DNA of 64,000 nucleotides, taken from NCBI GenBank assembly GCA_951406725.2, contig OX597839.1, forward strand, positions 16,802,001-16,866,000. The letters are read 5' to 3'. Source of the stretch: Octopus vulgaris (taxonomy: Eukaryota). The translations under genes were made by a program, and so were the position numbers. A model generated the notes under the pieces. It did no database searches. It saw only the letters and a program-made list of their open reading frames with translations, and was not told the origin of the DNA. Positions 1-64,000 of this stretch are shown piece after piece (the stretch's first letter is position 1; each line of letters begins with the position of its first letter).

Positions 1-77
1 GGTGCCCCAGCATGGCCGCGGCCTTCGGGCTAAAACATTTTTAAGGATTTAAGGATTTATATATAAATATATACATG

Positions 78-175
<98 letters not shown>

Positions 176-204
176 CGAGAAAGAAGCAACAAGAATGGAT
201 AAGT

Positions 205-295
205 TTTTAGTACAATCGTTTCATACAAAGACAGGCTTTATTAAAAGTTGCAAAAATTGCAGCATATAAACGTGTCCCATACTCATCAGCTAAAA
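205..295 (-). ncRNA. Type I hammerhead ribozyme (inverted pLTR arm)
   Basis: Minus strand: UUUUAG-CUGAUGA-GUAU...GUAU-GAAA-CGAUUG-UA^CUAAAA. Core intact, 6-bp stem I. Confidence 0.85.
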
Positions 296-678
296 TACAT
301 GTGAGCTCTCTAGACATCTTAGTGGTTGTGAACACAATGAGGTAGGTATCAATTCTTGCTATATGATTAGGTATTTGCCACATTAATCACATTACTGCTA
401 TTTTCAAGAGACTGTAGCTATTTGACTTTTAAAGGCTGAAGGGCTTTCTAGAGAGGCAAATAACAGAAAGGGAAGGAAAGAGAGGAAAAGAGAGACAATA
501 AAGGAGGAGGGAGCAAAAAGGGGGGGGGAAACTAAAAGAAAAGAGAAAAGGAAAAAGAAAAAAGAGAGAAAAGAGAATAAGAAGAAGAAAAAGAAAAAAG
601 AGAAAAGAGAAAGAAAAGAAAGAGGGAAAGAAGGGAGAAGAGAAAAAGAAAAAGAGGGTTCTAGGAGTTGTTCCTCCT

Positions 679-1104
679 GTGTGTAAGTGTAGAATAAAAT
701 CAAAATGCCCGGCACCTGGTCTATGCGGGGAAAATAACGTAATCTATAAATGTACCATATCCACGGAGAATAACAAATATTTTTATATTGGATGTACAAT
801 TAATTTTCTAGCCAGAATTAGAAACCACATCTCGTCTTTTAAATTACGTCATAAAGCTGGTACCACCACACTTTCAAACAAAATCTGGGAACTCAAAAAT
901 AATAACAATAATTATAACCTTAATTGGGAAATAGTTAGGAGAGCAATTCCGTATAAAAATAGCAGGGTTGGTTGCCAACTATGCTCCATGGAGACGTATG
1001 AAATTCTAAAGCATAGAAAACATAGAAACTTATTGAATAACCATATCGAACTAGGTCAAGTTTGTGTCCACGCTAAATTGAAAACTTTAAAATATTTTAA
1101 ATGA
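679..1104 (+). CDS. PLE C-terminal GIY-YIG endonuclease (5'-truncated ORF remnant)
   Basis: CKCR..CP..G.C linker, then NVIYKC...YIGCT..F..R..NH...F, L.W.I, C.LC..E...I and LLN...E...C.H. This is the GIY-YIG layout of PLEs. Confidence 0.88.
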   Translation: MCKCRIKSKCPAPGLCGENNVIYKCTISTENNKYFYIGCTINFLARIRNHISSFKLRHKAGTTTLSNKIWELKNNNNNYNLNWEIVRRAIPYKNSRVGCQLCSMETYEILKHRKHRNLLNNHIELGQVCVHAKLKTLKYFK

Positions 1105-2225
1105 TTAGAATATTCGTAACTAGATAGATAGATAGATATAACTTGATTTTTACTAGTATAGCACTGCTTTAAGTAGATAACTAAGAGTTCTCACACTACA
1201 GTTATCTTTTTCCTTATATCTGCACCAGATTTTTGAGAACAGGGAAATAAATAGTACTTGTACGCTGCTTAAATGAAGCTTTATCTAATTTCAAATTCAT
1301 AATTTTAAATCTTAATTTTAAATCTTAATTTTAATTTTGAATTTTTAATTCTTAACTTAATCTAATTTAAGTAACATAACTTTAATAAAATAAAATAAGT
1401 TACTAAAGCCTCATAATTCTATTTCAAAATTAAATAAATAAGGCTACTCCCTCAATGATAGTATGAATATCTTCATTATGATAGACAATTCCCTAACACC
1501 TTGTAAATGATCTTCTAAGATTTGACCTGTAGTCAGTCAATGTATAAATAATAACGGCAACTCCTTAAGACAGTAAAACGAATAAATTAGATAAATAAAT
1601 TTTAATGACTTTTTGATAAGATTATACTTAGATTTTCCTAATGTATTTTCTTTTGATTTTAGCCTTCGACCCCTATACCCCTGATCTTGTTATCTCTTTA
1701 GATTCTCTTTAAATTCATAGCTGCTTTCAACAGCGTCACATTAGCAATAAATTAGATGTTTTACTGGTCAAGGAATAATATTCTCCTCTAGTTCCTAGAT
1801 GCCTGCAAATTAAAACCAGACTTGCCGTCTACTAATTCTTCTGTATAACTAGAACCCTCTTTTTCTTTTTCTCTTCTCCCTTCTTTCCCTCTTTCTTTTC
1901 TTTCTCTTTTCTCTTTTTTCTTTTTCTTCTTCTTATTCTCTTTTCTCTCTTTTTTCTTTTTTCTTTTTCCTTTTCTCTTTTCTATTAGTCTCCCCCCCCC
2001 CTTTTTGCTCCCTCCTCCTTTATTGTCTCTCTTTTCCTCTCTTTCCTTCCCTTTCTGTTATTTGCCTCTCTAGAAAGCCCTTCAGCCTTTAAAAGTCAAA
2101 TAGCTACAGTCTCTTGAAAATAGCAGTAATGTGATTAATGTGGCAAATACCTAATCATATAGCAAGAATTGATACCTACCTCATTGTGTTCACAACCACT
2201 AAGATGTCTAGAGAGCTCACATGTA

Positions 2226-2316
2226 TTTTAGCTGATGAGTACGGGACACGTTTATATGCTGCAATTTTTGCAACTTTTAATAAAGCCTGTCTTTGTATGA
2301 AACGATTGTACTAAAA
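2226..2316 (+). ncRNA. Type I hammerhead ribozyme (pLTR), predicted cleavage after 2310
   Basis: Stem I UUUUAG/CUAAAA; CUGAUGA 2232-2238; long stem II GUACGGGACA/UGUCUUUGUAU; GAAA 2299-2302; short near-palindromic stem III CGAUUG; GUA triplet. Confidence 0.9.
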
Positions 2317-2456
2317 ACTTATCCATTCTTGTTGCTTCTTTCTCGCTTATAATCACCCCACATTACTGTATGGTTAAAACCGTATAGTTTTTTGGTGCAT
2401 CTAAGTTAGGTACCATATTCAAGTAAATTCATTAAAATTGACTTGAATCTTTATTG

Positions 2457-3826
<1,370 letters not shown>

Positions 3827-6800
3827 TCATCATCATCATCATCATCGTTTAACGTCCGCTTTCCATGCTAGCATGGGTTGGACGGTTCAACTGGGGTCTG
3901 GGAAGCCCGAAGGCTGCACCAGGCCAGTCAGATGTGGCAGTGTTTCTACAGCTGGATGCCCTTCCTAACGCCAACCACTCCGAGAGTGTAGTGGGTGATT
4001 TTATGTGCCACCGACACAGGTGCCAGACGAGGCTGGCAGACGGCCACGCTCGGATAGTGTTTTTTATGTGCCACCGACACAGGTGCCAGACGAGGCTGGC
4101 AGACGGCCACGCTCGGATGGTGTTTTTTATGTGCCACCGACACAGGTGCTAGACGAGGCTGGCAGACGGCCACGCTCGGATGGTGTTTTCTTATGTGTCA
4201 CCGACACAGGTGCTAGACGAGGCTGGCGGACTCCCACGCTCGGATGGTGTTTGTTACGTGCCCTCAGCACGGAGGCCAGTCATTGCGGTACTGGCTACGG
4301 TCACGTTCGGATGGTTTTCTTATGTGCCACCGGCACTGGTACCACAAGGATACAAATTCCATTGATGTTCATCTATTTTGATTTGGTTCGATTTGATTTG
4401 ATACGATTCGATTCGATTCTCACTTGCCTCAACAGGTCTTCACAAGTGTCACAAGAAGGAAGGTATGCACAGGTGGACTGACTACGTCCCAGGTAGGGGC
4501 CACGGATTATGGCTTCACTAGTCTTGCCGGGTCTTCTCACGCACAGCATACTTCCATAGGTCTCGGTCTCTAGTCATTTCCATGGTGAGACCTAACGTCC
4601 GAAGGTCGTGCTTCACCACCTCGTCCCAGGTTTTCCTGGGTCTACCTCTTCCACGGGTTCCCTCAACTGCTAGGGATTGGAACTTTCTCACACACCTCTC
4701 TTCATCCATTCTCGCCACATGACCATACCAGCGCAATCGTCTCTCTTGCACACAACAACTGATGCTTCTTAGGTACAACATTTCTCTCAAGGTACTAACG
4801 CTCTGTCGAGTAAGTACACTGACATTACACATCCATCGGAGCATACTGGCTTCGTTCCTCACGAGCTTACGCATGTCCTCAGCAGTCACGGCCCATGTTT
4901 CACTGCCATGTAGCATAGCTGTTCGTACACATGCATCATACAGTCTGCCTTTAATTCTGAGCGAGAGGCCTTTAGTCACCAGCAGAGGTAAGAGCTCCCT
5001 AAACTTTGCCCAGGCTATTCTTATTCTAGCAGTTACACTTTCAGCGCACCCACCCCCACTACTGACTTGGTCACCTAGATAGCGGAAACTATCAACTACT
5101 TCTAGTTTTTCCCCCGGAAAGTGACAGAAGTTGTTTTCTGCAGATTTTCGGAGGTCAGTGCTCCAGAGCACCTGCCACATACAAAAACTATCTTCCCAGT
5201 TAGCCTACCTTTGACATTGCTGCACCTCTTATGTGTCCATAGCTTACACTGGGTACATCTTATAGAGTTTCTACCTACACCTTTTCTACAGATCGAGCAG
5301 GGCCATCTTCCTGATGATATTTGTGGGTTTTCTACCTTTCTACTTATTAGTACTTTGGTTTTAGCTAGGTTGACTCTAAGGCCCCTCGATTCTAAACCCT
5401 CCTTCCACACCTGGAACTTCTCCTCCAGTTCTGATAGTGACTCAGCGATTAGAGCGAGGTCGTCAGCATAGAGGAGCTCCCAGGGGCAACCTGTCTTGAA
5501 TTCCTCCGTTATTGCCTGGAGGACTATGATAAATAGGAGGGGGCTGAGTACTGAACCCTGGTGGACCCCAACCTCTACTTTGAATTCTTCTGTGTACATG
5601 TTGCCAACTCTAACCTTACTTACGGCATCTCTGTACATGGCTTGCACAGCCCTCACCAGCCATTCATCTATCCCTAGTTTCCTCATTGACCACCAGATGA
5701 GGGATCGGGGGACCCTATCAAAGGCTTTCTCCATGTCAACAAAAGCCAGGTACAGGGACTTATCCTTGGCTAGGTATTTCTCCTGCAGCTGCCTTACCAG
5801 GAATATAGCATCAGTGGTGCTTTTCCCTGGGACAAACCCAAACTGCATCTCATCTAAACTAACTCTCTCTCTAATTAGTTGGGCTAAGACCCTCTCCGTA
5901 ACCTTCATTACCTGATCCAACAGCTTGATACCTCTGTAATTATTTGTATCCAGGGCATCACCTTTACCTTTGTAGCAGTTGACTAGTATGCTGCTACACC
6001 AGTCATTGGGTATGACTCCTCCGTGTATCACCTGGTTGACTATACGGGTGACTAGGTTATAGCCGACACTGCCAGATATTTTGAGCATCTCTGCAGTAAT
6101 TCCTGATGGGCCTGGGGCTTTCCCTGTCTTCATGCTTCTAATTGCCTTAGCTACCACGGAACTATCAACTCGGATAGCTGGTCCCTCTGTTGGGTCAACA
6201 TTTGGCAGACTCTCTTTATCCCATTCATTTTCTTTATTCAGCAAACTTTCATAGTGGCATCTCCAAACCTCTCTCTTTGCATCCTCATTTAGCGCAAGTG
6301 AACCATCATCCATGCGAACACACTTCTCTCCTACCACATCACGATTCTCTCTCACACACTGTCTTGCAACACGAAATACCTCAAGTCTTTCATCCTCACG
6401 GCTCAGAACATTGGCAAATTTTTTCTTATCCGCTTCCCCTCTGGCTATATAAACCTGTCTCCTAGCTTCCCTTTTGGCTGTCTGATACAATTCCCTGCTA
6501 CCACCGTTCTTCCAGTCCTTCCAAGCCTGTCTCTTTTGTCTAATAGCCCCGTCAACCACCGTGTTCCACCACCATGTTACTCTGGGTCGAGATGGTACTT
6601 TGCTCCATCCACAGATCTGGTCAGTGGCTGTCAGCAGATTGTCCCGTAGGAATCTCCAGTTGTCTTCCACATTAAGTGAAGCTATATCCCCTTCTATTTC
6701 GTCAGAGGCTTCGAGTAGTATGTCTCTAAATCTCTGTGCATTTGCAGGATCTTTAAGCTTCCAGACCCTTCTCCTCCAAGCTGGTCTTCTTCTGGGCGAC

Positions 6801-6846
6801 CATTTAGCTCTGATCCTGAAGTCGCTAACTACTAATCTATGTTGGG
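3827..6846 (-). mobile_element. RTE-clade LINE, 5'-truncated, (ATG)n tail, ~63-bp VNTR in the 3'UTR
   Basis: ORF runs from the endonuclease end (QHRLVV) through RT ([25 protein letters not shown]) to RRLRWYGHV...RGRPRKTW. The tail reads (CAT)n on + at 3827-3846. Four ~63-bp units lie at 4001-4260. Confidence 0.95.
4518..6846 (-). pseudogene. RTE reverse transcriptase ORF with one frameshift near 5110
   Basis: Track ORFs 5102..7099 and 4518..5180 join across ...TF(R)[15 protein letters not shown]. The N-terminal IY stretch of the track ORF is microsatellite. Confidence 0.9.
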
Positions 6847-7906
<1,060 letters not shown>

Positions 7907-8483
7907 TACTACAAAATTAGAAAATGGAGAAACATACTTAAATCAATCAAATATCAACCATCAGATGATACCCAATCAATACTTTATTACACCATTACAT
8001 AATAGTAAAGGCATTATACAAAATATATAGTAAATATAATTAGACAATGAAATAGACATATAAAATATAATATATAATTATATCATATCTGATCTTTATA
8101 ACAAATATTTTATGGAAATATGTGAGTGGATCTCTTTAGTTAATTTAGTGGCATGGTTGTCGTTTTGAGAGGCTGGATGGCTGCATAGCTAGGATTATAC
8201 CTCTTTTATTATTTATTTATTTATGTGTTTGACGTTGTTTGTGGATATGTATGAGTGTATGTGTGTATGTATACATATAACTATGTATGTGCGATTGATC
8301 TGTGGATGTGCGTGTGCGTATGTGCGTTTCTTGACTAACTAACCGTAAAATTTCTTTTGTGATTCAAATTTTAAACTATAAGCCAATCGAATTAATCTAG
8401 AATAATCAATATCAAGCGGACAGAATAATCAGACTCATAGATATGTCGATGTCTGATGGATGTACTTGGTACAGACATAATTG

Positions 8484-8530
<47 letters not shown>

Positions 8531-9322
8531 ATTAATAGTAATTTTTATTGACTTTTACAGGTTTATAATTTTATGAACTGAACTGTGTGTTTTTTTATTA
8601 TTTTTCATGTATAGGTCTGATTTTAATTTAAATGTGAGTGTGCATATATTTTCCTGTGTGTTAGTTTTTGGAACTAGTAGCCCAATATGTAGAATAACTG
8701 TGTTTGTTAATATATATTGATATATTTTGTTTTGTTTATTTTGTATTATTGTATTAATGAGTATATATATATATGTGTAGTATTATGAGTGTCTATGCAC
8801 ACGTTTTTATATTTTATATTTATATGTATAAAAAAATTTTTTTCATACTTATAATAAATTAAATTCTCTGAAGAGGCCGTGGGGCATCCTTGTTAATGTC
8901 TCATTTATACCTGCCTTATATGGCTTATAGGTTAAATGAGGCATGCTTGCCCTTACGGCCGAAACAGCTGTCAGATATGATATAATTATATATTATATTT
9001 TATATTTTATATGTCTATTTCATTGTCTAATTATATTTACTATATATTTTGTATAATGCCTTTACTGTTATGTAATGGTGTAATAAAGTATTGATTGGGT
9101 ATCATCTGATGGTTGATATTTGATTGATTTAAGTATGTTTCTCCATTTTCTAATTTTGTAGTATTAATTTACGGTAATATTTTTACCTTTGCCCACATAA
9201 TACAGTAGATGAATTAATTGCATGGCAATTTTTAACATTTATGTATTAGTATAGCAGTATATTGGATATATGTTATCCCATGGTGGGTTGAATTTTCAAC
9301 CCCTATCTCATTTTATGACCGA
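7907..9322 (+). mobile_element. Non-coding PLE pLTR insertion with inverted end copy
   Basis: Inverted repeat 7907-8092 vs 8971-9164, unpaired tail 9165-9322, hammerhead at 8865-8975, (TA)n on both flanks. Confidence 0.85.
8865..8975 (+). ncRNA. Type I hammerhead ribozyme, predicted cleavage after 8972
   Basis: UCU-CUGAAGA-GGCCGUGGGGCA...UGCCCUUACGGCC-GAAA-CAGCUG-UC^AGA. Palindromic stem III, GUC triplet, inner helix UCAUUUA/UAAAUGA. Confidence 0.9.
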
Positions 9323-9443
9323 TATATATATATATATATACACACATGTATGTATGTGTATAAATATATGTATATGTATATATATTGTATCTGTTTGTTT
9401 TGTACACCACCTGTCTTCGTCTTTTGTTTTTTTCGTAAACTCT

Positions 9444-9506
<63 letters not shown>

Positions 9507-11034
9507 GTATGTATATATATGCTTGTACTCCTCCCTACAACACTTCACCCACATGCACCTCACTACTCCCACCACCATCAACACTGTCACCTTCTTTGCT
9601 ATGTCTGGAAGCATCTGTGTGGTTGCTCGACCAGTTAGAAATAGCCAAGCAGGAAAATCTTCAAATAATTCATGCTGGATCTAGCAGTCCTGAGCTTTTA
9701 ACCTCCACGTAGGAATAAGAGGTGATGGTCACAGTTGGAATGCCTTTGCTCATAGATCTGCTTGATCTGGGCTGATTTTGTGGCTGTGGTGTTGGTGTTG
9801 TGAGGTGTGTGTGTTGGGGCTAAGCAGCAACAACAACAGAAACAAGAACCTTTGAGGGAACCTTTATAATGGCAATTTGACTGGCTAAAAATAGCAGCCA
9901 AGACCCTTGCTAAAGACTACTTATAGCCCTTGGGGTAATAAAATAAATAAAAAAAGAGCCGAATATATTGAATAATGTAGTCTTAGATACACTGTCTGAA
10001 TAATGGATGGGATAGTCGTGGGTGGAACTCATTTGATTATAAATTTGCTCCTTAATTGTTGAATTGGGGATAAATAACCATAACACCAGAAATAATATGA
10101 CTACCTCTATCAACACCACCACCACAAGGAATATGACGACAACATTGATGATGACCTCTACCACTACCATGACGATGACCACCACCACCTGTAGTAGTTT
10201 ATTCCCACTCATTTGATCTGAACAATGTGCTCAGTGAACTGTGTTAAAAGAAGTAGTTTTGTTCGATTGTTCTATGAGAGTTTGATGTTATCTGAATGTA
10301 TAACAACACCAACAACAATATGAAGAACAAAATGGAATGTGTTACGTGGAATTTACACACAAACACTACATGTTGATATTGACAACACAACAAACTGACT
10401 GACTGCAATGTTGTGCATCTCCTGTTGCCAGGTATAAAAGGCGGAACAGGATAAACATTGCTGCATCAGTAAGTTGGAGAGAAAGTTTCTTAATGCCATT
10501 GGTGAGAGATAGGGGCATGCAATTGTGCCTGCATGACATTTAGGGACCTATAGGGATATATGTGTCACTTTCGGGGAGACTTAAGTGTCTGTAATGTGAA
10601 AGGGATGCACTTATATGTTCCTTATACCTTTGGGATGTGAGATTGGAAACAGAAGAAAATGGAGTTGGGAATGTACAGAAATAGACTTGGCTACCCAGAG
10701 GCCAGAGTAAGCAAAACAAATTAGTGAATGCTTAAAAGTGTGTTATTAAGCATCATTATTGAATTTAATTTATGATTATGAAGGTTGCATTGCAGAAAAA
10801 GAAGACGTTTACTGTATACACACACACACAACACACACACATGCATATAAATATGTTTAATTAATAGAGAGAGAGAGAAGCAGTATTAACATAAAAAGGT
10901 AATCTTCATCATGTAACCCTCCCACACACACAGATATATGGAATATATTATATACACACACCCACACACACACACACATAAATATGAATATATATATATA
11001 TATATATATATATTTAAAAAAATAATAATGAAAT

Positions 11035-11690
11035 TATTGTGTACAATGCTCAGGTGCACCACAACTTGCCAGAAAGTGCATATAAAGTGTATGCAGTAAT
11101 GTACAAATGTCTGGAAAGCAAACAATGTATGAGTCAGATACATGTTTGCGTGTGTATGGAGGGGAGAAAATCAGGTGTAGTGTTGGCGAATCTCAGGAAG
11201 CATGGAAGTTTTGAAGGATGCAGTGCTCTGGCAACTAACAACTGATGCCGGCAGTTTGTTCCATACTTCAGCAACTCTCAGCGTGAAAAAATGTTTCCGA
11301 AAGTCATGGGAGCTGTGCTGTTTTCTGACTTTGTAAACATGTCCACGGGTGTTAGACAGGTGGAGTTTGAAAAGGTGCTCAGAGTTATTGTTTGTAAGAT
11401 GGCTAATAATTTTATGGATGTCTGCCAAGTCAGCTGCCAGATGTCAGAGTTCCAATGTGTCCATGCCCAAGGAAGTAAGGCGTTCAGGATATGGCAAATG
11501 CCTGATGGAGGGTATTCTCTTGGTTGCACGTCGCTGAACGGTTTCCAGACGGTTAATATCCTGGAAAAGATAGGGGTTCCAGACCAGTGATGCAAATTCC
11601 AGGTGAAGTCGCACCATAGCTATATAAAGCCACAGATAGATAGACGGAGAGCGGCTCACAAAGGACTTGGTGAGTGATACCAGTTGGTAT
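11035..11690 (-). mobile_element. CR1-type LINE 3' fragment (frameshifted)
   Basis: YIAMVRLHLEFASLVWNPY..DI.RLE.VQRRATK..ERL, then TRGH.YK..FRKHFF.LRV..WNKLP..VV..FK. Confidence 0.85.
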
Positions 11691-13184
11691 CAGTGAAGGA
11701 CTGATGACGTTTCATTTGTTCCTTTCTGAGAGCAGCTGCATCATGTTACTGAGTATCTGTGTATCAATACTACTGTTTGACTGTCTGGTTCAATGTTGGT
11801 TTTTATCACTCATTACATCAGACTTTGATTGAGATTTCAAAACAGAACATTGAAATCTTTGCGGGTGATTTTAATGAAAGAGATGGCCGGAATGATAAAA
11901 GATGAGATCATGTATCATTGACCATGGTGTTTGGAAAACTAACAGCAATGATACTCAAACTTTTTTCTCTCTTTGTAGAGCATGACCTGACAATTACCGA
12001 CACTATCAAAAGAAAAAAGGATCTCAGTTTAGTTAGCCCAGTACATGACTGGTATCTATGACCGGTATCTGTTTTAACAATTCCAGAAGGGAAACTGTTG
12101 AAATTTACCCCAACAAGGATTTGAACACTGAAAATAAATGAAAAACAAAGCACAAGACAATCATGAATGCATTCCAGATACAAAGATTTGGAATCTTATT
12201 GGCTTGAGCCTGAACTGGTTGATCGATCACAAAGATACTCTGTGGTGATGAGACTTGAAAGTTGGATCAAACATCACATAGTACTAATAAAGACCAGATT
12301 ACAAATTCACTCCCTTACTCTGCTCCAAGAGCACCAAACATTAAGAAACACAACCGTGGTAAGATTAACATTCCTGTTACTTGTAGGGACATTCGGCACT
12401 CTCTGACATTAAAATGGTTAAAAGCACTTATCTCATTAAAAGCTGGTATGGATGGCAAATGAACCACCCTTGCTGCCACCACCACCACCACCCCTATTTA
12501 TGTTCGACATTCTGTGTTACTGCTATTGTCAAATTCATTGAATTGAAGATGAAATAAATATCAAGCCTGGCTTCGGTCCAGGGCTGTTGCAGAAGATACT
12601 TACCCAAGATGCTACATCATGGGATAGAACTCAAAACCATCATCATCAACATCATCATTTAATATCTGTTCTTAATGTTGGCATGGAGCTGGTCAGCTGG
12701 AGAGCTGCACCAGGCTCCAACTGTCTGGTTAGCATGGTTTCTATGACTGGATACCCTTCCTAATATCAACCACTTTACAGAGGGTGCCGGGCACTTTTTA
12801 TGCGACACTATGACCCCTGCGTTTTATCTAGTACCAGCACCACTGTTATTTACATGGTACAATGAGCTTTTTAACCACACAACCATGCCTGCACCTATTA
12901 TTCATAGAAATGTTTAAATTCGAAATTTCTAATGGATAAAGTAGTGTTGTAGAGTGATTGGTGCCAGGAGACAGAGAGTGGTAAAAGAAATTGGTGAGGT
13001 GTGGTATGAGGAGTTTGTGAGCTGTATGATGAGGGAAGGAGTGAAAGGGAAGTTGGCAAAAAGCTTGTAGGGATGTCTCAGTTAGTTAAAAAGGAAGGGA
13101 GGGAGGGAGGTGGTGAAGTCTGGATCAAGTGATGTAGAAGCTAGAATGTGAGTTTGGATATGGACAGAAAGATGAATACATAAT

Positions 13185-14390
13185 AATCCTTTCTACTGTA
13201 GGCACAAGGCCTGAAATTTTTTTTTTGTTGGGGGTAGTAAGTCGGTCACACTGACCCCAGTACTTGACTGGTACTTAATTTATCGACCCCGAAAGGATGA
13301 AAGGCTAAGTCGACCTGAGTGAAATTTGAATTCAGAAGAATAATAATGGTTTCGTTATTTGGCACTAGGCCAACAGTTTTGGAGGAGAGAGTGAGGTGAT
13401 TACATTGACTCCAATGTTCAACTGGTAATTATTTTATTGACCTCGAAAGGATGAAAGGAAAAGTTGACCTCAGCAGAATCTGAACTCAGAATGTAAAGAC
13501 AGATGAAATTCTGCTAAGCATTTCACCCAGCATAATAACAACTTTGCCTGCTCATCACCTTAAGATGTGTACATAATAATTATTTCAAATTTTTTCCACA
13601 AGGGTAGCTTGGGGGAGGTGGGGATGAGTTGATTACATCAACCCCAGTGTTCAACTGGTACTTATTTTATTGACCCCGAAAGGACAAAAGGGAAAGTCGA
13701 TCTTGGCAGGATTTGAACTCAGAACGTAGCAATGGGCGAAATACCGCTAAGCATTTTGTCCTGTATGTTAGCGATTCTTTTCTACTCTAGGCACAAGGCC
13801 CGAAATTTTGAGGGAGGGGGCCAGCTGATTAGATTGACCCCAGTACACAACTAGTGCTTAATTTGACCTTGGTAGAATTTGAACTCAGAATGTAGCAATG
13901 GGCGAAATACCGCTAAGCATTTTGTCCTGTGTGCTAGCAATTCTTTTCTACTCTAGGCACATGCTCGAAATTTTGGGGGAGGGGGCCAGTCGATTAGATT
14001 GACCCCAGTACACAACTGGTACTTGATTTATCAACCCTGATAGGATGAAAGGCAAAATCGACCTTGGTGGAATTTGAACTCAGAACGTAGTAACGGGCAA
14101 AATACTGCTCAGCATTTCATCCAGCGTGCTAACAATTCTGCCAACTCACCGCCTTAGATGTATACATAATAATGATTTTGAATGTTTGCACAAGGCCAGT
14201 AATTTCAGTCAAGGAAGTAAGTCGATTACATTGACCTCAGTATTCAACTGGTACTTATTTCATTGACCTTGAAAGGATGAAAGGAAAAGTTGGCCTTGGT
14301 GGAATTTGAACTCAGAATGTAAAGATGGACGAAATGCTGCTAGACATTTTGCCCAGCCTGCTAATGACTCGACCAGCTCACAGACTTAGA
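13185..14390 (-). mobile_element. Cluster of ~7 same-orientation tRNA-derived SINE copies (family A)
   Basis: Repeated GACCCCAGT..AACTGGTACTTA.TTTAT.GACCCCGAAAGGATGAAAGGCAAAGTCGACC..GGAATTTGAACTCAGAA block. B box GAGTTCAAATTC on the minus strand. Confidence 0.85.
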
Positions 14391-14754
14391 TGCTTACATA
14401 AGAATACTAACACACATAGTAACACATAAATACAACATGATGGAAGGAGAAAAATTACTGGTTTGTACAGGTGGCAGTGGAATGAAATCTGTCAGGAGTG
14501 GTCTGAATGTAAATTGCAGAGGGGTGGTAGAGAATGTAGAGAATGAAGGCTTTTGTAAAGAGCAATAGGAATTATAATTGCAGAATTGTCTGGAGATGGG
14601 GATGGGTATGATTGTGTTGTGGATTGGGTAAGTTGTGGGAAGGGGAAGGCGGGAATACTGAACTGAACATAGAAATCTACTTATATTTGGTGGAAAAATA
14701 TCAGGAGCAAAAAAGCAAACATTGGAAAGAAGGAAAGAAAAAAAGAAGAAAAAC

Positions 14755-14920
14755 AGTGCAGGTATGGCTGTGTGGTTAAGAAGCTTGCTTTGCAACCATG
14801 TGGTTTTGGGTTCAGTCCCACAGTGCAGCACCTTGGGCAAGGGTCTTCTACTACAGCTCTGGGTCAGCCAGTGCCTTGTAAGTGAATTTGGCTATTGGAA
14901 ACTGTGTAGAAGCTCATCGT
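14755..14920 (+). mobile_element. tRNA-derived CORE-like SINE 5' part (family B)
   Basis: TGGCTGTGTGG A box, GGTTCAGTCCC B box, CACCTTGGGCAAG core-like motif. Confidence 0.7.
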
Positions 14921-15480
14921 ATCATCATCATCATCATCATCATCCTAATTTAATGTCTGTTTTCCATGCTGGCATGGGTTGGACAGTTTGACAGGAGCTG
15001 GCCAGCTGAAGAGCCGCCCAGGCATCCTGTCCGTTTTGACATGCTTTCTAAGGCTGGACGACCATCCTAATGCCAACCACTTTACAGAGTGCACAGGGTG
15101 CATTTATGTGGCACTGGTATGGGTGCTTTTTAAGGTGGCGAGCTGGCAGAAACATTAGCACGTTGGGTGAAATGCTTAGCAGTATTTCGTCTGCCGCTAC
15201 TATCTGAGTTCAAATTCCGCCGAGGTAGACTTTGCCTTTCATCCTTTTGGGGTCGATAAATTAAGTACCAGTTACGCACTGGGGTCGATATAATCGACTT
15301 AATCCATTTGTCTGTCCTTGTTTGTCCTCTCTGTGTTTAGCCACTTGTGGGTAGTAAAGAAATAGGTATGGGTGCTTTTTATGTGGCCTCTTCACCCACA
15401 AGGTTAGGAAAGCGCAGCTGGAGAGGGATGCAGGGGACAGCCTGAATGCAAGGACAACCATACTCTTACTTAGCCTGACG
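14921..15480 (-). mobile_element. Old RTE 3' end interrupted by a family A SINE
   Basis: (CAT)n tail plus TTTCCATGCTGGCATGGGTTGGAC, shared with the other RTE ends. Confidence 0.65.
15132..15365 (+). mobile_element. Full-length family A SINE
   Basis: AAGGTGGCGAGCTGGCAGAAAC...GAGTTCAAATTCCGCCGAGG...AAAGAAATA. Near-identical to 22493-22715 and 44152-44385. Confidence 0.85.
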
Positions 15481-16419
15481 TGCCTATATACATATACATT
15501 GGCATATAAACTTTACTATTTGGTACTATTACTCTTTATCTCTTGCTCAGAGATTTAAAGCAAGTTGTTTTTCTTAAAGAATATATAGTATTTGTGAGTG
15601 GAGAGAGCTTTTGTCACTAGCCTGTGGTTGTCTCACACTGAGGATGAGTAACCACCCAGAAACCACATAAGGCTAGAAATGGGACCAATGATCTCCCTTG
15701 GAAATGGACACAAACTGTGTGTTGATAGCCAGCTGGACAAGATGTTTTCATGGGGCTAAAACAACAGTAACATCATCCTTTAGAGGACTGCCACATTCTG
15801 TTGTCTACATAGACATATGTTATTATGTATTTATCTAATGCCATTGATATATGGTTCGTGTATATAGGAATGTACATGCATATATGTATACGTTTGTATG
15901 TGTATATATATATATATATGTGTTTGTGTATATGTGTGTATATGTGTATAGGTATGGATTTATGTATATATGTGTGTATATGTATGTATAGATGAGAAGA
16001 AATAAAGCTTAAAGGTGTGTAAATTGATATATCTATTTACATGCCTTTAAACTTTATTTCCTCCAATATATCGCACTATATTTTTCCACTCTTAATTTTC
16101 TGTTCATTTCTTTCTTTCTTTCTTTCTCCTCCTCCTCTTTCTCTAAATTGCCTTTGATGTTAAATCTATTAACGGTTTTTTAAAAGCTAACTTGCCAGCA
16201 TTACCTTCATCATATACACGGTAATCACATTTGGTTAAAATGGCTTATTGATGTGTTTTGTTTCTCTTTTTCTTCCTGACAAGATGATTACATTGTTTTA
16301 CATCATTTTATTCCCCCAGGAATAATACCAATGTTTTCTTTGAAACATATGTTGGAAATATAAAGATTTGAATAACACCTGTATTTAACTCCATTTCTTA
16401 ATTTGTCTATATGTATGTG

Positions 16420-16500
<81 letters not shown>

Positions 16501-16621
16501 TGTACAAGTATGTGTGTACATGTATTTACATGTATGTATTTGTATAGCTATGTAAATTTATATGTATATGTACACATATACCTATGGTGGTTTCTATATT
16601 AATATGTATGTATGTGTGTGT

Positions 16622-16660
<39 letters not shown>

Positions 16661-17075
16661 CATATGTGTATCTATGATAATAAAAATAGTTTCATTTGAC
16701 TCACTAAATAAATTTAATAACCAAAGTAATAATTATTATAGTGTTGTATAGTTTATAAATTGTATTCTTGTTACAACAATGTTGTTTGTTACTTCTGGAA
16801 GTATTGATAGAGTTTGGATATGCACCATATGTGATCCTTCATCTTGTAAATAATAATAATATAGATTAGTTCATTGAGAACTGTGCTTGTTTGCTTTGTA
16901 TTGATGATTTCTATCAATTCACTAAATTCTCCCTTCCATGGTGTGCAAATAACAATCATTATTTACGTAACTTCAAATCTGGTTACCCCTAAAAAATTAG
17001 TAAATTTGATTTCCATTGCTGTAGCCTAATATATATATGCATATATATATATATATATATATTTTAAAATACATG

Positions 17076-17116
<41 letters not shown>

Positions 17117-17122
<6 letters not shown>

Positions 17123-17375
17123 ATAACTAATTTAGAGATGAACCACCATTTCACAACTCAGTCAATGAAGAACCTGTCCAAAACCATGCTGTGAGACATA
17201 TACCATACAAAATACTAGGTTTTGGACGGGTTCTTCATTGACTGAGTTGTGAAATGGTGGTTCGTCTCTAAATTAGTTATATACATATATATATATTATA
17301 AATTACGAAATTCGGTCTAATATTATTATACTGAATTTTACCTGTAAGGTTGGAATAATAATTTATTCTCTAATA
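17117..17375 (+). mobile_element. Mini fold-back insertion, PLE-type
   Basis: 69-bp arms (17117-17185, 17218-17286) with 2 transition mismatches, 32-bp spacer, unpaired tail, TA flanks. Confidence 0.7.
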
Positions 17376-17385
17376 TTATTATTAT

Positions 17386-17418
<33 letters not shown>

Positions 17419-18057
17419 CATCATCATCATCATCATCATCATTTAGCGTCCGTTTTCCATGCTAGCATGGGTTGGACGGTTCAACTGGGGTCTGGGGAGC
17501 CCGAAGGCTGCACCAGGCCAGTCAGATCTGGCAGTGTTTCTACAGCTGGATGCCCTTCCTAACGCCAACCACTCCGAGAGTGTAGTGGGTGATTTTATGT
17601 GCCACCGACACAGGTGCCAGACGAGGCTGGCGAACGGCCACGCTCGGATGGTGTTTTTATGTGCCACCGACACAGGTGCCAGACGGGGCTGGCAGACGGC
17701 CACGCTCGGATGGTGTTTTTATGTGCCACCGACACAGGTGCCAGACGAGGCTGGCAGACGGCCACGCTCGGATGGTGTTTTTATGTGCCACCGACACAGG
17801 TGCCAGATGAGGCTGGCGGACGGCCACAATCGGATGGTGTTTGTTACGTCCCCAAAGCACGGAGGCCAGTCTATGCGGTACTGGCTACGGCCACGTTCGG
17901 ATGATTTTCTTGTGTGCCACCGGCACTGGTACCACAAAGATACAAATTCCATTGATGTTCATCTATTTTGATTTGTTTTGATTTTCACTTGCCTCAACAG
18001 GTCTTCACAAGTGTCACAAGAAGGAAGGTATGCACAGGTGGACTGGACTACGTCCCA
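17419..18057 (-). mobile_element. RTE 3'UTR-only copy (same family as 3827-6846)
   Basis: Highly similar to 3827-4490 including four VNTR units. TA arrays on both flanks. Confidence 0.92.
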
Positions 18058-18703
18058 GATATATATATATATATATATATAAATAATTAATTAATAAGGG
18101 TGAGAGAATTAGATACTAATTTAATATGTATATATTACCAGTGTGGCCTAGCGTGTAAAAATTTAGTCAATAGACTATATATTATTCATATAAATACAGT
18201 GTACATTTAAACACTTAAGAGGCATCCATCATAGGACTCCTTGCATGCTAGAGAGAACAGTTAAATTCCAAACAACTATTAGGGATAAAATTTTGAAGGG
18301 AATGAAAAATAAAACCATTTACCATCTTTACCATTTTTACACACTAGGCCACTGGTAATGGAAATTTCTAATATTTCTGATTACCCTACTAATTTATAGG
18401 TAGGAGAAGACTTAGATACTTAATTATATGCATTTATATACACACATATCTTATTGTTGCATGTTGTGATGACAAGTGATTATCTTGGACATGAAAGGGT
18501 TTCAATTGGTATGTGTTTGAGATGTAATGAAGTGAATTTCAATGGTTGTGGATTGCATTTACTTGATTGTATCATCCATTAAAGTGTTTTTGTTGTTTTT
18601 TAATCGTAATTGGTGTATGATTAAATAGTTGACGCACATGCCCATAACACAGACACTTGAATTAATTTTTACAATGGAATTTCATATTTTTCTAAAGCCA
18701 AGA

Positions 18704-18783
18704 CCCTGAAGTGACTTTATATATAATGGCACTGTGATTATGTATATCAGAAAAAATATATATAAGTCGAAACAATTTGTTGG
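18704..18783 (+). ncRNA. Degenerate hammerhead (A9U) in a PLE-like relic
   Basis: CC-CUGAAGU-GACUU...AAGUC-GAAA-CAAUUUG-UU^GG. Confidence 0.6.
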
Positions 18784-19031
18784 CCTTTTATAGATTTTAT
18801 AATTAATTATTTATGTTATATAATATTATGTTCTGTTACATTATATTCATAGTATTTAATGTAATATTGTAATATAAATAAATTATTGGATTATGAATAG
18901 AATATCTCTAGATTTAATTTATCTTTATATATATATAAACGCAAAAAAGAACAAACACACAAAAAAAAAACAATATGCGGACATATTGCATGTAATGTAT
19001 TAGCGGACGCTTAGGAAAGGAAAGAAAGATG

Positions 19032-19067
19032 GTTTAATCTTTCGAGCAGACGCTCTTCTTCAGAAAC
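19032..19067 (-). ncRNA. Minimal hammerhead (extra-A variant) in a pLTR fragment
   Basis: GUUU-CUGAAGA-A-GAGC-GUCU-GCUC-GAAA-GA-UU^AAAC. Confidence 0.65.
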
Positions 19068-19267
19068 ACAGGAAAATCCAAAAGGGAAGACAGAGGAAGA
19101 AAATCGCCAACAGCTCACATGTGGCTACATTTTGAAATGACTGGCAGGGTTAGAGCAATCCCCAGCTGCATAAAGATATAGAATTTAATTAAATTCTCCA
19201 AGAAGGTAAGGAGATAGACAAAGAACATGCTGTCTTCACTTCAGCTTAGAATACAATATATATACAC

Positions 19268-20400
19268 CATCATCGTTTAATGTCCGTTTTCCATGCTAAC
19301 ATGGGTTGGATGATTTGACTGAGATCTGGCGAACCAGATGGCTGCACCAGGCTCCAGTCTTGATCTGGCAGAGTTTCTACAGCTGGATGCTCTTCCTAAC
19401 GCCAACCACTCCGAGAGTGTAGTGGGTGCTTTTACGTGCCACTGGCATGAGGGCCAGTCAGGCGCTACTGGCAACGGCCATGCTCAAATGGCGTTTTTTA
19501 TGTGCCACCTGCACAGGAGCCAGTCCAGTGGCACTGGCAATGACCTCGCTCAAATGTTTTTTCACGTGTCACCGGCACAAGTACCAGTAAAGCGATGCTG
19601 GTAATGATCATGCTCAAATGGTGCTTTTTATGTGCCACCAGCAGGGAAGCCAGTTAGCCGCTCTGGCAACGATCACGCTCGGATGGTGCTCTTAGCACTC
19701 CACTAGCATGGATGCCAGTCATTGAATTTGATTTTGATTTCACTTCCCTCAACAGGTATTTGCAAGCAGAATTTAGTGTCCAATGAAGGAAAGGTATGCA
19801 TAAGTGGGCTGGTTACACCCCTGGCATTGGCCACAAGGTTCTGGTCTCATTTGGCTTGCCGGGTCTTCTCAAGCACAGCATATTTCCAAAAGTCTCGGTC
19901 ACTAGTCATTGCCTTGGTGAGGCCTAATGTTCAAAGGTCGTGTTTCACCACTTCATCCCAGGTCTTCCTGGGTCTACCTCTTCCACAGGTTCCCTCAACC
20001 GCTAGGGTGTGGCACTTTTTCACACAGCTATCCTCATCCATTCTCACCACATGACCATACCAGCGCAGTCGTCTCTCTTGCACCCAAACTTCTAATGCTT
20101 CTTAGGTCCAACTTTTCTCTCAAGGTACTTACACTCTGTCGAGTATGAACACTGACATTACACATCCATCGGACCATACTGGCTTCCTTCCTTGCGAGCT
20201 TACGCATGTCCTCAAAGGTCATGGCCCATGTTTCACTGCCATGTAGCATGGCTGTTCATACACATGCATCATACAGTCTACCTTTTACTCTGAGCAAGAG
20301 GCCCTTTGTCACCAGCAGAGGTAAGAGCTGTCCGAACTTTGCCCAGGCTATTCTTATTCTAGCAGCTACACTCTCAGCGCACCCTCCCCAGCTACTGACA
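19268..20400 (-). mobile_element. RTE 5'-truncated copy, diverged subfamily
   Basis: MLHGSETWAMT.EDMRKLAR.EASMVRWMCNV, homologous to 4518-5065, plus the RTE 3' end. Confidence 0.9.
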
Positions 20401-20694
20401 TATTAATAGGAAGGATTAAACAATATATGAATTCGAGTAATCCAGTTGTACTCATAAAAAAAAGCTCCTTAATGTTTTGTCTTACAAAACCTATAGAATA
20501 TATAATACAAGTGAGAAAGATTATATCAAATCATAAATGACAGAGAAATAGCTTGAGAAATTTTATTTAAAAATCTGAAAATCCAAATATCACGACAGGT
20601 TGTTTTGTAACTTAAGAACATGTAAATAATTTATATTATTATATTTAATAATAAATAAATTACTTGTATTAATATCTGCATTAATACAAAATTA

Positions 20695-20985
20695 CATTAC
20701 AAGGATGTTTGCAAAAGGGACATGAAGGCCTGCAACATCAATATTAGCAACTGGGAAGCAGCTGCCAGCAACCGTGGAGATTGGCGACGTACCGTAAAAG
20801 AAGGAACACAAAGGAGTGACAGAGAGAGAGAGGAGAAATGGAAAGACAAGAAAAGATGTCAACAAGAAACTATGCCATTACAACCAGCCAGGAACAGTCT
20901 TTGCTACATTTGCGGCACCTGCCTGAGGGAGTGTTTCTCCAGGATAGGACTACACAGCCACTGCAGGAAATGTATTAGGACATGA
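20695..20985 (+). mobile_element. RTE/BovB-like LINE 3' ORF fragment with terminal C2HC-like finger
   Basis: KDVCKRDMKACNI...WEAAASNR..WR..VKEG...CGTC.RECFSRIGL.SH.RKC. Confidence 0.75.
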
Positions 20986-21585
20986 AATGTAAAAGCTGGA
21001 CTAGACTATTTTATGCCAACCAACCAACCAATACAAAATGTAAAAATCTTTCAAAATAATGCAGAATTTAAGCTATGTCCTCAGGTGAAAAAATGTCTTT
21101 GTTAAATATTAAATTCTTCTTGCAATGTTTCAAGAACACAAAGTCAATATTTAAAAGATTACGGAAGACAATAATAATAAAATCGACATAGAATAAGCTG
21201 GCTGCCTAATTAATAGAAGGGAATTTTAGTAATATAATTTTTAACTAGTAGATATTATTTGTACAATAAAAGAAGAGAGGTAAATTTATACCACCATAAT
21301 TTCATTATTATCTTTTCCAACTTTGTCCCCCATTTTTCAATCTTCTCAGCCCCTTTCTCCAATGAGAAACACTGACCTGGGACCAGTAATGAGGGTAACC
21401 CCTACATATATCTTAGATTGCCTTCACTGTCAAAGGGAAGTGCTAATAGCCTAAACGAATAGGTTGTAATGTAGGATAAGATTAATATAATTTTGTATTA
21501 TTGATTGGGATAGATTAAAGCATAGAAGGAAAGTATCTGGAAAAACAATATTAATTATGCATTCATTGAATATTGTTTAAAATAC

Positions 21586-21890
21586 ATAATTATACATTAT
21601 TTACATTTGACGGATATTTGTCCTCATCTTGTTTGTTGTTAACATGTTTTGGCTGATATACCCTCCAGCCTTCATCAGGTGTCTTGGGGGAATTTCGAAC
21701 CTGAGTTCTCATTTCTAAGGTATTTTTCGATGTTATTATTATTATTATTATTATCATTATTCAGGTCACTGCCTGGAATCGAACATGGAATCTTGGGGTT
21801 GGTAGCCTATGCTCTTAACCACTATGCCATGTGCCCAACTGTAAATGATGTACATAATTCCTCATCTCTTAAATATAGAACTGTACATAA
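21586..21890 (-). mobile_element. tRNA-headed SINE-like element with an internal hammerhead motif and inverted 3'-end copy
   Basis: A box TGGCATAGTGG (21829-21819), B box GTTCGATTCC (21784-21775), (AAT)n linker, then GACAC-CUGAUGA-A-GGCUG...CAGCC-AAAA (21683-21647). The 3' end TGTAAATAATGTA recurs inverted at 21840-21852. Confidence 0.75.
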
Positions 21891-22183
21891 TTATAGTTAG
21901 AATACAGGTAGATACACTAAAAGATGTTTTTATACTTGAATATTGTATAAAAGGGCCAGCCTTGTCAGCAGCCCATATACCTATGTCATGCTCACCACTC
22001 TTACTCATCTTTCAATGTATGTTCTCTCCATCTTGAACTTTCTCAAAGAAGTTCAGAAGATCTTGGCTGAAGAAGTAAGCCTTTCCTAAATTCCCTATTT
22101 TCTCTTTCCCACACCTCTACAACCTCTATCACTTTCACTTTCACTTTAGTCACTGTTTTGAAGAAAACTGCCTGTTTCTGTCA

Positions 22184-22387
22184 CCCTTTAGCATTCAGAT
22201 TACTCTGTCAAACGTAATGCTTATTTATTCACATTTTGGATTAATCATGCATTATCTTGTAGCTTCAAGATTTCAATGATATGATTGTTTATTTTAGAAT
22301 GGCATTGTAGGGTTGATGTGAAAGGCCAGGTCTGGTTAGTTCAAGCATAAAACAGCTAGAATATACCCAGTTTGAATGCTAAAGAAT
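22184..22387. mobile_element. piggyBac-like MITE
   Basis: Degenerate TIRs CCCTTTAGCATTCAGA / TTTGAATGCTAAAGAA. Confidence 0.5.
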
Positions 22388-22492
22388 GAAAAAGAAAAGC
22401 AGCGGATAAACTTCTCATTGAACTCAGATGATGGCTGGATCTGCCCCACTACACAAAACAGGTGTTTGTCATGATACCACAAGTTACACAAG

Positions 22493-22715
22493 AAGGCGGC
22501 GAGCTGGCAGAAATGTTAGCACGCCAGGCGAAATACTTAGTGGTATTTCGTCTGCCGTTACGTTCTCAGTTCAAATTCCGCCGAGGTCGACTTTGCCTTT
22601 CATCCTTTCGGGATAGATAAATTAAGTACCAGTTATGCTCTAGGGTCAATGTAATCGACTTAATCCATTTGTCTGTCCCCTCTATATTTAGCCCCTTGTG
22701 GGCAATAAAGAAATA
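22493..22715 (+). mobile_element. Full-length family A SINE
   Basis: Same sequence as 15132-15365. Flanked by the direct repeat ATGATACCACAAGTT (~22471 and ~22715). Confidence 0.85.
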
Positions 22716-23312
22716 TGATACCACAAGTTCTCTGTGTTGAGATAGTGAATAACTGTGGTCCCTGCACATCTTGGACAGGGTCCAGCTGACTGCACTTGTG
22801 TGCTTGTTGATTATATTCTAAACTGTTAATGTCCCATTTCTACCTCAAATTTGTGACCACTTGAATATTCTCTAGAAGATACAGTTTAGTTGACCCTCGT
22901 AACACCTAAAACACTCTCAGGGCATTGTTGTTCTTGCTCACCATAAACCTTCTAAAGCAGAGATTAGTAACATCATTTTATAATGGCCGGCATTTGAGTT
23001 TTCTTTTTACAATTATCCATGGCCCATGTGTGTGTTTGTGTTTGTTGTCCACCACCACTTGACAACTGGTGTTGGTATGTTTACATCCCCATAAGTTAGT
23101 GGTTTGGTAAAAGAGACTGACAGAATAAGTACCAGGTTTAAAAATATAAACATACAGGGTTTAATTCATTTGACTAAAAATTATTCGAGGCAGTGCCTCA
23201 GCATGGCCACAGTCTAATGACCGAAACAAGTAAACGGATAAGCAAATAAACAAATCTGATAAAACAGCAAACACTACCAACAGTACAACAAAGTTATTAA
23301 CGAGCTTCTTAC

Positions 23313-23675
23313 CTCAGTCCAGTAAAGTAGTTCATCACGAGAAATAGACCTGTTGTAAGGGAACCATTTTATTTTGAATGAACTCAGGTTTCGTTCAATT
23401 GTGTCGAGAGACAAAGTTACTTTCTTCTGTTGTCTCAACAAGTAAAAATGTGGTCTATCATTATTATTATTATTGTTATTGTTATTATTATTATTTGTGT
23501 TATTATTATTATTGTTGTTACTACTACCACTACTATTATTTGTATTATTATTATTATTATTATTTGTAGTTGTGGTTGTAGCTGCAGTTGGTGTATCGGT
23601 TGGCGTAGTAGAGGTATTGTTCTTTGCGTTAGATTGACTGGAGTTACCCTGTGCCATACTTCTAGAAGTGTTCAT
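23313..23675 (-). CDS. Candidate host coding exon, unknown protein with a poly-Asn/Thr N-terminus
   Basis: ATG at 23675; unique peptide DRPHFYLLRQQKKVTLSLDTIERNLSSFKIKWFPYNRSISRDELLYWTE ends exactly at a strong GAG|GTAAGA donor. No family recognised. Confidence 0.45.
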
Positions 23676-23704
23676 TTGTCAAAGCCTTGTGTTTTTCTCC
23701 CAGC

Positions 23705-24420
23705 ATAAATTAATTCCTTTGTTCTAGCAGGGCTCAGCTGTTAAAGCCATGCTTTTAGCAGAGCTTGCAAATTAAATCCTTGCTTCTAGCAAGGCTCAGC
23801 TGTTAAATCCCTGTTTCTAATAGGGATCATAAATCCTTTGCTTTCACAGGGCTCACAAATTCTTGCTTCTAGCAGGGCACACAAATTAAATCTTTCCTTC
23901 TAAGTCCTTGCTTCTAGTAGGGCATGCAAATTAAATCCTTGCTTTTAGCAGGGCTCAGCAGTTAAATATCCTTGCTTCTAATAGGAATCATGAACTAAAT
24001 CCTTTGCCCTCACAGGGCTCACAGATTCTTGCTTCTAGTAGAGCACACAAATTAAATCCTTGCTTCTTGGAGGGCTCACAAAATTAGATCCTTGTTTTTT
24101 GCAGGGCTCATAAATCCTTGTTTCTAACAGAGTTCGCAAATTAGATCCTTGTTTTTAGCAAGGCTCCTAAATCCCTGTTTCTACTGGGAATGCAAATTAG
24201 ATCTTTACCTCAAGTAGGGCTCATCTGTTAAATTTTTTCTTCTAGCAGGGTACACAAATATTGGATCCTTGCTTCTAGCAGGTCTCATCTGTTAAATCCT
24301 TGCTTTTGGTAGGGCATGCAAATAAATCCTTGCTTCTAGCAGAGTTCACCTCTTAATTCTCTTTTTTTTTTTCTTCTAGCAGCATCCACAAATTAAATTA
24401 TCTCTTCCAACAAGGTTCAG
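23705..24420. repeat. Degenerate ~25-32 bp minisatellite (AAATTAAATCCTTGCTTCTAGCAGGGCTCAC-like)
   Basis: More than 20 diverged units are visible. Confidence 0.9.
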
Positions 24421-25317
24421 CTGCCGAAACAAAATAGAAACTTATTATATCTTTCTCTCTCCGTGTCTGTTATTTTCTAACATTCTATTACTCTGTGTGC
24501 ATGATACTGCTGTCACATTAGTTTCTTTATCATTCTCTCTCTGCATATATACCTATATATGTATATCTATTAACAGCATGAATGCATATAAATTTCCATC
24601 TATGAGTTACCAACAAGTGTAAACACCAGTTAGCAACAAGTTCTAACTTACAAACTATTTAATATAATCTATAGAGAGAATGATTAAACAATAAATGACA
24701 AAGCACAGCATAAAAATCGATGTTCATTCTGGTCAAACTGATATTTCTGTATTATATTTCATTATTGATCTGTACAAATGATTGATTATTAAGAAGAAAG
24801 TATATGTTGCTAATTTTGTTGTTGATGTTGGTGTTATTTGGCTCCCACTCGTCCATGACCATCCCACCTTAGTTTCAGTCATAGTGCACATAGGTATACA
24901 ATATCTAAAATGTGTTTCATGTTACAATATGATAAGGTGTAGTTTGAAGGAGATTTGGCTGTTGTTTCTAGCAGGTCAAGTGAACTTGTAGAAGATGGCT
25001 TGCCTCGTTATTTAATATCGATAATGATGTTATTATTATTGGTATTGTTGTTTTTGTTTAATCTTAGGTGAGGCTTGATTAAGCAGATCTATAATAATAA
25101 ATTTTCCACTTTTGACCATCTCAACCTTTTGCAAATCAGGCCGTCATTGTAAAATGTATCCTTTTCTTTTTTGAAGGAGTAGAGTGTGTGATTTGAGAAA
25201 GATTTAGCTACTATTTCTAGCAGGAACTGTGATCATGCAAAGTCTCCATGCTTGGCTCTTGAAAAGATCCGGTTGGTCTGATATGATTTGAGCCTTGATT
25301 GTCACATCCCAGGTTAC

Positions 25318-25348
25318 AGTAGTAGTAGTAGTACTACTGCTGCTGCTG

Positions 25349-25389
<41 letters not shown>

Positions 25390-25480
25390 GGTGATGGTGG
25401 GGGTGGGGGTGCTGCTACTACTACTACTACTACTACTACTGGTGATGGTGGGGGTGGTGGTGGTGGTGGTGGTGCTGCTG

Positions 25481-25524
<44 letters not shown>

Positions 25525-25630
25525 GGTGATGGTGGGGGGTGCTGCTACTACTACTACTACTACTGGTGCTACTGCTGTTGCCAGTGCCACCGCCGCCACC
25601 ACCACCACCACCACCACCACCACCACCACC
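25318..25630. repeat. Compound trinucleotide array (CTA/GGT/GCT/CAC) with a higher-order unit repeated three times
   Basis: Directly visible. Confidence 0.9.
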
Positions 25631-25869
25631 TCTGTGAGGTGATGCTGGCAGAATCGTTAGCACACCAGACAAAATTCTTAAAGGTATTTTGTCCGTCTTA
25701 ACATTCTAAGTTCAAATTCTGCTGAGACTGGCTTTGCCCTTTATTCTTTTTGAGATCGATAAAATAAGTACCATTTGAGCACTAGGGTCAATGTTATTGA
25801 CTAGTCTATGGTTCCCCCAAATTTTAGGCCTTGTGCCTATTGTAGAAAGGATTATTATTATTATTATTG

Positions 25870-26367
25870 ATACAAATATACAAAGCCCAGTATACCCATC
25901 ATGACTACCCGTCTGATGAGGGTACACTAGGCATATGCATCACAACCATATGTGCACAACACATGATCTCATATCAAGATAAACAGCACATGACCTTGCA
26001 GGTGGGGCCGAATTAGAATTTTCTTCAGGTCGAATAGCCCATTCTGCTTAAAAGGTTCCTGAATATGGGTTGTTAAAAGAAGATGTTGAACAAAACACCC
26101 ATGTTTTCAGAGGTGAATTATTCAAACCCCAAAGAATTCTTTTCAACACATGGCTATGATGCTCCCCTGCTACTTCTGCTCATGATCAGAGATGCACATA
26201 TCGTCAGTCACTAAGGGACATGTTCAACTGGTTAAAGTCAAACAATTAACAAGCAAATCTCTGGTATTGAGCAGAATATTTGCTGTAGCCCATCTTTTAT
26301 GCCAAAACAAAACATGTACATGATAACACTTCCAACCAGAAGCCATGAGAGCCTGGTTTTGCATCAG

Positions 26368-26370
<3 letters not shown>
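25870..26370. mobile_element. Unclassified interspersed repeat embedded in (ATT)n
   Basis: ~500 bp complex sequence with (ATT)n on both sides and no ORF. Class uncertain. Confidence 0.4.
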
Positions 26371-26409
<39 letters not shown>

Positions 26410-27329
26410 TGTTTGGTTTTTGTTTTGTATTTGTACAAGTTGACTCCAAGTCTCACCCAGAGACCTCAAGAGACAGGTTAGAAGATCAAGTTGGTTTTAT
26501 GACTAGGGTGCCATATATTTGATTTTGCACAAAGTATTGTGCTAGAGAATGTCTGTCAAAACATAAGCAAATTAGAAGTTTTTATTATCATTATTACTAT
26601 TAAATGAAAACATCCAAATGTTTACATTCAAAATAACGAGTTACTACTGTTAATACCATCAAAAGTGAATATTTTAAAATTGATAATATTAACAGCAGTA
26701 ACATAGGCGGTCACAGGTTTAATAGCATTATATAGTTATAAAATATAAAATTGGCATGAAGGCATTAGGATGCAGAGAGCATCAGCCTATCTAGAAGTGA
26801 AAGCTAAAGTCTCAATTCAACTACTGGAAGGTACCAAAATAATAACAGTAAACCAGGAAATGGATAAAGAATTAAAAAGCACACCTATAAAGATTATGCC
26901 ATTCAGATGCTCATATAACATGGTTTTGGGTTCTGGCCCAATGGGCCTCAACCTTCTTTAGTATGAGTTGTTGGGCAAAAATTCCAAATCTGCCATGTTA
27001 CAAATCCATCAGAATTCTGACTTGTTTTGTGCCAAAAACCAGTCTGCATGGTGCAAATATTTATGAGCAAAAAGATCTGAATGCTTACATTCAAAATAAG
27101 ATGTTACTACTGTTAATACCATCTATGGTGAATATTTTTAAATTGATAATATTAACAGCAGTAACGCAGGCAGTTCACAGGTTTAATAGCATTATATAGC
27201 TATAAAATATAAAATTTGCATGAAGCATTTGGATGCAATAGGCATCAACCAATTCTAAATAGGCTGATGTTTACTGCATCCTAACACATTGTGCTAATTT
27301 TATATCATCATCATCATCATCATCATTAT

Positions 27330-28560
27330 TAGACTTGACTCCAGTTCGATCTTATTCCTGGCAGAATTTATGTGGGTAGCAGGTTACTACCTGTAACTTA
27401 AGATATCCACAAGTTTTCAGTAATCTTTCAAATGCTCAAAACCCTTCTGATAACCTTTCTTATTCCTAAGAGGCAAAATTTCTGTAGAAGCTCTACAGGA
27501 CATTCTATTCTAATCACCTTCAAATATTTATCTATATCTTTACTCACAGACCCCAATGCACCAATTATTATAGGCACAACCTTTACAATTTTCAAATTCC
27601 AATTTCTTGCAATTTCAAATTTTAAGGGATTGTAATTTTTAACTTTTCATCTTCTTTCTTCACAATTATTGTATATCAAATGGACATGATGAATCAATCA
27701 GTAAGCAACTTCGCTTTTCTTTATCTATTACTAGCAGTATCGCCCGGCGTTGCTCAGGTTTGTTTTGACCCTTTAGAATTGGAATTTTTGAAAAGCAAAA
27801 CTTTTGCATTATGTATCTTGTTATTCTCTTTAAGTGAACATTTTTCTGGTTGAAATACACCGAAAAATGGCGACACAGCAGTAAAAAAAATCGTAAAAAG
27901 TGGGGATTTTCATAGAAAAAAAGCACCTTTTTGATGTAAATAATTGTTGATGTTAACATGGTCCGATTTGAATTTTTTCTTCTACGGAAGGAAGAGCAAG
28001 CCTTCTATCATACTCTCAATTTTAGTCAACTTGCGCTGCAGGGTCTCGGAGGAGATAGTGTTAGTTGAAGGCTACCAAACCTGCCATACAGACAACTTCA
28101 GCTTTATGTATATAGAGATTGTTATGTCTGGCCTATTATTTTCTAACTTCTTATCCATTTGAATAGGAAAATCCAATAAAATTTTGCATTTCTTTGACTC
28201 TAGCACTCTTTCGACCTGATGATCATACCATGTACCTTCAGCTTCACATCTCCATTTCTGACGAAGCTTCCTGTGTAAAACTTTCACAACTTGGTTATAC
28301 CTCCATTTCTTATATTCTCCTTGAACCAACTTGGAACATACTGCAACAATGTGTGCCATTGTCTCATTCCAAATTCCACATTCTCTATATTTTTCTCACA
28401 CCTTCTCCCCATTCATATATTTTCTCAAGTTGTTTATTTTTAATGCTTGATTTCAGCTGCTATAATAAAGCTCTCTGTTTCTTTTTTTAATTGCCCCTTT
28501 TTTTAACAAAGCCAAGGCTTTTGTTACATATACATCCTCAGGGACTTTTCAAAACTGACT
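27330..28560 (-). mobile_element. R4/Dong-like (restriction-like endonuclease) LINE 3' relic
   Basis: ETMAHIVAVCSKL...YKKWRYNQV, WYDHQ..VLE..KCKILLDFPIQ.D..NRPDITI|IDK..CLLID..CPFD, and PIIIGALG further downstream. Confidence 0.8.
27731..28118 (-). mobile_element. Non-autonomous Helitron
   Basis: Minus strand: 5' TC, subterminal hairpin CCTGAGCAACGCCGGG, 3' CTAG, inserted between A and T with no TSD. Removing it restores the host LINE codons PDITI-IDKE. Confidence 0.88.
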
Positions 28561-29273
28561 ATACATCATTATTATTATTGAACTTATTAACAGAGCCCAT
28601 CACCGCATTCTGAGTTCAAACTCCACTGAGGTTGACTTTACCTTTCATCTTTTTGGGGTCGATAAAATAAGTACCAGTTGAACACTGGGGTCGATGTAAT
28701 TGGCTCATCCCCTCCCCCAAAATTGCTGCCCTTGTGGTAAAAGTTGAAACCATTATTATTATTATTATCATCATCATCATCATTATTATTATTATTATTA
28801 TTATTATTTATTATTATCATCATCATCATCAATATTATTATTATTATTTACCTGTTTACATTCAAAATCCTTACAACAACACATATGCACACACATGTAC
28901 ACACTTTTCTCCAATCCTATTTTGCCTTCTCTTCTTCCTCTTCCTACACCACCACCACAACAACAACAACAACAACGATATCACCACCACCACCACCACA
29001 ATCACAGCACATCCCCACCGCTAGCATCAGCAGGACCTTTTGAGGATGCAACTGATATAGCACCATATTCTTTGCTGCATCTCCGTGTCGATGGAAGGTC
29101 TGATAACTTTACGCACACACACACACAAATGTACACGTATTTACAAGTATGTACGTATGTCCGTGCATGTATGTGTGTGTGCGTGTGTATATATGTGTGT
29201 GTATGTATGTATGTGTGTGTGTATGTATGTATGTGTATGCATATGTAGGTATGCGCGCACGTGCACCTGTATG

Positions 29274-29304
<31 letters not shown>

Positions 29305-30491
29305 TGTATGTATGTATACAAGAATTTAAACACTTGAATGTAACGTAAAATATATATAGAGTAGAATGGCATTATAAAAGATATAGATACAAAATTTGTC
29401 TGAAACGATAATTATTACACTAAAACTGAAAAAATGTAATTATAAGTTAGAAAAAGGAACAAAACGTAAAAGAAATTTAATTTTAAATTGATAAAAATAG
29501 CATCAAAAATAGGCAAAATAAATATAAAGAAAATTATAAAGCGGAATCAAAAAAAAAGGCGAAAAAAAAAGAAAAAGATTTCGGCCATGGATACCAAGGG
29601 TACGACTCGAACTCCCTACTATTCGCTTTAGAATTTCATCAGGCTGAAAACATTAAGAGTTATTTCCCTTGGACCTATTGGGAAATATTTTGTAACAGTT
29701 TCTTTCCTGGGAATTTTAAATTCAGGGGAGTTAATTTTTGCTTATGCTAAAGTAAATTATTTGTTTCCAATTGCGACGTGAATCACGGATTTAAATTTGA
29801 AAGGGAAACAGTAAAACCGTATAAACCGACACCGGTTGATGTTGTTGAGCCACACATGATCCCTGAATCAATATACTTATAAGTTGTTGTAGCCATGACA
29901 ATTGCATCTTTTCTTTCGCTGGCTTATTTTACCTCCTGTAAATTACGAGTTCAGTGAAAGATACCGATAGAATAAGTATCAGCCTTTACAAATATTGGCG
30001 TAACTTCGGTATAAGTACCGGTGTAAGTACCAGAAGTACCGGATACATTTCAAGAAAGTTTTTTTTTTATATATGGGGGGTTAGGGGTGGGAGAAAAGGG
30101 TTTCTGTTATCTTCAGAAATGTCAACAAAGTCACGTGTGTACTTATACCGAAGGATCGCCCAAATATTTTCTAGTGTCGAATTTTCCTTTCAAGACAGGA
30201 TCCCAGCATGGCCGTAGACCAATGTCTGCAACAAGTAAGAAAATAACCAATAAAAACTAACAAAACAAGCTTAGCTTCATTTGTAACCGGTGCATTGGAG
30301 CAGAGAATACTATGAGCACATTGTTAGTGTTGTTGGTTTTTAAGGAGTTGGTGGGTTGTTTGGACGGTCGTTGTATGATGTTGATGCTATTGTTGTTGTT
30401 GTTGTTAAGCAACAAGACGGGTAAGGGTGATTAGGTGATGGTCTAGGGCTTAGGGAGACATTGAAAAAAAAAAACTTCGGTCATCTTGTAG

Positions 30492-30645
30492 TCGAGGGCT
30501 CTTCGTTGACGCCCGACACCACTGGGAGGTGGCCCTCGAAGTCGCTGGAAATGGAGATCTCCAGGTCCAAGTTCTTGAACGGCTGATGTTGATGTTGGTT
30601 GTGTTGGTGTTCGAGATAGAGAGTAGCGGTGATGAAGTGTTAGGC
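30492..30645 (-). ncRNA. HDV-like (Ingi/L1Tc Pr77-type) ribozyme candidate
   Basis: P1 GCCUAAC/GUCGGGC (1 mismatch), ~100 nt J1/2, P2 UCGAGGGC/GCCCUCGA, P3 ACC/GGU with 7-nt L3 UCCCAGU, J4/2 CGAA, P4 essentially absent. Confidence 0.6.
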
Positions 30646-30649
30646 GGAG

Positions 30650-30795
30650 GTAAAGAATACGTACACCACCCGTTTTCGGCTTAACAAAAATCCTAAACCC
30701 TAACCTTAACCCTAAATCCTAACTTTAACCCTAACCCTATCCATAAACCCTAATCCTAACCCTAACCCTAAACACCGGCTGTACGTATTCTTTAC
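30650..30795. repeat. Degenerate (CCCTAA)n tract inside a perfect 16-bp inverted repeat (Helentron/HINE-like module)
   Basis: GTAAAGAATACGTACA (30650-30665) and TGTACGTATTCTTTAC (30780-30795) enclose ~80 bp of telomere-like hexamers. Confidence 0.7.
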
Positions 30796-30929
30796 TTTCG
30801 CAGAGTGCAATGAATAAATTGTCGTTTAAATCACGTAAAAATGAAAATAACACTGACATATATTTACCAAAATTAAATAAGGATATTTTGAAATACCAAA
30901 GAGTTAATTTGTTCAATAAAATCACCATT

Positions 30930-31415
30930 GGCTTCAACCACGGTCTCCAGACGACTTCGGAATCTCCTGCAACTCTTCTGGACGGTCTCCTTTCTTAAAT
31001 TGGTGAACGCTGCCATAATCCTTGCCTTCAGTTCATCTTTGGTGTTACAAGGAGTTTTGTTGGTCTCTCACTCAACTGTGCCCCACACATAATAATCAAG
31101 GGGGTTGCAGTCTGGGGAGTTAGGTGGCCACAGAAATTGTTTGACGGCCATGATTGGATTCTCCTGCTTGTGTGGCATGATGCAGAGTCCTGTTGCCAGA
31201 CATAGGGTCTTCCAGCAGCCACTCTCTTAACCCAGGGCAGCACTACCTCCTCCAGGTACTTGATGTAGGCCTCCGTGTTGAGTCTGAGGTCGTGTGGGAA
31301 GATGAATGGAGGCATAACGTCACCATCAATAGTGGTCACTCCAAATACCATGATGTTGACTGGATATTTGATCCTTATCTCTCGGTAGATGTCCTCAGAT
31401 TGACACCGAAACATT
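30930..31415 (-). pseudogene. Tc1/mariner superfamily (maT-like) transposase fragment
   Basis: IMVFGV...G...PPFIFP..LRLNTEAYI..LE.VVLPW.....GRPYVWQQDSA.CHTSR, followed by frameshifted PPNSPDCNPLDYYVWG. Confidence 0.8.
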
Positions 31416-33299
31416 CTTAAATGTTTGTACTGGAGCTTGCGGCGTGAATGTATGACAGCATGTCGTTTGACAAATTTCTGGCAGAGTGAATTGCGTCACG
31501 GTGCTGTTTTTCTCGCCAACGGGAATCGAACCCATGATTGAGCGAATTTGAATACAACACCGAAAGCACTAGTCCATGCACTCCCTGTGAGTCTGTCACT
31601 GTTTCCCCCTCTCTGTCTGTCTGTATGTATGCATGTATGTATGTATGTCATTATTCAGTTTTATTTCGAGATTTCTTGCCAGTAATGAAAGAACCGGTTT
31701 CTAACCTACGTATATGTGCAGATTTGTATGTTCTGTTTTGTGTATGTCTTCTCATGCGTGTAGTTGCATGTCTAGACATGCTCATATATATTTAAATGAT
31801 AAAATGGCTAGGATCTGTAATCTTTCTGGTTTTGAGAAGCAAGTGGTACATCATTTACATTTGGATGAAGCGTTTATATAACAAACACGAAATTCTAAAT
31901 AGACAGGAATTGTCTGTGAAACGATAATGAAAAAATAAATTCAAACAGTAAATACAATTTGAAATAAGAAAATAAGAAATTTTGCTTCAAATAATTAAAC
32001 AGAAATTAAACAAAAAAAAACTACAATGAAAAATAATAAAACGCAATGGAAGAATGAAGACTGAAAACGGGGGGAAATTTAAAAAATCTTTTATGCTCCA
32101 GACACCACGAGCAAACAGTTCACGAATATATTAGGAGTTGTTTCCCTTGGACCTATTTCGTAATTGACAAACTTTAATTTCAGGGGAGGAAACTATTGCT
32201 CACTGCTAAAAAAAATTATTATTTTCAAAATAAAGTGTGAGCGATGAATGATGGGAAACATTTTAAATGTCAGTATCTTAGATTATAAAAATGACATAGA
32301 GTTCCAAATATATTTATTATATAACAATCCCATCATTATGGCCCACCCTGTATATTGACCCTGAGACAACATACTTATGATCCAAGTTGATCCAGTTGTG
32401 ACCACTCCGTCTTTTATTCACAGTATTTTTAGGATCGCATTTTCTAATACAAAGGTTCTCAACCCATTTTAGCTAAACGCTCCCTTTTGACCCTTGGAGT
32501 CACAAATGGTCACCCTACAAAATATTTTTATTTTTCAATGTACTACTTATTTTGATATTAGCAGATAATGTTTAAAAACATAAAGGGTGTCGTTTTACAT
32601 GTGGGCTTGTATGCAGTCGGGAGTACAAATGTACACATTGAAATGAAAAAAACCCAAAATAATAAATGGTCGGTTGAATGAAAGTTTGGTAATTGCCTTT
32701 ATTTCCACCACGTGACACTTACGAGATCAACATGTTGTCAATCGAAAGAGTGCTCTTTGGTAAAAGTAAATGCCGATGAAATAATTTCAAACCTTTCCGA
32801 TTTCCCTTATCAAACCGGCCAGAACTTGTGCAACAATCTGACATATAAGTTATTGTCACTCGGGAAGAGGATTTTTATGCTCAAGAAAGAAATTGTATTT
32901 GATAGAAATTGTTGAAATACATATGTACTTCAGATGAATAGCAAATTGTGGAAAATGGTATTCACTGTAGTTAGATCTAGTTAGTTTGAGTCACAATATC
33001 AGCCCCCACTTTTAAAATGAAGTAAAAAATCTGAAAATATGTCATATTAAACATTCATTTCTTATTCATTTGAACCAAAGAATTTATTGTGAAAAAATCT
33101 GATGAAAAAGTTACAGACGTTTAAAAATAGAAAAACTGTCTATTTTTAGCAAATAATAAACTTTCGTGGTAGCGAATGGTGCCAACTTTAAGGTTCAACG
33201 TTAAGGCTCATAGCATCCTCACTATAGGTGCCCATCTTTTCACAAACGCACAGGTATGTAACAGGTATCTCCTCTTCAGATGGATTTTACTGTTAAGGT

Positions 33300-35290
33300 G
33301 GTAGTTAAAATAACTCACCAACCCTTGTCTGGAGATGAAGGTACCTGTCCCAATCCCTCTTTTATGCATCTTTCACACTATCTCTTTCAGTATGGCTACT
33401 ACACAGAAAAAACATGCCTGCCTCTCCTTGTTAAACGAAGGAGGTGGTACAATCTTGATGATAGATTCAGCTGATAGCTGTACTCTTTCTCTCATTGACA
33501 TCAGCTGCTCAGCATAGGCTCTCAGATCCCTTATTTCCGTACACTGCAAGAAGACATGCAGAACAGTTTCATTGTCCTGCCTGCACCTTTGGCATGTCAG
33601 TGGGATGGCACAACTGTGCCTTGACAGTCTCTCTCTTGAACAGGTAAAGCAGATCAGTAACACAACTACTACGCCTCTTTGGCCTCCAGTCTGGCTAGGG
33701 GATATGATTTTCTCATTACCATTCAGGAGAATCAAGAAGGCCTGCAGTTTGTCCAGCTTGGTCTCTGTAGCAACCATCACATCTATACTATGTGACCTGA
33801 GGTCGTTGAGGAAACATGCTTGCTTCCACTTCAAATTCAGGTCATGTACATTTAAGCATCCAATGCTAAGTACAGCCATTTGAAATAAAAAGGGGTGCTT
33901 ACCTGCCCTTTATAGATGAAGGGGGATTAACCTCGGAGTTTCTGAGGTACCCTCCTCTTTTTCTCGTCCTCTCCTCATCTGACTCTATTGAGTCCACTGA
34001 TTGGTCAATCAACTTTGGTAACTCCATCAATTTAAAAATGTCTTTTGAATGTCTCACTTTCAAATCTTTAAAAAGATTTTCAGATTTTTTCTGTACATGT
34101 ATGTATTTTCAATGTCGTTTTTATACAGTTGGGTAGTGTGATGTGGTTTTATGATCCTGTCAAGATAATTGTTTTTTCCACTATGTTTTATATGAACACA
34201 TTTTGCAGGTGGGGGTGGGGTGGGTGTTAAAGTAAAGGGGCGAGCCTTGTTAATTTTGTTGTCTTTGTATGTGGTTCGTTTTTTTGTTGGGGTTGTAGGT
34301 TATGAGGGGGTGGGAGACACATTAGGTCTTTTAGTTCTTTTCCCTGTCACCATTTGGTTTTCTGTTTCTTCTATTTCAACATTTGGTTTGGCGGTCTTTG
34401 CTGTTGGTGCTATTGCTGGCTCCACTTCCAGTACTGGTTCAATTTCAGTTATAGTTACAGGGTTTGCTTTAGTTACAGTTGCAGGATTTGATATATTTTC
34501 AGTTGCAGTTTTCCCAACAATTTTCTCTTTTTGTTTTTTTTTTCAGGTTTTTCCATTTTCTTGGGAGGCTCACAAACTGTCCTCAAATACATTTTTTCCT
34601 GCATCTGAAGCACTGAGGCCTCCTCCCTTCTGCTTGCACCTTTAGGATTATGTCTTCCCCCACGAACACCCAGTCAGGAATATTGCCCCAACCAATTTTG
34701 AGGAGGCAGATAGTGTAACTTATAAGATTTCCATCTTCTCTTCCCTTTGAAAGCACAATGTGGCTACCACCCATGCAACCTCAGTTTTGGGTGGCACTTT
34801 GTGTATTTTTATCTGGGACATTCTAAGTCCCAGATATGGAGGCAGAAGTGCCACCTCATCATTTTTCATTGCTCGCACAGAGTGCTCACAGGCTTTTTTG
34901 GTGTTTGAAAAACGTACCTCCACTGTCACATATTTTTTTGCCTCAGGTCAAATAAGTAATGTCTTTCCAAATTTGCCTGAGGCATTTTTCAATTTTTACC
35001 TCAGCTAGGTTTGTTATTCTTTTGTTTTTAACATCATAGCTTTTATCGATAATAGTTCTGTTTTTTTTTTGTCTGGGTTATTATTTCACTTGGGGGAGGG
35101 CGATTTGCACATCACCCTCGTTTATCGTTAACATTCCATAGTTAGATTGTATCTCAGCCCTCGGGACTGAGACACATTCCTGGTGAATAGCGGCTGCTGC
35201 GAAAATTTTGACAGTGACTCTTGTCATGTTTCTTTTTTCTTCTGTTATTGTTTCATCAATATCACTCTCTACGAGAGGCATGATTTCGTT
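33300..35290 (-). mobile_element. Decayed L1/Tx1-type LINE with an internal deletion
   Basis: ORF1 relics with a CFRC knuckle and T/K-rich tail; ORF2 start LSIGCLNVHDL...DV...TET joined to C-terminal CQRC...ETVLHVFLQC. Confidence 0.65.
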
Positions 35291-36453
35291 AAATAATATT
35301 GACTGCCATTGCAGTGAAATGCTTAGCGGTATTTCGTCTGTCTTTATGTTTTGAATTCAAATTCTACCAAGGTTGATATTGCCTTTCATCCTTTCAGAGT
35401 GAACATAATAAGTACCAGTTGCGTACTGAAATCAGTCTAATTGACTGGCCCCTTCCCCTAAAATTTTGGGTTTTGTGCCTAGAGAAAAATATAATATATA
35501 TTTTTAAACAAAATTATTTTTCTCAAAAAGGGAAAGAAAAGTAAACTGGATTTCTCTCAAAAGAGAAACACAGAAATGATTTTAATGTTCAAGTCTTTCC
35601 CCTGCCGGGGGAAAGAAGTTGGTTCAAAAAATCAACTTTTTTCGAAAAAATTCCTACAGTTCCCCCTATGGAGAACAAAAACAAATTTAACAAAGTCCTG
35701 CTAAGCAGGAAACAGTCAACAATAAGTTACAATACCTCAATATATCTGGTGAAATAAATACAAACTCCTCCAGTCAAGTCAATGCTCTCACTGTTTGACC
35801 TCAACTGTCTCCTGGCTTATCTAGTTAGAAGACTCATCCAGTCCACTGACAGTCATGTGCGGGGGTGTCACAATACACTATTTTTGTGGAGATTTCCAGT
35901 TCCAGTAGCCCTGTGTTGGACTGGCGTTTCATTCAGTAGGGGATGTTGGTCTGATTGCCTAGCCAGTGGGGTGTCATCATTCAAAAGCTACAATGTGAAG
36001 AAGGGGACTGTGACCAGTGATGTATAACAACATCTGATAGCTTGGTCAGTACAGTGATATATATGTATATGTGTGTGTGTGCACGTATATATATGCATAT
36101 ATATGTATATATATGTATATATATATGTATATATATGCACATATATATGTATATATATGCACATATATATGTATATATATGCACATATATATGTATATAT
36201 ATATGCATATATATATGTATATATATATATGTATATATATATGCATATATATATGCATCATATATATATATATATATATATATGCATATATATGTATATA
36301 TATATGCATATATATGTGCATATATGTGTGTGTGTATATTGTTATATTTCGGAATGGTCATATTGCCAGTTTAGCCAATAAAAACACACGCACTATATAT
36401 TTGGTGTTATTTTGCTTCAGTGATATTTATTTTTTACATTAATCTTAATCTTA

Positions 36454-36502
36454 TTTCGGCCAAAGTTCTTTCGTCACACTCCTGTGACCGCATCAGTGGT
36501 CC
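36454..36502 (-). ncRNA. Atypical hammerhead-like motif in pLTR
   Basis: GGACCA-CUGAUGCG-GUCAC-AGGAGU-GUGAC-GAAA-GAAC-UU^UGGCC. Non-canonical core, at the expected pLTR position. Confidence 0.45.
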
Positions 36503-36836
36503 TTTGTTTTCTTCTCACTTATTTGTGTCTCTCCTTACTAACCGTCAGCCATTTTGTATTTCTATTGTATGTCTTCATTTGCGCATGCTTATATCTCTAT
36601 GTGCGTCTATGTTTATTTAGTGTGTGTGTGTGGGGGATGCCTGTAATATTTGTATCTTCTGTTTATATACATTCTTGTAATTTGTATTTTGTTTTTGTTG
36701 TTGTTGCTTTTGTTCTAATTTTGTTCATGTGTTTACATCCACCCATTATTATCATTACATATGCTTGTATGTATGTATAACAACAATATTAGTAATAATA
36801 ATAATAAATCTAATCGGAAAAAATCGAAAAAAAAAA

Positions 36837-36868
<32 letters not shown>

Positions 36869-36876
36869 ATATACAC

Positions 36877-36931
<55 letters not shown>

Positions 36932-37017
36932 CATAGATATATATACATATATATAGTTATTCATTTCTATTTGTTTATTTATCTGTGTATTTATTATGTT
37001 TTCAGGATCCTCTATCG

Positions 37018-38330
37018 TCATATGTTGTGGTGTGTGCTATTGCTCCATTCTAGTTTTCTATTCAGGCTAGGTTTATTTTCTATTATATGTGTAGCTTCTG
37101 TAATTTGTCTAATTGTTGCATCTGTTCTATGTGTGGACAATATCTTAATCTCTATGTTATTGATTGATACCCCGTGTTCCTGTTCGGCGTGTTGGTACAG
37201 AATCGATGAGCTTTTACCTTCCTTGAGTTGTCTCCAATGTTCATTCACCCGCTCTCCTATGCTTCTTGCTGTTTCCCCTACGTATGTTACTGTCTTGTTA
37301 CTGCATCGTCCCTCTATACATCTTATACTATAGACTACATTTCTGGCTTTACAGTTTGTTTGTGGGCTAAATCTACATACAGTGCAATAGTTATCCGTAC
37401 AGAGGGTTCTACTAAAAGGATAGGTTCTACCAATTATAGATCTGATAGGGTTGCCTGGCTTTTCAACAACCTCAATTCTTAGTTTAAGTTTATCTAGGGT
37501 CCTTCTAAAGCGGTACGCCAGTTCACCTCCAGGGGTGGTGTCAACGAACATGACACTCTGGTATTTATGGCTATCATACCAAGAGTTGGCCTTCCCTATT
37601 TTCTTTTTTGTCCTTTCTATAGTGTTCCATGACTTGTTCCTATAGATTGGGCAAATCCCATTCCTATCATTACATAATATATTATCAAATTTCTTCATGG
37701 CTCCTTTGTATACTCTGATCCTTTCTTTATGGCTGTAACCTGAGAACTGCATGCGGTGAATGAAATACTGTATGTGTCTCTTTAATTCTGTAGGCTCGCA
37801 CATGCGTGACACATTTCTCATTATTCTGATGAGGTCTGCCATCAAAATATTGAATTTGGCATTGCCCGCAATGGCTGAGTTCCGGTGGATCAGGTATTTT
37901 GAGGCCATAGGTTTTGCATAGTATGAATGAAGGATTTGGGTTTTATTTTTCACAATTTCTATCCAGAGTTCAGTGTCTAGTACTGGTAGTCTATGGTTGG
38001 GGTGTTTAGTGGGGTAGTCTATTGTGACCTTAATACTCTGGTGGATGGAGTTAGCTATTTGCTGGATGCTCTCCATAGTATTAGTTTCTATTACTATATC
38101 AACATTACTCTCTTGTGGGGGTGCCTTTACTACTATGTTGATATCATCAACATAGCGAGAGTACATGTTTACGAGTATGGATTTCTGCAGTAGGCATTCT
38201 TTAAGCCTTCTGTCCCACCATACCTTGAAGAGGTTGGCCACATCACCAGCGATAATAATACCGATGGCTGCCCCCTCGTCCTGGGCATATATTTTATTAT
38301 TAAATTTAAATGTGTGGCCTACTGTGATTT
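37018..38330 (-). CDS. PLE polyprotein remnant: RT motifs (Q..G..IG, RYVDD, LPVLD), Cys linker and GIY-YIG
   Basis: Uninterrupted frame extends upstream of the track start ([17 protein letters not shown]). Contains NVVYSIRC...C...[16 protein letters not shown]...H...H...R.ITEA..I...PSLN. Confidence 0.9.
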
Positions 38331-38439
38331 TATTTGTTTTTATTGGCTAAACTGGCAATATGACCATTCCGAAATATAACAATATCTGTTTCAACACACG
38401 ACTTCACATAAAAAATCTTGCACAAATATTTAAACGTAC

Positions 38440-38496
<57 letters not shown>

Positions 38497-38684
38497 ATAT
38501 ATATGTGTGTGTGTGTATGTATAGTAATGTTTTTTGGACATTATAACATGGCTGTTCTATTAAGAACTATGGTACTACATTCTAGCTCCAGGAAAATGTC
38601 TTTTCCGGCTGATTAGCAATGCCCAATCTGTGTCTGGTTCATTGTGAGTAAGGGAGCGAATCAATCCTCTCCAGCTTGGCAAGA

Positions 38685-38729
38685 TCAGTAGACCATAGTT
38701 TCTGGGTCTTTATCCTTCATCAGTACTGA
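38685..38729 (-). ncRNA. Type I hammerhead, intact core, weak stem II
   Basis: UCAGUA-CUGAUGA-AGGAUAAAGACCCA-GAAA-CUAUGG-UC^UACUGA, 6-bp stem I. Confidence 0.7.
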
Positions 38730-38924
38730 ACACCTGCCTGCTAGAGATGGCAGTCACATGCCCCTACTCACAATATGTAAACAGAGAAGCAGCAGACAGC
38801 CACTGATCTCATAAGGTGCAAAATAGCTAGTTCTAAGATCTCTAAACGAGATATGAGTAGTAACAATACTAGATGGTAAGGTTTTTTTGCCATTGTGTGT
38901 GTGTGTGTGTGTGTGAATATGTCA

Positions 38925-39445
38925 GGTCACTTTTGAGTGCTACTGGTAACATGTAACCCAGTACAACCTGTTGCATGGTCGGGTCGTCGGCGACTAAACC
39001 GGCAACCCCACCAAGCTTGCTTGGTGAGGAGGGTGTTTATTGGACACTCTGCGGGATGAAAAACAAAACCCGTCAAAGGCCGGAGGAACTCTTGAGAGTC
39101 AACGGCCATCCAATAAATGTCTTAAGGCTGTATCATGCACAGGGACATAGAAATAATCGGACTGAATACCTGATTGCACGGTTAAACCATTGGGAGTGAA
39201 GGACCCCTAGCCTTTGTTAGGGCATCCTTCTAGGAGAAGGTAACTTGGGTAACTGAGATAACTCCGACATAAAACCTGCGGCTCAGTATTTACCGATGAT
39301 GTTGACTTGTTCTTCTTTTCGGATTATGGCTGCTGTTGCTTAGTGAGTGAGATTGACTCAGTGCACAGCCTTTCTTCACTTTAAAAAAAATCTTCTTGCA
39401 CAGGCATTGCACGATAACAACATTGATTAAGCTTCGTGCAATGGC
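38925..39445 (+). mobile_element. CpG-rich non-coding repeat resembling an RTE 5'UTR / non-autonomous RTE derivative
   Basis: GGGCATCCTTCTAGGAGAAGGTAAC motif resembles RTE 5' regions (recalled, not searched). Hairpin CACCAAGC-TT-GCTTGGTG. Confidence 0.4.
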
Positions 39446-39465
39446 CATACTCGATAACATATATG

Positions 39466-39507
<42 letters not shown>

Positions 39508-39560
39508 ATTTATATTTTTATCTAGTTTCACCTCACAAGTTGTGGCCATGCTGGGGCACC

Positions 39561-39598
<38 letters not shown>

Positions 39599-39602
39599 TA
39601 TA

Positions 39603-40224
39603 CCCGGCAGGACAAGTGAGTCCATAACCCGTGGCCTGCTACATGGGATGGAGCCGGCCTACGTATGCATACCTTCCCTTCTTGGGACACAAAACTCTAC
39701 TTGTGAAGACGTGTTGAGGCAAGTGAGGATCAGAATCGAAATCGATCAATGGAAATTGCGGATGTGCTACCAGTGCCGGTGGCATGTCAAAACTCTGCTT
39801 GTGAAGACCCGTTGAGGCAAGTGAGGATCAGAATCGATATCGATCAATGGAAATCGATCAATGGAAATTGCAGATGTGTTACCAGTGCCGGTGGCATGTA
39901 AGAGAACTTTCCGTTTCGCGACCGTTGCCAGCACCGCCCCGTTTCGTGTCCGTTGCCAGCCTCGCCTGGCCCTCGTGCCGGTGGCACATAAAAAGCACCA
40001 TCTGTTCGTGGCCGTTTGCCAGCTCTGTCTGGCACCAGTGCGGGTGGCACGTAAAAAGCACCCACTACACTCACGGAGTGGTTGGCGTTAGGAAGGGCAT
40101 CCAGCCGTAGAAACACTGCCAGATTTGACTTGGCTTGATGAAGCCTTCTGGCTTCACAGACCCCAGTAGAACCGTCCAACCCATACTAGCATGGAGAACG
40201 GACGCTAAACGATGATGATGATGA
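39603..40224 (+). mobile_element. RTE 3' end copy, third subfamily, in (TA)n
   Basis: Ends ...CATGGAGAACGGACGCTAAAC(GAT)n. Internal duplications; TA flanks. Confidence 0.88.
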
Positions 40225-40328
40225 TATATATATATGGTACTGTTCTGTGAGAAAAAAGTCAACTAAAAAAAACTCCATCTAGTGTGAGATAAATATTATT
40301 TATTTAAAGGACACAATACATGTGTTTA

Positions 40329-40385
40329 TGTGCTACTAATAGTTTCATATGTCGACAAATATCTCAAACATATTCATTAGGCACA
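40329..40385 (-). ncRNA. Degenerate hammerhead (G5A) in a PLE pLTR relic
   Basis: UGUGC-CUAAUGA-AUAUGU...ACAUAU-GAAA-CUAUUAG-UA^GCACA. Confidence 0.7.
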
Positions 40386-40684
40386 AACCACTTATTCATA
40401 ATGAAGTAAAAAAATTGAATAAGTGAAGAAATGTGAAAAAAATTGAGAAGGCAGCATATAGAAGACATGGAAGGTTAAGAAACATCTATGAATGTGATGA
40501 ACAATAGGTGACACAAAATATATTTTGTTAGACTAATGATTATGGATTAAATATCTTTAATCTGTCTCAGACCTGTCTTTTGAGTACATTATTCTAAGTG
40601 ACCAGACATAGCTTCTTTTGGAACATGACACTGTTGGAATACACACACACACACACACAGATAAATATAGAAATATATATATAA

Positions 40685-40720
<36 letters not shown>

Positions 40721-41699
40721 TCATATAGACATATATATATATATATATATATATATGTTATATATAAAATAATGAAGGTGACTATACACAATATAAAACC
40801 AAAAAGGAAAAATTCAATTATCACTAATTGTGACTGAGGGTGTATGGTAGCACCTACATTGCTAGAAATAAAAGTTAAAAACCCTTAGAGCCACAAGAAA
40901 GCACATTTTTATACAGTGACATACATACACATATATAATATATATATAAATATATTTATATATCACCTCTATCTCTCCCTCACCCTTTCACTCACCTCAC
41001 TCACTATAATTGTCTCCTCCTCCTGCTTCTCTGTAATCTCTCCTCCAACCATCTGTTCTTCATTTCCTGAATCTTCTTCAATGACAGAAGAAGAATAAAA
41101 TACAAAATGATAGTCAAGACCATTTCATTGAGGAGACTGGCAGGAAAAAATCGAAGATGGAAGTATGAATAATTTAAGACTAAGTCAGACAGAGTGGCCT
41201 TAACAACAACAGCAAAGGAAAAAAAGAAAAAAAGCTACTACTGCTACTGTGACCACTACCACTACAGCTGTTGCTCTTGCTGCTGCTGCTGCTACTACTA
41301 CTACTACCACCACCACCACCACTACTACGAATACTAGTGGTAGCAGCAGTAATGAGAACAACACCAATAACAACAACAGTATGAACCTCAGGGTGCCATC
41401 ATAAAGGTTGCTGAATTGCATTATCTAAATTGCCATGTCCTTACATAAAATGGTAGGATGAGATTTGAGGGAGATTTTGCTACTATTTCTAGCAGGTCAT
41501 GCAGCAACACAGAAGCTCCCTTCATCAGTTGTCTATTGAAGACCTAGGTGTGATTTTCATAACTAGTTGACTTTTTTTTTGCCCTTGCACTGCTTCAGCC
41601 TCAGAAAGTTATTGCACTCATCACCATTGTATATATATATATAACTCCCACAAAGTATTGGAATTGTTGGATCATGGGTCCTCTTTGGACATTCTCAAT

Positions 41700-41920
41700 A
41701 ATAATGGTTTCAAATTTTGGTACAAGGCCAGCAATTTTGGGGGAGAGGGAATGTTAATAACATCGACCTCAGTACTCAACTGGTACTTAATTTATTGACC
41801 TTGAAATGAAGAAAAGGCAGAGTTGACCTCGGCAGAATTTGAACTCAGAATGGGATGAAATGCTGCTAAGCATTTTAATGAGGGAGCCAATGATTCTGCC
41901 AGTTCGCTACCTGAATAATA

Positions 41921-41960
<40 letters not shown>

Positions 41961-41970
41961 TAGTAATAAT

Positions 41971-42003
<33 letters not shown>

Positions 42004-43560
42004 TTAGCGTCCGTTCTCCATGCTAGCATGGGTTGGACGGTTCAACTGGGGTCTGTGAAGCTGGAAGGCTTCATCAGGCCCAGTCAGATCTGGCAGTGTT
42101 TCTACGGCTGGATGCCCTTCCTAACGCCAACCTCTCCGTGAGTGTAGTGGGTGCTTTTTACGTGCCACCCGCAGGCGAGGCTGGCAACGGACACGAACGG
42201 ATGGTGCTTTTACATGCCACCGACACGGGGGCCAGACAGGGCTGGCAAACGGCCACGAACGGATGGTGCTTTTACGTGTCACCGGCACAATAGCAATAAT
42301 AATAGTAATAATAATAATGATAGTAATGATGATGATGATGATGATAATAATAGTTTCAAATTTTGACACAAGGTTAGCAATTTTTGGGGAGGGGTTAAGT
42401 TGATTAGATCGACCCCAGTGCTCAACTGGTACCTATTTTATTGACCCTGAGAGGATGAAAGGCAAAGTCAACCTTGGCAGAAGTTGAACTCAGGACATAT
42501 AAGAACAGATGAAATAATGATGATGTTGATGATAATAATAATAATAATAATCTCAAATTTTGGCACAAGGTCAGCAATTTTGGGGGAGGTGTAAGTCAAT
42601 TACATTGACCCCAGTACTCAACTGGTACTCTTTTTATTGACTCCAAAAGAATGAAAGGCAAAGTTGACCTCTGCCAAATTTGAACCCAGAATATAAAGAG
42701 GGATGAAATGTTTAATGGCATTTCGTTGGGTGTGCTTGTTAGCTCATTACCTCACCATCCTTGGTGATATCAGCATTATGAATATTTAGAATTAAATTAG
42801 TCATGCAATTTTGTTGCTTCCAATGAATAAGTACACACTCTTTTGTTATTGTGTATCAGGAGAGTCATTATGCCATTTAAAAACATGTGCTGATTCAACT
42901 TGCAATGCTTTTTGTCAACACAAAGCTATTATATAAGTTACTTACCCAAGGTCCTATACAGTGTGACTGAACCCAGAACCATGGAGTTTGGAAGCAAACA
43001 TCTTACCACACAGCCATGAATGCATCTATTTCCTTATCATTTTTTCTACTTTTAAGTTAGAGGAAAATGTTTGTGGTCATTACAGGTAGCACAAGTACAT
43101 TTATTCTTTTCTACTCTAGGCACAAGGCCTGAAATTTTGGGGGAGGGGGCCAGACCCCAGTATGTAACTGGTACTTAATTTATCGACCCTGAAAAGATGA
43201 AAGGCAAAGTTGACCTTAGTGGAATTTGAACTTGGAATGTAAAGACACGAAATACCGCTAAGCATTTTGCCCGGCGTGCTGACGTTTCTGCCAGCTCAAC
43301 ACCTTTCAAGTATATTTATTCATCATATCCATTTCACTTCCACTTTTCCATGCTTGCATGGGTCAGACGAAATTAGTTGAGGCAGATTTTTTATGGCTGG
43401 ATGCCCTTCCTCTTGCCAGCCATTACTTGATTCCATGCAAGGTAAAATATTTTTGTGGCTAAACATGTTTTTTACGAAAGGCTGAAAAGCAAACAACACC
43501 ACTTGTATGGCAGTAATGCTCCTTTACATCTATCACATGATGTGAAGACAAGGGTACACA
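41700..43560 (-). mobile_element. Cluster of family A and B SINEs and RTE 3' ends (RTE piece 41975-42288)
   Basis: Same diagnostic blocks as the other copies, separated by (AAT)n and (CAT)n. Confidence 0.75.
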
Positions 43561-43675
43561 AAACACACACACACTAATATCTACCTACACACATGTGCAC
43601 ACACCCATGTACTCACAAACACACAATGTGCACACATAGATATACACACACACACACACATGCACACACACACGT

Positions 43676-43709
<34 letters not shown>

Positions 43710-43844
43710 CAACACACACACACACACACACACACACAATATGCACGTATGATGGAATTCCTTGTTGAAGACAATGTCTGAGTGTTCAGTTTTTGCTGAA
43801 TGACTTGCCATTTGTTCATAGTGATCGAATATATGTGCTGTGCA

Positions 43845-44045
43845 TTAGCTGACTCCTTCCATCAAACTGATATTGCCTGTATGGGTGCACAAGTGTGTCA
43901 CATGTAATACTTCGAAATGATTGCAGAGCCATGTGTGAAGTGAAGTGTTTTGCTCAAGAACACAATGCACTGCCTGCATCCAGGAATTGAACCCATGATC
44001 TAGTAATTGTGAATGCAATACCGTAACCACTAGGCCATGTACCTT
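43845..44045 (-). mobile_element. tRNA-derived SINE family C
   Basis: TGGCCTAGTGG A box, GGTTCAATTCC B box, CTTGAGCAAAACACTT. Related copies at ~53200-53510 and ~54140-54330. Confidence 0.65.
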
Positions 44046-44151
44046 CACAAATATACACACACACACATGATGGGCTTCTTTCAGTTTCCATCAGCCAAAT
44101 CCACTCTTAGGACTTCATTAGCCTTGGGCTATGATAGAAGATACTTGTCCT

Positions 44152-44385
44152 TAAGGTGGTGAGCTGGCAGAAACGTTAGCATGCCGGGCGAAATGATTAG
44201 CGGTATTTCGTCAGCTGTTATGTTCTGAGTTCAAATTCTGCCGAGGTCGACTTTGCCTTTCATCCTTTTGGGGTTGATAAATTAAATACCAGTTATGCAC
44301 TGGGGTCAATGTAATCGACTTAATCCCTTTGTCTGTCCTTGTTTGTCCTTTCTGTGTTTAGCCCCTTGTGGGCAATAAAGAAATA
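44152..44385 (+). mobile_element. Full-length family A SINE nested in a minus-strand family B SINE (44065-44475)
   Basis: Host SINE sequence resumes after the insert. AAGATACTT direct repeat at both junctions. Confidence 0.8.
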
Positions 44386-45449
44386 AGATACTTTCCTTCG
44401 TGCCACACTGTAGGACTGAAACCGAAATCACATGGATGGGAAGCAAGTTTCTTAACTACACAGTCATACCTGTACCCAACTATACTAGTAATCAATAATT
44501 AACTACACTCGTTAAACATTAAAGAAAACAGTGAAAACAAACATCTTAAAGCATAGAGCTGAATAAACAAATTAGACCCAATATATTAGGGTGTTAGACA
44601 AGATTAATCCTTTTGATAGCAACCTGCCTGAGATTCCTTGTGATCCTATGAGACAAACTTCTCATCTAAAGTGAGTTAAATTAAAACCTGCCATCAAAAT
44701 TTAATGTTAACTTATGTTTCAGAACTCAAGCTTAATGATGACAAAGTTATTTTACTAAATTATTCATTATTTTCAAAATTGATTGATCAAAGTCAGTATA
44801 ATTTAATAGAAATTTGGTAATGAGATGAGTAAATTAATGTCTGTCATTTAAGCTGTCTTCCAAGAACATTATCCTACTTTCAACTGACATCTAATTTTGT
44901 TAGAAGCATAGTTTCTTAGTCAGTTCAGAGTTGCCTCTCTTTGGTATCTGGTGCTGATGAGAACAAATAATTCAAAATACATGTAGCCATCAGTGCAAGA
45001 GAAGACACTTTCAGCTGAGTATGATGTTTTAACACTTTATTATTTCAAACAAAAAATTTTTTTTCCATAACAAAGTGTAACGAAAAGCATAATTCTGTTT
45101 GTTTCAATCATTTGACTGTAGCCATACTGTGGCATCAGCTTCTGTGAGTGATTCATTCACCTAAGTCCAATGTTTATTTTATCGATTGGTATATATTTTA
45201 TTAGCTTAAGAAAGACAAAGGACCAAGTGTACCAAGGCCAGATTCATAATTATCACATGAGGTGATCTAATGAAATATCACAAAATATTTTAACCGGATG
45301 CTCTACTGATTCTCTAGATATTTTGTTATTCTTGATTTAGAAAAAATAGGGAACTAAAGAAATAGCTCTTTCTAATCTTGGCGCAAGGCAACCAATTTTG
45401 AGGGGAGAGGGTACATTGATTACATCAGCCTCAGCATTTGACTGACATA

Positions 45450-45669
45450 CTCTTTTACTCTTTTACTTTTTCAGTCATTTGACTGTGGTCATGCTGGAGC
45501 ACTGCCTTTAGTCGAGCAAATCGACCCCAGGACTTATTTTTTATAAGCCTAGTACTTATTCTATCGATCTCTTTTGCCAAACCGCTAAGTTACAGGGACG
45601 TAAATACACCAGCATTGGTTGTCAAGTGATGTTGGGGGACAAACACAGACACACAAACATATACACACG

Positions 45670-45731
<62 letters not shown>

Positions 45732-45890
45732 TACATATATACGACGGGCTTCTTTCAGTTTCCGTCTACCAAATCCACTCACAAGGCTTTGGTCAGCCCA
45801 AGGCTATAGTAGAAGACATTTGTCCAAGGTGCTACGTAGTGGGACTGAACCTGGAACCATGTGGTTCATAAGCAAGCTACTTACCACTGC
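45450..45890 (-). mobile_element. Full-length family B SINE with central TA/CA microsatellite
   Basis: tRNA-like head, core-like motif, (AAAAGAGT)n tail. Similar copy at 51240-51595. Confidence 0.8.
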
Positions 45891-46151
45891 CAGCCCATCA
45901 TCTTAACTTCAAAAGAAATAATTCTTTCTTATTTTCACACATGGCCAGCAATTTTACTGCGAGGGGCAAGTCAATTACTTCAACTCCCAGTACATTTATC
46001 CCCTAAAAGGATAAAAGGCAAAGTTGACCTCAACAGAATTTGAACTTAGAGTGTAAAGCTGGAAGAAATGCCACTTAGCATTTTGCCCACTATGCTAACA
46101 ATTGTGCCAGTTTGTTACCTTAACTACAGAAATAATAAAACAGAATATTTA

Positions 46152-46815
46152 TATTAGGGTTGTCAGATAAATTCCTCCGTTTTTATCTGTTTTAATTCTT
46201 ATTTGTCAACAACAGTTTTAACAAATCAGTCAATAATATATTCTCCTTCATTGTTCATGACTTCTTGTCAATATTCGACAAGCTTGTCAATGCCTTGATG
46301 ATAGAAATCAGTGGCTCTTGAAGTGAAGAATTCATTGAGCTATGTTGTCAGCTCTACATCATTATTGAATGAAATGCCTCACAGACTTTTGGAGAGTGAC
46401 CAAAAGAAAAAAAAGAAAAAGAGATAATCTGAAGGTGCTATACCAGGAGAATATGATTGATGTAGTAGAACTTCCCAAATGAGTTCTTGAATAACATTTT
46501 TGGTCAAATTAGTATCATGGTGGTGTGAGTGTCATTGTGGTGCTGAAGTATTCTGTGTTGTAAACCAGATTGTTTGGATGTCACTCATCAAGTAAAGGTG
46601 ATGGTACCATGGATATATTCCATCTTCTGGGCCAGTTTCCAAGTGGATAAACATGGATCCTCATGGATGAGTTGGTTCAAGATCATTGAATTGAACAGGT
46701 TGGCCAAGATGTGGAGTGTTTGTGAGGTTAAATTTTCTCTCCTTGAGGCATGAAAACCATTTCTGTGCAGTTCTTTCAGTTCTTTCACCTTCTCCATACA
46801 CAGTGCAAATGTCTC
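46152..46815 (-). pseudogene. Decayed mariner element (3' TIR plus transposase)
   Basis: YSPGIAPSDY (YSPDLAPSD-like), FF.SR..DFY..GI.KL, TA-TTAGGGTTGTC terminus. A 5' part may extend to ~47235. Confidence 0.8.
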
Positions 46816-47582
46816 AAGTGGCTTTGGCAGCTTTGGAACCTTAAATGAAATTAAAGAGAAGCAGGCGTTGGATTTGCTCAATTTTATTCCACAAGCTCAA
46901 CGGTGGTGCCCCCAGCATGGCCACAGCTTTCAGGCCAAAACATTTTTAAGGATTTTAAGGGATTAACCATCAGAGCACAAACTGCTCCTCACAAATACAC
47001 GTTTGTGAGATGGTTGTGAAATGTAAACAGTTTTGAATAAGAACCTGAAAGAGAAGTATGAAAATGCAATGTGCACAAAATGCACACTGAATTCGCAAAA
47101 TGGAAGAGAAGAATAAAAATGCAATGGAGGAGGAAAATAAAAAAGTTATATGATGGTCTGCATGCTATTTCTGACACCACTATCACACAGCTTTGCTGTA
47201 ATTTTCTTGTTTTTCTACTGGGCACTTCATTGTCATATGTCTGAAAGGAGGAAAAATTTATTCAAATTTTGAAAATGATAAACAAAGTTGCAGGGAAAGA
47301 CAGAACAACAAAAGAAAAAAAAAGAAATATAAAACACTATGATAAAAATATTTTTCACATTAATTCAAGAAACAAACAAATTTATTAGACAACTGAACAG
47401 ATTCAGTGAAGAGAGCCAAGTTAGTATGTCATGAAGAGATGGAAGTCCATCACATATTTATGGGCTGGTCCCTATGTTAGAGCTTCCAACTTTATTTTTA
47501 TTCTAATCAGTAAGAACCCCAACTTTCTCAAAGGTCAGTTTGAATCTCATTCCTTGCTTCCTATTCAAAAATAGAAATTTCT

Positions 47583-47975
47583 TCAATGAAGGGAAATTCT
47601 GCATTGGTTTCCGATACATTTGTCATAAAATTTGATTTTATATCCCTTTCTTGATTGAGTGGACCAGAAATGGAACCTCCTGCAGAATTGCAACCATCTG
47701 AATGAACTAATAAAAATTTTGGTTTCGTTAACAAAGAATGATTGAGCTTGTGCTAGCTTTTGGTTGAAATTGATCGCCTTATTGCATTGCATTGAGAACC
47801 AAGTCAAAAATCTACCATTCACCACTATTTCCTGTGTTTCAACAATATAACTATTTTTGTAAGCTATTCTTATATTATGGTTTCCGCTGTTATCAGAAAA
47901 CTGTCTTGTCTTTCTGATCACTGACGCAAACAAGTTCCCCAGACTGCCAAAACTACAGTATGTTGAATTTGTCAA
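47583..47975 (-). pseudogene. Decayed pogo/Tigger-like CENP-B HTH
   Basis: LTWFSMQ...KLAQAQSF...FISSFRWLQFCRRF resembles WF...KA..F..S.GWL..F..R. Confidence 0.45.
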
Positions 47976-48220
47976 TAAGTCAATATGTATCCAAAAAAGC
48001 TTGGCTCCAAAAGACTTTTGTCACTGTGCCAATTGCATCACTGCTTGCTACAAAGTTCACTTTTAATCTTCAGTTGAGCAGAAGTTCTATCATATCTCTT
48101 TGACAAGAACAAACTGCTTCAAAAATAAAAATGAAAAAATAAAATAAAAAAGGAAGGAGGAAAGCGAGATCTCTTTGGCAGAATGTATATTATACAGGCT
48201 TTACCTCTCAGCTCTGCCGC

Positions 48221-48452
48221 CTTCTTCTTCTTCTTCTTCTTCTTCTTCTTCTTCTTCTTCTTCTTCTTCTTCTTCTTCTTCTTCTTCTTCTTCTTCTTCT
48301 TCTTCTTCTTCTTCTTCTTCTTCTTCTTCTTCTTCTTCTTCTTCTTCTTCTTCTTCTTCTTCTTCTTCTTCTTCTTCTTCTTCTTCTTCTTCTTCTCCTT
48401 CTCCTTCTCCTTCTCCTTCTCCTTCTTCTCCTTCTTCTCCTTCTTCTTCTTC
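48221..48452. repeat. (CTT)n/(GAA)n tract, ~230 bp
   Basis: Directly visible. Confidence 0.98.
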
Positions 48453-49531
48453 TTGCTGCTACGACCACCACCACTAGTAGTAGAAGTAACAGCTCAGAAA
48501 TAGAAAAATATAGATTGATAAAGAGGATGAGAGAAGGAGAGAGAGAGAGAAGGAGAGAGGGTAAAGAGAGAAACAATCTGAATGCTCATGTTTTTCTTTT
48601 GCTTTTGCTTCTTATTTTTTGTGCAACAAAACAAATAATATTAATGTTAATCGTTCCGTGATTTTTAAAGAAAATAAAAATAAAATAAAATAAAACAAAA
48701 CAAAACACTACAGAATAAGCTCAAATAAAAACAGTGAAATAATTTAAAAAAAAAAGAAACAAACAAACAAAAATTGTTGCTGAAAAAGCAGAAGGAGACC
48801 CTGAAAATGGAGGACGAAAAAATATAAAAGAAATGAACGCAAACCAACACTCATGAATGCATATACTGTAGCATTTATGCTGAAAGTTCACCAGTTCTCA
48901 CTAGTCTGCGAAAGTCTTTGAAGATTTTTATGTTGGTAAAGATTTCAATTGGACTGTCTTTGATTTTTCAGACAGAGATAAGTTGTCAGTGAAATAGAAA
49001 TTCTGAAATCTGTTCAACTGGGGAAGAAACCGAAAAATTTATAAAAATAAAAAATAATAAAACAAATAAACAAATTTATACATATATTATGTATGTTTGT
49101 ATAATACATACATACATACACAAATATACATATATATATATGTGTATATATATATGCAAATATATGTAAATGTATATGTATGTGTGTGTATGGAGATATA
49201 TGTGTATGTATATATACACACAAATATATATATATATATACATATATGTATACATGTATGCACATATACATACACATATATGTGTGTATATATATATGTG
49301 TGTGTGTGTATAAAGGGAAAGGATCAGAGGTCCTTTCCAAATCATAGGCTCTTAAGACTAGTTTTCTGGATTCTATGATATATATTCACACATGCGCATG
49401 CATACATACACACACACATGCATAGACAGATATACAATTATGTGTATATATATGCATTATACATGCATATATATGTATGTAGATATATATATATATATAT
49501 ATATACATGTATATGTATATTTACATATACG

Positions 49532-49564
<33 letters not shown>

Positions 49565-49697
49565 TTGTATTTATATATATGTATATTTGTATATATATAT
49601 ATGTATATATATATGTATTTATATATATGTATATATATATGTATTTATATATATGTATATATATATGTATTTATATATATGTATATATATATGTATT

Positions 49698-49729
<32 letters not shown>

Positions 49730-49765
49730 CATAAATATGTATTTATATATATGTATATATATATG

Positions 49766-49817
<52 letters not shown>

Positions 49818-52800
49818 TATATATATATGTATATATATACATATGTATATATATTCATGTATGTGTGTATATATATATATATATATACACACACATGTAT
49901 ATATACATATATATGTACATATATATATATATATATAAATATATATATATTTATATATTTATGTATATGTGTGCATATATATTTGTGTGTGTGTGTGTCA
50001 TATATATCTATGTGTGTGTGTGTGTGTATATCCCTATCTGACTTCACATGATGGTTTCAAATAAGCACCATTCTCATAAAATCAGTTTTGTTCATTTCCA
50101 GTCTTCCATGAAAATCATATCTGGTCATGGGGAAACATAAGCATGCTTGGAAAGAGATGAGGGTTAGTGACAGGAAAGGCATCCAGCTGTAAAAACAATC
50201 TGCTGCAACAAGTTCTGTCTGATCTATGTAAGCATGGAAAAGTGGATGTTATATTATGATAATGATACACACACAATACATACATACACACTCACATACT
50301 CACCCGCATGCACACACGTGCACAAAGAATTAAGTAAAAAATCTGCATTTTTTCCCTGAACTTTATTTTTCTGATTATATTATGATGGAAACCAGCTTAT
50401 CCACAGTTAAGTTTCTGAGTGTAACCTTACATAAAACCAAAAGACTGTACGATTTGATTATAGATATAAGTTTTTTAATAGAAACAATATCAAGATAAGC
50501 TATATTTGTTGTAAAATTTTGCAAATTCTATAAATGTTTTAATTCCAGAAACCTTTCCAATAGTAATAATGATATGCTTCAGTTGTTTCTAATTTAATTA
50601 CTCCAAACAATTGCCTTATTAATAGTAATTGTCTTTTGAAGGTTTTAATGTATTAATAATGTCCCACCTGCCAAATTATATGTTTGACCAGGTTGCAAGG
50701 GTAAAATCCCTTTTGTCTAGGGTGGGGCTACAATAGAGAGGGATGAAACTTTATGTTGGGAGATGAGAGATTAAAGTATGAGGGAAGGGACCAGAACAGA
50801 ACAGGTTTCTTGCTGTTTAAGAATTACATGGCCACTCAAATCCTTAAAGAGAGGGAAGTAACTGGGTTGGAGTTGGACAGAGATAAAAATAGTGATGATG
50901 TGGTGTCAGCATCAGCCTTGAATGAGACACCTGTTCATTGCAGGGTTCACAGCCGATGATTTTGAAAGGAGGGGCAAGTCAGTTACATTGATCCCAGTAC
51001 TTGACTGCTTCTTTATTTTATCAATCCTGAAGAGATAAAAAGCAGGATTTGAACTCAGGGTGTAAAGAATCAGAAGAAATGCTGCCAGACATTTAGTCCA
51101 AAGTGCTAACGATTCTGCCAGCTCATTACTTCGATGTCTAATAATCACATACCTTCTTTATCTTCAGTTGAGGTGACATTCATTAATACTTCTTGTTATA
51201 CTGAAGCAATTATGTTAACTTTTATATATTCTTTTATCCTTTACTTGTTTCAGTCATATGACTGTGACCATACTGGAACACTACCTTTAGTCGAACAAAT
51301 CGACCCCAGGACTTATTCTATTGGTCTCTTTTGCCGAACTGCTAAGTTACAGGGATGTGAACACACCAATATTGGTTGTTAAGTGATGGTAGGGGGACAA
51401 ACACAGACACACACACAAATATATACATATACATATATATGATGGGCTTCTTTCAGTTTCTGTTACCAAATCCACCCACAAGTCTTTGGTCGGCTTGAGG
51501 CTATAGTAGAAGATAGTTGCCCAAGGTGTTACGCAATGGGACTGAACCAAGAACCATGTGGTTGGGAAAGCAAGCTTCTTACCACACAGCCATTCCTTTA
51601 CCTATAAGAGATTCATAGCTACTCAAATCCTTAAAGAGAGGGTGGAAGTAACTTGGTTGGAGCTGAACAGAGATAAATGTTGATGAGGTGTCAACATTGG
51701 CCTTGAATGAGACACACGTTCATTTTAATAGACACACAGGTACAGTAAGCTATTCGTGTTGTAAACATTAAGTTTCATTAATATTGTAACACCTGCAATC
51801 CTTACAACAACAATAATGTAGGCAGCCCCATCTCTCTACTTGTAACTGTATAATCACAAGCAATATCCACCTTAATGGTAATTGCACAAAAGTTCAACCT
51901 GACAATAACAATGTGCCCTTGGAGTTATATAGGCTTAACAAATAACTACTTTAAAGTTCGTTTTTATCAACATATTCTTACATTTAAGAAACTTGGAGGA
52001 AAATTTGCCTCACACCTCTCTAGAAAAGTCTGGTTTTTAAAGTAAACAGGATTTGTAGAGTTAAGAAACTAAAGGACAAATCTTGGTGATGCTTCTTTTT
52101 ATGTATATAAGTAATTTTCATTCAAATCTACACTGAATGCTTTGATTAAGTGAGAAATTATTGATATTATTTCACGATGACAACAGATTGAATGAAATGC
52201 TCAGAAATGTTAGACTACTGCAGGCATTTTGGCAGTTCACCTAAAATACTTTTCCAACACTGCTACCTAACTCAATCCAGTCTACACCCTCACATATATA
52301 CTGTAATTTACACGATATCACACATAAACTTACACACGCACACACACAACTTACACACACAAACACACAAGCTAGCAGGACAAAAACATTGGACAATACT
52401 TGCATTATATTTACTCACACACACCCATAATCATTCATGTAACCTAACATGATAAATTGCCTACATACAAACACACACATATTAATAAAATAAAACCACA
52501 TACGTAAATTAACTCTATAAACAACACTCATATATTCACATACACAAACACAATAAACCATACACAAAGACACACATACACACACAGTCACAATTTTCAT
52601 ACAAAACTTTCATACTACAATATATAAACCTTGCATAACCAAAGTTAGCACATAGACACATATTAACCATTCCTGCCTGCATACACTTGCACAAATACAT
52701 TACTGTCCACACAATACCCAAACCTACATACAAACACACACACACACACACAGCTATCTGACCAATGGATACACAAAGGTGAACAAAGGTACATATATAC

Positions 52801-52966
52801 ATAGGCTTAGGAACAGAGGGTGTAAGGGGAGCAAGTGCATCCCCTAAAAGTTTTGGCGGGGCAATGAAAAACACATTGAACATCCTGTCTTGGACTGGGT
52901 TTGCATCCCCTAAATAATTTCCTTTTCACACTTATGTACGTATATAAAGTATATGCATATGAATGC

Positions 52967-53007
<41 letters not shown>

Positions 53008-53619
53008 ATCAATATGCCACACACTATCAAATCCTATCCACTATTGATGTAATGCAATTATGAATTTTACTTCAAGCCAACTAAGTAAACCTTAGTAGAA
53101 TCCACAAACACACTTATACCCTCATCTCAACACTATATCTTACTACCATATATACACCCATGTACATACATGCATGACTAACTAACTTCATTGGCACTCT
53201 TTTGGTTATAACATCAAGTGTTCCACTTGATCTGATCGATGGAACAGCCTGTTTGTGAAATTAAAATGCAAGTGGCTGAGCACTCCACAGACATGCATAC
53301 CCTTAACGTAGTTCTCAGGGAGATTCAACATGACAGAGAATGTGACAAGGTTGGCCCCTTTTGAAATACAAACACTACTCATTTTGCCAATTGGGTGAAC
53401 TGGAGCAATGTGAAATAAAGTGTCTTGCTCAAGGGCATGGTGTGCCACCAGGAATTGGAATGATGGCCTTTTGATAGCCAAATGCTCTCACCACTAAGCC
53501 ATGGACCTTCACAATAAACTGGCACAGATTCACTTTTACTTCATATAAGCACATAAACCCATACACATTAATATGCACATCATGTGTATGGATGAGAACA
53601 GCTGCATAAAAAAGTGGCG

Positions 53620-54060
53620 AGCTCTAATTGTGGAGGGTACCTATTGTAGGGATAGGCTTAGGAAGACATGGTATGAAGTGGTGAGAAAGGATCTTTGGAT
53701 GCTGGGCCTCACTGAGAAAATGACAATGGACTGGGAAATGTAGCGATTTGCTGTACTTGATAAGATTCATCAAGCTAAGTAAAATCGCTGTCTTCCACAC
53801 ATACAGGCTTGTCATTTCAGGTGTTGGTGTCACTTAAAATGCACCCATGCCAGTGCTGTGTTAATGCACCTGTGCTGGTGGCATGTAAAAAGTACCCAGC
53901 ATACTCTGTTAAGTGGTTGGCATTAAGAAGGGTATCCAGCTGTAGAAACCATGCCACAACAGACAATTGGAGTCTGGACAGCTCCCTGCTAACCAGCTCC
54001 ATGTCAACCCCTCCAACCCATGCCAGCATGGAGATCAGGTGTTAAACAATGATGATGATT
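53620..54060 (+). mobile_element. Old RTE 3' fragment
   Basis: Diverged GRPRKTW-type coding end and the shared RTE 3' terminus. Another copy lies at 54530-54750. Confidence 0.7.
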
Positions 54061-55224
54061 ATCATCCTCACAGACACTCACACACAGTGTATATATTGTA
54101 TCACTATTTTGACCAGATGCAGTTAAATACCATCAATCACAATGTGCTTCCTCGCATTAGTGCAGCTTTCAATTGATGCCACCCCACTGGCTGGGTGGGT
54201 AGGCCAACATTCTTCCCTTGAATAGGATGCTGGTCCATCCCAGGGTTACCCTTTTGAGAGAACTGTAGCAATAGGAAATGAAGTATTTTGTTCAAGAGCA
54301 CAATGCACTGCCAATATAGGAATTGAAACCATGAACATGCTTTCACATGCACACATGCACATACATACACACATATAAACTCATACTGACCACTTCCACA
54401 CACATAAATACATAAACTAACAAATAAATCCCACACACATATGCACTAATACAATAAAGCAGCACACACACACACATTTCAATACAATAAATCATATTTT
54501 TTATTCTTTTGCTTGTTTCAACATGTTTGTTGCCAGTCCCGCCTTACTGGCTCTGGTGCCGGTGGCACATAAAAAGCACCCACTACACTCTTGGAGTGGT
54601 TGGTGTTAGGAAGGGCATCGAGCTGTAGAAACTCTACCAGACCAGATTGGAGCCTGGTGCAGCCGCTAGCTCTCCAGACCTCTGTCAAACCGTCCAACCC
54701 ATGCCAGCATGGAAAACGGGTGTTAATTGATGATGATGATGAAGATGATGATGATATGCAGTAACATATACATATCAACGTAAATATGATAAACCATTCA
54801 CAAAACACACACAAACACTTTTCAATTTTTCACGCATGTGATCACGAGTGTAGGAACCACTTTTATGAAGACTCACTTGCATATATGCAATGCACCACTT
54901 GTGCCGTACACAAGCTTGCATATACCAACCGTCATCTGACACATGGATACACTAAGCTGACTATAGATACACACACATATAATTGTGCACAAACGCACAC
55001 ACACACACACACACACACACCTATTACATGTAGCAGACCACCAAATCCTGTTCTTCACTCCTGTGTTATAATTTGGGATGATGACCACTATTAATGTTTC
55101 TGCTTGAGCATTAAGTTTATTTTTATCACCCTTAAAATACCCAAAACAGCAATACCTGCACACACACACACACACACACGCATTCACACACACACATACA
55201 CACACATTCATACTCTCACACACA

Positions 55225-55282
<58 letters not shown>

Positions 55283-55989
55283 CTCTCTCTCTCGCTCCCC
55301 CTTCTGTCTTCGTCGTATTTTTCACAATTAAAATAATAACATTCTTGTCATTTTTACCGTATTCCACACTGAAACATTTATAATTTATGTTTAAAAGAAA
55401 TTTTTAAAGAACCATGTTTTTCAAATTTTTTTCCATTTTTTAACAATTTTGTTCCCACAACCAACACCCTTTTCTTCACACTTTTGCCACCTCATACTTG
55501 TTAATTTCTTTTAAACCCAAAATGTAATTATATATATACATGCTAAAAAAGAATTTCATTGAAGAGATTTTCCCTACATGGTGAATTGTAAAGAATAAAT
55601 ATATAATAGAAAAAGAAAAAGCACACAGTTCATATAATTTTAAAGGATAGAATATGATGATAGTCAACCGGTTTCACCGTTTGCTAATCATGACATTGAA
55701 ATTGGTGAAAGTATTGCAATTGTATTTTCTTAAGAAGTTTTTAGTCCATGTTGCTTGTATGAGAGTTTGTTTATTATAGTTCTTTCTGCTATAGGCACAA
55801 AGTGTGGCAGTTTGGAAAAGGGGTTAATTGATTTCATTGTCCCCAGTACTTAAATGGTACTTATTTTATCAACTTTGAAAGAATGAAAGACAAAGTCAAT
55901 GGTATATTGAATAATTTGTTTCTATTCTTGGAATGATTTTATCATAGTCTCAGGTTTTTTTTTAACGATTTTGTGTCCCAAACAAGGCT

Positions 55990-56200
55990 TGAAGTGACTG
56001 TAATATAAGGGACTACAAAAAACGAAAAGAAAGGGCCAACAAATTCAAAAGATGTTGATTGACAAAAAGCTTAAAGGACTGCATATCATAGGTGAGAGGA
56101 AAACAAGATGATAGTACTGAATTCCAGAGAGTAGCACTTGAAGGAAAGAATCTACTAGAATAAAAGGAATTATGACTATTAGGAAGCTCAACAAGAATGT
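55990..56200 (-). mobile_element. LINE 3' ORF fragment (CR1/L2/Jockey-group type C-terminus)
   Basis: FYSSRFFPSSATLWNSV.SSCFP.TY..QSFK..VNQHL. Confidence 0.6.
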
Positions 56201-56429
56201 CCATAAATTGAAATATCTTAATAGAGAAAAAGTTGTTCAAGTTGGCCATCAATGCAAACACTGTAAGCTGGTAAATATTGATAAATGTTTCTTTTGCTCT
56301 TAATTCATTTAATTTTTTTGCTGTATAGAAAAATGTAATTTTAAGGTGAAAAAAATTAATAAACATATGGAAGCAAAAGTGTAGAAAAAGAAAAGGTGTT
56401 GGTAAGGACAAAAATAGGCTTCAAGAGGA

Positions 56430-58420
56430 ATTTTTTCTTCAAGAATGGAATGGTAAGGTTGATGGAGCAGAGTTCAGAAATTAGAAAAATATGGATTTTG
56501 AAAAAATATTTTATGCAAATTACAAGTCTATGATACCTGTTTCAAGTTGTGAAATACTATAAAAATGAGGGAAAAAAAATTAAAATTAATAATATTTTAT
56601 TTTAATTGTGAAAAGTACAATGATGGAAGATTGAGTAGGGGAATTTATTCTTTAAAATGCAAATTAATTAGATGCACAAAAAAATAGAGCATACAACAGC
56701 ATATTGAAATTAACTGAAATAGTGCTACTTTATGTTGATTGATTAACACAGATACTTTTTTACGAGATCAAGAATTATCATTTTGGGGTCCGGGAATTAT
56801 CAGTTTGGGGTCATTTTGAATCAAAAGAATCCAATAATTGTGGAAATTATAAAGAGTTCTTATATTTAATCATAATTGTGATGAAAAATTGACAAGCCTT
56901 CGAGGCACAGTTTCTGTTTTCTTGGGTCTCTCAAACAAAAATCTCAAAATGACTTGATTGATGTGATTTACAAAGTTATGTTGACTTGACTGAAATAGAA
57001 AATGAACTGAAGCAGGTTAAATTTGTTGTTGTTCTTAGAGATGAAACATTCAGTGTAATGAACTGTTCACAACTGTCAGATATTTTGGATTATGTCACAA
57101 AAGATTGTGTTGCTAATTAACAGTTTATCAGTTTTAGCAAAGTTAAATCATTCAGCAAATCTGAACATGTTTTTAAATGCATTAAAACATAAAGGCGTGG
57201 AAACAAATTAATTGCACAGACCTATGATTGTGCCACTACCATGGCAGGAAAATTAAGTGGGTTGCAGTCGATGATAAAGGAGAAATATGAACGTATGATC
57301 TTCATTGTTGTACTCATGTACTAAATTAAGTTCTTTCATAAGCATGCTCTACAATAAAAGAATGCCAAAATCTTTTCTACAATAAATAGACTGGGTATGT
57401 TTTCTTTACAAAATCACCCAAAAGAACTAATGTGTTAGATAATATTGTTGAAGAAAAAAAAAAAGATGTATCAATGCAACAGCATCTACAGGGAATTATT
57501 CATTGTGTCTCATTATAACTACAAAAGAAAATTGTGATTTCCTCATCAGCCTTTCTAAAAACATCATAGAAAATCCTGAAGTATGATGAGTTGAGAGCAC
57601 AATAAATTCTGCAACCAGATTCTTACATAATTTGAAAGATCCCAATTTCTTATTTTCATTTGAAGTATTTAGTGATATATTTCTTTCACTGATGTCTTAA
57701 CATACTTCAGACAAAAAGTTTTGACATAGTGTATTGTAAAGAGCAAATACATACAACTACAACCGTGCTCGAAAATAAACTGGACAATTTTTCAATATTT
57801 TTAGAAATGTTAGGGGAAAACTATAGAATCAATGCAACAATGCAAATCAAAAGATCCAAGAATAAATCTATCGACCCACAACAATATTGTAAAATGTTCT
57901 ACACCAAACTTATTGGCACAATAGTTGACCAATTAAAAACAAGATATTCACCCCTAAAAGAGCTTAAATTCATGGAACTTTTCAATTTTAGCAAAGCTGA
58001 AGAATATTGCAAAAGGTTTCCGGTAGATGCTTTAAATTCTTTAAAAACCACTTGTAAATTTTTTGTGACAATTTGTTTACAGAACAAATGGAATGTTATA
58101 TATTCAATGAAAGATTTTCAAAAGCTTAAAAAGCAAATCATAGGCAATTTGATGCATTATATTTATATAAATGATCATATTGAAGCTATGCCAGAACTCT
58201 TCAATAGTTGCAGTTTGAATTTGGCAATTCCTTCTACCTCTCTAGAGAGGTCCTTTTATATATTGAAGAGAATTACAACTGATCAAAGAAATACAACGGG
58301 AGAGAAAAGACTTTCAGGGTTGATTCTTAAAAGACTTACTCCTAATTAAAACAGAAGATTTCTATGAGAATAAATGTATTTGCAATACAAGCTGAAGAAT
58401 CGAATTAATTAATAAATAAG
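56430..58420 (+). pseudogene. Decayed hAT (ZMYM1-like) transposase
   Basis: Relics GNYKE, DET and AQTYD, plus the C-terminal dimerisation motif IPST.LERSFYILKRI....RNTTGEKRLSGL. Confidence 0.8.
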
Positions 58421-58864
58421 GTGAGTAACTAATTGTATTTTTTGCACATCTTTTCTTAACATGACCATGTTATGAAAATAAATCGTTTATCTTCAGGAAA
58501 TTATTTCAGAAACGATTCAACTCAACTATTAAGTATTTATTGCATGACCAATCTCAAAAGTCACTGCAAACCACTGAGATATATATATATATATATATAT
58601 ATACATGCATATATATATATATTTATATATACATGCATATATATATACATGCATATATATATATACATGTATATATACACATATATATATATACATGTAT
58701 ATATATATACACATATATATATGTATATATATACACATATGTATGTATATATATATACATATGTATGTATGTATATATACTTATATATATATATATACAT
58801 GTACATATGTATGTATGTATATATACTTATATATATATATATAAATATATATATATGTACATCA

Positions 58865-59156
58865 CATCACATCACATGACCGACCAGTCCATCAGATGTA
58901 GTTACACATCGCTGGTCACAATGCGTTCACATTGGTTTAGCCTTCAAATGAGGCCAACCCGCTGGCTAAGCGAGCAGGCCAACAGAAGAAAGAGTGGGAG
59001 AAAGAGTGGTGAGAGAATACAGCAGGGATCACCAGCTCCTGCCGGAGCCTAGTGTTTTCGCTCAATAAACACTCACAACGCCCGGTCTGGGAATTGAAAC
59101 CATGATCCTACGACCGCGAGTCCGCTGCCCTAACCACTGGGCCATTGCGCCTCCAC
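58865..59156 (-). mobile_element. Young tRNA-derived SINE family D with (ATGTG)n tail
   Basis: GGAGGCGCAATGGCCCAGTGGTTAGGGCAGCGGACTCGCGGTC...GGTTTCAATTCCC head. CpGs retained. Confidence 0.75.
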
Positions 59157-59247
59157 ATATATGTGTACATATGTATATATATATATACACTCACATGGAT
59201 ATATATATATATGCATATATATATATATATATACAAGCATATGTATA

Positions 59248-59311
<64 letters not shown>

Positions 59312-59914
59312 TTTATGTATATATATATGGTGGGCTTCTTTCAGTTTCCATCTACTGAATTCATTTGCAAGGCCCAGGGCTGTTGAAGACATTTACCCAA
59401 GTTGCAATACAGAGCAACTAACTCCTGAACCATGTGGCTGACAAGCAAACTTCTTACCACACACTTATGTATTCATGTATGCAAGTATATATGTGAATAC
59501 ACATACATACCTAAGTGCATACACATTCACACATATACATACATATCATTATCATTGTTTTAATGTTCACTTACACATGCTTGCATTAGTCAGACAAAAT
59601 TCATTGAAGTAGAATTTTCTATTGCTTGTTACTCTCCTTGTGACCAAGCCTCACCTCATCAAATTAAGTTACTGTATTCACTTGTCCTTTGAATTACAAC
59701 CACCTCAACGATTGGAGATGTTTTCACAGAGGGTTGCAAGCAAATGTAAGTTTTTGTATAATGGTAACACTAGCTTGCAATTCACATGCACATGTCAGCA
59801 CACAGATATCACAGATATATGCACTCACAGTCATGCATTAACACAAAATCATGGATGTATATATGTGCATGTGTAAGTATGTATATATGTAGCTCGATAC
59901 ACATACACACACAA

Positions 59915-59949
<35 letters not shown>

Positions 59950-60059
59950 ATGAAATTATTGTATACAGTGCTCAGGTGCACCACAAGCTCATACTACTAT
60001 ATAATAGTAGTATTGTTTGCATGAAGAATTGTCTGTTATAGAAAAATGCAAGCTTTAAG

Positions 60060-60560
60060 AAATTATACAAGTTTATATTTTTACCTTATATTTCAATATT
60101 TCGGGGTTAAAACCCTTTTTTCAGGAAATCACGAGAGAAATGATGTTGTGTGCTGACTTCTTTGTTCTGTATATAAAGGGTTGCTTTGCATGTGTCAGAT
60201 AGCATTGCTATAGTAGCCAACCAGTTGTGTGCAGCTTGTTTCTGTTGTTAATATGTGGCTTGGTCTTGCTAATTAAGATGGCCTTTTTCATTCTCGGGTT
60301 CCCAATGTTTCATTCTGTGGTTTCAATGGAAACCTGGCTGTCTTGGTTTGGAATTCCCAAAGGTATTTTTTGACAGAAGAAGCATTTGCATAATGGTATT
60401 TCTTAACCCACAAGTGTACTTGTCTGATGGCACTTCGGATGTAGGATTTGCTACATTTGCTGCATGTAATTTTATACACCATGTAGAAACCAAGCACAGG
60501 TACTTTTGTCATTGACTAGGCATTTGAGCAATGTACATATGATGTTATTTTTAGTTAGGA
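60060..60560 (-). mobile_element. Decayed PLE 3' end (GIY-YIG relic plus decayed hammerhead at 60091-60128)
   Basis: VYKITCSKCSKSYI...R.....H. UUUC-CUGAAAAAA-GGG-UUUUAA-CCCC-GAAA-UA-UU^GAAA. Confidence 0.7.
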
Positions 60561-60976
60561 CCCACATTTTAACAAAAAGAAAATAAGAAGGAAAATGATG
60601 CAATCTGTAGGGAGGAATTGAATATATGACTAGTATGCTCTGGACCCTCCCTGCCTGACCCATTCAAGCATGGAAAAAGTGGTCAGACGATGATGGCGAC
60701 AGTGACAATGATTCTGATATACACAGACTAACATATACACTTCAGCTGTTTTTGGACCAGTATTTGTATGCTAATAATAACACATACACATAAATAGACA
60801 CACACACACATAGATCAACGTTATTATCAAAGTCTACATTGTTACTTTATATTCTCAAATTTTAACTTTCATTTTTCCTCATAACTAACAATAGACACTT
60901 AGATACACACACAAGCACATTCATACACATATACACAAACACACACATGGAGATACTCATATACATATTGACACAG

Positions 60977-61020
<44 letters not shown>

Positions 61021-61497
61021 TTGCATTCATTCACACCAATTCTCTGCTATTTACCTCCACCTCTTGGTGGCTCCTCTCACCACCACCACCACCACATTCT
61101 TTCCTCCTCTTCCTTCTCCTCCTGATCCTTCATAAACTTTTTTCTTTTCAAAGCTAAATGTTTCTCCCTCCCCCATCAACTCACCTACTCTAACAACACA
61201 CACAGCAACATAATCATATATTCTGATACATATACTCACACATTCATAGGCACATACAGAAACATAGACTTACACATACTTTTATACATACATAATATAT
61301 ATCTATATATATATATATATATATATGCACACATACACATGCATATATACAGACGTATGTATATGCACAACACGTACACTCGCATACATATACACACACA
61401 CACATATATATATATATATCCTCATAGTGACTATATATATATTCATACCGTTCTCTTTCTCTCTCTCTCCCTCTCTCCATATATATATGTATGTATG

Positions 61498-61529
<32 letters not shown>

Positions 61530-62343
61530 CATACACACATACATTCACACAAAGTACAAGAAAGTATCATTCTCAGTTTTATGTCTTTCCATCCAAGATT
61601 GGCACACATACTCACACACATGCTTACATACGTGCTCACAAACTCACACATGCACACACACACACACACAATCACAAACCTCTATATTCAGACCATCCGA
61701 AACACATACAGATAGATGTATATACATACATTCAGACACTGACATATACCAAGTTCCTTCTCTTCCTTGTGTGACACAAACTCACACACGCACACATACA
61801 CACACACACTCAGGTATATATGCACACACACCAATGTATCATCCTCGATTCTATTCCTCTACATCCTAAAACCCAAATGTACACAGACACATACACACAT
61901 GCACACACACGTACAAGCACACACACATGCAAACACACACACACACACATATACACAAACACACACATGCAAACACACACACACACATATACACAAACAC
62001 ACACATGCACACAAACACACACATGCACACACATACTGAATTGCACACACATATACTCACAAACGTACACTCACACTTGAAACTTCTCACAGGCACATAT
62101 ATGTATTTACAGACATAGATAACACAGCAACAAAGTCACCTCCTTGTCTCACTCTCTGTACAGAAGACAGAAGCTCAAATACCTACATGCATAGATGCAC
62201 ACACGCACACACACACACACACACACTCACTCACTCACACACACACACACATATATATATATCCTCACATGTAAATATTTCTCACTACCAGACAGCAACA
62301 AGAACAACAACAAAGCCACTGCCAATACCACCACCACAACAAA

Positions 62344-62374
<31 letters not shown>

Positions 62375-62626
62375 TAGCTGACTTTTCAAGGATTGATTAA
62401 TAATTGAATGTCTATAATATGGTTTCTGCAGCATCTTTGAAACTTTGGACAGGATCCAAATAATGGTCTCTTGGTCTCCTGATATATACATAAGTTTACT
62501 CATATAAACACACACACACACAAACACACACATTATGAACATACAGACAAGCACACAAGCACAAGTACTAAATTACATCTGTATTTACATATTTATTATG
62601 TACACATACACACATGCATGTATGTA

Positions 62627-62657
<31 letters not shown>

Positions 62658-62940
62658 GTATGTATAGAGGGAGATAGATATGTATCTATCTATCTACCTC
62701 TATAGATATATAGACAGATAGATAAATATGTTTATATGTATTCATACATACATGGGTGTATACACACACTCACACACATGTGTATATACATACACACACA
62801 TATATGCATACTTATATATATATACACAAATACACATTTATATGTATGTATGAATGTATATAATATATTATATCTATATAATATATATACACATATATGT
62901 ATATATAATATATATATGCATTATATATATATGTATATAA

Positions 62941-62972
<32 letters not shown>

Positions 62973-63187
62973 ATATATATATATATATATACATATATAT
63001 ATACACATATATATATATATAATATATATTATATATATAGATAATCTATATATATATAATATATGATATATATTTATGTCAATTCCAAAAAAGCATCCGT
63101 AAAGTAAAATTATGTAGCAATACCAAATGGTGGTGCCCCAGCATGGCCACAGCTCATGAGCTGAAACTTGATCAAATCAAAATCAAT

Positions 63188-63226
<39 letters not shown>

Positions 63227-63228
63227 AA

Positions 63229-63281
<53 letters not shown>

Positions 63282-63304
63282 ATAATAATAATAATAATAA
63301 TAAT

Positions 63305-63343
<39 letters not shown>

Positions 63344-63568
63344 CACACACACATGCACACACATATATATATATAATATATATATAAATATGTATATATA
63401 TACATATATGTACATATATATATAAATATGTATATATATATATATAAATATGTATAATACTAATATTAATAGTAATAATAATGATGATTAAAATAATAAT
63501 AATAATAATAAGAAGAACAACAACAACAATTATCGGACTGCATCAGGTCTGACATGTCATAGGTGAGC

Positions 63569-63615
<47 letters not shown>

Positions 63616-63670
63616 TATATATATATAATACAAGTAAGGAGATGAATGAATTTAGCCCAAATTTATTATT

Positions 63671-63784
63671 AGTAACAATTGTTTCAGTACCACTCCTTTT
63701 CTAAAGCCATTGCATGGTTCCATGTGAGAAGTCAGTCAATGCATATTTGTGGTTGATTTTATTTGTGTAGCACTTCATCATACT
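63671..63784 (-). ncRNA. Degenerate hammerhead (C3A) in a PLE pLTR relic
   Basis: AGU-AUGAUGA-AGUGCUAC...GUGGUACU-GAAA-CAAUUG-UU^ACU. 8-bp stem II, palindromic stem III. Confidence 0.65.
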
Positions 63785-64000
63785 GACATAATTATATTGT
63801 GCAACAAACATACATCTTATATTGTCTATAAAGAGAAGTAAGACAAGAAGTATAAAATATGAATAAAAAATCGAGGAAGAAAATGGTTAACAATAAGACA
63901 ATAATAATAATGATTCTTTCTTTTACAGGCTCTAGGCCTGAAATTTTGTTGAAGGGGTCTACTTGATTACATTGACTCCAGTACTTCACTGGTACTTATT

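What the first reader, a model, noticed from the sequence alone, without database searches (positions are those of the whole stretch)
30492..30645. HDV-like ribozyme of the Ingi/L1Tc Pr77 type with long J1/2 and almost no P4
Seen (minus strand): GCCUAAC ...~100 nt... UCGAGGGC-C-ACC-UCCCAGU-GGU-GUCGGGC-GUCAA-CGAA-GA-GCCCUCGA. It fits the nested double pseudoknot (8-bp P2, 3-bp P3, 7-nt L3, catalytic C in CGAA). It resembles, from memory, the trypanosomatid Pr77 signature GGCCACCUC...GUGGUG...AAGAGCC. An ATG follows 7 nt after P2, then a CAA-rich stretch. Inference: orphan 5' end of a LINE or its non-autonomous derivative, in a CpG-retaining region. One P1 mismatch may reduce activity.
Basis: partly seen in the sequence, partly recalled or inferred. 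Interest (0 to 1): 0.7.

Follow-up and report, generated by a model that had tools for sequence, protein, structure and literature searches.

The report
Split-helix ribozyme heading a mobile element
This is one of about two thousand copies of a 200-base jumping element whose first 92 bases are predicted to fold into a self-cutting RNA of the hepatitis-delta type, with its first helix split by two extra hairpins, and the cut likely sets the element's exact start.

Summary
The core lies in a ~197-nt dispersed retroelement (30583-30387, minus strand, 11-bp target duplication, (CAA)n tail; 1797 and 2020 exact motif matches genome-wide). It is an internally deleted derivative of an Ingi-like LINE (RNase H, CCHC; sister family with 2A, PHD, APE, RT). 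The element starts at G30583. The true P1 5' strand is GCC(1-3)+CGAC(40-43), a perfect 7-bp match interrupted by two hairpins that close a four-way junction. J1/2 is short, P4 is absent. A sister family has 0-1 nt at the same spot and differs at 4 of 18 core pairs, all two-sided. Sister short elements lacking the catalytic C carry extra 5' sequence, whereas 29 of 30 copies of this family start at +1 to +3. Cleavage was not assayed. HDV-like heads on Ingi elements are known; a split P1 was not found in the papers searched. Verdict: new variant of a known kind, interest 0.6.

The parts
30387..30583 (-). Whole short non-autonomous retroelement (family A), about 197 nt in this copy
   Evidence: shared boundaries; 1797 and 2020 exact motif matches
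30584..30594 (-). 5' copy of the 11-bp target-site duplication, ending directly before G1
   Evidence: printout of both flanks, read by eye; identical to 30386-30376
30376..30386 (-). 3' copy of the target-site duplication
30581..30583 (-). P1a 5' strand (GCC, nt 1-3); predicted cleavage 5' of G30583
   Evidence: pair probability 0.99 in the 1-74 fold; duplication ends at G1 in 17 of 27 called
30565..30580 (-). Inserted hairpin A (nt 4-19, 6 bp, 4-nt loop)
   Evidence: common variants are U6>C (U-G to C-G) and loop nt 13
30545..30564 (-). Inserted hairpin B (nt 20-39, 7-8 bp)
   Evidence: pair probabilities 0.92-0.99
30541..30544 (-). P1b 5' strand (CGAC, nt 40-43)
   Evidence: 0.64; CAAC/GUUG in the sister family
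30531..30540 (-). J1/2 (1-3 nt) and P2 5' strand (core nt 47-53)
30518..30530 (-). P3 (54-56 with 64-66) and L3 (57-63; C59 forms the single P1.1 pair with G74)
   Evidence: identical in the four LINE-type sister heads
30510..30517 (-). P1 3' strand (67-73) and P1.1 G74
30502..30509 (-). 4-nt linker in place of P4, then J4/2 with the predicted catalytic C79 (30505)
   Evidence: sequence; the sister family keeps CGAA behind a short P4 hairpin
30492..30501 (-). P2 3' strand with bulged A84
30433..30491 (-). Rest of the LINE 5' part; AAG at 30477-30475 where LINE-type heads read ATG; this copy lacks part of the GGUCUGGGG stem
30390..30432 (-). 3' end shared with the parent LINE, with (CAA)n tail
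   Evidence: the same 3' end follows the stop codon of the RNase H/CCHC frame

Best explanation
The locus is one full-length copy of a ~200-nt, internally deleted derivative of a LINE that is likely of the Ingi clade, and its first 92 nt are predicted to fold into an HDV-like ribozyme that likely cleaves just 5' of G30583. Its 7-bp P1 is predicted to form from GCC(1-3) and CGAC(40-43), which would stack across a four-way junction closed by two hairpins; P4 is absent and C79 would be the catalytic base. Read-through host transcripts would be cut at G1, releasing a unit-length RNA. The parent LINE protein would bind the shared 3' end, prime on (CAA/CAG)n-like targets and insert full-length copies with 11-13-bp duplications. 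Shown: repeat, ends, duplications, parent frame, pairings, cross-family two-sided changes. Inferred: the 3D fold, cleavage, the trans-mobilisation steps.
For: Repeat and ends; 29 of 30 tail-anchored copies carry the head from +1 to +3, 26 from +1; duplication ends exactly at G1 in 17 of 27 called among 117 examined, one extra base in 4. Parent: L100 joins the same head and tail in sense to a CCHC frame end; 3' fragments encode RNase H; sister family L194 has 2A, PHD, APE, RT, RNase H, (CAA)n tail and a 12-bp duplication ending at G1. Fold: the minimum-energy fold of nt 1-74 is the four-way junction, that of 1-93 is P2+P3; such a gap-free double hairpin arose in 0 of 200000 mononucleotide and 8 of 30000 dinucleotide shuffles. 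Sister heads have GCC-U-CAAC or CCC-CAAC at the same place; 4 of 18 core pairs differ, all on both sides, none broken between the two majority forms. Sister short elements with C79>A (4 of 5 with the head; the fifth has lost the region) also swap G1-C to C1-G and carry 5' extensions: L203/L205 share about 42 nt, L204/L206 about 30 nt, and L205's duplication lies 218 nt upstream. Inverted heads next to LINE fragments end at +1 in 4 of 8. Precedent: no P4 in silkmoth R2 (PMC3774820) and minimal ribozymes (PMC10879173); single-pair P1.1 in L1Tc (PMC3185411).
Against: No cleavage assay. No example of a split P1 seen in the papers searched, and P1 mismatches are called uncommon and linked to loss of activity (PMC3774820). 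If P2 forms all 9 pairs, J1/2 is 1 nt, which gave little activity in the Agam-2-1 ribozyme (PMC4908430). In L1Tc the cleavage site coincides with an internal promoter start (PMC3185411), so precise 5' ends do not prove cleavage. Cross-family support rests on two families; control (a) was 7 of 500, and the 41-69 change is CpG-type on both sides. The dead-ribozyme control is 4 loci in two lineages, and these also changed G1 and L3. Of the other two sister short loci, L207 matches only from about +4 and L209 starts at P4, with no shared extension. No two-sided change is common within family A. No full-length family A LINE was found. In this copy, flank at about 30631-30625 can pair with the L3/P3 3' side. 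Clade was assigned from domains, not from a tree.
Confidence: 0.7

Rival explanations
1. The head descends from an HDV-like ribozyme but no longer cleaves. An internal, Pr77-like polymerase II promoter sets the 5' end at G1, and the hairpins serve transcription or protein binding.
For: Pr77 is both promoter and ribozyme with one start site (PMC3185411). Very short J1/2 and split P1 may slow cleavage (PMC4908430). No activity data.
Against: All core pairs, G62 and C79 are kept in the family A majority. Changes against the sister family are two-sided. Sister elements without C79 carry upstream sequence.
Confidence: 0.2
2. One reading: P1 forms with GCCUAAC at 30645-30639, with a 100-nt J1/2 and cleavage in the flank.
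For: 6 of 7 pairs possible; R2 ribozymes use flanking 28S sequence for P1 (PMC3774820).
Against: The 7-mer is outside the target duplication, absent from other copies and at chance level (1694 of 3000 shuffles). It has an A-C mismatch, while the internal P1 is perfect.
Confidence: 0.02
3. An ordinary small-RNA-derived polymerase III SINE with a LINE tail; the ribozyme likeness is coincidence.
For: Size, copy number and tail are SINE-like.
Against: No tRNA or Rfam family. The same head lies on LINE-derived inserts and a homologous head starts a near full-length LINE. Internal T-run of 7 or more would be expected to stop polymerase III (established knowledge).
Confidence: 0.02
4. Same mechanism, but the parent belongs to another RNase H-bearing I-group clade rather than Ingi.
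For: No named reference protein among 89 relatives; 2A also occurs in CR1, L2, Crack and Rex1 (PMC3708506).
Against: Single long frame with 2A, APE, RT, RNase H and CCHC; Vingi lacks RNase H (PMC13708176) and 2A (PMC3708506); bipartite derivatives are reported only for RTE, Ingi, Vingi and R2 (PMC5786205).
Confidence: 0.06

Closest known systems
L1TcRz / Pr77 head of trypanosome L1Tc, ingi, NARTc, RIME, SIDER (PMC3185411, PMC4035085; passages read)
   Same: HDV-like fold at the exact 5' end of an Ingi-type LINE and of its short internally deleted derivative; 3-bp P3, single-pair P1.1, three G-C pairs at the cleavage end of P1; target duplications of similar length.
   Different: Animal host; G1 instead of C1; P1 5' strand interrupted by 36 nt; no P4; (CAA)n tail instead of poly(A); about 200 nt.
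Minimal HDV-like and theta ribozymes (PMC10879173; passages read)
   Same: P4 absent, compact core.
   Different: Those were found almost only in phages, often beside tRNAs; here the ribozyme heads a retroelement and has a two-hairpin domain inside P1.
R2 and RTE ribozymes with peripheral domains (PMC3774820, PMC4908430)
   Same: Extra structure near the 5' end; P4 absent in silkmoth R2; cleavage removes upstream sequence before each insertion.
   Different: Their inserts lie in J1/2 (between P1 and P2) or L4, with a continuous 6-7-bp P1; here the insert splits P1 and J1/2 is 1-3 nt.
Bipartite non-autonomous LINE derivatives (SIDEs) of RTE, Ingi, Vingi, R2 (PMC5786205)
   Same: Only the 5' and 3' ends of the LINE are kept; no small-RNA head.
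   Different: High copy number (at least about 2000) from a parent that survives only as about 50 fragments.

Membership tests
HDV-like ribozyme | P2 and P3 (3 bp) pairing, nested double pseudoknot order | tested here: met
   pairs; three two-sided P2 changes against the sister family, slid controls 0-1
HDV-like ribozyme | 6-7-bp P1 whose first base is the cleavage site | tested here: inconclusive
   7 of 7 pairs only as 3+4 across a 36-nt insert; continuous or 1-nt-bulged in the sister family; coaxial stacking is inferred
HDV-like ribozyme | L3 with U..G and P1.1 of 1-2 pairs | tested here: met
   U57, G62, C59-G74 in family A majority and 4 of 4 LINE-type sister heads
HDV-like ribozyme | Catalytic C in J4/2 followed by purines | tested here: met
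   C79 in 108 of 119 copies, 9 being CpG-type T; C in 4 of 4 LINE-type sister heads
HDV-like ribozyme | Mg2+-dependent self-cleavage abolished by C-to-U | not testable with these tools
   needs an assay; indirect support only
HDV-like ribozyme | Match to an Rfam HDV-type model | tested here: not met
   no such hit at E<=10 in 28000-33000; expected if P1 is split, but it gives no support
Bipartite non-autonomous LINE derivative | 5' end shared with a LINE | tested here: met
   L100, 8 inverted heads on LINE fragments, L236; no full-length family A LINE found
Bipartite non-autonomous LINE derivative | 3' end and tail shared with the same LINE | tested here: met
Bipartite non-autonomous LINE derivative | Target-site duplications; no coding frame; no tRNA head | tested here: met
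Ingi clade | APE + RT + RNase H in one frame, C-terminal CCHC | tested here: met
   RNase H and CCHC in family A fragments; all domains in the broken sister copy L194; RT, endonuclease and RNase H in 87 of 89 relatives
Ingi clade | N-terminal 2A peptide | tested here: inconclusive
   present in sister copies L194 and L202 and 14 of 89 relatives; that part of family A was not recovered; 2A is not unique to Ingi
Ingi clade | RT phylogeny with named Ingi/L1Tc elements | not tested
   no named reference was returned
Pr77 hallmark | Sequence homology to the 77-nt signature and internal promoter activity | not tested
   likeness is recalled only; promoter needs an assay

The most novel reading that the evidence does not exclude
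This is an active HDV-like ribozyme whose substrate helix is built across a four-way junction, a form that searches demanding a continuous P1 cannot see, so a hidden class of such ribozymes may head animal retroelements. The same head may also be the site where the Ingi protein primes its second strand, which would explain the fixed-position inverted heads and the ready birth of head-plus-tail elements. About two thousand copies would then scatter potential cleavage sites through this genome.
Probability: 0.45. Interest if true: 0.78.

Novelty: new variant of a known kind. Interest (0 to 1): 0.6.

Why it matters
It would show that the HDV fold tolerates a whole structured domain inside P1, next to the cleavage site, and give a new place to graft domains onto a widely used ribozyme. 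It predicts false negatives in structure-based ribozyme searches. The genome also holds a natural comparison (live versus dead ribozyme, with and without carried 5' flank) for the open question of whether cleavage or an internal promoter defines Ingi 5' ends.

Tried and rejected
Rfam scan: no ribozyme hit. Folding 30485-30650 as one nested strand: z -1.03, uninformative for a pseudoknot. Window repeat search: only microsatellites and unrelated repeats. RTE or Dong/R4 parent, first suspected from the (CAA)n tail: rejected because the frame has RNase H. tRNA head: none. Bacterial promoter/terminator scan: none, not applicable. Full-length family A LINE: 19 ATG-type hits gave none, 3 hits walking upstream gave none, 17 junction-variant hits gave none. 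Pattern was mis-spaced and returned 5 variant or deleted family A copies. A P4-bearing pattern gave 12 hits against 5 control: 4 sister heads, 7 family A variants, 1 not pursued. A third family (L196) showed 2A but no ribozyme motif in 9.9 kb. PDB: no match for P0002. Expression: no RNA holder listed. Earlier findings: none. Ruminski 2011 and Kojima 2011 were not held.

Full report
Observation. Rfam found no ribozyme family there at E<=10. Numbering below: nt n = window 30584-n.

It is a dispersed repeat. A DNA search of the own genome (2.8 Gb, 227 contigs) gave 1203 first-look candidates, 40 scored. Exact patterns count 1797 cores against 3 control matches and 2020 tails against 0. Shared sequence starts at G30583 and ends in a (CAA)n tail. 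Of 30 copies picked by the tail alone, 26 align from +1, 3 from +2 or +3 and 1 from +24. Among 117 copies examined, a non-microsatellite target duplication was called in 27 ((CAN)n-type strings were excluded by design): it ends exactly before G1 in 17, one base earlier in 4, further off in 6; 17 are 11-13 bp long. In the window copy an 11-bp duplication (30594-30584 and 30386-30376) was read by eye from the printout. In the two flank-unbiased sets 20 of 44 copies sit in (CAN)n flanks. Divergence from the majority is 4.7% (3.7% outside CpG) in 32 copies; only 2 of these 32 match it at all core positions, a figure biased low because copies already caught by the core pattern had been removed as duplicates. 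From 137 loci, 1 without head and 17 duplicates were dropped, leaving 119; the window copy equals their majority at 92 of 93 head positions, differing only at loop nt 13. Contigs of two runs with other organism labels show the same 5' boundary and variants (a third run laid 78 records, a fourth none). The host looks like an octopus from its repeat landscape; this is recalled, and no call names it.

GCCUAAC lies outside the duplication, is not shared by other copies, has an A-C mismatch, and a match as good appears in 1694 of 3000 shuffles. The ATG after P2 is ACG in the family.

The P1 that fits. The 3' strand 67-73 (GUCGGGC) is the exact complement of GCC(1-3) plus CGAC(40-43). The 36 nt between form two hairpins, 4-19 and 20-39, with no unpaired base at the junction. 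The minimum-energy fold of nt 1-74 is this four-way junction (pair probabilities 0.99 for P1a, 0.64 for P1b, 0.72-0.99 for the hairpins); for nt 1-93 it is P2+P3 with both hairpins, the other half of the pseudoknot. Shuffled inserts gave such a double hairpin in 0 of 200000 (mononucleotide) and 8 of 30000 (dinucleotide, ends fixed) trials. The only common non-CpG variants are U6>C (22 of 117; turns U-G into C-G; about 20% of depth in two other runs) and loop nt 13. J1/2 is 1 nt if P2 forms all 9 pairs, 3 nt with the 7-pair core.

Parent. One tail-anchored locus, L100, joins the same head and tail to the end of a reading frame with a CCHC knuckle. That piece found 53 candidates. The longest read as RNase H plus CCHC and end in the same 3' end. 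Its one longer relative, P0002 (51% identical, RT + RNase H), led to a near full-length broken copy of a sister family, L194: 12-bp duplication ending at G1, 2A peptide, PHD fingers, APE, RT, RNase H, CCHC, (CAA)n tail. Of 89 longer relatives, 87 list RT, endonuclease and RNase H and 14 have a 2A motif. This is the Ingi layout (PMC3708506, PMC13708176, passages); no tree was made. No full-length family A LINE was found.

Cross-family test. The sister search gave 10 candidates. Four LINE-type heads read GCC-U-CAAC (one truncated at +4): one base where family A has 36. They keep P3, L3, P1.1 and the catalytic C and have a short P4. Of 18 core pairs, 4 differ from family A, all on both sides (41-69, 50-87, 51-86, 53-83). 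A rough independence estimate is 1e-4 to 1e-6. The tool count on P2, P3 and P1.1 gave 3 two-sided pairs, 7 of 500 shuffles, slid controls 0-1; with two families this is supportive, not decisive. The sister lacks pair 46-91, so the 7-pair P2 core is the shared one.

Natural control. Sister short elements have a continuous P1 with C1-G, an altered L3 end and C79>A (L203, L205, L206, L207; region lost in L204). L203 and L205 share about 42 nt upstream of +1, L204 and L206 about 30 nt (the second pair read by eye), and L205's 15-bp duplication lies 218 nt upstream. L207 matches only from about +4 and L209 starts at P4, without shared extension. This fits cleavage trimming the 5' flank when C79 is present, as described for R2 (PMC3774820), but rests on 4 loci.

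Mechanism. Shown: repeat, ends, duplications, parent, pairings. Inferred: host read-through transcription; P1a and P1b stack as one 7-bp helix with the hairpins pointing away; P2 then closes the pseudoknot; C79 cleaves 5' of G1; the LINE protein copies the unit-length RNA from its 3' end. Against: no assay; a 1-nt J1/2 gave little activity in another ribozyme (PMC4908430, parts 1-2 of 4 read); P1 defects are called uncommon (PMC3774820); in L1Tc promoter start and cleavage site coincide (PMC3185411); local flank may mispair with L3/P3 in this copy.

Known and new. Ribozymes at Ingi 5' ends and head-plus-tail derivatives are known (PMC3185411, PMC4035085, PMC5786205, PMC6765202; passages). P4 loss is known (PMC3774820, PMC10879173; passages). 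Nine paper searches showed no HDV-like ribozyme with a domain inside P1 and no report of this element; an octopus repeat annotation has no mention of Ingi or ribozyme in its main text (PMC13282606). The main survey of retrotransposon ribozymes (Ruminski 2011) and the Vingi paper were not held, no supplements were read, and repeat libraries were not searchable, so the family may already be catalogued. PMC4758252 (passages) added nothing. Verdict: new variant of a known kind; interest 0.6.

Noticed in passing
L128, L131, L133, L138, L140, L141, L142, L155, L236 (family A); L200, L201 (sister family): 5'-truncated LINE inserts often begin with the ribozyme head inverted (8 of 30 loci; about five more show only 8-12 nt of it). 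The inversion starts 10-25 nt 3' of P2, after a CAACAA motif like the tail, and runs back to about +1. It looks like twin priming at a fixed site.
   Followed up: partly
L194:3311-7975 (G000 C10, about 3419.8-3424.5 kb): Near full-length broken sister LINE with 2A peptide, several PHD-like fingers, APE, RT, RNase H, CCHC.
   Followed up: yes
L196:3091-4600: Third related LINE family; its 2A-bearing 5' part is inverted against the RT; no ribozyme motif seen.
   Followed up: partly
L084/L112, L092, L120, L229: The same other short repeat has inserted into family A copies at or near CCTAGACC several times independently.
   Followed up: no
L039 (C29), L167, L006 (C27): Head-to-tail tandem copies, and a 150-bp tandem array holding part of the head.
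   Followed up: no
window 31495-30900, minus strand: Frameshifted Tc1/mariner-type transposase fragment (family label recalled from its motifs).
   Followed up: no
window 30775-30690, minus strand: About 85 nt of degenerate TTAGGG repeats just upstream of the element.
   Followed up: no
window 33373-33909 and 28072-28395, minus strand: Fragments of other LINE frames (endonuclease and zinc-finger like).
   Followed up: no
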